DNA of 64,000 bases from Convolutriloba macropyga (Eukaryota): the NCBI RefSeq assembly GCF_964194025.1, contig NC_134472.1, positions 11,408,001 to 11,472,000 of the forward strand, written 5' to 3'. Positions within the stretch are counted from its first letter, which is position 1. Every line of letters begins with the position of its first letter. Position numbers and translations under genes: made by a program. The notes under the pieces are model-generated. The model had not been told where the DNA came from and did not search any database. It was given only the letters and a program-made list of their open reading frames with translations. Shown here piece after piece: positions 1 through 64,000 of the stretch.

Positions 1-1
1 C

Positions 2-960
2 GCAGAAAGAAAGTGCCCGTTCTGTAAAGCAGGAGTTCTTGACATCTATGGTGATCATGCCATTGCGTGCCACGGTCGCGGAGACGCAATTGCAAGACAC
101 GACCGGATTCGAGATAAAAATCTTGTCTGCTTGCTCACCTGCGAACCTCTCACCATTAGAGATAACAAACATCATTCTAGAGAGCTTATCACGCCCCGGA
201 GACATCTCTGTCCCTGCTTGGAAAGCGGGGAAACCTGGCGCATTTGAATACTTATTTCGTCGCTAAAATCCAACTCTCACTAAAGCGGCTACAAATGCAG
301 GATACGCACTTTATTCGGCAGATGAACAAGAATGTCACTTCCATAACTGCTCAAAAATGGGAATGACATTTCTTCCTTTTTAAATCGAAATCCTCGGCCG
401 AATATCGGCAACTTTTAAAAAAAACATAAGACTAAACGTCGGAAGAATTGCTCTCGAACGACTAGTGGGAGCTCTAATCAATTGCAGCCTGCTTCAGTCG
501 GGGGGGGGGGGAGAGGGAGCCTCAATGGGACTAAGAAGTTCAATACTGGGCTTCAAATAACCACAGAGATTAACATATACCACTATTAAGATTTAAAGTG
601 AAAAAGGTCACCAGTTTCGGCGCATTTTTCATTTGACTTTTAGTATTAAGTTGCCGCCAATTGAGTTCAGCAGCTTGAAATTGTGATTGAGAGAGAATTT
701 TAGATCACGCAAAACACAAAAAGTCAAGGGCGTAAAAGTCACTCGACAAGTCAAAACGGTCAAGCGAAAATTTTGCAAAAAAGACACGTTTACAATAATT
801 GCTTCTCTACGAGAGCAACCAAACACTCAAAATGTTGGCTGTCTTATATAATAGTTGTTCTTTTCAGTCGCAGGGGTTGTCCGTAGCATTCAGTGAACTC
901 ATACTTATCAATTACCGCTATTCGGGGATCAGCAACTATGTAATTAGCATGAGCTCCCTA
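2..960 (+). mobile_element. Degenerate C-terminus of an RLE-type (CRE-like) non-LTR retrotransposon, interrupted by a Helentron-like insertion at 424-818
   Basis: Frame +2 from nt 2 reads AERKCPFCKAGVLDIYGDHAIACHGRGDAIARHDRIRD (CCHC finger plus RHD). After a frameshift it reads SRPGDISVPAW (RPGD, the PD-(D/E)xK endonuclease core), then MTFLPF*IEILG. After the insertion it reads TLKMLAVL...LSITAIRGSATM, resembling the LSxAxQRGNA end motif of CRE-type elements. Stops and frameshifts mark it as dead. Confidence 0.8.
424..818 (-). mobile_element. Helentron/DINE-1-like non-autonomous element, family A
   Basis: Left end has a degenerate hairpin plus subterminal IR aattgctctcgaacg (446-460). Right end is aataattgc...gagagcaa. 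It splits the CRE-like coding sequence. Confidence 0.7.
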
Positions 961-1293
961 GATATATTATATATTTTAAAAATTTTATATTTTAAATACT
1001 ATTATATACTATTATTTATACTGCATTTATACTATTTTATATTTTAAATACTGGCCCAAACAGGGCTTTATCCATTGCTTTATCCATTGTAAGGATATTG
1101 ACACCTTTCATACAAACTTGTTCTCAACCAATGAGCGGGGAGTAAGAACTGAAGACTGAAGTAAACCACAAGACAGAAATCAGAAACAGAAGATAGATAT
1201 ACCGTGAACATCGAGTGAAGTCATTTGTACGTAAGGTCAAAATACTACAACAATGGGCCGTCTCAGAAGTCATTAAACTCTTTTAAAGCATAA

Positions 1294-2340
1294 AACATGG
1301 CCGGCAGATTGCCGGAATAGCTGCGAATGAATAGACTTGCGTGCCGTATGATAGAGATAGAAACAGATACAGATATAAGTTGAAAAAGTTATCGACGCCG
1401 CTCAAAAAGCTATGTAAAAAATAAACGATAAATAAATAAAGCTTGTTAACATTCATTGCGCAGAAGCCTTTTCATTAGGGACCCTTATTACACATATGAG
1501 TTCCTCTCACCTTAAACTAATTCAAAATAAACTCAAATTTTAGAGTGCAAAAGTCGTTTTTATTGAGTGAGGTAAGTCACTTATGATCAAAATCTCATCA
1601 CGCAAAAAACTTTTGCTAAAGAGAGTGGGAAATGACGTCAAGCGCGCAAAAGCAGTTATTGAGAGGATGAAGTCATTCAGAAAATTTGACTTTTCAGCTT
1701 TGAGAAGTCAACAAATGTAAAACGAAAAAAGAGCGACGGACGACGAAACAAAAAACATAGCAGGACAAGTCCTGACGTACAATTCAAAGAATGTTCATAA
1801 GATAAACAGAAAAACTAGACCTAGAGTGGACTATTAGTGAGTAGAGAAAACCAATTTGAGAAAAAGCAGATCAAAAAAATAGGAAAAAACTGAAAAACAA
1901 TGTCAAAATGCCGCATGTGAACAAAAAAACCACTAGCGAGAAATGAAAATTCAATTCAAAAAAAAACTAGGCCTAGAATGAGCTGTGAATGGATTGGGAA
2001 AACGCATTAAAAAACCGATCCAAAAAAAACGAAAACACAGTAAACATCAAAGTGAAATTGCCGAATGTGAACAAAAAACCACTAGCGAGAAAGCAAATTT
2101 TTGTTCCAACATCGTTTTCTCACTCTACTTTAAAAATAGAGCGAAACATTTCCGGCTGCAAAAGCACTTGATTTTTCGCTCCATTGCCTGTTTCGGCGTG
2201 ACCAAAATCACTACTCCAATTTCACTCTGTGAACAGATCTCAAAAAAAGACAGCGCCCCAATACAATTCAAAATCTTTGAATTGTAAAAAACCAAGAGCA
2301 CCGCAATATAGCTACTCTCAGCTTACAGCTTGGCAGCTAT
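1294..2340 (-). mobile_element. Helentron-like non-autonomous element, family C (~1 kb)
   Basis: Hairpin ccggca-gat-tgccgg (1301-1315) next to subTIR atagctgc, with matching gcagctat ending at 2340. Homologous to 56119-57022. Contains an internal ~150-bp duplication. Confidence 0.75.
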
Positions 2341-2486
2341 AAAAATCAAAGTGCTCCCTGCAGAATTGTTTCTGATAACCAAGCTGATCTTTGCAATAAA
2401 AATGTGCATACAAAATTGTGTGAACGCACATCACCGAGCCACCTTGTGGAACTTTGTACTCTAATATCCTCTTAGCACTGACTGAC

Positions 2487-2642
2487 CTTACAAGTGAGAC
2501 AAATCCAAGTTTCCTGCTGTTGACAGTCTTGAAACTGGCAGGAACACTCCGCGTCCAGGTCGTTCTCAGAAAAGGAGTCCAAGTCCTGTTCGTTCATGGC
2601 CAACACATGGGCACAATCAAGTTTCACATTCACAGCAAACAT
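2487..2642 (-). CDS. First coding exon of a ZnF-UBP (BUZ, HDAC6-like ubiquitin-binding zinc finger) protein; downstream exons not found in the window
   Basis: MFAVNVKLDCAHV...CSCQFQDCQQQETWICLTCK matches the HDAC6-type pattern (FxV...CPH...CxxC...ENWxCLxC). Donor AAG|GTCAGT at 2487/2486. Acceptor ttttcag at 2718-2716. In-frame TAA upstream of the ATG. Confidence 0.8.
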
Positions 2643-2769
2643 TGCTTTATAGTAAGGCAATGATGGCAATTCTTACAAAAATTCTACTCAGTCAAGGTCC
2701 AAATGCAATTCAGATCTGAAAATCACGTAGTTTAATATAGGAGGTTCTTCAAAAGAACGATTGTTTAAC

Positions 2770-3590
2770 CTGTTCGTATAAATATTGTTGGTGCTCCTAA
2801 CTTATGAAAGAAAATGTCGAAAACAAGAGCCATGTTTATCTATGAACTGTTGCTTTACAAGATGAGATTCAAACTTCAACACTTTTGAGATGAAATATTT
2901 ATAGAGGTAAAAATATATTTCAATCTCATATCTCTCATCTAATCTCTTTAAACCCAAAATAAAATACATGAAAAACTGAACTAGAACTGCTATGAACAAA
3001 GTGTGACTAGAATTATTCACAACGTTCACAATTTCACCAAATGGCGAAAGAAAACTAATTTTACAAACAGATGTTCAAACTATTGTGAACAATTATTGAG
3101 AGTTTATTGAATTGCCTCAACTATATTCAGGCACAGAATAAATAAATTTTCATGTCACCATGTTCAATTCGTTAGTCAGTTGAATTGATGTTAGTTGAAT
3201 AACTTGCCGTGCAAGAGAGCAAGCAATTGAAAGTTGTCCTTTTAATTTCATTTCACCAGTTTGAACTCGAAATACCACAAAAGTCATTACAAAAGCATAT
3301 GCCGTATCTATCTGAATGCAAAGTTAGCAATATGATAAGTATTTGATTAGTTTATCTCCGGTTTGTTTGCGCTACCAGCCAAGCTTTAAACTTCACCGCC
3401 AAACTAAACTACAACACTATAACTAGGTTTCAGTACAAAGCAAAACTTAATACGATACTAAAACTATAGTCAACATATTTCCATCGTGTATATGTTGCTT
3501 ATGTATAAACAACCCACAAACTAAAACACAATACGTCATTTGCTCTAGATTAAAACAAAAGTAGCATCTATAACTAGACCAAACCCATCT
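2770..3590. promoter_or_regulatory. Probable bidirectional promoter and 5'-UTR region between the divergent ZnF-UBP and TMED genes
   Basis: Start codons diverge ~950 bp apart (2642 on -, 3599 on +), and no repeat was recognised in the interval. TSS positions cannot be determined from sequence. Confidence 0.5.
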
Positions 3591-3598
3591 TTACAGAA

Positions 3599-3768
3599 AT
3601 GTATATTTGCTTTAGCACAAAAATTTTACATTTTCTTTTATTCGCAGTACTCGGTCATCGATTACTATTCAACCAACAAGTTAGTGCCCAAGTTAGCGAT
3701 GTTCCCCCTTCGAGGGTAGTGGATTCTAGACAACCCAGATCTCTGGACGAGGAGACATTCAGAGCCAG
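3599..3768 (+). CDS. TMED exon 1 (signal peptide)
   Basis: ATG at 3599, hydrophobic N-terminus, donor AG|GTGAGA in phase 2. Confidence 0.8.
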
Positions 3769-6700
3769 GTGAGAACTTTTGTATTTCAATTCCAGTTCTT
3801 AATAAGTTGCTGCGAGTTATATTTTGCGACAGATAAGACAACGGCAAAAAATAACACAAGACGACTAACATCGGACAAATTGCTCTCGAACAACAGGCGG
3901 GGCAATTTAATTTATAGGGGTATAAATTTTTTTAGTGGTTGTAAAAAATTGCAGTGAACTCAAAGATTATTTTAGAACTAAAGAGCAAACATGGTCAAGC
4001 AAAAATTTTGCATAAAAAGACGACACGGTTACAATAATTGCCTCAAACTTCGTTCAAGAGCAATTAATGAAAAATTGAGCAAAAAATCAGAACAAATATT
4101 AATGCAATTAACCACTAGAGAATTGAATGTACTAGATTTGAATGTAAGAACTCATCAGCGTACCAGGCAGAGCTGAGAGGAATCCGGGGTGGGGGGGGGG
4201 GGGGGTGAAACGAAGCAGGGCAATAATAAAAGAGGCAAAAAATGCTTCAACGAATTTTTTGGAACACCTATCAAATACCCAAAGCATTACAATCACTGCA
4301 TTGTCATGGATAATGCGAAAATTTTTGTTTGATGTATTGAAAGTGCACGAAGATATTTGAAAAAATGGCATTCAATTCACTGCCAAAATGTTAAGCAAAA
4401 TCTTTGCGTGAGATCTTCCACCGGTGTTCACTCCAATATATCGCAATTTATTTAACATATCTCAATGGATGCCAGAAGTTCGAACTGACTTCAATGGAGT
4501 TGCATAACTTATACAATCAAAACATTGTAGTCGATTGAAACGCTACCAACACTATGATCTTCTCAGTTTGAATAGTTAAAGAGCACGCGTCATTGCATAG
4601 TAAAACATATACCCGTCGGATGAATTGCTCTCAAACTACAGACAGGGGCAATTTAGTGTACATGGGGGGCATAGCTTAGAACTGGTTCATGGGTGCCAAA
4701 AAGCTCCCCTACTGGGTTGGCCGTCTGACAGCTTGACCACTCAGCTACAAAGGCTTTGATTTCCTTTTGCTCACAATCTCTTTAACCAAACAATTTTATT
4801 TCAGAACGAGAGCTACTAGGATCACTCAAAAATCAACAACTCAAGTGAGAAAATTATAGAACAGCAGCTCAGAAGCGTCAAACAAAAATGTTGCATAAAA
4901 TTGGCTGACATGTTCACAATAAAAGCTTCAAACTCCGTTGGAGACCAATTAATCATTATGTAAAAATATGTCATGAATGGGCGAGGGGGATAAAACAATA
5001 TGCCCCCCACCAACCTGGGGGAGGGGCACAAACAGACAGATCCAACAATTTTTTCGGGAAAGAAATTGCCGAGATTCAACTAACAATGGAAACAAATGTT
5101 GCAAATAGTTGAACAATAAAAAACAAGTTGTCAACGAGTACAAGGTTTCAATTGCTAGATCTGCACTTGTTCTCCGCTTTGTTTATATTTTGTAATGATC
5201 TTTCAATTAAAAACCACTCAAAAAATTGCATTCCACCAACTTTCAAATTTCGCTGTCAAACAATTATATATTGAGTTTCTCTGATTGATGAACTCAAACA
5301 TAACACCGATCTTACACTAAAAAATGACTAAATGGTTTAATTTCTGGCGAAATTAAACAATTATTTCTCGGACACTAATTCAATTGAATAGGCACGAATT
5401 AGAGACTGAAAACCGTGCAAAATTGAGCTGAATGTTGACTTCTATAAATGATTATTTTCATAAATGAAGGACTTTTTCAGAGTCGCAAAAGACGATTAGA
5501 CGAACGCAAATTTAACAAATGTTTTGAACGGTTGTCAAGGAACAACAAGGGCAGAGGTAGCCAAGACATATGGTGCCAAAATGAACTATCGCACCAAGTT
5601 TTTGCGAATACCGCTAACACTGGCGTCAGTGAAGAATTCTAATTAGATAGGTCTCTGACGTCCGAGCGTAAAACCACGTTCACACAGTCTAAATTAACTG
5701 ACGTCAGAACACATGCACGAGTCTACCAAGAAAACTAGAAAAAAAATTCCACGACAAATATGCCCGCGACCAACTTGACATCTGTTACTACACGCATAAT
5801 CAAAACGGCAAATAGCTGAAAAAAATTGGAGATTTGTTCCACACATAATTGCAAATAGCAAAAACAGAAAAAAAACAAAATGAAAGGCAAATACGGCAAA
5901 AGAGTCATAAGCACTGGGAACAAAAATTAGGGGTCGAAAAGCAAAAACGCTAATTACAAAATATACAGCTCATATGCGCATAATGATTAAAGTTCATAAT
6001 ACGCTTTATTTTGACCATTTTGAGGTCATGTAGCCCATATTTAGCTCAGGAACCGAGCGATAACTTTGTCCAATCATCGTGAAAATTTTGAACACAATAA
6101 AGAAGAGATTTGTGAAGGCAGAATGAAACTTTCTACTCTGCTCTCCAAATCCCAGCTTATTTTGTCAGTACTGCTTCCTGTCTCTAAAAACACGAATAAG
6201 GCAATATGGAAAATTATCGAGCATGGCAATATAAACTTTCCACGTGACAAAAAATTTCTCGAGGTAAAGGCTTTCGAAAGGCTTCAATGCAAACCAACTA
6301 ATAGGTATTTTTATTTATTCAACACGAATTGGTCTAATTGTCAAATTGGCCCACACCTGCAACAGTAAACTGCTGTGTGGCAAACTACACGAGTTTCAAT
6401 TTCAGAACACGAGAACACTTTATTGATGATTACGATTACGGAGATGAAGATGCGGCAGAAGGTGGAGAAATAGTCAGAACGGGCAAATCTTTCCGATCAC
6501 GACACTTCACGCCTTTCTTACAGGCCCGCGAAGAACTATGCTTCACTGTCAATTTGAAAAAGGCAGACACTCTTACAATCCACCTACTGGTAATTGATTC
6601 CTATTAAATTGATATGAACTTAACTTGAAACACACACGTGCAAGTTTTAACTTCTTCAAATTTTTTTCAACCTGCAAGTTTTCAACTCGTGCAATGCCAA

Positions 6701-9700
6701 AAGTTCCTATATACATAACCAGAAGTTGACTTCCATGACCTTTCGTTATTTTAAAACGTGCACCTATCGACTTTTAAGCAACATTAAAGACAAGTCGAAA
6801 TCTGGCCTAACATCTTGAATCACCACGCGCTCCTCGATAGAACACCAGAAGTTGTTTGAGACTTCAAGCAGAGTCAATTAACTTACGCAGAATTCTTAAG
6901 AAAGCAGCATAAGGGTATTCCATTGAACAACAGCTAGGACGAACGGGGGGGGGGGGACAAACGGTCAAACTTTCAAATGATACTGTGATTTGTATCATAT
7001 GGACTGACATGTCAATTCTTATCCATTGGTTAGTCGTGAAACTTAAATGTTTGAATGAAAAAAATTTGATGGCAAAACAAAATTTTAAATCAGGCCAGCA
7101 TTTCAATTAGAGAACAATCACATTTAACACCAGGGACAAACAAAGAATTATATTTGCAGTCAATCACTAAGAGCCCAGTAAAAGCAAAGAGAGGAGTTGT
7201 TGGGGGTAGTTCAATTTCTCACATCAAGTAAAGAGAAAAAAGAATTGCATCACTTTTGCCATCACATACTAAAGCCATCAACTTTACTGAAGAGCATCAA
7301 AAGATAGCCCTCAATAAGCACTTATATTCATGATTCCAACTGAAACCATGGATTTGTGGCTTCATGGCTTTAAATTGCGGATAGTGGGTGAAATATTCCA
7401 TAGTTACGTTTGATCTGTAAGCACAAGATTAGCGCCAATAGTTTTGGTACATCGTAAGGTTGCATGTAAAATTGTCATAATCGAATATTGAAACCAAACT
7501 TCCCTAACCGATTAACTCTGTGCTAAGGTACTCCGAGGAGGTGACGGTAAATTGTGGCTAGTCGTGCGAGACCAGCAGACTAAGGTGCACATAGACCCCA
7601 AAATGCCCGCCAAAGAACAGCAGAAAGTTATCAACGCTCCTCGAGACGGTGAGTTAATTTCCAAACCTACTGTTTAAAGGAAAACTGATCACTTCCGTTA
7701 ACTCCTCCTTATGGGCGTACATTATACATGACTTACATGCAGAAAATTTCAATTAACACTTCGGAGTTATTCATATAGTATAACGCCATAAAGAGACTTG
7801 GTATAAATATTCAAAGAATTCTAGCAACATTCTTCGCAAACAAAAAGTCAACAGATCTTCTCAAACTCTACCCGATCCCTGGAAACTTGATGTCATAATC
7901 TTCCACTGAAAAAATTTCTGATCTATTCTGTACCCCATCCCCCGCTTAGTGGGCAAAAACTTGATAACTTTTACGCCCCCACCCCAGCCACACGAGCTTG
8001 TTTTTTGCATAGTAACGTGCTATATAAAAATACATATTTTTAAGGTGGCCTTAGGCATTAAAACACTTGAGGGGGGGGGGTGTGCCCAGGAACGATCTCA
8101 ATTTTGTCATCAGCTCCTACATATTCTGTCAAGAGGAGTAAAAAATCGGACCCAAGTACACACCTAGCATTGCGAAACAATTACAGAAATGAAGTGTATA
8201 CCTTTAAAGCGAATTTAGAGCGGAACGTTTGTGAGAACTTGAACCAACAAATGGATGCAATAAAAACACCCCGATTCCCCAATCTGTTAACTTTTCCTCG
8301 ATATATACTTGATTATAAACAAAAGACGAAAAAGTAGACTAAAGAACAGCTCAATCGCCGCCGAATTTAACAATGCCTAAAATTATAAACTTTAGCTCAA
8401 AAACCAGCAACAATTTAAACAAATTTAAAGCCTTTACACATCGAAAAAAGTTCAAGTCTTAGTAACCTGAACTAAATGGCACCACTTATAACATTCAACA
8501 AAAATACATCGATCGACGTTGAAATTGAGTGAACAAATTTGCGAACGAAGTGCGATCGGAACATTAAATTGACAAAACGGACCCAAAATGGAATCCATGT
8601 TTTCTAAAGTCAATATTAAAAATCAAAAACAAGGAAGTTTTGAAAAATTTTACTATTAGTGAGTAATAAATACAAGATTGATCGAAAGATGATACGTGAC
8701 CTCCAATATACGTTCCCTTCCAACAAATTGCGAAAGCTTTGTAATATCACATACCTTGAAATGTGTGTGCAATATTGCAGAGAGGTCAAAGATTGAGAGC
8801 AAAAAATCAATCGTCATTGCATCAGAATTATCTGATTAAAGTTTTAGCGATTAGAGATATAAACGTTCTATTTTATTTCGAGCAGGAAGAAAGAAGTCCA
8901 CAGTTTTCGTACAACTGAAATGAAACAAAGGCACATTTGCAGCTAATGACACAGTTTGAGTTCACATTTAAGCAAAACCATAGACTATGGCATAATTTAA
9001 TCAGCTTGTATTGTTTCTCTATTCAAAAATAGAAAAACGTGGTTTTGAATGTTACCAACATCAAAATTTGTTAAAGCAAAACAGGGATAACTAAGCCAAA
9101 AATATGTAGGCAAAAGAAAAGAACTTTATAAAAATCGATTTTCTTTGTACATGATGTTTCATTTGGTACTGGCAGCAGTTTACTCTATAGATGTTAACAC
9201 TAGGAATCAGTAACCTGTACGATTTGAAAACTATAATCAAAGTAAACAGCAGAGCTGTCTTAAAACCAAAAAATTCAAAATGCCTGTTAAAGTCGAATCA
9301 AATATTGTTCGGAATTAATTGTTCCGACCCCTCTTGAGGGGGGGAGGAACTATATACTCAAATGCGTTTTTTTTTGTTCAGTCAATTTTGGCCGATCGAT
9401 ATATTCATCGTAGAGAGTTGGGACTGGTATCATTAGAAAGCTTGTCCAGCGTAGAATACGGAATTAAAAAGATTTTTTTGATTTTCGTTTTTGACAGGGA
9501 GATATCGAGGTTTAAACTTTCGAGAAATTAGAGTGAATTCCGTTGATTTCATTCACCTTTTTTCGGAATTTTTGACTAAAATTTTGCCAATTTTGATAAA
9601 ATTTAATAAAAATTTTCAAGAAACTGTTGTTGATTTTACGCTTACAGACAATAGATATTGTCGGCTATTTTCATTGACTTTTTTTTGTTACAAATTCTGG

Positions 9701-12700
9701 CTAAATATTTCACAAAACTGACTTTTTCATCAAAAACAGCACGAAATAAGTTTCTTTAGTCCACTCTGATTAAATTTGCAGGAAGTGCACACCCAAACAC
9801 CACTAACACAATCTTTGTAGACTGAAAAGGGGGTTAATTTCACTTCAACTTCCGTTGAGAGTGCTCTGTAAATAAAACTTTGCCGTTTTTTGCTAACTTT
9901 ATTTGTTGATTATCAAAACCGCAGCATTTTTTCTTGATTTTTTAACTAACAAAATATCTATATCAATGAAATTCTAAAAATTAAACATTCCTAATGGCCA
10001 ATTAGCATTAGCAGGACTAGTTCTGTACCAATGTTGGACCGTTACAAGCCAAAAAAAATCGTATTGTCAGTCGGTTTTTTATAAAAAAAAATTCGATCTT
10101 TTTTATAATAATTAAATAACAGAACATTTCAAATCAAAGCTCACTAGTGATAGGTCTTATTGGCGTCCTAATTAGTTCCAAAATAGTTTATCTAGTTGAT
10201 TGCTTGAAAGCTTATGGTCGTTTTGACTTTTGAAATGTTTGATTTTTATATAAAAAATGGCTTATTGAACTTTGCCTCCATTTTCTCTTAATTTGGTCAA
10301 TTTGTAGCTTAGTGTCAGCAATCAAAGAGTCCTCTTTTTTCTTCTGAATTCACATTTAGCCTATATTGCAGTTTTAGGCTTTAAGTTATGGTGTTCTGGC
10401 TTTGATACTACTAGATTTCACATTTCTTTTTATTTTTTTTTAGGTATTTGCCCATTTTTCATGTTTTCTAGTTTTGTAAAATTATCATAATTTTCGCGTT
10501 CAAAATAACGCACAATTGATAATATTTAAGTTCTTAATGATATAGATTGTGGTTCTTTACCGCTTCGACAGTACTTTCTCGAAGAATTTAATTGAATTTT
10601 TTAATTTTGTCTTTAACTGTTGTTTTTAACTTTGTCTTTTTAGTCGTATTTAATTTCCTGTACAATGACCCTGTTTGTTTGGCTTTTCCTGGAAGAGTAG
10701 ATGAGCCGATGGTCTGATATTAGAAGATAGATATTGGCTTTCAGGACAATTGTTTTCCAAAATGAAAAAAAAAAACATTGCAATTTCGCAATTTTGTTCC
10801 TTTTATTGTCTGTTTGTTACCAGGTCTCCTTAATTAAAGGTTAAAGATGACATTATTTTTGTCAAGGGAAGGTTTCAAAAGGGATTGTTGTCAAAAAATC
10901 TAGTGGTTTTAAAGAATTCGTTATGAATTTTCTGGCTTCGACACGGGTTTTTCACAAAAAAAGTCAATTAATTTTTGATTTTTGTCATATTTGACGTCCT
11001 TTTTGAAGACGTAAGACTTGTTCTGGATAATTGCAGGGCTCAAGGGTTTCCTTTGGAAGAACAAACGAACCTATTCAATTTTTTTATTATGTAATTAATG
11101 GCCTTCATGTCTTTGTAAATAAATTTTTTTCGATAAAGTTTTACACAATCTTGCTTTTTTTTTCTTCTTGGCCTAATTTTTACCTAGTTTCATTAATGAG
11201 AGCTCACATAATACATTTCAAGGGAAGGTTGCAAAAGAGATTGGTGTCACAAAATCTAATGTTTTAAGAGAATTCGTTGACTTTACTGGCTTCCACACGG
11301 GTTTTTCACAAAAAAAAGTAAATGAATTTTTGACTTTTGTCATATTTGACGTTTTTTTGGTAGACGTAAGACATATTCTGGATAATCGCAGGTCTCAAGG
11401 GCTTCCTTTGGAGAAATGGACGAACATATTCAAATTTTTCATTTTGTAATTAATGGCTTTTATGTCTTTGGAAATAAATTTGTTTTGAAAAAAAAACAAG
11501 TATTACATAATTTTGCATTTTTTTCTTTTTTTTTCTAATTGTTGATTATTTCCATTAAAGAGCGGCCACAAAATACATTATCGTTGTTCGATGAAGATGC
11601 AATCGAACATATTTTGTGGTCCAAAGTATGGCTTTACGGCTTCCAAAGCATTTTCTGGAAGTTTTTTATTGATTTATAGTTTATTGTCTATTTGTTGTCC
11701 TTTTTGTAACTGCATAAAAAATTGATTACCAAGAGTTCTTAATTCCCTTCTATAGAAAAATTGGCAATTGTAAACCGATGGGATATTGTAGTTGATTCCT
11801 AATGGTTTTCATTACTTTGAAACTAATTGTTTTTTTTTTCTAAAAAATCAGCGAACTTTCTAACATTAAAGTTTCTGCTCTTTTTTTTCTAATTGTTACC
11901 AAGCTTTATTATGAACTGGTGAATAACCATTTTTTTTCTGGTGAATTACAAGTTATTTTGTTTATTTTCAGTTTTATCTGACGCTATTTTGACTTTGTTA
12001 TTAAATTTTGTTTTTTAAAACGGACATAAATTTTTTGATTTTATTAATGTTTGTTGTTGTTGTTTGATTTTGCCGTTCGTCTTCGCTCGCTTGCTTAATA
12101 TCTTAATATCTTAATATCTAATACATCATTTTTTACTCCACTGAGTTATTTGCTTTGGAGGCTATCTTTTCGTTCATACACCAAATTTTTTTTTTTGAAA
12201 AATACTTGAATTTTTTGTGTTTTTCCATCTGTTCCTCATTTGGTAGACAAGTATGCCAAAATTGTGGATAAGCGGGGTCGGAACCTTATGTGCAATCGCA
12301 CATTACCGAGCCGCCTTGTTAAATAAAAAATTAAACGCAAAATTGTTTTCACAGTAGAATCTAAGTATATCATGTAAAATGATAAAAATTAAAACATTAA
12401 ATGTTCTACAAAAATAGCTTAAACCACAGTTGTGACTGGCATGCAGTGCCACTACTAAGCCAAACAGTTAGCGTAGCGTGAAGATTTAATTGATTAATTA
12501 TGAGACCAAGGAAAAATTATCACAACCGTGCTCTCCAATAAGATAAATCAACAGCAAAGAAGGAAATAAAGGAAAGAAAGAAAAAAAAGAAAGGAAAGAA
12601 AGAAAAAGTAATAATTTCTCCTTTAAGTAAAATGGTAGTACTTATAAGTTTAAAACCATAGGCGTGGAGAGGACAAATAAACGGAGTAAAGTGACCCACT

Positions 12701-15700
12701 AGCATTTTGCCTAATTTGAACATTGAAGAAGCATAACCAGGAAGACATTAAATGCACTGTATTATATAGAACTTTGTATCCGAGATCACTTTTTGCAAAC
12801 TATTTAATAACTCTATCTCTTCCGCTTGCTATTCACCAAAAACGAGCTCCGTATTGTTTAATAAGTAGTTATCTCTGAATGAGTGATAAAAATTACATAT
12901 CAACTTTGCAGAAGTATCATGAATATTAGCTGGCATTAATTCAGTAAGTCGGGGAGTAAAAATAGTCGCGTACATCTGTATGTGATTGATTGATTGCCTT
13001 TGAAAATTTTGAAAGCTGGCTCTTGAATTAGAAGGAAAAAGAACGTTCGAGTGCAGCAGTTTAAAAAACAGAAAGCATCTAATTTAAAACAAAAATATCT
13101 GCTTCCTTTCGAAAGTAGAATAATTTTCATACGTTTTTCTGTAGAACAAAAATTGGTAGCTTAGAGGAGCAATTAGTGCAACCATAGATAAGGACTCCGT
13201 ACGTCCTTAATAACCAGTTTAATATTACTTCTACAATAGTCAATCAGTTGTTTAAGTGGAAGAAAACGCGTCAATTTCCCTATGCTACATTGCTTACTTA
13301 ACTTTTGAGTAACTGATTCAATAAGTAAGATCAATTTCAGTTTTTTCGCATTCAACTGCTATTAATTTTGTGTCGTCGGCGAAAAGCATAACACTATGAG
13401 ACAGGCATACTCCAGATAAATCATTAAAAAAAATTAAAAAGAATTGGACCAAGAATTGAGCCCCGAGGAAACCCATTTTAATTCCAGCCACATTGATGTA
13501 GCTCCATTAACATATACTCGCTTAATAATTTTCTCAAGATAGGCCTCAAACCAAACGTGGGCCCGCGAACACCTATAACTGCCAGCTTTAAAAGTATGTT
13601 CAATGCTAAAGTTAGATCTAAGAGAAAACAGAATTTGTCATTTTTTGTCCTTTATTATTCTCTCACAAAGGTCAATTAAGGCGTCTAATGCACTACGTTT
13701 TCTACAAAAATCGCATTGCTTAGAGTAGAGAACAATAAAATGCTCTAAATGGTTGTAGAACCAGTTGAACAAGGCTTTCAAATATTTTACTCCAAACTAT
13801 AAACAAAGATATTGGCCAGCAGTTAGTTTTTTCGTTTTGATCCATGCTTGTGTATTGAGACAACTTTGGCTTTCTTTAGATCTCTGGGATACATTCCCTA
13901 GTAAACATACATTCACCATGAAACATTCCCTCTTTAAACGATCTGTTATTCAAGTGAGATAAGATCGAGCAACTTCAGAAATCGTTATTTCAAGAATATT
14001 ACACATGATCGTCTCCTGAAGAAATCTTGTTCCGCAAATTATCCAACATTGATTCGAATTCAATAGTAGTTGTACTTTGCAGTAGTAAATGCTGATTCGC
14101 TTCCGTAAAGCACGATTAAAAGTCCGACAAATTGTTTCAGAGTAGTGCGTTTTGAGGTAAAAAATCCATTTATTCAACCTGTGCAACCTCGGCGTCTAGA
14201 GAACTTTCATTGAAATCAGAGCAAGAAATTAGAGTCGGAATGTTGTTACCTGTCAAAACTTTTCCACTTAAATCATTTATCAACTTGTAAGTCTGCAGTC
14301 CCCTTTACATGCTATAAAATTTTCATTAGAATTTTTTGTTCAGCATTACTATCCTTTCAATTTTCTCTGTGCAGTTTTAACCTAGACAGCTTCTGCATAT
14401 CAGCAAATTCATTTTTCCTCAGCCTATGAGCTCTACGTTTTAGTCGAATTTACTGAAAAATTGTTGAACCACTCAGGCATCTTTCTCTGGTTGTTTAATT
14501 TCCATTTGACATGTGCATAACTAAACGTTGTCTTTAGGAATTACTGAAGAGACAAAACCCTTCGTCGCAACAATTTAGAATGTGTTCGAATAATTTATTA
14601 AATTCATTTAAAAGTACCGCTTTATATTTTAACACTTTGACTGCATCTTTGATAAACGAAAGACCTCTGAAGTGTACTACTGGTTAACGGCTGTCAGCCA
14701 TATTGACCTTCCATATAAACAGAACAAGAAGATGGTCGTTAAAACATAGATGTCCTAAAAAAGAACACAAATTTTTGATATGCTGGTAAAAGAAGTGGAG
14801 GCAAGAAACACTTAATTTCAGGAACACCTAAACGTGTTCCTGAACCTGTGGTTGCTAGTTCAAACGCATTGGCCGTAATCAAATTGCAATAGTCATTTAC
14901 AAGCGAATATTTATTATACGACTATATAAAGATCACCTGTTAAAACAAAAGATATTGCTTCGAAGCTATTGATATCCAGGAAGTACTCAAAAATTCTGAT
15001 GAAATCAAATGTTAGAAAATTACGTAAATAACAGCTGCCTTATACTTATATACTCCCTGCTCTACAAGTGCAACTCGACTTTAGGAGAGCAACACCTTTA
15101 CGAAATTGAAGCAATACACTACGACCGATAATCTTCTGTTTTTGAGAAAGCTGGTGTATCCAGTTAGTAATTAATTCTTGGGTTCAACTTTAATATTTAA
15201 CCATCTTTCTGATGAACAGATTACAGATGGCGGGACTCTAAACTCAGGATAAGAGTTTCTGATTCATTTAAAAGTGCCTGAAAAGATCGAATATTAATCG
15301 AATTCAAGGAGAGAGCCCTCACGTTTGCAGATAAATTTATGCAGGTTACCAATATTCTTTTCGGTACCGAGGTTGAAAATCCTTTACTGGCAAAAACAGT
15401 CCCAGAGAAAATAGTCCTAAATTGTAAAACAGTCCCGGACACGATCCAACCCAAAGGACCAACTACCAATTACAGATTAAAAATCAGTCAAGCACAATAT
15501 CATGCTTAAAATGACCAACAAGTCCCAAATAATTGGTTAAAAACTGTTTTTGAGCAATTAATTGTTTCAGTTCTAATTATTCTCAAAATTCTAGAGTCCG
15601 GATGCAGATCTTACACAAGCTATACAAGCAAGAAATTGAATCACTTGCGTTAGCCGGATGAGACTGGGATACTTAACTACGATTGAGCTTACTGATAGGT

Positions 15701-18700
15701 CATACTCAAGAGTGAGTTCGATCACTTCAGTGTTGAATATATTGATGGAAAAAACGGATGTCCATCCTAAAGTCAGCTCAAAAGGTCTTTGCTTCGTGGA
15801 CCGTCCAAAACGTCCCCTGTACTGAAAACCATTAAGCTTTTCAAACAATTTCAGACGATTTGTGCAGTCGACGTTTTTCGATGCTCCACAAACCCACGTA
15901 CCTTATCCAAGTGCACAACGCTTACATATACTTCTATTGAGTGACAGGGCTAGTTTCCACCACTATTGAAACTTTTAGGCAGTTATGACATCTGCATCAG
16001 CAACAAGTGGTCAGTGTCTCACTCGAAGGTAGCCTCAGTAGACATATCAATCGCACACCAGAAGGAGTTCTACGTAGTTGAAGGGAAAGACGGAGCCAAA
16101 TTAGTGGAAAAGGAAAACTAACAATTTTAACCTGTTTCCTCCTCTTAGACTAACTAATGCAATATTAAGCGGCTCCACCATTACACCTTACACGCTTCCA
16201 CCCTACAGCTTAATGTATCTACAGCTTAGCTTAATTTTTCTAGGAGATCAACAAATCCTGAGAAACACCGTTCAAATAAATGCTGAGCTTTGAATGTGAA
16301 ATGGTAAATTAGAAACTAATCGGTAATTATATCATGAATCGACAATTCAATCATTTCTCATACCGAAGCATAAAAATTGAATAGGAGCGCGGATACATAC
16401 ACTGTGCTATATTATTAAAGCACTGCTAGATACAACAAAGTTAAATAGATTATTCAGTTCTTTCAGGACACCATCTAAAATTACCTATAAACACCAAGCT
16501 ATGTCAAAATATTTCTACATTTGGAGGAGGAAACATGGATTGCCAGGAAACAACTAGACCAGGTTCGACAGGTACCGAGCAAGATGACCCATTTTTGAAA
16601 GAGGACGATACTAAGGAAAAAGCTCGACAGTTGGAGAAAGATTTTGCAGCCATAGAGCAAATTCGGGTAAGTTTAAACAATTCTGGTTTCGGTACCTGGG
16701 TCCCATTACAAGCCAGCACCCCTAGCAAAAAAGTCGCCCATTCTACCGTTTCAATTCCAGCAAATGTATCCTACTACACGGGAAATGGACTTAAAAGTGG
16801 GATATAGCAGCAAGGGATCGATTATACTAATTGATTTAGACTATTAAACAGTAGATTATAGTAAATTATACCATAATAAAACATCACAATTAGTATCATA
16901 CGTTAAAAACTATTGGAAGGGGCGCTGGCTCGTAATATATTCATCAAGCTCGTCTGTATCAATTTGTCGCAGCCTGCCAAAGGGAATATTTCAACCAATT
17001 CTGCTAACTTTTCATTGTGCGAACAACTAAGAACACTAACTTTTAACAAGGAGGCTCCGTAACGTGCGTTCGCACAAAACTCCGACCCCGCCCATCTACA
17101 TTTCTAAATTGTCTACCAAATGAGAAAAAAAATTAAACAAAAAAATTAACGTATCAACATATCGTTCAACAAACTACTAAATGAATAAAACAACCTACCT
17201 TAGAGTGCCAATGAGACCTGAAACTACCATAATATGACTACCAGGAAAGACTAGGTTAAAAATGTGAAGAAGGGTCACACCATTTGGGTCACACCAAATT
17301 AGAGTTTAATAAAACGCTGTTTTTGTTTGAAAAAAATTAATGTCAAACTGATAAACTGATTCGAAACGTTATGCATCTAAAGAAATCATTGAGAGATTCT
17401 TTTCATAGAGAGCGATTGACACCTTTCATTATCATTACATCATGTCATACAACAAAAAGAACGACAAACACAGGCAGAGAAAAAAATTGCACAAAAAATG
17501 CACGAAAACCATGTCCCAGCCAATCAAACAATTGAATGCGTTTTCTTTTTCAAATGATCAGAGGACCGCCCATTATTGTGATACTGTGAAAAGAAAAGAA
17601 AAACCTACAAAAGAAGGACGAATATGCAAAGATCACCAAAACTTTCGAGGAGCATGAAAAATGGTTGTACCAAGACGAAAGACCATGAGGAAAATAAAGC
17701 TGCTATGGAGCAAAAATTTTGGTTCAATAGAAAAGGGATGTCACTTGTCTAAAGAATTGCTAAGCTACAATTAACAGAAATAAGATTAGCAAATCTCAGA
17801 AATCCAATGTCAAATTTGAAAATTTCAAAATTCGTAGCCAACATAAGGTTTCGTCTAAAAGATTAGACAGTTTATCTTGCTTATTTCTTCAACAATATAA
17901 TTGCGCCTGCTATTAGTGAGGTTCAGTCATAAGACTATAAAATAACATTAAATACAAGCATAACTCAAAAACTTCAAACAACTTTACGAAACCACAGTGT
18001 TGAAGTCGTTAAAAACTTAAAATATTAACGGCGAGAAAATTAAATCTTCACTAGCGTCTCCTTTGAACATCATGAAGTAGTTTTGTAATGAACTATCTGA
18101 GAATGACAGCAAAAAACAAAAATTGGAGAGTATCTAAATTTCACAAAATTCTGAAACAAATTGTCTAAGCCCTGAATACATCAACCAAAACGGTTAGCCA
18201 ACAGACAAAATTATTGTTTGGTTCAACAAAACATTAAAGAGATCTCTCAAGACAACTTTGTAAAATACGAAAAAAAACGCAAACAAGAACAAAAATGGAC
18301 AGATTGAATAATTAAATTTTTTTTGAAAAAATTTATGTTGAAAGTCAATAAATCCACTGGCTATATACCTATATCAGTTATTAAGCTCAATTACTAGTTG
18401 GCCACTGAGATCTTTAATTACACAAAATTTGGCATTTGACAAGATAAATTAACAACAAATACAGGGCAAAAATATAAAACTCTGCCAAACTCTACAAGAG
18501 AACGGTGCCGAAGGTCCTTAAACCATACGTTAAGAAAACAATAAATATGTTCAATTACAAATTTTGCAAAGCTTTTTTCAGTTTGAGTCTTACGTAATGA
18601 GACTATCTACCAAAGAAACAAAAATAACAGAACAAATAGGCAATGCAAAAAATCACCAAAATATTGAAAACTCGTTGTACCAAAACCAAGGAACCGTTCT

Positions 18701-21563
18701 TTTAAAACTAATCCGCCACAAAATTGGTTTGTATTCTATAAGAAAGAAATTCTGACTTATTTTTACTGAGAATAAGCTAAAAGTTAATAGAAATAATATA
18801 AAATATCACAAGTTCAAAAAATCACTGAAATTCCTTAAAACAAACACATTCAATTAACTAAGAGACATTAGTTAACAACCGAATGCATGGTACAGTTTCA
18901 TTTATACCAATTTAAGAAGCCATTTGAATCTTTGTAGACAAATTAATCAGACTGCAAAGGAAAAATTGAAGGCAAAGCACAAGAACTGTGTTAAAGTTTT
19001 CTAAAACTATTCAAAGCCATGAAACCATTAGATTCTCTAAAATCATATATCTACATTTGTACTCATTTTTACTTAAATGAGAGATGTCATTAATGGAGCC
19101 ATGAATTGAAAACTTCGTCAGTAATTACATCTACATTCGACCTCATTTTACGTAAATGCGAGCTGTCTTAAATGGAGCTGTGAATAAAAAATTTTGTCAC
19201 CAGAATAAAACGGCATCACCAGAATAAAATTAGGAAGTTTCTGATGGTAAGAGTTCATGATATCAAACCTATCTCTGATTTTACCGCTCGCTCAACAAAC
19301 CAACCAAGTGTTCCAAATGTTTGCGAATTAGACCTATTGTTGAGTGAAATACTTCAAATATTTAAAAAAAATGATGCTTTTTGTATAATTATCGAGTTAA
19401 ATTTGCAAAAAAACGGCAAAATTTTAATTCCAGAAAAATTTTGTAGGGCGCCCAGTTTCAACTAGCTCTTTTTGAGTTTAAAGAGATTGTGTCAGCAGTT
19501 TGTAGGTCTCCACATTCGGCAAGATCAAACAAAGTGGACCAATAAAGCATACTTTGTGCAATTTTTGATGAAAAAGTCTGAATTTTGAAAATTTTATCAA
19601 AAATTTTATCCAAAGGAACTCCAATAAAACAATTCAGCAACGCTCTTCTGTCTAAGGGGAACAATAAAACTCTACTGCTAAAAACTTTAAATTATTTTAA
19701 ATTATATCAAAATTGTGCCAAATTTTAGCAACAATTACTGAAAATGTGAATAAAAAGTGTCGAATAGTCACAAAACTTAAACCTCGATAACTTTCCCTGT
19801 AAAAAAGAAGTTAGAAAATTTTTTTTACATATTCTAGGACATACGTGCTTTTTAATGATAGCACTCACAACTCTTTACGATGAAGATATCGATCGGCCAA
19901 AATTGTCCGAACAAAAAGAACCCATTTGAGTATATAGTTTCTCCCTCCCCACTATAGTGCACAATAACTACTTTTTCGACATTGGTTATAAATGTTAAAC
20001 TTGGCCGACCAGCATCGTTTCGATCTATTAATAAATCGATACGTCAAAATGCAAAAGGCATATAAAAACTTAATGGGTCGATTAGATCTGCTCGAGGCAT
20101 GTGTACATCAAAAAATTTTGAAAGGCCTGGGATAAAATTTCTTGCTTAACAAATAATTATTTCAGAACGTGATACGGAAGCTGCAGATGAACATTGGACG
20201 CACGAAAATGTACATCTTTCGTCTGAAGTCTCTAATGCGCACAGATGCCTTTTACCAGAGAGACCAGCACACTTGGATCAGCTCTTGGTCAAGTCTGGTC
20301 TGTGTCTCTATGTTCATCGTATACTTCGCAGAGGTGAGTATCGAACCGCGATTGATTGTCTGCTTTCAAAAAATTACACAAAACATCTTTAAACAGCAAT
20401 TGACAAAGTTTTTACAGAATGTTTTTGCAAATTTTCTAAATTATGGTTCTTATCTTCCACTGAAATTGATCAAAACCCATGAGCACCAGCGAAAAATTGA
20501 GATCAAATATTATTATCTCCAGGATAAGTAAATTACGTATTTTTAATTAAAATTACGTAATTTTATATAAAACCAGAATTTTAACGTTAAGAGATCTTTT
20601 ATTTTAAGAGGACGATTCGATTCGTCTGTTAACAGTTGCCTAACTTTTAAGGTTTCTTAGATAACCATTACTTCTTCTCATTAGAACTAAATTGAATATC
20701 AATTGAATATCATAACTGAAAATACTTTAAATTTTCAAATTTCAGTATATTCACTCACTCAAAGGACGACAGAAATTCAAATTTGAGAGTAGATTACTTA
20801 TTTAGCGTTCTAAGTTCATTTTATTGGTAACGGGCCCAGAGAACTACAAAACGTACCTAGCAACAAACATCATATTTTGAGCAAAATGATCTGAACCAAC
20901 TATTGGATTTGAGTAGGCTTTTTTAGGATTCTTATTATTATTTAAGGCAATGGCAAAAGCGATCTGCAGAATCATCCGAGATTAATTCTCTCCTTTAAAA
21001 CTTTATAAAAATCCATTTTGCATCAGCTGGCAGGATGTCATCAAAAATGTCTTCGATCAAATTTAGCAAAATACCTTCCGAACGATAAAATTATCTTAAA
21101 AGATTATTTGGGTGATGATTTGGAGAACGCAAACCATTGGTAATTGAAATACGATATCGCAACGTACCTCATTTAGGCTATCAAAATCATTTCTATTGAC
21201 CTTTCGTCTATTTTAAGTATTCTTGAGTTTTTCGAAGTTCAGGTCTCTTCAATTTCAAGTATTTGCAGCTCAGTTTCGAGCATCATTCTGTCCCTCTTTA
21301 AACGATAAATGCACAGAATTGCGACTTGAAAAATATCTGCATTTCCTCTTCTTTCCCAATTATGAGGGGAGAAATTTTCTATTTCGACTGTCACTTGAAA
21401 TAGAAAATTCGGTTTTCATCAAAATAGAGAACTTCAAGACTCTTAAAACTCGACCCAATTCAAGTTTCTTTAGGTGTACTTAATACGACACTGGTTCAAC
21501 AACAATTCAAGCAGTGGTCGAAAAGGCGTCTACAAACAGACAGGCATGCGCATGGGACTATGA
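3599..21563 (+). CDS. p24/TMED (emp24/gp25L) GOLD-domain cargo receptor with 7 coding exons: 3599-3768, 6406-6589, 7528-7648, 15979-~16073, ~16467 or 16547-16666, 20166-20333, 21474-21563
   Basis: Spliced product has a signal peptide (MYICFSTKILHFLLFAVLG...VSA), a GOLD domain (FTPFLQAREELCF...VLRGGDGKLWLVVRD...GSYDICISNKWSVSHSKVASVDI), a coiled coil (NVIRKLQMNIGRTKMYIFRLKSLMRTD), a TM segment (WSSLVCVSMFIVYFAEVYLI) and a short tail (RHWF...MGL*). GT-AG phases are consistent at every junction except exon 4/5. Confidence 0.88.
3853..4065 (-). mobile_element. Helentron-like element, family A (short copy)
   Basis: aattgctctcgaac (3878) pairs with gttcaagagcaatt (ending 4065); degenerate cgac...tcgg hairpin on the left. 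Confidence 0.7.
4230..4380 (+). mobile_element. Tc1/IS630-like transposase remnant
   Basis: NHCIVMDNAKI resembles the (M)DNAxxH catalytic motif; short and degenerate. Confidence 0.4.
4604..4815 (-). mobile_element. Helentron-like element, family A (internally deleted)
   Basis: gtcggatgaattgctctcaaac on the left, cgagagcta on the right; internal A-box-like TAGCTGAGTGG on the minus strand. Confidence 0.6.
6406..6589 (+). CDS. TMED exon 2 (start of GOLD domain)
   Basis: tttcag acceptor in phase 2; reads TREHF...FTPFLQAREELCF...TIHLL; donor GTAATT in phase 0. Confidence 0.85.
7528..7648 (+). CDS. TMED exon 3
   Basis: ccctaac branch-like motif plus AG acceptor; reads VLRGGDGKLWLVVRDQQ...APRD; donor G|GTGAGT in phase 1. 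Confidence 0.85.
9319..12320 (+). mobile_element. Large (~3 kb) non-coding Helentron-like element, family B
   Basis: subTIRs gttccgacccc (9321) and ggggtcggaac (12274-12284); hairpin tgtgc-aatc-gcaca (12289-12302); end ccttgtt. Both ends recur inverted at 17045/19950 and 52863/57158. Internal ~356-bp tandem repeat at 10864 and 11220. Confidence 0.75.
12480..15900 (-). mobile_element. Degenerate near-full-length APE-type LINE (CR1/L2-like) in TMED intron 3
   Basis: Minus-strand motifs in the expected order. APE: ANVRAL (~15320), ICSSERWL (~15210), LTGDLY (~14935), FNDHL (~14735). RT: NCWPISL (~13815), GFPRGSILGPIL (~13455), MLFADDT (~13380). Many stops. Possible ORF1 remnant at 15591-15848. 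Boundaries approximate. Confidence 0.85.
15979..16073 (+). CDS. TMED exon 4 (end of GOLD domain; 3' boundary uncertain)
   Basis: ttttag acceptor in phase 1; GSYDICISNKWSVSHSKVASVDISI fits the GxYxxCxxNxxSxxxxKxV motif. Only weak donors are present, and the frame stays open to TAA at 16119-16121. Confidence 0.8.
16467..16666 (+). CDS. TMED exon 5 (linker and start of coiled coil; 5' boundary uncertain)
   Basis: Open frame ...EDDTKEKARQLEKDFAAIEQIR; strong donor CGG|GTAAGT in phase 0, matching exon 6. Confidence 0.65.
17045..19950 (-). mobile_element. Helentron-like element, family B, in TMED intron 5
   Basis: Left end aacaaggaggctc...gtgcg-tt-cgcac hairpin plus tccgacccc. Right block gatatcgatcggccaaaatt...tttgagtatatagttt is the reverse complement of 9345-9420. 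Confidence 0.72.
20166..20333 (+). CDS. TMED exon 6 (coiled coil and TM)
   Basis: tttcag acceptor, 56 codons, donor GAG|GTGAGT. Confidence 0.88.
21474..21563 (+). CDS. TMED exon 7 (end of TM and cytosolic tail)
   Basis: tttctttag acceptor; reads VYLIRHWFNNNSSSGRKGVYKQTGMRMGL*. Confidence 0.85.
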   Translation: MYLIRHWFNNNSSSGRKGVYKQTGMRMGL

Positions 21564-24518
21564 CCAGGACTCTCTAGAGCAAAAATCAGCCAAAAGCTAA
21601 ATTGCCCGAAGCAACCTAAGCACAATTAAACTGAACTAAATGACAGATTTGTATTAAGTTTCCTGTGCCACCTTCTCAGGACAGACTATGTTTATTTGAC
21701 CCTTTCTTGTTTATGTTATTTATGTTTGACTACTGTATGCTTTGAAATTCAAATATAATCCTTTTGGGCTTGGGAACCGCTTGAGCCATCTTTCATAAGA
21801 TGATAGTTTGTTGAACAGACAAAACAGTCCGAGACAAATTAACACTCAAATCCAAAATATTCCGGACAAAATATTCCCAAAAAACCAGACGAAACAGTCC
21901 CCGTCAATGTGCTACTTAGATAGGTCAAAAAGAAAACGTAGCTTCAATCTTGAAAGAATTTTGTGGTTTTTTTTTCAAGTGAAATTTGATGCACTTCAAA
22001 TTTACATTTAAGTATATCGTAAATTACCATTGTGTTTGTATCTCTTGTTTAATAGGAAGACAAGAACAACAGTGTCGGGGATCAATGGCGCAATTTTTAT
22101 TAATTCGATTACGCAGAACTACAGGGTGATAAATTACTCAGGCGATCAGCGTATTTTTTAACCAATTTTGTGAGCTATCCAACGTCAATAGAACTTTGTT
22201 CTCCTGCCGTTCAAAATTGCGCAATGAAGTATTTCACAAAGATAAAATTTGGAATATTTTCAATTTTGTGATCTATAAAAGGAGCTTCCCATTAAGATCA
22301 AATTTCTCCTTGTAGTTTGGCTGTCTAACATCTGGCTCATTCTTACCGACTCTCTCAGCATTCTCCTTTCCGTTGCAGAAAAGCATAGCGAACAATCTTG
22401 ATGTACTGAGGTCAGTTCAAAATACCGCTCAAGTTGAACTAACTAGTTGTTCTGTTCATATATCTGCTTTTCGAGATTATCCGACAAGTTGTGAGATTGA
22501 TTACATCCGCAGGTGTTGCGAAATTCAGCATGCAAACTTCACAACAACTAGAATCATGTTTGACATGAAACGTATAATGCAAAATTATTCTCCAGGTCCT
22601 GATATTTAAATTATTTTGAAGACAGCTCTTTGATTGTAAGAAAATAAAAACCTTGAATAAGCAGATCAACGAGCCGAATCTACGAAAGAAAAGTGGAAAG
22701 GGACAAACAATTTATATTTCGATTTACCCAATTTCTCGTGCTTTGTTTTTCTAAATCTGTGAAGGGGTCAAATTACTCCATTCCTCTGATCACTGAGGTT
22801 AAAAATTAAATTAAAGCGGTAGTATAGCTCACAATTGAGAAATTTTACATTCATGTTTTGGTTCCCTCAAAACAAAGTTGCTACGCTTCCAAACTGACGG
22901 AGAGCAGGTCTTTTTCGTTTTGGATACACTTTAAAATAGCACAATTGAAGTTCGCATAAACAAATCATTTCGTTCAATTTTTAGAGCAGTAACTATTGAT
23001 TTGAAGGTTGGTTAGCTGTTAGAATGATCGGCGCTATGTTGCGGAAAACTACGCATTTATTTGCAGATAACAGTCAAACTCACCGTATACTGAGAAAAAA
23101 TTTTAAAGGACAGCTAAAATAAAATTGACTGAAATTTTTCTTCTTTTAACAGCAACTTTGATAATTTTTCACTTTAAACCTTACAATTTGAATAGAAATC
23201 AAGAAATTACTTCTGCGCGTTAAGTATACCACGTACAATCAGTCGAAGCCGGCAAAACAATCAAAAACAAGGACACCAAAAACAAGGAAATCTTTTTCAA
23301 TCAATTGATAGATAAATAACCGGAGTCAAGTCTTTATAACTATTTAATATACAACAGATACACTGTGTTCTCTTTGTAATCGAGTAAGGATAGTTGAAAA
23401 GCACGAAAATTTCCTGAACAATCAACTTACTTTAGAGCTCAATTTAACATTGCAACTCAAGCACCAAAAGTTAACAACTTCGACTATTTCTAACCGTTTT
23501 AGGAAATAAAGCGAAGAAACAAAAAAAAAGTTTTGTATTTTGATAGCTGGTCCAAAAATTTTGAGTTGTAATTTCAAAACAATGTTAAACGATAAAGATA
23601 ATAATAATAGGTAGTCATTGGCAATGTAACCATATATATTCAAAAAATTATGAATATAGTACTGTAATATGATGATCGAAAGCACTCGAATTCAATTTCC
23701 TACAAATTAAAAAAAGAACCATTAAAATGAAGAATTATTATTTTCCAACAGCTCTTGTAGCATATATTTTCGATAGCAAGAATATTTATTCGTCCATTAA
23801 CAGATGAAAAAAATCAACTGTTTTAATTGCTTGAAAAAATGTTCAGTTAACGTATTTTCCGTTTTTGATTTCGGTTTTAGGGGTTCATACTAAAAATATA
23901 GCAAAGTAAGCAATTTCTTAGAATTCAAATTAAAATGCTTTCAAATAAAATTTTCTATCAAAAATGATAAAGAAACTCTCAGTAGAATAGCGCATTGAAA
24001 AGGTTGGCGAAACGAAAGCAAGAAGCGTTTGTTTTCGAAAAAAATGTTAAATATGCGACATTTCATAAAACAGCCCGCAAGTTGCCGGACAATGCTCGCT
24101 TAGTTTTAAAGCAAAATTCAAAGACCAATCTCAGTAACACAGCTTTATAATAATCTAGTTCGGATGACCTCCATTTTAATAAGATTTCACATTCTCAATT
24201 TAAATTCAATAGGTGAGTGCAAAGTCATCTTCTTGCATGTGCTAAGTCATGAACGCCAAAAAAGAGCATATGATTGACCAAAACAACTTACATCATGGGA
24301 GTACCAAATAACATCACAAAAAATAATTCAGTTTCAAAGTCAGTACGAAGGTCTCCCTGACTCCCTGTCGCGCAATCAAACGGTTACAACAAAAAAACGA
24401 CTAATAGAAATAAAGACAGCAGAGCATTTTGGTCATTGAAAACACAATGAAATATTTTGAGATTTTGAGTCCAGATTTTGTTTGAGCTCTTAGATCAACG
24501 ATCTTAAAGCAAATACAA

Positions 24519-24640
24519 AACATAACCGAATAACTTTGGGCGAACTGCTCTCAAACGACTGACGAGTGTTTTGCTAACTTTGGTCTTTGGCTGCACGGGG
24601 CCACGTGAGTTGCACGAAGTTCGTAACCCCCCCCCCCCCA
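24519..24640 (-). mobile_element. Helentron-like element, family A (one end only)
   Basis: aacataaccga...gggcgaactgctctcaaacgac matches the family A hairpin/subTIR end. Confidence 0.6.
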
Positions 24641-24712
24641 AAACAAATTTGGAGGCGCTCTGACAATGATATATCAACTAAAACATTTGAAGGACATGTT
24701 GGAAATGGAATC

Positions 24713-26456
24713 TGCGAGAGAAATTCATGTACAACCACTAACAATCAAGTTTATTACAACAGCAGTTTCAAGAGTTTGTGAGTTTGAGATTGAATTTGGG
24801 AAGTTGACTCTAAACTGTACAATGTTACACTGGGGTACGAAACCATTTTCAACACCGTGGAGGGTTTTTAATGTTTTTTTCTCCTGATTGCTATTACTTG
24901 TCGTTGGGTACTTCTGGCTAGCCGCGTTTTCAGTTGTTATTGGACGTTGTTAGGCATGAAGGTAAGTTTTGTCACAGAGGGTGAAGAAAGAAAGAGTAGG
25001 TAAATAAAAGAGAAAGAAAAGAAATAAAAGAAATTGAATTAAGCTAGAACTGGAAAAAGGGCTGAGCATCAATCAGCTGTGTCTGTTTACTCGAGACAGC
25101 TGCGGCGCATTGGGGGATCGAACTCCCGCTGTGTTTTCCATATCGTGTACTGATGTGTTGCGCCAATATACACACGTTTGTGTTAGAGAACTGCGTTAAA
25201 GGTAAAATTATCGTTCAATTTTTGTGGCTGATGAATAAGTCTTGAGTTTTGAAATGAATTTGATATGCATAATTGAGATACTCCAAATTCATTGATTCCA
25301 AAGTTTGCCGGTTTCCACTTGTCTCGTATCTTATACAAATGCTTGGTTTTCACGCTTTAGGAGAATATCAAAATGTCCGCACGCATTACTTCCGAGAGTC
25401 CTCCTCCAGAGGAGAAGTTTTCTCTCGGTATAATTCGGGTGATTCCTCTCGAAAGCTTCGGCGATGGAGACAGGGATCCCCGGAAGATTGCCCGAAAGAA
25501 GCTTCCTCTGAGGGTTTGATACCGGATGGATTGTCGGAGGCTTAGAGCTTGGAAGCGTCAGAAGCGTGTTGTAAAGCCTAGGAAACGGCGGGCGACTTCG
25601 GATTCGAAAGGATCGAAGAAGCTTCCTGACCCTAGGTTTGATCCTGACTTTGATCCGAAGGATCCTTTGGGTCTCAGCCGGTGATCTCTGATTTTTAAAT
25701 CAGTAAATCACAAGAACATGTTTGATTTTCAGGTAACCTAACCAATCAGAAGGTCTTATGTGCTTTTACAGTTGTTCTTTGGACATTGCCTTTTCTTTTC
25801 TATAAGGCGTAAAATTGGTTCAATTTTGTTTTTTTTTGCGCGCTTGATGTAGTCTTTTGCCAGTCGTATCTGAATGCTTCTTATAAATGGTGAGTTAGAT
25901 TCTTCATGTAATTTTTTCACACTATACCATCGAAGTTTACTTAAACAAATTCTTAGTGCACTGTTTTGCGCTTTTTGCATAATATAGATAATCGTTTGCG
26001 ATTGGTTGAGCCAGCAAGCGTTCGCATATAGAAATAAAGGCCCGATCCAGGTCTTGTACAGCAGAAGTAAACTTTCCTGCTCAATATTGAAGTTGCTTAG
26101 ACGCCACAGCTGGAAAATTCGCTCGTTTGCTCTGGTTACGACGTTTTTACAATGTTCACTCCAATTTAGGCGTGGCGTCATTGTTATTCCTAGGAACTTG
26201 ATGGTTTTTGCTTCTTCAATTTGTCTTCGGTTGATGTTTAGGCTGAGACTTGTTTGTTTCTTCGAAGGATTTCTGAATAGAATGTATTTTGTTTTGGCGG
26301 GATTTATTTTGCTTTTCAGCCTTTCACACCACTTTATGAGTATGTTGAGTGAAGCTTGGAGTTTGCTTTGTAATAACTGACTGGACTGTGACCTGTAAAA
26401 TAATGCAAAATCATCTGCAAACTGAGAAATTTCTGCTGGAGTTTCTGGAATATGTT
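24713..26456 (-). mobile_element. 5'-truncated LINE (RT C-terminal half plus ~1-kb 3' region) bounded by a 21-bp direct repeat
   Basis: ORF 25756-26493 contains ISQFADD, INPAKT, KFLGITM and LYKTWIGP..LY (RT domain 5 onward). GGACATGTTGGAAATGGAATC occurs at 24692-24712 and 26457-26477. Minus-strand AATAAA at 24750-24755. Confidence 0.8.
24956..25684 (+). pseudogene. Putative spliced antisense ORF (K/R-rich, ~110 codons, one internal TGA) inside the LINE 3' region
   Basis: ATG AAG|GTAAGT (24956-24961) joins in frame to ctttag|GAG (25361). The frame is open to TGA at 25682-25684 except for TGA at 25517-25519. Confidence 0.5.
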
Positions 26457-26477
26457 GGACATGTTGGAAATGGAATC

Positions 26478-26577
26478 CATGACAAACTCCCATTCTTTGT
26501 ATTTTTAGTAAACATCCTTATCAAAACCATGACAAACTCCCATTCTTTGTATTTTTAGTAAACGTCCTTATCAAAAC
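26478..26577. repeat. 50-bp tandem duplication (2 copies, 1 mismatch) next to the LINE 5' junction
   Basis: catgacaaactcccattctttgtatttttagtaaac(a/g)tccttatcaaaac occurs twice in tandem. Confidence 0.95.
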
Positions 26578-26790
26578 CAGTTTCTTTCAAACTACAATTT
26601 AATCACTGAATTTACAATTGATAATTAATGCTGCAAACAATGACCCTGTTCTTACATTTGAAAACCCAAAGAACCGTACAATCAGGGCTGAGTTTTGCAT
26701 GAATAAATTATAACAGGCGATTAACAAATCGTAAACGCATTCTTTGTGCTCCTCTATACAAATTGGATATTAAAATTGGAATAAGAGTGC

Positions 26791-29004
26791 TCAGTCTGAG
26801 TTCCAGTCAAGGTCATCCCATCCATTGTCCCCTGAGCCCTCCAAAACTTCTGATTTCTGTTCCAATAATGATGACTCGAAGTGAGTATAACTTTCAGGAC
26901 TCGGTTGAATCAATCTCCTTTGACTGATTTGGTTTCCTTCGCTTAAACTCACTCTGTTTTCTTTTACAAACGAACCATTAGAGCAATAATCATTAAGCTC
27001 CGTTGAACTGTTTAATTTAGAAGGTTGATCATTTTCAAACTCAGTTGATGACAGTCTTTCTGGCTGCTGGTCATTTTCGCTGTCATCGCTTAGCGACACC
27101 TTGACTCTGTTGCAAATACCTGCTAACTCGGGATAAATAACAGGCGTTGGCTCATCCATGCCTGATTCTGCATTATCCAGCTCAATCGCAGAATTCTCAG
27201 ACACATTGGCATTGGTTACCGTGGAATAGTTTTGAATAATTTTGAGCTCCAAATCGCTCAGAGTTTCCAAATTGTTAATGGAAATATTATCACTTTCAGA
27301 ATTTGTAACCGCAGCACTTTCTTCAATCGGAGGCGCAGCTGGTATCCGGTTAGAGGTCTTTAAAATTGACTTCGGGATAACTTCCTCGGTTTTTTCCGAG
27401 ATCGGGTCAAGTCTTTCAGCCAATTCTGAAAGTGCTTTTTTCTTAACAGACCTGGAGTTTAATCTCGCATTTTGAATTGCATTTTCAGCTGAATTGTCAT
27501 TGCTCTTTTGATTTGCAGCTGGAATTCTGCTAGGCTGTCTTTCATTGCGATTTTTCGTTTCAGCTTTGACCTTCGACTTTCTGAAGTTTGAAAGAGACAC
27601 TTCAGCTAGCAAGTCAACTTCCGAATCCGTATCATTCGTTTCCTCCTCCGCGAAGTACGAACTATCCACAGTCGGAAGAACATTAGCGGCCTGCGTTCGT
27701 GGTCTGATTTCCACGAACACGACTCGGCGAGAGCCTCCAACAACTCTATTGCTTCCCAAATATGGAACCAAATCACCCAAACAGTGAAAGGTCAGTGAAA
27801 CTATATCATCATTTGTATCTCTCAGCCCTGCTAGTAACTTAGGCAATAGTGTTTTTGAAATCTCCTTTTTAGGAATGTAAGGTAGAATTGGCTTCAGATG
27901 CGACAACAGAAGCAATCTGGTGTCTATACTGCGACTGTAGAGTAACTTCAGGAATTGAGGAACAACATGATCTTTGTACAAATTCTCCGTAAGAAACCCC
28001 CTCGATGATTTTGGGCTTTTGATGGATACTGCCGGATTAAGAATGTCGCCAATAACTCTCTGAGCAGTGGTCTCGTAAACAACCCAGTCCGCAAGTAGCA
28101 AGGGCAAAATCCTAGTTACAACAAGTTTCGAATCCAAAGTTGATATATTTGCTCTCAAACTTTCGAGGAACTCAATTTTTTCGTCGTCATCTTTTGTCAC
28201 AAAGTTATGGAAGAAGTTTACAATAGAACTGTAGTAACTGTTAAATACGGAATGTTTCAAAATTGACGAACATTTAGGTCGCAATTTGTAATCTTGGCTG
28301 AGCATATTTTTTGAAGTAAAATCGACAAAATCTGTCAAAGTAGTATCTAAAGTTAGCTTGTTGTGTCTCGAATAATTATTTGTATTTAGAATTTCGTTTT
28401 TGAACAAATGACCCAGCATATATACATCTCGAGTAAATCCAAAGTTTGTGGGCACTGCGGCCTCGCAGCTGTCTTCAGGCGGTAGTAAATGAGACGGAAT
28501 TTTATTCTGTGCAAAAACCTGCCAGGATGAATTGGTAAACTTTGACATATTTTCTAAACATCCAAGTTTCCATTCTCCGCTATCAGCTACAAAAATTGAT
28601 GACATTAGAACATTGTTATAACTGCACAGGCATATATCGTGGATGAACAAAAGTGCATTAGTGATATTATGCATACCGTGCACTAACTCTTGAGCTGTCA
28701 TATCCTTAATGCACTGCACTAACGGAACGGCGTTCTCAAAAACTATGTGCGTGGTCAACGACGCTTCCAACGAATGAGTTTCCATGTAATAAAGCAGACT
28801 TGGATGCTTTATAGTCCGTGAAAAGTGTTTCAAGTTCTCCATTAAATGCTTATCGCCAGAGAAGATGAGAACTGAGTTCTTTTTCTGGCTTTCGACCGGT
28901 TTGGGTTTGGCTCTCTGGATAACATAGGAATGGCTTTGAGTTGTCTCCACAGGATGGATGCCATCAAAGTTTGCTTTGAGGAGAGAAGAGTCTGACGTTC
29001 CCAT
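26791..29004 (-). CDS. SCYL3: SCY1-like pseudokinase 3 (PACE-1), intronless CDS, 737 aa
   Basis: Likely start MGTSDSSL (MG myristoylation-type N-terminus). Pseudokinase region (IKHPSLLYY, ALLFIHD...YNNV...SIFVADSGEWKLG) and a HEAT segment LLPKLLAGLRDTNDDIVSLTFHCLGDLVPYLG..VVGGSR typical of SCYL3. Disordered tail ends GWDDLDW. Confidence 0.92.
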   Translation of the reverse strand: MGTSDSSLLKANFDGIHPVETTQSHSYVIQRAKPKPVESQKKNSVLIFSGDKHLMENLKHFSRTIKHPSLLYYMETHSLEASLTTHIVFENAVPLVQCIKDMTAQELVHGMHNITNALLFIHDICLCSYNNVLMSSIFVADSGEWKLGCLENMSKFTNSSWQVFAQNKIPSHLLPPEDSCEAAVPTNFGFTRDVYMLGHLFKNEILNTNNYSRHNKLTLDTTLTDFVDFTSKNMLSQDYKLRPKCSSILKHSVFNSYYSSIVNFFHNFVTKDDDEKIEFLESLRANISTLDSKLVVTRILPLLLADWVVYETTAQRVIGDILNPAVSIKSPKSSRGFLTENLYKDHVVPQFLKLLYSRSIDTRLLLLSHLKPILPYIPKKEISKTLLPKLLAGLRDTNDDIVSLTFHCLGDLVPYLGSNRVVGGSRRVVFVEIRPRTQAANVLPTVDSSYFAEEETNDTDSEVDLLAEVSLSNFRKSKVKAETKNRNERQPSRIPAANQKSNDNSAENAIQNARLNSRSVKKKALSELAERLDPISEKTEEVIPKSILKTSNRIPAAPPIEESAAVTNSESDNISINNLETLSDLELKIIQNYSTVTNANVSENSAIELDNAESGMDEPTPVIYPELAGICNRVKVSLSDDSENDQQPERLSSTEFENDQPSKLNSSTELNDYCSNGSFVKENRVSLSEGNQISQRRLIQPSPESYTHFESSLLEQKSEVLEGSGDNGWDDLDWNSD

Positions 29005-29789
29005 TCCAAGGATGTAGGGAATAAGTTTAATCCTTCTGCCTATTATAACAAACTGCACTATTTCGAGTATTGAAAGTCTACATTGCGTCTAAAAACATGG
29101 GAGTTTCATTATCTAGAACAAAAAATTAAGCAGTTATTTTATGATTAGATCATAGAAGAAGCGTGGGTAGTTCGCAGTAATTGTGGATTCAAGGCAGATT
29201 AATATTTGCCCTCATTAAAATGATTCCGGTGAAATATCACATAGTCTGTGTTTTATGTGGTTTTCCGCATTTTTTATGCCACAATCTATGCTACTATTGA
29301 AGCTCGTAACTGCAAAGCCCTCATGCTTTACCTCTTGATATCGATTTTCTTCTAAAAAAGTTAAGTCGGTCAGATTAAATACCGAAAGAAAAAGAACTCC
29401 AGGACTAACATAATCGCTACAAACTTTTGAGAGCAACTGTTAACTTGCGAGTTAAACTGAAACTTTTATGCTTGTAGCTGCTGCTAGGTGAGATCAAAGG
29501 TCTGCCGTTAATGCCAATTAGTATAAAGCGTCATAAAATGGATCGAAACGGTCAAACAAAAGGTTGAACGGGCTTAGACAAAAATTTAAATCAACAGAAC
29601 TAAAACAACGAGAACAAGCTCAGCTGAAATTATTACCATAAGACAACCGGATAAACATTTAACTACAGCACTGAGTCATGGAAAATTTAATCAAGGGTAT
29701 TTACTCACAGACCGATAAGCTTTCGATCAAAACAGTCGCTTCTTTTGCTTAATAGTTATTGGTAAGGAAGTCATCCAAGAGTCGAGTTT

Positions 29790-30195
29790 GTGAAATACTT
29801 AGGAGTCCACCTGGATAAAAATTTAGATTACGCAGAAATAAATCATCTTAAAAATGGCCTGAGGGATAAAAACCATTTGTGCACTTTAAAATTGCGTCCC
29901 CGTGTCACTAATGAAAACAGTTCTAAACGATTTCGTATTGAGTCATTTGCATTATTCTGAACTGTTAGTTCACTAATTGGAAACTGAAAACTGAACTCTT
30001 GCCATCATTTAGAAAACCAGAAGAGAACACACTCCATACCTGGAGTATAAACGAGCACAAAAGAACTCGGGAAACTCTTTTTAACTCCGAATTTACTAGT
30101 CAAAAAATTGAGCGCTCAATTGTCAAAAAATTATCTCGAGGACTGGAATGATCTACCAAATCAGCTAAAAGCTTTAAAAAAGAAAAAACTGCCTC
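29790..30195 (+). mobile_element. LINE 3' fragment (post-RT region)
   Basis: VKYLGVHLDKNLDY at 29790 and WNDLPNQLK at ~30145. Confidence 0.6.
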
Positions 30196-30815
30196 AAAAA
30201 ATGATCTTACGCGACACTTCACAAATTGTAACTACTCGTCTTATAGTGCCAGTATTTTTGATTTGTTGTTTTTCAAATTTTATTTGATACTTTTGATTAC
30301 CCGTGGATAGTCCGACACTGCTTTGACGGAAAATCGAGTTTACCTTGGCCTCAAAATGAGTGAGATAAAAATTTTGAATAATCGGAAACCATGAAAACGA
30401 GAGTGAAAACATTAAACAGAAGTTAAAACATTGAGAGTCCAAGAGAAAAGAATTGATAACCAATAAAGGCGAAATGCAAATCTCGGGTCCATTTTTTACA
30501 ATCATTTTTGGGACAAGAGTAAAGCAATTTACCGGTTCCGCTGATTGAATGCTTTCTATACCTACTTGCAGCACGTTTCACAGCACTGATCTAGTTTCTG
30601 GAACAGCGATATTATTATCAGTTATTCACTGATAGGAAGCTAAAATGAATAATCCCAAAATATTTCTTTCAATAATATATTAATTATACCATCAACATGA
30701 TAGTGAATTCAAATAACTATTCCGCACACCCATAAAAGATAATTCTTTACGCTTGTCAAGTCAAAGGAGCAAAATCGTCCAATTAATCGATAATTAAACA
30801 TCAATATCAATTCAA

Positions 30816-32351
30816 TTAAGCAGCAAAGTTCACTCCCATTTCAATCAAACTGCCATCTGTCTTTCCACACACTCCTACCACCAGCATTTTACTTTCTGTC
30901 GAAGCAAAATTAACACGTTGCAGGTCACAGGCTTGCAATTTTGTCATGACGTCAGCAAATTTTGATTGATCAATCTCGCCAACAACAAATTTACCACTGG
31001 CCGATTCCAGATCAAACAATTCCGGAAGCGTAGCTCCATTAACTGATTTCAGATATGGAATTGACTTGATGATGACTCCGGAAATTGTTTGTTCAAAGGC
31101 GGAAATTTTTAAAATTTGTGAATCGCCACTCGATCTGTTCTCGCTAAAGGTGAACTTGACACCTGCCTTTTCAGCTAGACCTGGTCCACTGACTAGATTA
31201 GCAGTCTCTGCAACTTTGAGCATAGCCCCTGCCGCAACAGCAGGTGTTATGAACTTCTTCAGATTACCCGGATAATCAGACCCTGTAATCTCAATTTTCC
31301 AATCGCCAGCTAATGAATTTCCACAAATAGCCGAAAGCAGTTTGCCCAAACCAGTTCCCAATTTTAGCCAAGGAGCAGATTCCGCTGAAAATGAGGCCAC
31401 TAAAGCTTGCGAGTTAATAATTCCGTTAACTGATGAAGCATTAGTTGAGAAATCGACAAACTGATTAGCGATATCTTGTCCACATTTCAACTGTCCTTCT
31501 TTAGTGCTAGCTCCCAGATGGGCAGTTGCAACCACATTGGGATGGTCCACCAAAGTCCAGTCTTTAACTGGTTCGTCTACAAAAACGTCTAAACCAGCCC
31601 CACCACATTGCCCAGAATTCAAAGCTTCCAGAAGCTCTGTTTCGTTCAAAATTCCGCCTCTAGCAACGTTGATTATTTTCACACCTTTCTTGCAGAGAGC
31701 CAGAGTTTTGGATGATATCAGATCCTTCGTTTGAGGAATCAGAGGTGTGTGGACCGTGATGTAATCACATTTGGGCCACATTTCATCTAAGGTCATCCAT
31801 TGCACGTTCAAAGGAGCTACATCCTCCGGAGCTACAATAGGATCGAATCCAATAGTTGTCATACCGAATGCCTGCATTCGACTGGCAACTTCTAGACCAA
31901 TTCTTCCGAGACCCACAATTCCTAAAGTCTTTCCCATCAACTCTTGACCAGTCCCCTTGCTCCATTTGTGACTTTTCATTGTTGCGTTGTTGTTGGCCGC
32001 ATTTCGTGCTAAGGCTACAATCATAAAACAGGTGTGTTCCGCTGCACTGATTGTGTTCCCACCAGGTGTGTTCATGACTATTATTCCTTTGCTAGTAGCC
32101 TCAGGAACATCAATGTTGTCGACACCAGTTCCCGCCCGTCCGATGATTTTCAGGCATGGACATTTCGCAATAACTTCAGCCGTGACTTTGGTTGCAGATC
32201 GCACAATCAGACCGTCCAGGGTTGATAAACTTTCAGCCGGAATTTCAGTGAATTTTTCGAAAACCTCAACTTTGATACCATTTTTTGAAAGAATATCCCT
32301 GGCTGATAAATCAATCTTGTCCAAAAGTACTACGTGCTGAAGTCCAGACAT
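30816..32351 (-). CDS. PHGDH: D-3-phosphoglycerate dehydrogenase, intronless CDS, 511 aa
   Basis: Motifs LIVRSATKVT, GRAGTGVDNID, MNTPGGNTISAAEHT, Rossmann GLGRIG, INVARGG, GLDVF.DEP and catalytic TAHLGAST. A 50-nt GT-AG 5'-UTR intron candidate lies at 32360-32409. Confidence 0.97.
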   Translation of the reverse strand: MSGLQHVVLLDKIDLSARDILSKNGIKVEVFEKFTEIPAESLSTLDGLIVRSATKVTAEVIAKCPCLKIIGRAGTGVDNIDVPEATSKGIIVMNTPGGNTISAAEHTCFMIVALARNAANNNATMKSHKWSKGTGQELMGKTLGIVGLGRIGLEVASRMQAFGMTTIGFDPIVAPEDVAPLNVQWMTLDEMWPKCDYITVHTPLIPQTKDLISSKTLALCKKGVKIINVARGGILNETELLEALNSGQCGGAGLDVFVDEPVKDWTLVDHPNVVATAHLGASTKEGQLKCGQDIANQFVDFSTNASSVNGIINSQALVASFSAESAPWLKLGTGLGKLLSAICGNSLAGDWKIEITGSDYPGNLKKFITPAVAAGAMLKVAETANLVSGPGLAEKAGVKFTFSENRSSGDSQILKISAFEQTISGVIIKSIPYLKSVNGATLPELFDLESASGKFVVGEIDQSKFADVMTKLQACDLQRVNFASTESKMLVVGVCGKTDGSLIEMGVNFAA

Positions 32352-33232
32352 GATTGACTCTGAAAATTGATAATTTAAACTTCAATGATTTCTCTGGCAG
32401 TGTACTTACTAGCATTAAATGATGCTATGTCAAACAATCAAACATCGATTAGCTTAAATCAATAGGCGACTCGAGATAAGCCGTGGATTTTTCCGACCCA
32501 AGGTTTGCCAGAAGATGTCAGCGTGGTAGATCCGATGTCATTGAACCAACCTGATCTAAGTCATTAAATATTCTGGCGCATTACGAACCATTTTAACAAT
32601 CAAGGTCAAAGTCACTCAGTTATAACCTTGATTAACTGTTGCAAACTGACAAGTTTAGAAACTGGACGACACCTTGGAGCAAATGCTGATCCTCACTGAT
32701 ATATTGCTAGCAAATAAACTTTAACAATAGCTGGCTTGATCTGTGTTAACCACATTTTCTAACGACGCAAATTGATATGACTCAGCTAATTGGAGAGTGG
32801 CGTTATACAAGATCAGCGAAACTGAACAGAAGATTCAATAGGTTCACAAGTGTTATGCACATGTTTCAGTTCTGAATTCATATTATTCTAATGATAAAAA
32901 ACAGTGTTAAAACTTATATTTAATGAAAAATAGCACCTTTCAGGATGAACTTAAATAATCAGCTACACACTACAAGTGTATATAATACTGAGAATCCAAG
33001 ACAATTCAATCAGTAGTATTACTCCAATCGCATTTATACAATATATTCCCGAAAACAAAGTTACGCAATAAACTCAGATATTACTAATGAAGTTGGTATA
33101 AAGTGAAAATTCTGAAATCCCTTTCCATATCATTTGTATTACTTTATGACAACAGTATCAAAATATCTCTGATTAAACAACTGTAATGCAATTTGTTATT
33201 GGATTGAAAGTAATCAAAATCGTTTTCTAGGC

Positions 33233-36200
33233 TTTCTATATTTAATTCGATATTCTCAGTATTCCGGAGAGTTTCTGAAATAGGGTACTGATTTGGAGAT
33301 ATAAATTGCTTCCAACGCGAATCCAATATTACAACGATTTTAGAACAAACTTATATTGACAGTCAAATAATATTTCAGTGTAAAAAATCTAACTGTGGCA
33401 CGTAAAAATGTTGTGTTCAATACTTTGTCTCTTTCTTTATGTTACTCTGGCGCTTTTATTTTGATCTGGCTGCGATTTTGTAAATAAATAGTCAATGGGA
33501 ATGCGAATTAGTCCTGAACAATGTAAACAGACTGATACCAACCGGAACAAATAACTATCAACAAAATCCAGGAAAACTAGCATCTCTGCAAAAGCAAGCT
33601 AAATGAATTTAATTTAAAAACTCTGGTTGCTTCTGCTTTTTTTTACAAAGCTTGAAAGTTCTAAAGGATAAAAAAGGTTGGAAATGAAAATGTTATTAGC
33701 AAATAACTGTGAGAATAAAATAACGACGGATTTAAGGATCAATGATATCATGACAAATAATTGCAATTATTTATAAAAGAGTTTATTGTGATGTTTGAAG
33801 GGAATTGAAAACTGATTGGATTGTAGATTGATTTGAATGGAGTTTGGCTGGCGATTTCTTTCTCTAGCTGCTGAGAGCGTCGTCCTTCCGAGAGAAAGTT
33901 TTCCTGTATTTGCTAAGTAAACATAAAAAGCTTAGGCGAGACTAGCAGTGATGTTGTTAAACGTCAATTGTATTGTTTGTCCTTATAGTGTGTGACTAGT
34001 TAGTTAACAGGAAATCTTTTGTGATAGATAACCAATGAGGTAGAATCTGTTGATGTTCCGTTGCAACTGCTAGTGAGATTTGATCGTACCTCGGGTGTCC
34101 ACTGAAATTGGGGGTTTTGCTTGTATTTCCGCGTGACGTTGTTTCTGATGGCGGTCTTGCAGACGGGCAGATGTGTAATATAGAAGAATAAGAAGATTTG
34201 GTCTGGATGATTCAGTAGTTGTAGTGTTTGCTGAACCACTAGGTACAGTATTTTTTCTGGGTATAAATACATCTAGCAGCGTCGATACGTTAAATGAATC
34301 TCTGATACATTGATTGCGTGGTTGTTTCTTCGAGATTGTATCTGGTGATCTAGTTCTCTTCTTTGATGTAATCGCTATTGAACTAATTGCTTGAGTTTGT
34401 AATGCTGAGACTTTGATTAATGAAAAAAAGTCCTAGATGATGGAGTTAAGATGAGTAGCGGGTTGTACTGAAGCTGCACATATTCTACAAAGATGTGGTA
34501 TTCTAATCTAACATCGGCCAGTGATAAGAATAAAGTCGGTCTTCTACGTATGCATCACATACTTCAATGACATCAGTAGTAATAGAGGAATTAACCCAAT
34601 GCTGGAGACGCAGGAACGTTGTGATTATTTGCTTTCGTCTCGATTATTCTCATCATTAGGTAAATCAGGACGTTCCTTTACTCTCATAATTATTTATAAG
34701 AGTTTGGAACTGGCATTGCTCGTTCCTGAATTTCACCACTTATTATACTGTGGACTTTTTACAAGAAATATAGATGTCAGAATCAAAAATGATAGTAAAT
34801 CAAACTTTAAAGCAGAGTGCTTCACAAAGCGAAAAGATGCCCCTTTATTCTTTTTAATATGCATTGCTCAGACGAGACATAGGATAAGATCGCTGAGTAG
34901 CTTAATGAATATGAAAGCGTCGAAGAATATTCCCCATTGCTCAATTATATTTTGCAACTTCCCGAATATCTCAAAAAACCTACTTTTATAGAAGTCCGGT
35001 GAAATGAATGAATCTAGATAGACTGTCCTAGAAATCTAATAAATTGTTTATTAATGGCATCATCAGACTAGGCAGATAAAGGTCCATATTTGGGGCTATT
35101 AGATGAATCTGTAGTTTCCATTGGATAAGTTCGAAATGCGCGGGTGTAGCAAGTTAGACTAACTTACACCTTGAATATGCATATTATCATTTACACGTGA
35201 CTTTCAGCCAGAATCTTTTGTGAACGGTAAAATAAAGGTTAAAGGTTGGCTGTAGCGTAGTGTTAGGGTTAGAAATATGTGTTGTTACTTATAGAGGCCA
35301 ATGTGGAAGAAAATGATGAGCTCCGCCGTTAGCATCATGGTTGTCTTATGCTTATCATATAGAACATAGTCCTCATCGGTATCATCTGGGACTACATAGT
35401 TCTCAACTAGCTGTTTTATTAATCGTCTTCCGGGTAATATATTAATTTACCATTTCAATGAAAGGTTTCCTTCTAGTTTGTTTAATCATGCTGTTTTTCA
35501 TATCTCGTATTAGTTAACATTCGTTGAACTGTATAAGGTCCTGAGCGTAGCTTAGAGTTATTAACTCGTTCTATAGTTGCGGACCTAGTAGTGAAAGTTA
35601 TAATTTGCTACGGAAGCGAATTTGAGAAAACCCAAAGAAACAATGGTAGTACTAAAATGTGTGCTTGGCATACGATAGTAATCATGATCCAGTTACTTTT
35701 TAATTTTTGGAACACTCCCTAATATTTCCTTTCTCACTCAATTTTTGCCTTTCAGAGGTGTGATGTCTCAACTTCAGTGTCGAAAATGAATATTCAACCT
35801 GAGCGTTAAAAGTATTACATTTTTGTCCGACTTCAGTCAAGTTTTTGCACAGTTTGGATTATTTTCCGAAATTTGAGGAGTTCAACAGCAAAAACAAATT
35901 GTATTTTTCTCTATGTCTATGAAATATCAAAATTATCCCGAAACAAATCTATTGCAAATTCATCTATATTTCTATATTTAATTCGATATTCTCAGTATTC
36001 TGGAGAGTTTCTGAAATAGAGTACTGATTTGGAGATATAAATTGCTTCCAACGCGAATCCATTATTACAACGATTTTAGAACAAACTTATATTGACAGTC
36101 AAATAATATTTCAGTGTAAAAAATCTAACTGTGGCACGTAAAAATGTTGTGTTCAATACTTTGTCTCTTTCTTTATGTTACTCTGGCGCTTTTATTTTGA

Positions 36201-39200
36201 TCTGGCTGCGATTTTGTAAATAAATAGTCAATGGGAATGCGAATTAGTCCTGAACAATGTAAACAGACTGATACCAACCGGAACAAATAACTATCAACAA
36301 AATCCAGGAAAACTAGCATCTCTGCAAAAGCAAGCTAAATGAATTTTATTTAAAACTTTGGTTGCTTCTGCTTTTTTTTACAAAGCTTCAAAAAGTTCTA
36401 AAGGATAAAAAAAGGTTGGAAATGAAAATGTTATTAGCAAATAACTGTGAGAATAAAATAACTACGGATTTAAGGATCAATGATATCATGACAAATAATT
36501 GCAATTATTTATAAAAGAGTTTATTGTGATGTTTGAAGGGAATTGAAAACTGATTGGATTGTAGATTGATTTGAATGAAAGTGATAACAATCGAGGAACT
36601 ATATAAAACGTTTTCTATTCAGAGTCAGAAAAGAGATATTCTTACCCATTTTTAAATATTCAAACTATTTTAGTACACATAGAAAATCTTTGAAAGAATA
36701 TATGTGAGCATCCCGATATTGATTTCAATGATGAATTTAACAAAAACAGAATATTTGTATACAATCCTGAATTAAATGAAAAAATCTTCCAAGAAATTAA
36801 AATGACTGCAATGCCATAGCCGAATTCATTGCGCAAATTTGCTCAGTTGGTATATAAATAGAAGTTCAATGTGTTTTGTTCTGATAACAGAAGTGGAAAT
36901 TGAATCTCCGTCATTTCTACTATATTCACAAAAACGAGTATCATCTGCACGTCCTCTTACATTTTGGCCACGAGTAAAAGTATTTGTTCCTAGATGCGCA
37001 CTGAGATCACTACTCGTTATTAGGCTTGTAAGTTCTTTTATTTGGCTTTTTAAAGACGATATTTTATCTGACGGTTGTTTAGCCGAAATTTCAATAACAA
37101 CTATGCAAGTTAGATTGTGTGCTATTTGGTGCTCAATCAAAAATCCTCACAATCCTCACAAATGTCATCGTTTCAGCGGCGGGTATATTTGTTCTACTTA
37201 CATTTGTTAAATCTTCTGTCCAAACTCAACCAACAACGTTCTTTTGAAAGTTTTTTCTATCAGTTAGCCTTCTTGAATAAATGCATTCTTTAAGGCAGTA
37301 TCGGTTGTTCGAGATAAAATATTTTGTGTTCGAAAATTTTATTGGAGATACATTATTTAGTATTCGAAAATGTTGTTCGAGATACTTAAAGAAGCTGGAG
37401 CATCAGTCATTCTAAATTAAATAGCTGGGCGTTGCCAAGTATATTGCTTAAGCTTATTAGTTTTTTCGAAGACTACAGGATAACTTTAGATACTCTGAGA
37501 ATTACGTCTTCTGCGTGCAACTTATTACTTTTAAATAGACTCAGCCTAAGTCTAATCATTAAGTTATCAGTCACAAATTTTTAAATCGAAATTCCAAAAT
37601 CTTAAGTCTTTGCCAAAATTTAACGATGGAAACTTTCAGGAACGACATATCTAAGTCACAAAATAAGCTTGAGATGACTTGGAATATCTTCCTTATTTTC
37701 TTCCCAACAATAAATTTTATTAAAGATATAGTTTAGAAGATAGTGCTAATTAACCTTTTTCAAGTTGAGCCTGGCAGCTCTCACCATTTTATACTCTCCT
37801 GGTTGGGAGCATTGAAGTTAACTAAGTATGCAAAGTTCAGAATACAAAGAACAGATAAATGAATTCTCTCCTGACTCTTCAATACAGACAGAAAGGCAGA
37901 TTTGTTGGAAAAATGCCAATAATGGAACTAATTATCTGATCAAACGACTCCATGAAGTAATTATGCGTTTTAACAAACAAGTTAAATAATTTTTGTCACC
38001 GTCGGAGAAACAAGGCAGAACGAAGGTACTGAACGTCAACAACCACAAAATTCATTACTCCACGCACATAGCGCTCATTGTGATGAACGGCGGATGTTGA
38101 GTTGATGCTTCAGATTTGAGTTTCCAGTTGGAGTTTGGCTGGCGATTTATTTCTCTAGCTGCTGAGAGCGTCGTCAAAACTGATAGTAAATCAAACTTCA
38201 AAGCAGAGTGCTTCACAAAGCGAAAAGATGCCCCTTTAGTCTTTTTAATATGCATTGCTCAGACGAGACATAGGATAAGATCGCTGAGTAGCTTAATGAA
38301 TATGAAAGCTTCAAGGAATATTCCCCATTGTTCAATTATATTTTGCAACTTCCCGAAAATCTCAAAAAAACCTACTTTTATAGAAGTCCGGTGAAATGAA
38401 TGAATCTAGATACACTGTCCTAGAAATCTAATAAATTGTTTATTAATGGCATTATCAGACTAGGCAGATAAATGTCCATATTTTGGGGCTATTAGATGAA
38501 TCTGTATTTTCCATTGGATAAGTTCGAAATGCGCGGGTGTAGCAAGTTAGACTAACTTACACCTTGAAAATGCGTATTATCATTTACACGTGTTTGTAGT
38601 GACTTTAAGCCAGAATCTTTTGTGAACGGTAAAATAAAGGTTGGCTGTAGCGTAGTGTTAGGGTTAGAAATATGTGTTGTTACTTATAGAGGCCAATGTG
38701 GAAGGACATGATGAGCTCCGCGGTTAGCATCATGTTTGTCTTATGCTTATCATATAGAACATAGTCCTCATCGGTATCATCTGGGACTACATAGTTCTCA
38801 ACTAGCTGTTTTATTAATAGTCTTTCGGATAAAATATTAATTTACCATTTCAATGCAAGGTTTCCTTCTAGTTTGTTTAATCATGCTGTTTTTCATATCT
38901 CGTATTAGTTAACATTCGTTGAACTGTATAAGGTTCTGAGCGTAGCTTAGAGTTATTAACTCGTTCTATAGTTGCGGACCGAGTAGCGAAAGTTATAATT
39001 TGCTACGGAAGCGAATTTGAGAAAACCCAAAGAAACAATGGTAGTACTAAAATGTGTGCTTGACATACGATAGTATTCATGATCCAGTTACTTTTTAATT
39101 TTTGGAACACTCCCTAAATTTTCCTTTTCTCATTAAATTTGTGCCTTTCAGAGGTGCGATGTCTCAACTTCAGTGTCGAAAATGAATATTCAACCTGAGC

Positions 39201-39362
39201 GTTAAAAGTATTACATTTTTGTCCGACTTCAGGCAAGTTTTTGCACAGTTTGGATTATTTTCCGAAATTTGAGGAGTTCAACAGCAAAAACAGATTGTAT
39301 TTTTCTCTATGTCTATGAAATATCAAAATTATCCCGAAACAAATCGATTGCAAATTCATCTA
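33233..39362. repeat. Two-copy tandem duplication with reciprocal internal deletions
   Basis: 33233-33839 matches 35969-36577; 33838-33884 matches 38129-38175; 34783-35966 matches 38174-39362. Confidence 0.9.
36600..37700 (-). mobile_element. Degenerate gag-like relic, probably from an LTR retrotransposon
   Basis: LKNAFIQ, a coiled coil ISSLKSQIKELTSLI, then RFCEYSRNDGDSISTS resembling a decayed CxxCxxxGHxxxxC knuckle. Confidence 0.4.
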
Positions 39363-42300
39363 ATTTCTGAAATTATAAGTTTCAATAGAATTGTGTTCGT
39401 GCAAAAAGTTTGGGAACACCTAGAAGAACCCAAAAATGAATTCCAAATTCGAAATTTAAGACTCATCTACTTTATTGGTTTCAAGCTTGAACACATTACT
39501 TTGTTCGCGCATGCGATTGTGCAAGTATAATGTCTGAGTTGTAGAGTGTGTAAACATATTTGTGTGATAAAGAAAAGCACACGGAAGAAAGGCACACAAA
39601 AACCATTTAAGTGATAAAGAAAGGCACACGCAAGATTTACGAAGTGGCAGGTGCAAGAATATTAGCACTGGAATTATTCAAAAGCCAGTTACTGGGGCTT
39701 TTGAATGTCTGAGGCGATCAAAATATCTTCAAATTCGATCTGAGGATACATCTGGTTTGGGAGCAGTTGATCTCCGGAATTACTTCTCCACCAGTTACAA
39801 GTACATTCATCTAGCTCTTACGGATGAAGAAATCTGGGTCAAGTTAAGGGCACGTGGAAATTTCAGTCCCTGGGAGAGGAGATAAACTCATGCACAACAT
39901 CGAAATTATCGACTTTTCTACTTAGAAAAGTCAATAATTATCGAAGGAATGTATCTGTGAACTTTACTCAAATTAACCACAAATGTTATTTGAGATCTTT
40001 ACCGGTAGCAGTTGGTTGAATGAAGCAACTGAATGAGAGCTGCAAATGTTATTCGTTGGGACTACATTCAAAATGCGACTACTTGATTGCGTTTAACCCA
40101 CTTGGGTTACTTGTTAACCCAACCCCCCCCCACTTTGGTACCAACCCGGCAATACCTCCCACTTTAGTACCAAGAGATAGCGTGAATGATGAAGCATCAT
40201 CATTCACTCCATCTTCACACAAAATCGTAACACAATATCTTAAGTCAGACAAATTAGATATCCATAGGTATCAGGGAAAATTTATGTAGATGGATTTGAT
40301 TAAATAAACAACTTGCTTCAAGTTACAGTTTTGGGACTTGTTCAATTCACCGGTACTCTTTCCCACTCTTTAATTTACACTCATTTACTTCTTTCATCCC
40401 CGCACGTTCAAATTCTTTAATTTACACTCCTTCAGATCCTTACTTCAATTTGATTATCCCCATCCCACTTTGGTACCTCAACCACCCAAGTAGTCCCGTC
40501 AAATGTATTTTTGACGTGACTAATTTTAAAATTCTATTACTTTTATGCATCATTTACTTGTTAAAACCCCCTGAGATATTAACACTCACTACGATTATTC
40601 ATTAGCACACACTGCTATTATTTACATTACATGTATTGGCCGGAAGGGCCTATAACCGAACCAGCCAGAGGGTGGGGGGAGATGGAGCGCCACCCAACCA
40701 CACACACTAAATAGAAATTCAGCCTACCGCCAGGGGGTGGTGGTGGGGGGAGGAGATGGAGCGCACATTAAATACAACGACTTGTGATTCGACTAAACGC
40801 ACTGTCGGCCAATTTTGAGCCACCATAACTGTTTGCTGCGTTCTCTCAGCGCTAACGTTTTAGTCTCAGCACTAACGTATTCTAGAGCTATTTACCGTGT
40901 TTCTTTTGTTCAAATTCTGCTCTTCAATATATTATGACAAAATTGTCATTTGACGAATTTCGAGTGAAAATTTCCAGCATCGAAGCATGGAAATTGAAGG
41001 GTTGGCAGTCTATGGTCGCAATTGCAAGTCATCGCTTCAAATTTGCGAAAAGTTGAAAAGTGGGGGCAATGAACATTTCGTATCAACGAGGATTGGGTCA
41101 GGCATGCAGGAGAAGTCAAGGACCCTGAACTGTTTGTTACTAAAGACGCATTTGCAGATCAGCTCCGCAAGTGTACCACTTTGAACGCTGTTTCAGAGAT
41201 CTGTAACGTCAATTCAGCCTACCGCCAGAGGGTGGTGGGGGGGGGGGGGAGATGGAGCGCACATTAAATACAACGACTTGTGATTCGACTAAACGCACTG
41301 TCGGCCAATTCTGAGACACCATACAACTATTTGCTGCGTTCTCTCAGCGCTAACGTTTTAGTCTCAGCACTATTAGTGTTTTTGTTCAAATTCTGCTCTC
41401 AAAATATTATGAAGAAATTGTCATTCGAAGAGTTCGAGTGAAAATTTCCAGCATCGAAGCATGGAAATTGAAGGGTTGGCAGTCTATGGTCGCAATTGCA
41501 AGTCATCGCTTCAAATTTGCGAAAAGTTGAAAAGTGGGGGCAATGAACATTTCGTATCAACGAGGATTGGGTCAGGCATGCAGGAGAAGTCAAGGACCCT
41601 GAACTGTTTGTTACTAAAGACGCATTTGCAGACCAGCTCCGCAAGTGTACCACTTTGAACGCTGTTTCAGAGATCTGTAACGTCAAAGGAAATGGAAAAC
41701 AGCAAATTATTGACATACAAGTTTTGCAGCACGAAGATGCCAAATTTGAAAAGACCAGAGCCTGGTCGTTGAATGTCGATCACTTGAGTAGTTTCGAGCT
41801 CCCTACAAGTCTTCAGTTCTCTGCTGACGCTGGAAAACTCAGTACATCCAGTTGGTTCACTGAAGAGCACACATAGGCTTGTGCTGCGACTCAATTGCCG
41901 CCGTTTTGATAATGACGAAAGTTTTCATCTACTCAAGCGAGATCACTAATTCACAATGCCTGCTTAGACGTCTCAGGACTGTACAAAGTGTCATTGATAT
42001 TCAGAGCTCAGAGTTTATTCTCCTTCAGAGCTCAAAATTTCTCTGGAATGGGGAGCTTTTCATTTTCAGGATCACAAAAACCTTTTAGTTCAGCCAACAA
42101 TGTGGGCTCGCATTCAGTTGTCACTTTGCGTGGCCCTAACTCGTTCTATAGTTGCGGACCGAGTAGCGAAAGTTATAATTTGCTACGGAAGCGAATTTGA
42201 GAAAACCCAAAGAAACAATGGTAGTACTAAAATGTGTGCTTGACATACGATAGTATTCATGATCCAGTTACTTTTTAATTTTTGGAACACTCCCTAAATT

Positions 42301-45300
42301 TTCCTTTTCTCATTAAATTTGTGCCTTTCAGAGGTGCGATGTCTCAACTTCAGTGTCGAAAAAGAATATTCAACCTGAGCGTTAAAAGTATTACATTTTT
42401 GTCCGACTTCAGGCAAGTTTTTGCACAGTTTGGATTATTTTCCGAAATTTGAGTTCGACAGCAAAAACAGATTGTATTTTTCTCTATGTCTATGAAATAT
42501 CAAAATTATCCCGAAACAAATGGATTGCAAATTCATCTGGATTTTTGAAATTATAAGTTTCAATAGAGTTGTGTTCGTGCAAAAAGTTTGGGAACACCTA
42601 GAAGAACCAAGATATGAATTCCAAATTCGAAATTTCAGACTCATCTACTTTATTCGTTTCAAGCTTGAACACATTACTTGGTTCGTGCAAGCGATTGTGC
42701 AAGTATAATGTCTGAGTTGTAGAGTGGGTAAACATATGAAGCTATTCTCTCTAATAGGGGAGTAAAAATCGGACTTCCTTAGGCGACTTAACTTTTGCAG
42801 AATTGCGGTTCATTATTTGTTCATGAGATGATTATTTTGTGTAAACAAACCGCGGGTCGTTTCAGCTAGTAACAATTAGTCTAATTGTTGACTACATAAA
42901 TTGCTTACACGCTCTTTTCTTGACTAATGCGTGGTTAGTTCGTTAACAAGAGGCAATTCTTTAAAAATGAAAATTAACTTAGATACGGTATTTGCTCATT
43001 GGTAGTTAAATTGTGTTCAGTTTTGCTTCAGGTAACAAGTGTTCTGAGCGTTAGTTTGCAACAAAAGGAATGTATGAATACTATTGTGTTCCGAGGCGTT
43101 ATTTTGCAACAAAAGGAATGTATGAACACTCATCATGTTTAAATGTTTTAAAGGATTGAAGTTATGCGTGTGTAACAGATTCCGAAGGTGATCTATCCCA
43201 AATTTTATGCACGTTATGCGTTGAGTGTAATATTTGCTTCTTGCCTTTAAAGTCTGCTGAACTCAGTGTTCCTTTCTTAATCTCTTAACTTTATTCGCAA
43301 ATTTGCCTTAAACTTGTTTCCGACTTTAACTTCTACTTTTCTTATCAAAAATTTCCTTAAATTTCTATATCCTTATTTCATAATTGTAGCTGCTTTATAC
43401 CTTTATTAAGAATTGGTATACCAAAAACCATTTGCGTGATAAAGAAAGGCACGTGGAAGATTTACAAAGTGCCAGGTGCAAGAATATTAGCACTGGAATT
43501 ATTCAAAAGCCAGTTACTGGGGCTTTTGAATGTCTGAGGCGATCAAAATCTCTTCATATTCGATCTTAGGATACATCTGGTTTGGGACCAGTTGATCTCC
43601 GGAATTACTTCTCCACCAGTTACAAGTACATTCATCTAGCTCTTACGGATGAAGAAATCTGGGCCAAGTTAAGGGCACGTGGAAATTTCAGTCCCTGGGA
43701 GAGGAGATAAACTCATGCACAACATCGAAATTATCGACTTTTCTACTTAGAAAAGTCGATAATTATCGAAGGAATGTATCTGTGAACTTTAATCAAATTA
43801 ACCACAAATGTTATTTGAGATCTTTACCGGTAGCAGTTGGTTGAATGAAGCAACTGAATGAGAGCTGCAAATGTTATTCGTTGGGACTACATTTAAAATG
43901 CGACTACTTGATTGCGTTTAACCCACTTGGGTTATTTGTTGTTAACCCATCCCCAACACAACCCCCACTTTGGTACCAACACGGCAATGCCTCCCACTTT
44001 AGTACCAAGCGATAGCGTGAATGATGAAGCATCATCATTCACTCCATCTTCACACAAAATCGTAACACAATATCTTAAGTCAGACAAATTAGATATCCAT
44101 AGGTATCAGGGAAAATTTATGTAGATGGATTTGATTAAATAAACAACTTGCTTCAAGTTACAGTTTTGGGACTCGTTCAACTCACCGGTACTCTTTCACA
44201 CTCTTTAATTTACACTCGTTCACTTCTTTCACCTCCGCACGTTCATTCTTTAATTTACACTCGTTCACTTCCTTACAATCTTCAATTTACACTCATTCGC
44301 TCATTCAATTTGAATACCCCCATCCCACTTTGGTACCTCAACCACCCAAGTAATCCCATCAAATGTCTTTTTGACATGACTAATTTTAAAATTCTATTAT
44401 TTTTATTCGTCATTTACTTGTTAAAACCCCCTGAGATATTAACACTCATAACGATTATTCATTAGCACACACTGCTATTATTAACATTACATATATTGGC
44501 CGGAAGGGCCTATAACCGAACCAGCCAGAGGGTGGAGGGAGATGGAGCGCCACCCAACCAGACACTAAATTGAAATTCAGCCTACCTCCAGAGGGTGGTG
44601 GTGGGGGGAGGAGATGAGCGCACATTAAATACAACGACTTGTGATTCAACTAAACGCACTGTCGGCCAATTTTGAGCCACCGTACAACTGTTTGCTGCGT
44701 TCTCTCAGCGCTAACGTTTTAGTCTCAGCACTATCGTATTCTAGAGCTATTTACCGTGTTTCTTTTGTTCCAAATTCTGCTCTTCAAGATATTATGACGA
44801 AATTGTCATTTGACGAGTTTCGAGTGAAAATTTCCAGCATCGAAGCATGGAAATTGAAGGGTTGGCAGTCTATGATCTTAATTGCAAGTCAACGCTTCAA
44901 GTTTGCGAAAAGTTGAAAAGTGGGGGCAATGAACATTTCGTATCAACGAGGATTGGGTCAGGCATGCAGGAGAAGTCAAGGACCCTGAACTGTTTGTTAC
45001 TAAAGATGCATTTGCAGATCAGCTCCGCAAGTGTACCACTTTGAACGCTGTTTCAGAGATCTGCAACGTCAAAGGAAATGGAAAACAGCAAATTATTGAC
45101 ATACAAGTTTTGCAGCACGAAGATGCCAAACTTGAAAAGACCAGAGCCTGGTCGTTGAATGTCGATCACTTGAGTAGTTTCGAGCTCCCTACAAGTCTTC
45201 AGTTCTCTGCTGACGCTGGAAAACTCAGTACATCCAGTTGGTTCACTGAAGAGCACACATAGGCTTGTGCTGCGACTCAATTGCCGCCGTTTTGATAATG

Positions 45301-48300
45301 ACGAAAGTTTTCATCTACTCAAGCGAGATCACTATTTCACAATGCCTGCTTAGACGTCTCAGGACTGTACAAAGTTTCATTGAGATTCAGAGCTCAAAAC
45401 TTCTCCTCTGGAATGGGGAGCTTTTCATGTTCAGGATCACAAAAACCTTTTAGTTCAGCCAACAATGTGGGCTCGCATTCAGTTGTCGTTGCGTGGCCCT
45501 AACTCGTTCTATAGTTGCGGACCGAGTAGCGAAAGTTATAATTTGCTACGGAAGCGAATTTGAGAAAACCCAAAGAAACAATGGTAGTACTAAAATGTGT
45601 GCTTGACATACGATAGTATTCATGATCCAGTTACTTTTTAATTTTTGGAACACTCCCTAAAATTTCCTTTTCTCATTCAATTTGTGCCTTTCAGAGGTGT
45701 GATGTCTCAACTTCAGTGTCGAAAATGAATATTCAACCTGAGCGTTAAAAGTATTACAATATTGTCCGACTTCAGGCAAGTTTTTGCACAGTTTGGATTA
45801 TTTTCCGAAATTTGAGGAGTTCGACAGCAAAAACAAATTGTATTTTTCGCTATGTCTATGAAATATCAAAATTATCCCGAAACAAATGGATTGCAAATTC
45901 ATCTAGATTTTTGAAATTATAAGTTTCAATAGAGTTGTGTTCGTGCAAAAAGTTTGAGAACACCTAGAAGAACCAAGAAATGAATTCCAAATTCGAAATT
46001 TCAGACTCATCTACTTTATTCGTTTCAAGCTTGAACACATTACTTGGTTCGTGCAAGCGATTGTGCAAGTATAATGTCTGAGTTGTAGAGTGGGTAAACA
46101 TATGAAGCTATTCTCTCTAATAGGGGAGTAAAAATCGTACTTCCTTAGGCGACTTAACTATTGCAGAATTTCGGTTCATTATTTGTTCATGAGAAGATTA
46201 TTTTGTGTAAACAAACCGCGGGTCGTTTCAGCTAGTAACAATTAGTCTAATTGTTGACTACATAAATTGCTTACACGCTCTTTTCTTGACTAATGCGTGG
46301 TTAGTTCGTTAACAAGAGGCAATTCTTTAAAAATGAAAATTAACTTAGATACGGTATTTGCTCATTGGTAGTTAAATTGTGTTCAGTTTTGCTTCAGGTA
46401 ACAAGTGTTCTGAGCGTTAGTTTGCAACAAAAGGAATGTATGAATACTATTGTGTTCCGAGGCGTTATTTTGCAACAAAAGGAATGTATGAACACTCATC
46501 ATGTTTAAATGTTTTAAAGGATTGAAGTTATGCGTGTGTAACAGATTCCGAAGGTGATCTATCCCAAATTTTATGCACGTTATGCGTTGAGTGTAATATT
46601 TGCTTCTTGCCTTTAAAGTCTGCTGAACTCAGTGTTTCTTTCTTAATCTCTTAACTTTATTCGCATATTTGCCTTAAACTTGTTTCCGACTTTAACTTCT
46701 ACTTTTCTTAAAAATTTCCTTAAATTTCTTTATCCTTATTTTATAATTGTAGCTGCTTTAAACCTTTATTAAGAATTGGTATACCAAAAACCATTTGCGT
46801 GATAAAGAAAGGCACGTGGAAGATTTACAAAGTGCCAGGTGCAAGAATATTAGCACTGGAATTATTCAAAAGCCAGTTACTGGGGCTTTTGAATGTCTGA
46901 GGCGATCAAAATATCTTCATATTCGATCTGAGGATACATCTGGTTTGGGAGCAGTTGATCTCCGGAATTACTTCTCAACCAGTTACAAGTACATTCATCT
47001 ATCTCTTACGGATGAAGAAATCTGGGCCAAGTTAAGTGCACGTGGAAAATTCAGTCATTGGGAGAGGAGATAAACTCAATGTTTGCAAGCACAACATCGA
47101 AATTATCGACTTTTCTACTTTTGAAGGAATGAATCTGTAAACTTTACTCAACTTAACCACAAAAGTTATTTTAGATCTTTACAGGTAGCAGTTGATTGAA
47201 TTAAGCAACTGAATGACAGCTGCAGATGTTATTAGTTGGGACTACATTTAAAATGTGACTGTTTTATTGCGTTTAACCCACTTGGGTTACTTGTTGATAA
47301 CCCATCCCCAACACAACCCCCACTTTGGTACCAACACGGCAATGCCTCCCACTTTAGTACCAAGCGATAGCGTGAATGATGAAGCATCATCATTCACTCC
47401 ATCTTCACACAAAATCGTAACACAATATCTTAAGTCAGACAAATTAGATATCCATAGGTATCAGGGAAAATTTATGTAGATGGATTTGATTAAATAAACA
47501 ACTTGCTTCAAGTTACAGTTTTGGGACTCGTTCAACTCACCGGTACTCTTTCACACTCTTTAATTTACACTCGTTCACTTCTTTCACCTCCGCACGTTCA
47601 TTCTTTAATTTACACTCGTTCACTTCCTTACAATCTTCAATTTACACTCATTCGCTCATTCAATTTGAATACCCCCATCCCACTTTGGTACCCCAACCAC
47701 TCAGGTAGTCCCGTCAAATGTCTTTGACGTGACTAACTTTTGAATGCGACTACTTTCATGCGTCATTTACTTGATAAACACCCCTGAGATATTAACACTC
47801 ACTAATAATATTCATTAGCACATAATGCTATTATTAACAATACATATATTGGCCGGAAGGGCCTATAACCCAACCAGCCAGAGGGTGGGGGGAGATGGAG
47901 TGCCACCCAACCACACACTAAATAGAAATTCAGCCTACCGCCAGAGGGTGGTGGGGGGGGAGATGGAGCGCGCATTAAATACAACGACTTGTGATTCAAC
48001 TAAACGCACTGTCGGCCAATTCTGAGACACCATACAACTGTTTGCTGCGTTCTCTCAGCGCTAACGTTTTAGTCTCAGCACTACCGTATTCTAGAGCTAT
48101 TTAGTGTTTCTTTTGTTCAAATTCTGCTCTCAAAATATTATGACGAAATTGTCATTCGAAGAGTTCGAGTGAAAACTTCCAGCATCGAAGCGTGGAAATC
48201 GAAGGTTTGGCAGTCTATAGTCGCAATTGCAAGTCATGGCTTCAAATTTGCGAAAAGTTGAAAAGTGGGGGCAATGAACATTTCGTATCAACGAAGATTG

Positions 48301-48873
48301 GGTCAGGCATGCAGGAGAAGTCAAGGACCCTGGACTGTTTGTTACTAAAGACGCATTTGCAGACCAGCTCCGCAAGTGTACCACTTTGAACGCTGTTTCA
48401 GAGATCTGTAACGTCAAACGAAATGGAAAACAGCAAATTATTTACATACAAGTTTTGCAGAACGAAGATGCCGAATTTGAAAAGACCAGAGCCTGGTCGT
48501 TGAATGTCGATCACTTGAGTAGTTTCGAGCTCCCTACAAGTCTTCAGTTCTCTGCTGTCGCTGGAAAACTCAGTACATCCAGTTGGTTCACTGAAGCGCA
48601 CACATAGGCTTGTGCTGCGACTCAATTGCCGCCGTTTTGATGATAACGAAAGTTTTCATCTACTCAAGCGAGATCACTATTTCACAATGGCAGCTTAGAC
48701 GTCTCAGGACTGTACAACGTTTCATTGAGATTCAGAGCTCAGAGCTTAATCTCCTTCAGAGCTCAAAATTTCTCCTCTAGAATGGAAGAAGCTTTTCATG
48801 TTCAGGATCACAAAAACCTTGTAGTTCAGCCAACAATGTGGGCGCGCATTCAGTTGTCACTTTGCGTGGCCCT
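38958..48873. repeat. Three head-to-tail ~3.3-kb tandem units (38958-42137, 42138-45500, 45501-48873)
   Basis: Identical junction gcgtggccct|aactcgttctatag at 42137/42138 and 45500/45501. Near-identical ORFs recur in the ORF track. Confidence 0.95.
40716..41684. repeat. Internal ~0.48-kb tandem duplication in unit 1
   Basis: aattcagcctaccgccag...tgtaacgtc at 40716-41210 and at 41211-41684. Confidence 0.93.
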
Positions 48874-49163
48874 GCCTTTGTCATTGGATCGGAGGCGCGA
48901 TGTCTGCTGGATCAAGATCGGACAAAAGTACAATCGATGTTTGCAAAGGCCTTGGAATCGAAGAAACGCGTCAAAAAAGATCATTGTCACCCAATAAACA
49001 GGACAGGTTCTTCCCTTCGTATCAGGCGACCTTGGTGAAGTTATGCGGAGAAGCTGCTGCGGGCCAGTTGACCAGAACATCGAGTACCTGGGGCCTAAGA
49101 AATTCTGGTGTCACCTGCCCAACGTGAAGAAGGCCGAGGCCAGAAAACAGCTTGCAAAAGAAG
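48140..49163 (+). pseudogene. Frameshifted relic of an unidentified protein-coding exon, with partial copies in units 1 and 2
   Basis: Stretch of higher GC reading MTKLSF...; FRINEDWVRHAGEVKDP.LFVTKDAFADQLRKC...; ...KKFWCHLPNVKKAEARKQLAKE, ending at donor AAG|GTAAAG. No family recognised. Confidence 0.4.
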
Positions 49164-49377
49164 GTAAAGACTTTTATGTTTCTTTTAACAACTTTTGTCT
49201 CTGCTTTGTTCCGTTCCCATGCATCAATGACGATAATAATTCAGCTTGTGCTGTTCTAAAGCGAAGCGTGAGGATTTACAAGCGGTTCAAACCCGATGAA
49301 AGTGTAGCAAGTGAAGATCAAGTGTATCAAGTTGAAGATCTCCGTAGGTTATCAATATTTGTAATCACTATTGGAAG

Positions 49378-49799
49378 ACATAACCGACTAATGTCAGCCC
49401 AAATGCTCTCAAACGACTGGCTAGCGGATGGCATCGTCAGTAGCTAAGCACGGTTTCGTGATGTTAGCTTTAGCTTAACTGAAGGGGCGTGAGTGAGCGC
49501 AGCGGGTGCACTGAGGGGCTGATGGGGTGGCAACAGGGGGGGGGGGGGTCAATCTCTCAGAATAACTCTTAGCACCATAAGTATAAGTCTCCAAAACAGA
49601 TTCTGTGAATCGCATACTTGAGGACTAGTGAGCTGAAAGGCTCTAAGATTACTTAATGCCCGCTGGGCGCTACCTGTTTATACCGTTTTTGAGGCCGAAA
49701 AGTCGAAAGCGTCAGACCAAAAATTGGTCAAGCGAAAAATCGCATTAAAAAGACCAACAGGACTAATATAATTCCTACAAACTTCGTTTGAGAGCTATT
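49378..49799 (-). mobile_element. Helentron-like element, family A
   Basis: acataaccgactaatgtcag plus tgctctcaaacga on the left, tcgtttgagagctatt on the right; body homologous to 60620-61032. Confidence 0.8.
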
Positions 49800-52520
49800 A
49801 AACAGTTTCATTTGAAAACATCGTAAAATGGCAAGTGACCCTTCCCTCAATATTAATAATCATTCCATCAACCTATTCATACAATTTTTGCTGTCCTTAT
49901 ATATTAAAAACAAAATGAGCTGAGCGTGCATACTACCCTGAAGTCAGTTGTAAAATGGTCAAAAGGCTAAAACTTTTTCCTAGAAAAAAAGTAAATAAGA
50001 ATAAAACTCGAATTAATTGCAATCAGAATACTAGAAGAAAAGCAAAATACTAGCGAAAAAAAATCAAAAAATACTCATAGAGAAATGCTATTTTCTCAAT
50101 CTTATGTTCAAGACGAGCTAGCACCGGCATTTCAAAAGGAACCCTTGAGCGTTTGGATGACTTCATTACCAAATCAACTTCTAAGCTCCACTCTAGAGTT
50201 AAAAAAAACTCCGAGCCATATCTTCCTCATTAAACTACACCTTGTATTTTTCTTCAATCAGTTGTGACTCCACAGCAGTTATCACTTCTTTAAAAACACT
50301 CAGCAGACGCCATTTCCAAGAAACAACCGCCTAGTAATTAACCATGCAACGGCGCCAGAAGTGAAAAAAACGAAGACGAATGGCACTTTACCAAAAGTCT
50401 CAATATAGAAAGCAAATATTTAATCGTCACCAATAAGTCTTCCACACTACACAACTACCCCCTTCAAGACGTTAACAGCCACAAGATAAAACCAAAAATA
50501 AATCAATTCAACCTAGGAAGCTATGTGTCACAAAATATGATATAGCTTCTGACTATTAACACACAAGGAAAAACAAAACAAGTCCCGTTTAACCATACAA
50601 TTTATCTCATCCCTCAGCTTGATACGTAATTTATGAACTCCACAACTTATCACCGAACTTCAACTTCAGTTTATGCCGAAAAAGTTAGGCATCAAAAGCA
50701 AAACCTGCGACCGTCACATTGAGGTCTCAAAGATTGGAACAGACAACTTGATATTTTTTTCTTCAGCACCACTACCCTTCTCCGGCGTTGCGAAACCATT
50801 CGTCAAATTTAATAGATAAATTTCTAATTATAACATTTGTCTAAATTTGATTACCAAAATCCTCATTTTATTATTTGCGGCAAGGAATTTCGTCGCAACT
50901 GATATTCAAACTCTTGATCTGCTTTGGCAATGTGAAATTTAAGCTACTCATTCAACTGACATCGCTATTAACAAACATTATACCATTTCCTCACAAAAAT
51001 AATACATATTTTGAAGGAGCCGTTAATATTGAATGGTTTAAAGACCAATGTTTTGTTACCAGGCATATTGATCCTGCATGGAAAAAGACCTTTAAAAACA
51101 TTTCAAATAACTCATACAAATATGCAAAGCGACTTATTTAAACTGTTCTGCATTTCAAGGCCATGTTATTTATTTACTTATTAGAATTCAATTACTAAGA
51201 GAAGGCACTTACAATTTGCTATAAAATGATGACAGAAATTTGGAAAAAAAAATAATTCAAAAATCCTATACAAAAGGACGACAGAACATCGAAATCAAAA
51301 TGAATTAACTAGTTGCCAAGCCTTTTAATTTTTATAAATGTCTATTCGACTCGTTGTGCAACAAAATCTAAAACTGGCAGGAGCTCGATTCCAGTACAGC
51401 ATGCTTAATTGTTGTTTGGCAGTGGTGGAGGGGAGGGACCTTCAAATCACGGTAGTTAATAGAGCTAATTATAGACGACGAATAATTTAAAAGTGAAAAA
51501 AATGGAAGCAATTTAAGCAAACATTTCTTTTGTTTTAGTAGTAATGCGCCGCCAATTGACCTCAGCATAAAAGCAAAAATACAACAAAATACTTGCTTCA
51601 AGCCAATTTCGAGAGCCCCTGAAATAAACCAGGCCAAAACAAACAGACAAAAGAATGTCAATAGCCTTGTAAATTTGGGAAAACTTTTTATCGTTCGTCC
51701 AACCAATTTTTATCAAATTTCAAACATTTTTAAGGCTTCGATAACTAATGAATATTGCCACACGGTCGTTTTCGGCGTCGATAAGTTATCAAACTCCGAG
51801 GCGAAGCCAAGAAAAAAAACTCTGGTAGGGAGACAAACAAGTGGTAATATTTTTATTCAAATCTCGTTGCAATTTGAACACTTGCATAAATTTTTCACAC
51901 TGTTGAACTGCTGGGATTAGAATGCGAGTTAATCACACTCTTTCATCGCAGTTTATATAGTGACAGTGGTGATAAAATAGTGTGATAAATTCTAGTCTAA
52001 GGACGTAGCAGATTTCGGAGTGTTAATTGGGCGTCAATGTGAGTTTTCACTGTTATATTATGCAACTGTTGTTATCGCATCGAAGGTTGATAGAAATTAA
52101 ATACAGTAATTCTCATATGAACGGCAGAAACAAACCAGATTGTAAAGCACGCCTCGAATTGTCAACACAGTTGCTGCCAGAAATTGACTGCAAAGTTGCC
52201 AACCACGGCTAAAATTTGATGTTCTCAAAAATTCATTTGGTCTTATACTTTGATGTTATGATGCACAGGTTTTAACACACATTTTAAAAATTAAATTGTT
52301 ACTTTCAATCCGTTTTTTGAAAATTCATACCACCTAAATGACTTTCCTTTTTGTTGACTATTTCAAACTAACTTCTTAAAAAATCATTCAGGCAGAGTTG
52401 AGGCACTTGAACAAACAAATCGACAAAAAGGAAATTTAGACTACATTTGATAGCATAACTCAAGAGATTTGTGTTCCTATGAAATTAAATTAATTTTTGC
52501 GTTTTGATGAACTGAACAAA

Positions 52521-52728
52521 TTATGACGTCGCAGCTGAAGTTGACTGTCCTGCAGATGAATTAGAAGCTCCCAGAGAAGCCATGTTGAAGTTGCGCGTGT
52601 AGTCATACTCGATTGTTGGGATGACAGCTTGGACAAACTTGAGGAACACTACCAAGTACATGTGCACACCTATCTCACCTCCGCCCTCTTGCACTGTCTG
52701 TAGAATTTTCTTCATTACGTCTGCATGT
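52521..52728 (-). CDS. ATG3: ATG3 terminal exon
   Basis: Acceptor tttgcag in phase 2; [17 protein letters not shown]; TAA at 52523-52521. Confidence 0.95.
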
Positions 52729-55700
52729 CTGCAAATGCAACGCAACATACTGAACACAGTTTCGAAGAAAAAGATTTTAATTCCATTTTTACAAACCTGC
52801 TAAATCTTCATGTCTTGGAAAGCTCACGCAGATTCAAGCTGACATCCTTACACACTTTAAAAAACAAGGAGGCTCGTTAATGTGCGGTTGCACAAGATGT
52901 TCCAACCCGCGCTCATCTACATTTTTGGCTTAACTAACTTTTGACTTACATTTTTGGCAAAGAGATAATCAAAAATAGATATTTGAGATTTAAAAAAATC
53001 GTTACACAACCAAAATAATAATTGAATTAAATAATGCCATGCCTCATTACAACGAAATCTGCATTGAAAAGACTACGAGAAAAAACAAAAACAAAAAACC
53101 AAAAAACAAAAAGTTCAGACAAAACCCTAACAACACAAATTTAATTTTTCCTAACTACACAGCAGATGGTATTTTTCTTTAATGAGACTAGATAACGCGT
53201 AATTCAAAAATCATTCAAGGTTCTTTTGAACCACATAATTTCAAGTCTTAAAAATCATTAGCTTTTAACTAAATAATTCATGATAAATTTACTAAAAAGT
53301 CATACTGAATTCAATTGGACCTGTCTTTGGTTAGACTAAGCCATAGGAACGGACTATAGATGCATCAAAACACAAAAAAAACCGAACAACAAAATAAAAA
53401 CATTGCGAAAACAAATAATTGAAGCCATTAAAATCATTAGCTATTATCTGAATAATGTACTTTCATTTCAATTTCTATTCATATTAATCCAGCTAAAGTT
53501 ACACTGAATGAATAAATCGGTTCAATTGAGCCCCATTGAAAATCATTGGGAACACTTGTTACAGGATTGTGTCAAAGCAGGAGAAAAAGAAACACAACTT
53601 GGAAAATTTTTATGAAAACGCATATTGTCTAACAAACAAAACATCAGTTACGTCATAATATTAGTAAACATAAAAAGTGTTAATTTACAGGGAAATGTAT
53701 GGGAATTCTCAATGATGAGACAAAGTTAAAAGTTGACAAAACCTGAAAAAAAAATGAAAAATCCTTAAACTCTTAAAAATGTATACTATTATAAACTTTA
53801 CCATTCCCTATAAACTGACTGCTTCTGGTAAAATTATTCAATCAATCCTCAATTACAAGCCTATGAGACCAGTCAGTATTCTGCAGCTACCTAAAGAAGA
53901 AACCAGGCTAACAGGGAAAATTCAAGAAAAATTTGAGCGAGAAAAGTGTCGAAGCCATTAAAAAATGAACCTTTCAGTAAACACTTTTCTTCTTTAAATT
54001 AATTTTTAACAGCAATGGGATTCTTCTATTTAAAAAATGACTCCAATGAGCCAACAAACGTCAAGGAACGCATTAAAACAACGATATTTTTGAGAAAACC
54101 CGTAGTATCATAGCCATTAAAATCAATAACTTTCAACGGAAGCTAATATATGCGCTAAGTTATGCCTCAATGAGACAACGAGGATGTTTTTTATTCATAA
54201 CTCATCAATAAGGAATTACAGAAAGTCGTTGACAATGAAAACAACAACAAACTTAGGCAAAATCCAAAAAAAAATAAGTAGAAAAGTGTCAAAAGAAAGT
54301 GTCGAAGCCATTTAAACCATTACCTTTTCTCTAAAAACTTTATGTATGATCCATTGAACGTCTGCGCTAAGCCAATGCAACTATCAATATTAGAATAATA
54401 AGTTGAGATTCTAAAAGGAGCCAAAATTACCACAAAAAAATCCAAAAAAAATTGAACAATTTATTTCGAAAACTCGTGCATGATAACACCAATAGTTAGA
54501 ACATAAACCGCTAACTAGATTAATTTTGGTTGAATTAGAAAGGAAGAGTCCGGTCATTACTGAGACTGACTTACAGTTCACGAAATAAGGGTTAAGAAGG
54601 TTTAATGTTTAAACTTTATCAATGATCCATTGAACACCTTCTCTAAGACAAAGGGAGATATCAATGTCAGGATAATGTAAGATTTTAAGAGGGACCAATA
54701 ATAAAAACTCCATTTTTTTAATTTTGAAATGTTGTGGCAATGATGTCATATAACAAATGGTAAGAAAATGAAACCGCTAACCAGTTTAATTTTGGTTGCG
54801 GCAGAAAAGAGGAGTCCGGCCATTACTGAGACTGACTTACAGTTCACGAAAAAAGGGTTAAGATTGTTTAATGCTAAAAAATTTCTCGAAAAATCATTTC
54901 TAAAGTCTTAAGATAATTTCATATAATTATTCTGTTATTCCAATAAAATAAATACTCTCAATTGTCCCTCGATCGGATGACAAGAATTTTTCTCAAGCAT
55001 AGGTAATCAAAAAGACATCGCAACAAACCTTATGACTATGGAAACAACAAATACATGCGAAAACCAAAAATCCAGTGGAAAAGTGCAAGAAGAAAGTGTG
55101 GAAACCCTCGAAACTGTCCGTAAGGTTTTTTTCTGAAAGCTTTATTCATGATCCATTGAACATCTTCTCTAAGCCAATGGGAGATATCATTATCAGGATA
55201 ATGTGGTAAGATTTTAAGAGGGACCAATAATACTAAAATATCCAATTTTTTTTTAATTTGAAATCTTGAGGCATTGAAGCCATATAAAAAATAGTAAGAA
55301 GATAAAACCGCTATCCATATTAATTTTACTTGCAGTAGAAAGGAAGGGGGTCCTGTCATTACTGAGACTGACTTACGAAAATAACTTGACGATCGGTTAA
55401 TGTTAAATTTCTCGATAAATCATTTTTAAATTCTGCCTACTCAAAGCTCTAGATAGGTTCAATTAATGCTCATTACGATACGTAATGCGATTTTAGTCAA
55501 CGATTCTATGCCATAGGACTCCAAAAATTTAGTATAACCTCAAAAAGAAAGCCAAAAATTTATTTAAAACTACGAAAACTCAAAGAGTCGAAGCCAAAAA
55601 AAAAACACGAGCGATTCCTTGAAAACGAAAGTTTTGTTCATTGGGCTTCATTAGACTGTAAATCATTAATGGAACACCGGTATGAAAATTGACTTGTCTC

Positions 55701-58546
55701 TAGGTGACTTAAGACAAAAAAATATGAAAAGTTTTCTAAAGTGCTTTCAAACAAAATTATAATTTTTGTGACAAAAAAATATATTAAGTTTTCTAAAGTG
55801 CCTTCAAATAGAATTATAAATTTTGTGACAAAAAAAAATGTGAAAAGTCTTCTAAAGTGCTTTCAAATAAAATTATAATTTTTTTGATACTAAACTTCAC
55901 TATGGGACCAGAACTGGTCTTTTTATCGCCTTTCGTCTATTAGGAACTCAAAATTGATTCTTTTTGTGGCGTGAAATGTAACTGAGTCAATATTTTTTAT
56001 GAAAAATGTCTTAATTTGAAGAAAATTTACACTAAAAGTAAACAAAATTAAATATCACGTGTTCACAGAAAACTTCAATCCTCGATAACTCCTCGGAAAA
56101 AACGAAATTAAAAACGCAGAATAGCTGCGAAATAATAGACCTGCGTGCCATAAAATAGAGATAGAAACAGATAGAGAACTAAATTGAAAAAAAAATCGAC
56201 GTCGCTCAAAAAACTAGGCTTAAAAACATTCAGCGATAAATTAATAAAGCTTCTGAAAATTCATTCCACAGAAGCCTCTTATTAGGGACCTTAACTGCAC
56301 ATAGGAGTTCCTTTGACCTTGAACAAATTCAAGTTAAACTTAATTTTTAAAGTGCAAAAGTCATTTTATTGAGTGAGGTAAGTCACGTATGATCAAAATC
56401 TAATCACGCAAATATCCTAAAAACTTTTGCTAAAGCGAGTCAGAAATGACGTCACGCGCGCAAATGCCGTTAGTGAGAGGAAGAAGTCATTCAGAAAATT
56501 TGACTTTTTCAGCTTTGCTGTGTGAAATGTAAAACAAAAAAAGAGCGTCAGACGACGAAACAAAAAACATAGCATGACAAGTCCTGACGTACAATTCAAA
56601 GAATTTTCATTGACTAAACAGAAAACTAGACCTAAAACGGACTATGAATGGATTGGGAAAACCATTTAGAAAAAAATCCGATCCAAAAAATCGAAAAAAC
56701 AGTAAAAATCAAAGTGAAATTGCCGCATGTGAACAAAAAAACCACTAGCGAGAAAGCTAATTTTTGTTCAAACACCGTTTTCTCACTCTGCTTTAAATTT
56801 AGAGCGAAAACATTTCACGCCGCAAAACCACTCGCTTTTTCGCTCCACTTCCTGTTTCAGCGTGACCAAAATCACTACTCCAATTTGACTTCAGAAATCA
56901 TGAAAATGTGTGAACAATCTTAAAAAAAAGACAGCGCCCCAATACAATTCAAATTCTTGAATTGTAAAAAAAACCAAGAGCACCGCAATATAGATACGCT
57001 CAGCTTAGAGCTTCGCAGCTATAAAAAACTTTTTAGTTTCGAATTCTACGCTGGACGAGCATTTTAATGATACCACTCAACATTTATCTACGATGAATAT
57101 ATCGATCGGCCAAAATTTGAGTATATAGTTCCTCCCCGCACGAGTGGAGTCGGAACAACTAAGACTAAGTTTGATCGGTGTGTTGAAAACAATCAACGAC
57201 ATCTGCAACTTTAGATTCAGATACCGCTCTTATGAGACACTGATTTATTTCTTCATTTTCCTATCATTAAATATTAGTTTCAGTTCTGCGATTACAGTCG
57301 GAAATATTTCTTATTGATTGCCAAAAAACAAAAATTCTGTATAGTGAAAGAGGAAAAAATCTGGCGTGAAAAAAATTACGTAACAAATGTGTAAAACCTG
57401 CAGGGGTGGACTGATGCCATGGAGGGTGAATTGAGGTGAGGATGGGACTCCATTGTCACTGTCTGCTGGGCGTGTTCTGCTGAAATGTCTTCAAACATCT
57501 GTGCCTTGTTCAGATTGTTTCTCTTCTGTAATATACAAAACAAGTCACATAATTAAACTTTTTCATTATCATTGAAAATCAGATGAGCATAATTATGCCC
57601 TAATAGGGAACAATTCAAAAAATCGGTTTCCTCTCTTTTGGCCTATGAAATCCTCAACCAGATAAATGTAGCAGGCATTTAAAAAATACATTGTTTAAAA
57701 AAGCACTAGCAGCACCATTACAAGTGTCTACGGTAGCGAAATTAACCTACTTTTAAAGAGGTTGCGACTTAAAGACCAATTGAAACGATTAAGCATGAGT
57801 ACGTGTAGTCCACTTTTACCATGTATTAAGATAAAAAAGGAGCTATTAAAAAACTGATATTTTACAAAAATTCAGAACAAACGGACGTTTATAATGACTT
57901 GCCTCATCGTATCCATAGAGCCAGAGCCTGGGAGTCTGGTAGTATCTATCATATGTGATCATCAAATCATAGGTCCTAGTTGTAATTATATCCGCTCCGC
58001 TTGAAGTATGTTCTCCAGTCCCATTTTCCTTCCCTTCTCCCCCCTCTAGACCTGATTCTGAAGCCTGGTCTCCTTTACTACCTGTTGCTGAGACCACATT
58101 TGGGTCTTCATCTTCGAGATACGCACCTCCTTCTACAAACTCTGAAACCAATACTAATATGTTAACAATCAGCCTCAAGTAAAGTACTATATTTTTATAA
58201 CAAAATTATTTTTTGATGAATTATTTTTTCTGCATATAAAATTTTTGATGTCGCTGTAGGAACACCTTCAAAACCTTATTTGGCTCAGACCACTCTGGTA
58301 TCGAGTCTCTCGTTCAAAGTCGATTGTGCAATTAAATATATTTCTCGTAAAAATCTGGTAAACCTTGACTTTGAGCAGTCTGGGATGGTAAGTTTAAAGT
58401 GCATATTCTACCTTCTAAATCGACAGCCTCTTCTTCATCATCCTCTGCAGTAGTGGCAACAGCAGTGGTATCAGACCCTCCAGCAACAGTTACTTCAGCT
58501 AATTCACTCCCAGTCCCACTTAATTGAACAGCTTCTGATTGACTGT
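52521..58546 (-). CDS. ATG3: ATG3 (E2-like Atg8-conjugating enzyme), last four exons: 58412-58546, 57903-58141, 57398-57525, 52521-52728; 5' exons not found in the window
   Basis: Reads [26 protein letters not shown] | [36 protein letters not shown] | RHADVMKKI...[24 protein letters not shown], including the catalytic HPC. Splice phases are consistent. Confidence 0.96.
53520..53620 (+). mobile_element. Tc1-like transposase remnant
   Basis: [11 protein letters not shown] resembles the SPDLNPIENLW motif. Confidence 0.45.
56119..57022 (-). mobile_element. Helentron-like element, family C, nested in the family B copy
   Basis: Perfect subTIR pair atagctgcgaa / ttcgcagctat; homologous to 1315-2340; hairpin end missing. 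Confidence 0.8.
57398..57525 (-). CDS. ATG3: ATG3 exon containing the catalytic HPC cysteine
   Basis: attacag acceptor; MFEDIS..H...TVTMESHPH...SVHPC; donor AG|GTTTTA. Confidence 0.95.
57903..58141 (-). CDS. ATG3: ATG3 exon ending at a GC donor
   Basis: gtttcag acceptor; ends GYDE|GCAAGT. Confidence 0.93.
58412..58546 (-). CDS. ATG3: ATG3 exon encoding the acidic flexible region
   Basis: ttttgtag acceptor; ...[12 protein letters not shown]; donor G|GTAGAA in phase 1, matching the next exon. Confidence 0.85.
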
Positions 58547-58709
58547 CTACAAAATAAATCATATTTCCAAAATACAATGGTCAACACAACAGAACATGCC
58601 AAAACTTAATTTGTCACGAACTTAATAGCAAAGCTGGCACAATTTGCAATCAGAATATTGAAAAACACTTAAAGCGATTTTTAAATTCCAAGCCTCAGCG
58701 CTCCAAGAC

Positions 58710-59055
58710 TCAGCGCACTGGGGAGCTGATTGGGAGGGGGTGGCAACAGTGGGGTGGGGGGGGGGGACAGCGAGGTGGGGGGTCAATAGTGTGGGTGTCG
58801 TCAACCTCTAAAAACCGCCCTTCACAACATAAGTATAAGTTCACAACATAAGTATAAGTCTCCAAAACAGTTTGAGCTGAAACAGAGCTGAAAAGCTCTA
58901 AGAGCACTTACTGCCCGCTGGGCGCCACCTGTTTATCCCGTTTTTGATGACGAAAAGTCAAAAGCGTCAGGCGAAAAATCGCTCAAGCGAAAATTCGCAT
59001 TAAAAAAGGCCGACAGGACTAATATAATTGCTACAAACTTCGTTTGAGAGCAATT
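58710..59055 (-). mobile_element. Helentron-like element, family A (hairpin end missing)
   Basis: Body homologous to 49500-49799; ends aattgctacaaacttcgtttgagagcaatt. Confidence 0.75.
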
Positions 59056-59986
59056 AATAATTGTATTTTAAGAAAGTTACCGGTGAAAACAGATAATTTT
59101 CAATAAAATATTGATTCCTTCAAATTAACAAGAAAAGAAATTGTGCTTGATTTCTATACAATTGAGTTTTACGACGATTTTCAGTCCACTTTTGAATCAA
59201 TTTTTTTACATTTCTCACAATTGTACGCAACTGTATAAAATTCTGTCCGAAGGTAAAATAAATTATGACAACGCCAAAAAATCATACAATAAAAACTCTA
59301 ATAGAAAGTGAATTCCGTCAAAGTGAGTTAAGTCAAAAAGTGAAAAATTCAGCCCATGTTATAGGTGAATACAGTTTCAGAGAAAGCTAATTAGCGCTCA
59401 GATAAATGTATATTGACAAAAAAATATAAGTAACATAGAAAGCAAACAGAAAAGATGAAAAAGAGCTCAAAAAGATGATGCAATACCATTACCAATAGCA
59501 CCATTCAATCCATCAAAAAAATTGACTAGATAAAATACTATCTTTCTTTTTAAAAAATTCTTTCTGAACTAATTTTGGTCATAAAACCAGATGTAGCTAA
59601 AAATATTCACTAGTCAAAAACGAATCTCACCAAAGACACGTTTTCGTTGATCACTGAAATTCAATAATCCCACACAAACACACAAAAACTCAAAATTAAA
59701 GAATGCAACAAAAGGAACAAAATCGGTGAGAATTTTGGCCTTTAGACTAAACACCATAAAACCGTTTCCAACTCATCTAAGTTTCCAAAACAACTAAGTT
59801 TACTCGATTAAGTTGTAACTCTTTTGTTGACACTCCCGAAACCTAGAAAAAATAAAAGAAGACAAAACCTGACCAAAAACTGGATCAAAAATTCACAAGC
59901 TCAATTAGAAACAATTGCGTACATAACAAGAACCTTTTTGAAAATTGACTAACTCCAAGTAGCAGCCAGTTTAACAGTAATTTCAT

Positions 59987-60382
59987 ACAAAAACCAGCTA
60001 CCATCGGACAATTTTTTCTCGAACGAAAGGCAAGGCAATTTACTTCAGAGGGGGCTGTAGCAAAGAAGAACTTTTCTTTATAGGTGCAAATAAAATCCGT
60101 CTAGGGATTCGAACCCCTCGACTTCTTGCGTCCTACACTGAAGCAAGTACCTCTCAGCTCTCAGGTCTGTATGCTCTCCGTGGCTTACAATCGCTTTTAT
60201 TTTGAGATTGCGTAATTATTTTCTGAATAAGAGCAATTTAAGTCAAGCAAGAGCTCAAGCTCGTGAAAAAGTAACTCAAGAAGTGAAGTGTGTTCTAGAA
60301 GAAAACGGTCACGCAAAAATTAAGCAGAAAAAAAAAACAAACACGTTTACAATAATTGCTTCGGAATTTGTTCGAGAACAAT
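59987..60382 (-). mobile_element. Helentron-like element, family A, with an internal tRNA-like module
   Basis: ttctcgaac / gttcgagaa subTIRs. Minus strand 60100-60165 reads gagctgagagg...ggttcgaatccct. Confidence 0.7.
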
Positions 60383-60619
60383 GAAAAACAGTACAACTTT
60401 ACACTTGCAAAACAGTCGACCCAATAACTATTCTCATCGCCCTGAGATTTATGATTTCTGAGCAACTCAAGAAATGCTAGGCCTGGTAAAAAACGAATAC
60501 ATTTAACTTATACGCAACAGGCAACTTAGCAAAGGCCTCGGTTCTCAGCACTGTTGATAACATACATTCCCAGCACAATTAGATATTGTAAAATAAATTA
60601 ATGCGACTCAAAACTTAAA

Positions 60620-61032
60620 ACATAACCGACTGAGGTCGGGCGAATTGCTCTCAAACGAACGGCGAGCGGTTAGCTTCTTCAGTAGCTAAGCACGGTTTAG
60701 TGAGGCTAGTTTTAGCTTAATTGAAGGAGCGTAAGTGAGCGCAGCAGGGTGCACCGGGGGCTGATGGGGTGGCAACAGTGGGGTGAGGGTCAATCTCTAA
60801 AAACCGCCCTTCGCATCATAAGTCTCCCAAACGGATTCTGTGAATCGCATTCTTGAAGACTAGTGAGCTGAAAGGCTCTAAAAGCACTTTATGCCAGCTG
60901 GGCGCTAACTGTTTATCCCGTTTTTGAGGACAAAAAGTCAAATTCGTCAGACGAAAACTTGGTCAAGCGAAAATCGCATAAAAAGACCGACAGGACTAAG
61001 ATAATTGCTACAAACTTCTTTTGAGAGAAATT
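60620..61032 (-). mobile_element. Helentron-like element, family A (best-preserved copy)
   Basis: Perfect hairpin CCGAC-TGAG-GTCGG (60626-60639), subTIR aattgctctcaaacga (60643-60658), and distal subTIR plus partial IR ending at 61032. Confidence 0.85.
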
Positions 61033-62580
61033 AAATAGCTCTAATTCGGTAGGTCAATGAAAAATGAACGAAGAGCCATTGATTGAATGACTGTTCACAT
61101 GACATAGCATCCACAAAACCAGACGTTAAAAAGAGCCTGCAAAAGTTTTTAAGGAAAGTAGACAACACACAAACGTATACACAGCCATCATTATTTTAAT
61201 CAGTTCTCAGCAGGCTAAAAATTTGTAGGTCTTAATTTCTGTTTGAATTAGAATTTTTTAAGGCTCATCATTTCAGAGTTCTGAGGAGCCAAATGATAAT
61301 GTTAACTATTTTGTAAAACTTCATAACAGATGGGACATCGAAAAGCACATCAAACGTTTGAAAAAGCATTTTTCAATAGTGATATGACATCAAAATTTCT
61401 ATTCGGAAAGCAAAAAAAAGGAACTAAATCAAATCTAGTTGCGAAGTAGGGAGAAATGGTTCTCAACTTGTATTTCCTTTAAACTTGAACTAAGGGACAA
61501 ATTGTGCTCGTCTCTTTTAGTAAATCCAAAATAATTTATTTTTTGTTGTTTCTTAAGTTTTAATTTCGATCTAAAATTGTATAAATATCATAATATAAGT
61601 TTTAGGCACCATTTATAAATTTAAAAGAGCTTCAATACAAACTATTTAGAATAAAAGTATTTCAGTTTCTCATTTTGTGTGCTTTGGCATTAGCTTCAAA
61701 ATGAGCGCTACTCAAAGATTTCATGGAACGAAGTCTTTCCGAAACAATTTTACAGCGGGAATTCAAAGGTTGTAAACATAATCCCATCTTGCAACTTAAA
61801 ATATTTTAGAATTCTCCATAATTTTAAGGAGAGTTATTTGGCTTATGATAAAGCAACAATGAAATTCAATTTCCATCATTTTCTCCCCGAATTAATTCAA
61901 TAATTTCATGATAAACTTTTGATAATTTTGTCTTTTTACTTCAACTTGTTTAATAGCATCTTCTTGCTTCTGTTATTTTTGGCACACGTCGGTGCATGGC
62001 TATATATTTTTGAACGCTTGTCAAATGACAGTTCTCTGAAAGTTTTAGATCAGATTTTTGGTATTCTTGTGCCTCCTCAATTTTATCGCTCTCTGAGTGT
62101 TATAATTTCATGTCATAATGAACATCAAATTTTGAACCTTTGATACAGCGATCAGATCATGAACTGAAACATCCAAGAGTTCAATGATATTATACCGTTT
62201 GATCTCAACTTTTGAATCAAAAGTTCATCACCTCAGTCAATGAAATCGCCAACCTTAAGTAAATTATAAGATATCCATTTATTTCGATGCTATCTACAGA
62301 GGAAACCTGTATTTAACGGAACATGTGAATCGTCGACTTGCTTTATAATGATAACTTTTGATCCTCTTTAGCTCATTTGCCAACGGTTTAACGAAAGCTC
62401 TCGAGTTATGTGAACTCTCAGTTCAGATCTGATTGTCGAACGGTAACAGTAAGAGATAAATACTAAAATGGAGGCGTAAAAGTGGGTAGAATATCGAAGA
62501 TACATATTACTTGGGAGCCTCGGCCAAAAATTGGGAGCCTCCAATTTTACAACAATCAATAACAAAAGTTAGAAAGGAGA

Positions 62581-62760
62581 ACATAACCCACTAACGTCGG
62601 GCAAACTGCTCTTAAACGACCGGTTGGCTTCGTAAGTAGCTAGCTAAGGTTTAGTGAAGCTAGCTCAATTGAAGGGGGCTCGAGGTGAGCGCAGTGCTGG
62701 TGGTCTTACGGCGTAAACCATGTGCAGGGGCTGGGGATGGGGGGGGGGCTGATGCTTGCA
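62581..62760 (-). mobile_element. Helentron-like element, family A (truncated)
   Basis: acataacccactaacgtcgggcaaactgctcttaaacgac followed by the family A body. Confidence 0.7.
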
Positions 62761-63058
62761 CAGAGAATTGAAAGTCTTAAGAGATTCAAAAGATCTTAGG
62801 AAATGGAATCGATATGATAAGAGAATTTTGAAATTTTGCATACTTTGGACAAAAAACAAGGTTTGAGTTTTCACTTTTACGCGTAATAATTTTAATTTCC
62901 TAACAATTCAATGTATTTGTGTGTTTGTGACCGTGTGAGGGGGACGGAGGGATTATTAATGAGAGCATACTTTCGGGTGTGTCTGCGCCAGTGCAAGAGC
63001 ACAGTGTGAATGGGTATGTGCATATGCGTGTCAGCAGATGTATGCTTTGTGCTAGAAT

Positions 63059-63407
63059 AATAGATCGAAAGACAACAGATCGAAAGCGAAAATTGGGACA
63101 ATAGATCGAAAATTAAGTTATTCAAGTTGCGTATTCGACAATCAGATTTGAGCGCTTATTTATTATGCAGCAGCATATCACATGTTCTGTTCTGATATTT
63201 TGTTCGGTTGTGATAGATTCATATCAAGTCCCAAGGGCCACTAAGGCATGGCAAAGGATCGCGAGGCATGGCCATAATGTGGTAATTATATTGCAGCTCG
63301 CAAATGATGCTTCTTTTCAGCAAATAAGAAAGATTAATTTTCGATCTGTTGTCCCAATTTTTGTGTTTTTGATCTGTTGCTGTTTCGATCTATTGTCGGT
63401 CACCGTA
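63059..63407. mobile_element. MITE/foldback element with ~60-bp inverted arms built from agatcgaaa repeats
   Basis: 63059-63117 is an imperfect reverse complement of 63334-63394. The right arm extends to ...gtcaccg-TA. Confidence 0.7.
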
Positions 63408-64000
63408 TGCATTCGAGCGTATGTGTTTGTTAGAACCCTTATGTAATCGCAATTGTCTGTACCTTGTACCTTTGGTTTATAAAAGCTCCGATAAGACAAG
63501 AATTGACTTTGTAATCGCTACGCGCCTATTTATAAAATATTGTGGTACAAAGACACGATTTTTATACACAGCGTTCAACAGACCAAACAATTTCAATAAA
63601 ATCAATCAGAAGACTCGTGATATTTGGACAAACTTTTGAATTAGATTCTAGCCGGAATTCTTATCCAATCCAACCAAAAAATGGGAAAAATCTTCCACTA
63701 ATGTAATAAAATTTTCTCCAATAGAATTGAAGTAGCAGACACTGAAATGTATTTGAAACTGTCAACAGATTCACTTTACTTCCTCAGATGCAGTCCTAAA
63801 CAATGAGGATTACTCTTCTTCTTTTGCAAAGACATCAATTCTTTCAATTGGCACAGTTCTTGTTCCAGTAAAAAAAAAGCATACTTCTAGGCTACACTTT
63901 ATTTAATTACTCATATTTCAGTAGATGTAGATCCCAATCAACACCGAGTTCATTATTGATCACTCGCTTAAATCGAGCGATGGAAGTAACTTAAGGCCTA

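What the first reader, a model, noticed from the sequence alone, without database searches (positions are those of the whole stretch)
24692..26477. LINE carrying an antisense, intron-containing basic ORF in its 3' region
Seen: a 21-bp direct repeat (24692-24712 and 26457-26477) brackets a 5'-truncated minus-strand RT ORF plus ~1 kb of downstream sequence that ends near a minus-strand AATAAA. On the opposite strand of that 1 kb are an Inr-like TCAGTT (~24930), ATG-AAG followed by a consensus donor GTAAGT (24962), and an acceptor ctttag (25360) that joins in frame. The product is MK|ENIKMSARITSESPPPEEK...RKIARKKLPLRV*YRMDCRRLRAWKRQKRVVKPRKRRATSDSKGSKKLPDPRFDPDFDPKDPLGLSR*, about 110 codons with one internal TGA that could be a CGA>TGA change. 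Its stop lies 71 bp from the RT stop, so the two ORFs converge. Established: an intron antisense to a retroelement transcript is not spliced out during retrotransposition. Inference: this LINE family may encode a third, antisense, spliced nuclear or nucleic-acid-binding accessory protein, or it may have 3'-transduced a host gene. The ORF track misses it.
Basis: partly seen in the sequence, partly recalled or inferred. Interest (0 to 1): 0.8.

Follow-up and report, generated by a model that had tools for sequence, protein, structure and literature searches.

The report
LINE family with conserved antisense gene
The window holds a dead, 5'-truncated LINE copy, but its family carries a conserved small gene for a ~105-residue basic protein on the opposite strand of its 3' region, and a relative of that gene also sits antisense in the LTR of an unrelated retrotransposon in another genome.

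Summary
The anatomy is real. An exact 21-bp target-site duplication brackets a 1,744-bp, 5'-truncated, minus-strand LINE copy at 24713-26456. Its 1,043-bp 3' region is multi-copy and always joined to the RT, so it is not a one-off 3' transduction.

The plus-strand ORF is a family-level gene ("aORF"). It starts at the ATG matching window 25373 and encodes 105-107 aa. It has no stop in at least 36 genomic copies. Its dN/dS is 0.33, equal to the ORF2 control and lower than all 66 control windows/frames. It is kept in two diverged LINE lineages. A ~45-50% identical homologue lies antisense inside the LTR of BEL/Pao elements in a different assembly, where only the ORF is similar.

The window's own copy is broken by a 4-bp and a 2-bp deletion. 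These shift 34 nt and create the TGA, so it is not a CGA>TGA change.

The proposed "MK" first exon and intron are unsupported. That ATG is missing in 11 of 30 copies, including the youngest subfamily, and distant homologues all start at the downstream Met-Ser. No RNA data exist.

The protein is basic, largely disordered and matches no known family. Its function is unknown; a nuclear accessory factor is an inference.

The parts
24692..24712 (.). Left copy of the 21-bp target-site duplication
   Evidence: Exact repeat of 26457-26477, read directly. Homology to other copies starts at 24714-24721.
24713..26456 (-). 5'-truncated LINE copy of 1,744 bp: the last ~230 codons of ORF2 plus the 3' region
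   Evidence: 29 other genomic copies align over 24714/24721-26453 at 78-93% identity. The full-length relative L034 has ORF1 (CCHC) and ORF2 (APE+RT).
25756..26456 (-). C-terminal remnant of ORF2 (RT FADD motif onward), with stop codon at 25756-25758
   Evidence: Pfam RVT_1, E=3e-8, profile positions 148-204 of 205. dN/dS is 0.37 in this frame against 0.87 and 1.08 in the other two.
24713..25755 (-). 1,043-bp conserved 3' region of the LINE. It has no poly(A); the last few bases are short and variable (TC/TTC-like)
   Evidence: At least 40 scored copies out of 252 candidates. Copies are more alike here (0.83-0.90) than in the RT part (0.62-0.80). Ends are shown.
24751..24756 (-). AATAAA on the LINE sense strand, about 40 nt before the 3' end
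   Evidence: Read. The surrounding AAGTTTATTACA block is kept in nearly all copies shown and in the diverged copy L066.
25373..25684 (+). Antisense ORF (aORF), here a pseudogene. Its frame is shifted between 25509 and 25542 by a 4-bp deletion (after 25508) and a 2-bp deletion (after 25542). An in-frame TGA lies at 25517-25519, and the normal stop at 25682-25684.
   Evidence: Intact 104-107-aa versions exist in 10 of 30 aligned copies. At least 36 of the first 46 near-full-length genomic matches have no stop. Deletions are seen.
24956..24967 (+).
   Evidence: The ATG is replaced by ATA, AGG, AAG, ATC or TTG in 11 of 30 copies. The block is missing in L066 and differs in L045.
25355..25360 (+).
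   Evidence: No RNA evidence is available.
25080..25140 (-). Best-conserved block of the 3' region. It has a tRNA-like T-arm motif (GGGAGTTCGATCCCC) closed by a GGCGC/GCGCC stem on the LINE sense strand.
   Evidence: Conservation 0.905; alignment. ARAGORN and Rfam find nothing. Fold z-score is -1.27, not significant.
26457..26477 (.). Right copy of the 21-bp target-site duplication

Best explanation
The window holds a dead-on-arrival, 5'-truncated copy of an APE-type LINE (ORF1 with a CCHC knuckle, ORF2 with APE+RT, no poly(A) tail). The copy is flanked by a 21-bp target-site duplication.

The family's conserved 1-kb 3' region carries a real third gene on the strand opposite ORF1/ORF2. This gene is an unspliced coding sequence of 105-107 codons. 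It starts at the Met-Ser matching window 25373 and stops 71 bp from the ORF2 stop, so the two genes converge.

The product is a small, basic protein (pI about 10). It is mostly disordered, with one predicted helix and an NLS-like KPRKRR stretch. Conserved motifs are IPLES-G, KLP-FE, YR-WK and a DPDFDP--PLGL tail.

Shown here: the ORF is conserved under purifying selection in the LINE's active lineages, and a homologue lies antisense in the U3 part of BEL/Pao LTRs in another genome.

Inferred: it is transcribed from an antisense promoter within the last ~650 bp of the element. Every 5'-truncated LINE copy and every LTR would then carry an expressible copy. The protein would act in trans in the nucleus as an accessory or regulatory factor of the element.

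The window's own aORF is inactivated by two small deletions.
For: - TSD and truncation.
- The segment is multi-copy and always linked to the RT.
- Full-length architecture.
- Intact aORFs: 10 of 30 aligned copies; at least 36 of the first 46 near-full-length tblastn matches have no stop, and three copies are 100% identical.
- Selection: dN/dS between subfamilies is 0.33 in the aORF frame. All 66 control windows/frames of the non-ORF 3' region lie between 0.38 and 1.47 (median 0.75). The ORF2 positive control gives 0.37.
- Between subfamilies the aORF diverges by 0.117, against 0.213 for the upstream 'intron' stretch and 0.265 for the 71-bp spacer. Subfamily-specific indels are in frame, for example +6 bp.
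- The same convergent layout is kept where ORF2 is only 51% identical (L066, aORF 63%) or 31-45% identical (L045, aORF 43%).
- Profile searches find homologues 39-53% identical to the window-family aORF: P0066 and P0070-P0082.
- These lie at sense positions 65-349 (antisense) of the 1.21-kb LTRs of BEL/Pao elements that have TG..CA ends, a PBS, a PPT and a 5-bp TSD. Both LTRs carry the ORF. dN/dS there is 0.33-0.39.
- Nucleotide similarity between the LINE 3' region and the Pao LTR is confined to the ORF.
- All three homologue groups start with Met-Ser.
Against: - There is no expression evidence of any kind. No RNA run is on record for this organism, and the four runs laid behave like genomic DNA.
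- The protein has no Pfam, PDB or Atlas relative, and its fold prediction is weak (pLDDT 66, pTM 0.22). The proposed function is therefore inference only.
- The dN/dS contrast rests on non-independent pairs, and the closest control reached 0.38.
- Two sister LINE families (ORF2 55-56% identical) and a LINE from another run (43%) show no aORF. The gene is therefore dispensable for this LINE clade as a whole.
- The whole 3' region, not only the ORF, is unusually conserved. Some of that constraint could act at the RNA level.
Confidence: 0.72

Rival explanations
1. One reading: the aORF is a spliced gene. Its first exon supplies Met-Lys (24956-24961), and an intron at 24962-25360 is retained through retrotransposition because it is antisense to the LINE RNA.
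For: GTAAGT and an AG are present in the window and in most copies (26/30 and 29/30). The join is in frame in the window. The principle that an antisense intron survives retrotransposition is sound established knowledge.
Against: The exon-1 ATG is absent in 11 of 30 copies, including all five of the youngest subfamily (ATA), whose aORFs are intact. The block is missing in L066 and altered in L045. Distant homologues in Pao LTRs and in P0066 begin at the same Met-Ser as window 25373. Splice-site conservation does not exceed background. The Inr-like TCAGTT is private to this copy. A non-coding 5'-UTR intron remains possible.
Confidence: 0.12
2. The open frame is a by-product. The 3' region is conserved as RNA or DNA (RT recognition, promoter, structure), and the ORF stays open by chance and composition. 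No protein is made.
For: The whole 3' region is more conserved than ORF2 among copies. The terminal 230 bp, which is non-coding on either model, is as conserved as the ORF (0.117). The protein is predicted mostly disordered and has no known relatives. There are no expression data.
Against: Third-position-biased change gives dN/dS of 0.33, below all 66 controls and equal to ORF2. Indels between subfamilies are in frame. A homologue exists in an unrelated backbone (BEL/Pao LTR), where only the translated frame is similar and dN/dS is again 0.33-0.39.
Confidence: 0.1
3. The ORF is a fragment of a host gene captured once by 3' transduction or template switching. It is carried along passively, and the Pao-LTR copies are an independent capture of the same host gene.
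For: Retroelements do capture host sequences (reviewed in PMC7264820). The same ORF in two retroelement classes could reflect a common cellular source.
Against: An exhaustive profile search of 1.84 billion representative proteins gave only 13 hits. The four whose context was looked up were all retroelement-linked, and none carried a host-gene name or Pfam domain. In the window's genome every one of the 30 aligned copies, and both divergent copies examined, was linked to this LINE. Purifying selection persists within the elements. A host origin in the distant past is not excluded and is compatible with the best explanation.
Confidence: 0.06

Closest known systems
Antisense additional ORFs between pol and the 3' LTR of plant LTR retrotransposons (maize Grande gene23, rice RIRE2, Silene Retand)
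   Same: A small ORF antisense to gag-pol at the 3' end, present in most copies of a family, with no database homologues. Some products are nuclear, and function is unknown (PMC7264820).
   Different: Those are plant Ty3/gypsy elements, and the ORF lies in the internal region. Here the host element is an animal APE-type LINE, and in the second genome the ORF lies inside the LTR of a BEL/Pao element. There is no sequence similarity.
Human/primate L1 ORF0, and the antisense ORFs overlapping L1 ORF1 in some mammals
   Same: A third ORF on the antisense strand of a LINE, short (ORF0 is 71 aa), with no known domain (PMC5203782; PMC4700185).
   Different: ORF0 lies in the 5' UTR and is driven by the 5' antisense promoter. 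It is lost from 5'-truncated copies and is primate-specific. The aORF here lies in the 3' region, so truncated copies keep it, and it is shared with an LTR element.
Retroviral antisense proteins (HTLV-1 HBZ, HIV-1 ASP)
   Same: Encoded on the minus strand near the 3' end and transcribed from the 3' LTR. HBZ is a basic nuclear regulator. This rests on my own knowledge; the parallel is also drawn in PMC7264820.
   Different: There is no sequence or domain relationship. HBZ is a bZIP protein. Those proteins are encoded in the internal region, not inside U3.
Accessory ORF3 types shared between LTR, Penelope-like and non-LTR elements in bdelloid rotifers
   Same: The same accessory ORF type is found in retroelements of different classes, indicating modular gene sharing (PMC5408684).
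   Different: Those ORFs are enzymes or env-like proteins (GDSL esterase, DEDDy exonuclease). The abstract read here does not state their strand; that they are sense-strand is my own recollection. Here the ORF is a small disordered basic protein, always antisense.
Drosophila TART telomeric LINE (antisense, spliced transcripts; host-gene fragment in the 3' region)
   Same: A LINE with strong antisense transcription, introns in the antisense RNA, and captured sequence near the 3' end. This rests on my own knowledge and was not checked in a paper here.
   Different: No conserved antisense protein-coding gene of this kind is described for TART. There is no sequence similarity.

Membership tests
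APE-type non-LTR retrotransposon (LINE) | ORF2 with an apurinic-like endonuclease followed by reverse transcriptase | tested here: met
   The full-length relative L034 hits Exo_endo_phos_2 (4e-16), Exo_endo_phos (4e-10) and RVT_1 (4e-37). The window remnant hits RVT_1 (3e-8).
APE-type non-LTR retrotransposon (LINE) | Target-site duplication and variable 5' truncation with a common 3' end | tested here: met
   A 21-bp exact TSD. Copies share the 3' end at 24714-24721 and stop at different 5' points.
APE-type non-LTR retrotransposon (LINE) | Assignment to a named clade (CR1, L2, Jockey, I ...) by RT phylogeny | not tested
   Only architecture was seen: an ORF1 CCHC knuckle, no RNase H, no poly(A). 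No reference RT set was available. The nearest named hits are uninformative 'hypothetical protein' entries.
Retroelement antisense accessory ORF (aORF at the 3' end) | ORF antisense to pol/ORF2, placed between its stop and the element's 3' terminus | tested here: met
   In the LINE it lies 71 bp from the ORF2 stop. In the Pao element it lies 133 bp from, or overlaps, the pol stop, inside the LTR.
Retroelement antisense accessory ORF (aORF at the 3' end) | Present in most copies and lineages, not in one or a few transduced copies | tested here: met
   About 150 genomic matches. All 30 aligned copies carry it. The diverged lineages L066 and L045 carry it.
Retroelement antisense accessory ORF (aORF at the 3' end) | Purifying selection on the encoded protein | tested here: met
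   dN/dS is 0.33 (LINE) and 0.33-0.39 (Pao). This is below all 66 controls and equal to the ORF2 control.
Retroelement antisense accessory ORF (aORF at the 3' end) | Antisense transcript and protein actually made | not testable with these tools
   No RNA run is on record for this organism. The runs laid are DNA-like contigs.
L1 ORF0 | Antisense ORF within the 5' UTR, upstream of ORF1 | tested here: not met
   The aORF lies in the 3' region downstream of ORF2.
Spliced gene with intron 24962-25360 | Start codon of exon 1 conserved among functional copies | tested here: not met
   19 of 30 copies keep the ATG. All five copies of the youngest subfamily read ATA. The block is missing or altered in L066 and L045.
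Spliced gene with intron 24962-25360 | Spliced plus-strand reads across 24961^25361 | not testable with these tools
   No RNA runs. No such joint appears among the joints listed from the DNA-like contigs.
3' transduction of a host gene by this copy | Segment single-copy, or unlinked to this RT elsewhere | tested here: not met
   At least 40 scored copies, all contiguous with the RT.

The most novel reading that the evidence does not exclude
The aORF is a mobile accessory-gene cassette that has moved between retroelement classes (an APE-type LINE and BEL/Pao LTR elements) in different animals. In each it has settled in the same place and orientation: antisense, and convergent with the polymerase gene, in the segment that truncated LINE copies and solo LTRs retain. 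Hundreds of otherwise dead copies could then supply in trans a small nuclear protein that promotes the family, for example by countering silencing or aiding nuclear steps.
Probability: 0.3. Interest if true: 0.8.

Novelty: new variant of a known kind. Interest (0 to 1): 0.62.

Why it matters
Antisense accessory genes are known for retroviruses, some plant LTR elements and primate L1 (ORF0), but their roles are poorly understood. In the papers found here, none is described in the 3' region of a LINE.

This one is under measurable purifying selection. It survives 5' truncation, so most dead copies still carry it. It also recurs, at the protein level only, inside the LTR of an unrelated retroelement class in another genome. 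That makes it a tractable case for two questions: what such proteins do, and whether retroelements exchange accessory genes.

For annotation, it shows that standard ORF tracks and Pfam miss a gene present in well over a hundred copies in this genome.

Tried and rejected
- **RNA evidence.** Two run searches (window copy and young-subfamily copy) returned only runs of one study, none on record as RNA. Laying X1-X4 gave DNA-like coverage: about 60-75x in unique flanks and thousands in the repeat. No 24961^25361 joint was listed. This is uninformative about splicing.
- **tRNA/SINE idea for the conserved block at 25080-25140.** ARAGORN found nothing and Rfam nothing at E<=1. The fold z-score is -1.27. 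It is left as an unexplained motif.
- **Protein family.** Pfam found nothing beyond noise. PDB profile hits were only E>=0.08. The ESM Atlas gave no usable hit. The AlphaFold2 model is too weak (pTM 0.22) to justify a fold search, so none was run.
- **The LINE 3' region as a captured Pao LTR.** Rejected, because nucleotide similarity is limited to the ORF.
- **P0049 as a divergent homologue.** Rejected; it is a copy with a doubly frameshifted stretch.
- **aORF as a universal feature of this LINE clade.** Rejected. Sister families L068 and L069, and L067 from another run, lack it.
- **Earlier findings.** Nothing is on record near this place or for these words.
Full report
**1. What is in the window**

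An exact 21-bp direct repeat (GGACATGTTGGAAATGGAATC) lies at 24692-24712 and 26457-26477. Between the repeats is a 1,744-bp element.

- The minus-strand ORF at 25756-26493 matches only the last quarter of Pfam RVT_1 (profile 148-204 of 205, E=3e-8). It contains the FADD motif.
- Homology to other genomic copies begins at 24714-24721 in every copy, directly after the left repeat. It runs to about 26453, directly before the right repeat.
- This is therefore a 5'-truncated LINE insertion in minus orientation with a 21-bp target-site duplication.
- The sense-strand 3' end has no poly(A). The conserved ...GTACATGAATTTC is followed by a few variable TC/TTC-like bases.
- An AATAAA lies about 40 nt upstream of the end (24751-24756 on the minus strand).

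**2. The 1-kb "downstream" segment belongs to the LINE**

- A search of the window's own 1.18-Gb genome with 24713-25755 gave 252 candidates. All 40 scored copies were 79-93% identical over essentially the whole length.
- In all 29 fetched copies the segment continues into the RT without a break. A one-off 3' transduction is excluded.
- One full-length relative (L034) shows the architecture. ORF1 is 398 aa with a CCHC knuckle. ORF2 is 899 aa with APE and RT domains and no RNase H. The ~1-kb 3' region follows.
- I did not assign a named LINE clade.
- Among copies, the 3' region is more alike (0.83-0.90 per-site identity) than the ORF2 C-terminal part (0.62-0.80).

**3. The plus-strand ORF is real at the family level, but the window copy is broken**

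- I translated every aligned copy from the position matching window 25361. A frame of 104-107 codons starts at the ATG matching 25373 and ends at the stop matching 25682-25684. It is intact in 10 of 30 copies, including the most divergent subfamily.
- A translated search of the genome gave about 150 matches. At least 36 of the first 46 near-full-length matches have no stop, and three are 100% identical to L034's.
- The window copy differs from the others by a 4-bp deletion after 25508 and a 2-bp deletion after 25542. The same two "put in" events appear when sequencing contigs of other copies are laid on the window (table 4).
- The two deletions sum to 6 bp. The frame is therefore restored after a 34-nt shifted stretch, and that stretch contains the TGA at 25517-25519.

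**4. Evidence that the frame is protein-coding**

- Between the two main subfamilies (10 by 5 natural copies, Nei-Gojobori), dS is 0.27 and dN 0.09, giving a ratio of 0.33 in the aORF frame.
- All 66 control combinations (309-nt windows in six frames across the non-ORF part of the 3' region) lie between 0.38 and 1.47, with a median of 0.75.
- The ORF2 remnant gives 0.37 in its true frame and 0.87 and 1.08 in the other two.
- Region by region, inter-subfamily divergence is 0.117 in the aORF.
- Subfamily-specific length differences are in frame, for example +6 bp.
- Two older LINE lineages of the same genome keep the same convergent layout. In L066, ORF2 is 51% and the aORF 63% identical. In L045, ORF2 is 31-45% and the aORF 43% identical.
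- The ENA assembly ERZ25071359 is the same genome: L045 matches G000 C1:84829852 at 100%.

**5. A homologue in an unrelated retroelement**

- An exhaustive profile search of 1.84 billion representative proteins returned only 13 hits. Two are clearly divergent: P0066 (a Logan contig of run SRR31017040) and P0070 (ENA assembly ERZ25074608).
- A second search seeded with these found a set of ~94-aa proteins in ERZ25074608 (P0071-P0082). In the alignment to the window-family aORF they are 39-53% identical. They share the start Met-Ser and the motifs IPLES-G, DPR, KLP-FE, YR-WK, KPRKR and DPDFDP--PLGL.
- Their context is not a LINE. In L046 and L047 they lie inside 1.21-kb direct repeats spaced 6.1 kb apart.
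- These repeats flank BEL/Pao gag-pol genes (DUF1759, Pao_retrotransp, Integrase_H2C2, DUF5641). They begin TGT and end ACA, and are followed by a TGG... primer-binding site and preceded by a purine-rich tract. In L046 the element is flanked by a 5-bp duplication, GGGAT.
- The ORF occupies LTR sense positions 65-349 on the antisense strand. It is therefore again convergent with the polymerase gene, 133 bp from the pol stop in L047 and overlapping it by 20 nt in L044. It is present in both LTRs.
- dN/dS between Pao-type variants is 0.33-0.39.
- Nucleotide similarity between the LINE 3' region and the Pao LTR is limited to the ORF, at 60-65%.
- The window's genome has no Pao-type copy. Its best matches to P0071 are the LINE-type copies at 47-50%.
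- P0066 sits on a 3.2-kb contig and overlaps a convergent 638-aa ORF. Its DNA could not be read.
- Two sister LINE families of the window's genome (ORF2 55-56% identical) and a LINE from another run (43%) show no aORF in their 3' regions. The gene therefore belongs to particular lineages, not to the whole clade.

**6. The proposed first exon and intron**

- The ATG at 24956 is kept in 19 of 30 copies. It reads ATA in all five copies of the youngest subfamily, whose aORFs are intact. Other copies read AGG, AAG, ATC or TTG.
- In the diverged copy L066 the whole TCAGTT-ATG-GTAAGT block is absent, and in L045 it differs.
- GT is kept in 26 of 30 and AG in 29 of 30, no better than the background.
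- The Inr-like TCAGTT is private to the window copy; the others read GCAGTT (table 3).
- All homologue groups start at the same Met-Ser. The coding sequence therefore most likely starts at 25373 and needs no splice.
- A non-coding 5'-UTR intron cannot be excluded or shown. No RNA run is on record for this organism, and the runs found behave like genomic DNA.

**7. What the protein may be**

- It is basic. The LINE type has pI 10.1, with 24 K+R in 107 residues. The Pao type has pI 8.8. Both are proline-rich and hydrophilic.
- AlphaFold2 with the family alignment gives a short hairpin (residues 13-22) and one helix (53-69), with the rest unstructured (pLDDT 66, pTM 0.22).
- Pfam, PDB and the ESM Atlas give nothing.
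- A nuclear, motif-mediated adaptor role is inference from composition and from analogy with other retroelement antisense proteins. It has not been shown.

**8. Comparison with what is known**

- The nearest precedents are the antisense additional ORFs between pol and the 3' LTR of plant LTR retrotransposons. These are present in most copies, have no homologues, and some are nuclear (PMC7264820).
- Others are primate L1 ORF0 and the mammalian antisense ORFs over L1 ORF1 (PMC5203782; PMC4700185), and retroviral HBZ/ASP (my own knowledge).
- Accessory ORFs are also shared among retroelement classes in bdelloid rotifers (PMC5408684).
- This case differs in four respects: the host element (an animal APE-type LINE), the position (the 3' region, retained by truncated copies), the location inside U3 in the Pao version, and the protein family.
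- The literature searches run here found no description of a conserved antisense gene in a LINE 3' region. This covers only the open-access library.

**9. Verdict**

- The window copy is an ordinary dead LINE fragment. Through it, however, a family-level antisense gene with a cross-class homologue comes to light.
- Expression and function remain untested.

Noticed in passing
window 26478-26577: Directly after the right target-site duplication, a 50-bp unit (ccatgacaaactcccattctttg...atcaaaa) occurs twice in tandem with one mismatch.
   Followed up: no
window 26006-26380 (+); L034:1257-1763 (+): A second open frame lies antisense to the ORF2 C-terminal coding region. It is 124 aa in the window and 157-168 aa (stop to stop) at the matching position in five of the twelve extended copies (L031, L032, L034, L038, L042). 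It may be a by-product of ORF2 codon usage; selection was not tested.
   Followed up: no
window 25080-25140 (-): The most conserved block of the LINE 3' region contains a tRNA-like T-arm/B-box motif (GGGAGTTCGATCCCC) closed by a GGCGC/GCGCC stem, next to a CAGCTGTCT/AGACAGCTG hairpin. ARAGORN and Rfam are negative, and the fold is not better than shuffles.
   Followed up: partly
G000 C6:3380049-3399715 (own genome, outside the window): At least ten aORF-like fragments (43-62% identity) lie within 20 kb, many about 0.7-1 kb apart. This looks like a tandem array derived from the LINE 3' region. It could not be fetched.
   Followed up: no
L045 / G000 C1:84827830-84833015: An old, diverged LINE lineage is present at one locus with local duplications. 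It carries four aORF-like pieces in about 3 kb.
   Followed up: partly
window 26791-29058 (-): An uninterrupted 755-aa ORF lies next to the insertion. It has only a weak HEAT-repeat hit and is presumably a host gene. The LINE inserted about 300 bp from its end.
   Followed up: no
L046:14750-15082 (other assembly): A Pfam Monjiviricetes_fusion hit lies downstream of a Ty3/gypsy-like RT-RNaseH-integrase on the same strand. This suggests an env-like gene of negative-strand RNA virus type in a neighbouring LTR element.
   Followed up: no
L068, L069 (same genome): Two abundant sister LINE families (ORF2 55-56% identical; protein clusters of 121 and 61 member sequences) have long 3' regions of about 1.9 kb. 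These are conserved between the two families but unrelated to the aORF module, apart from one 36-nt match (86% identical), which lies about 160-200 nt from the 3' end of the aORF-family 3' region (L034).
   Followed up: partly
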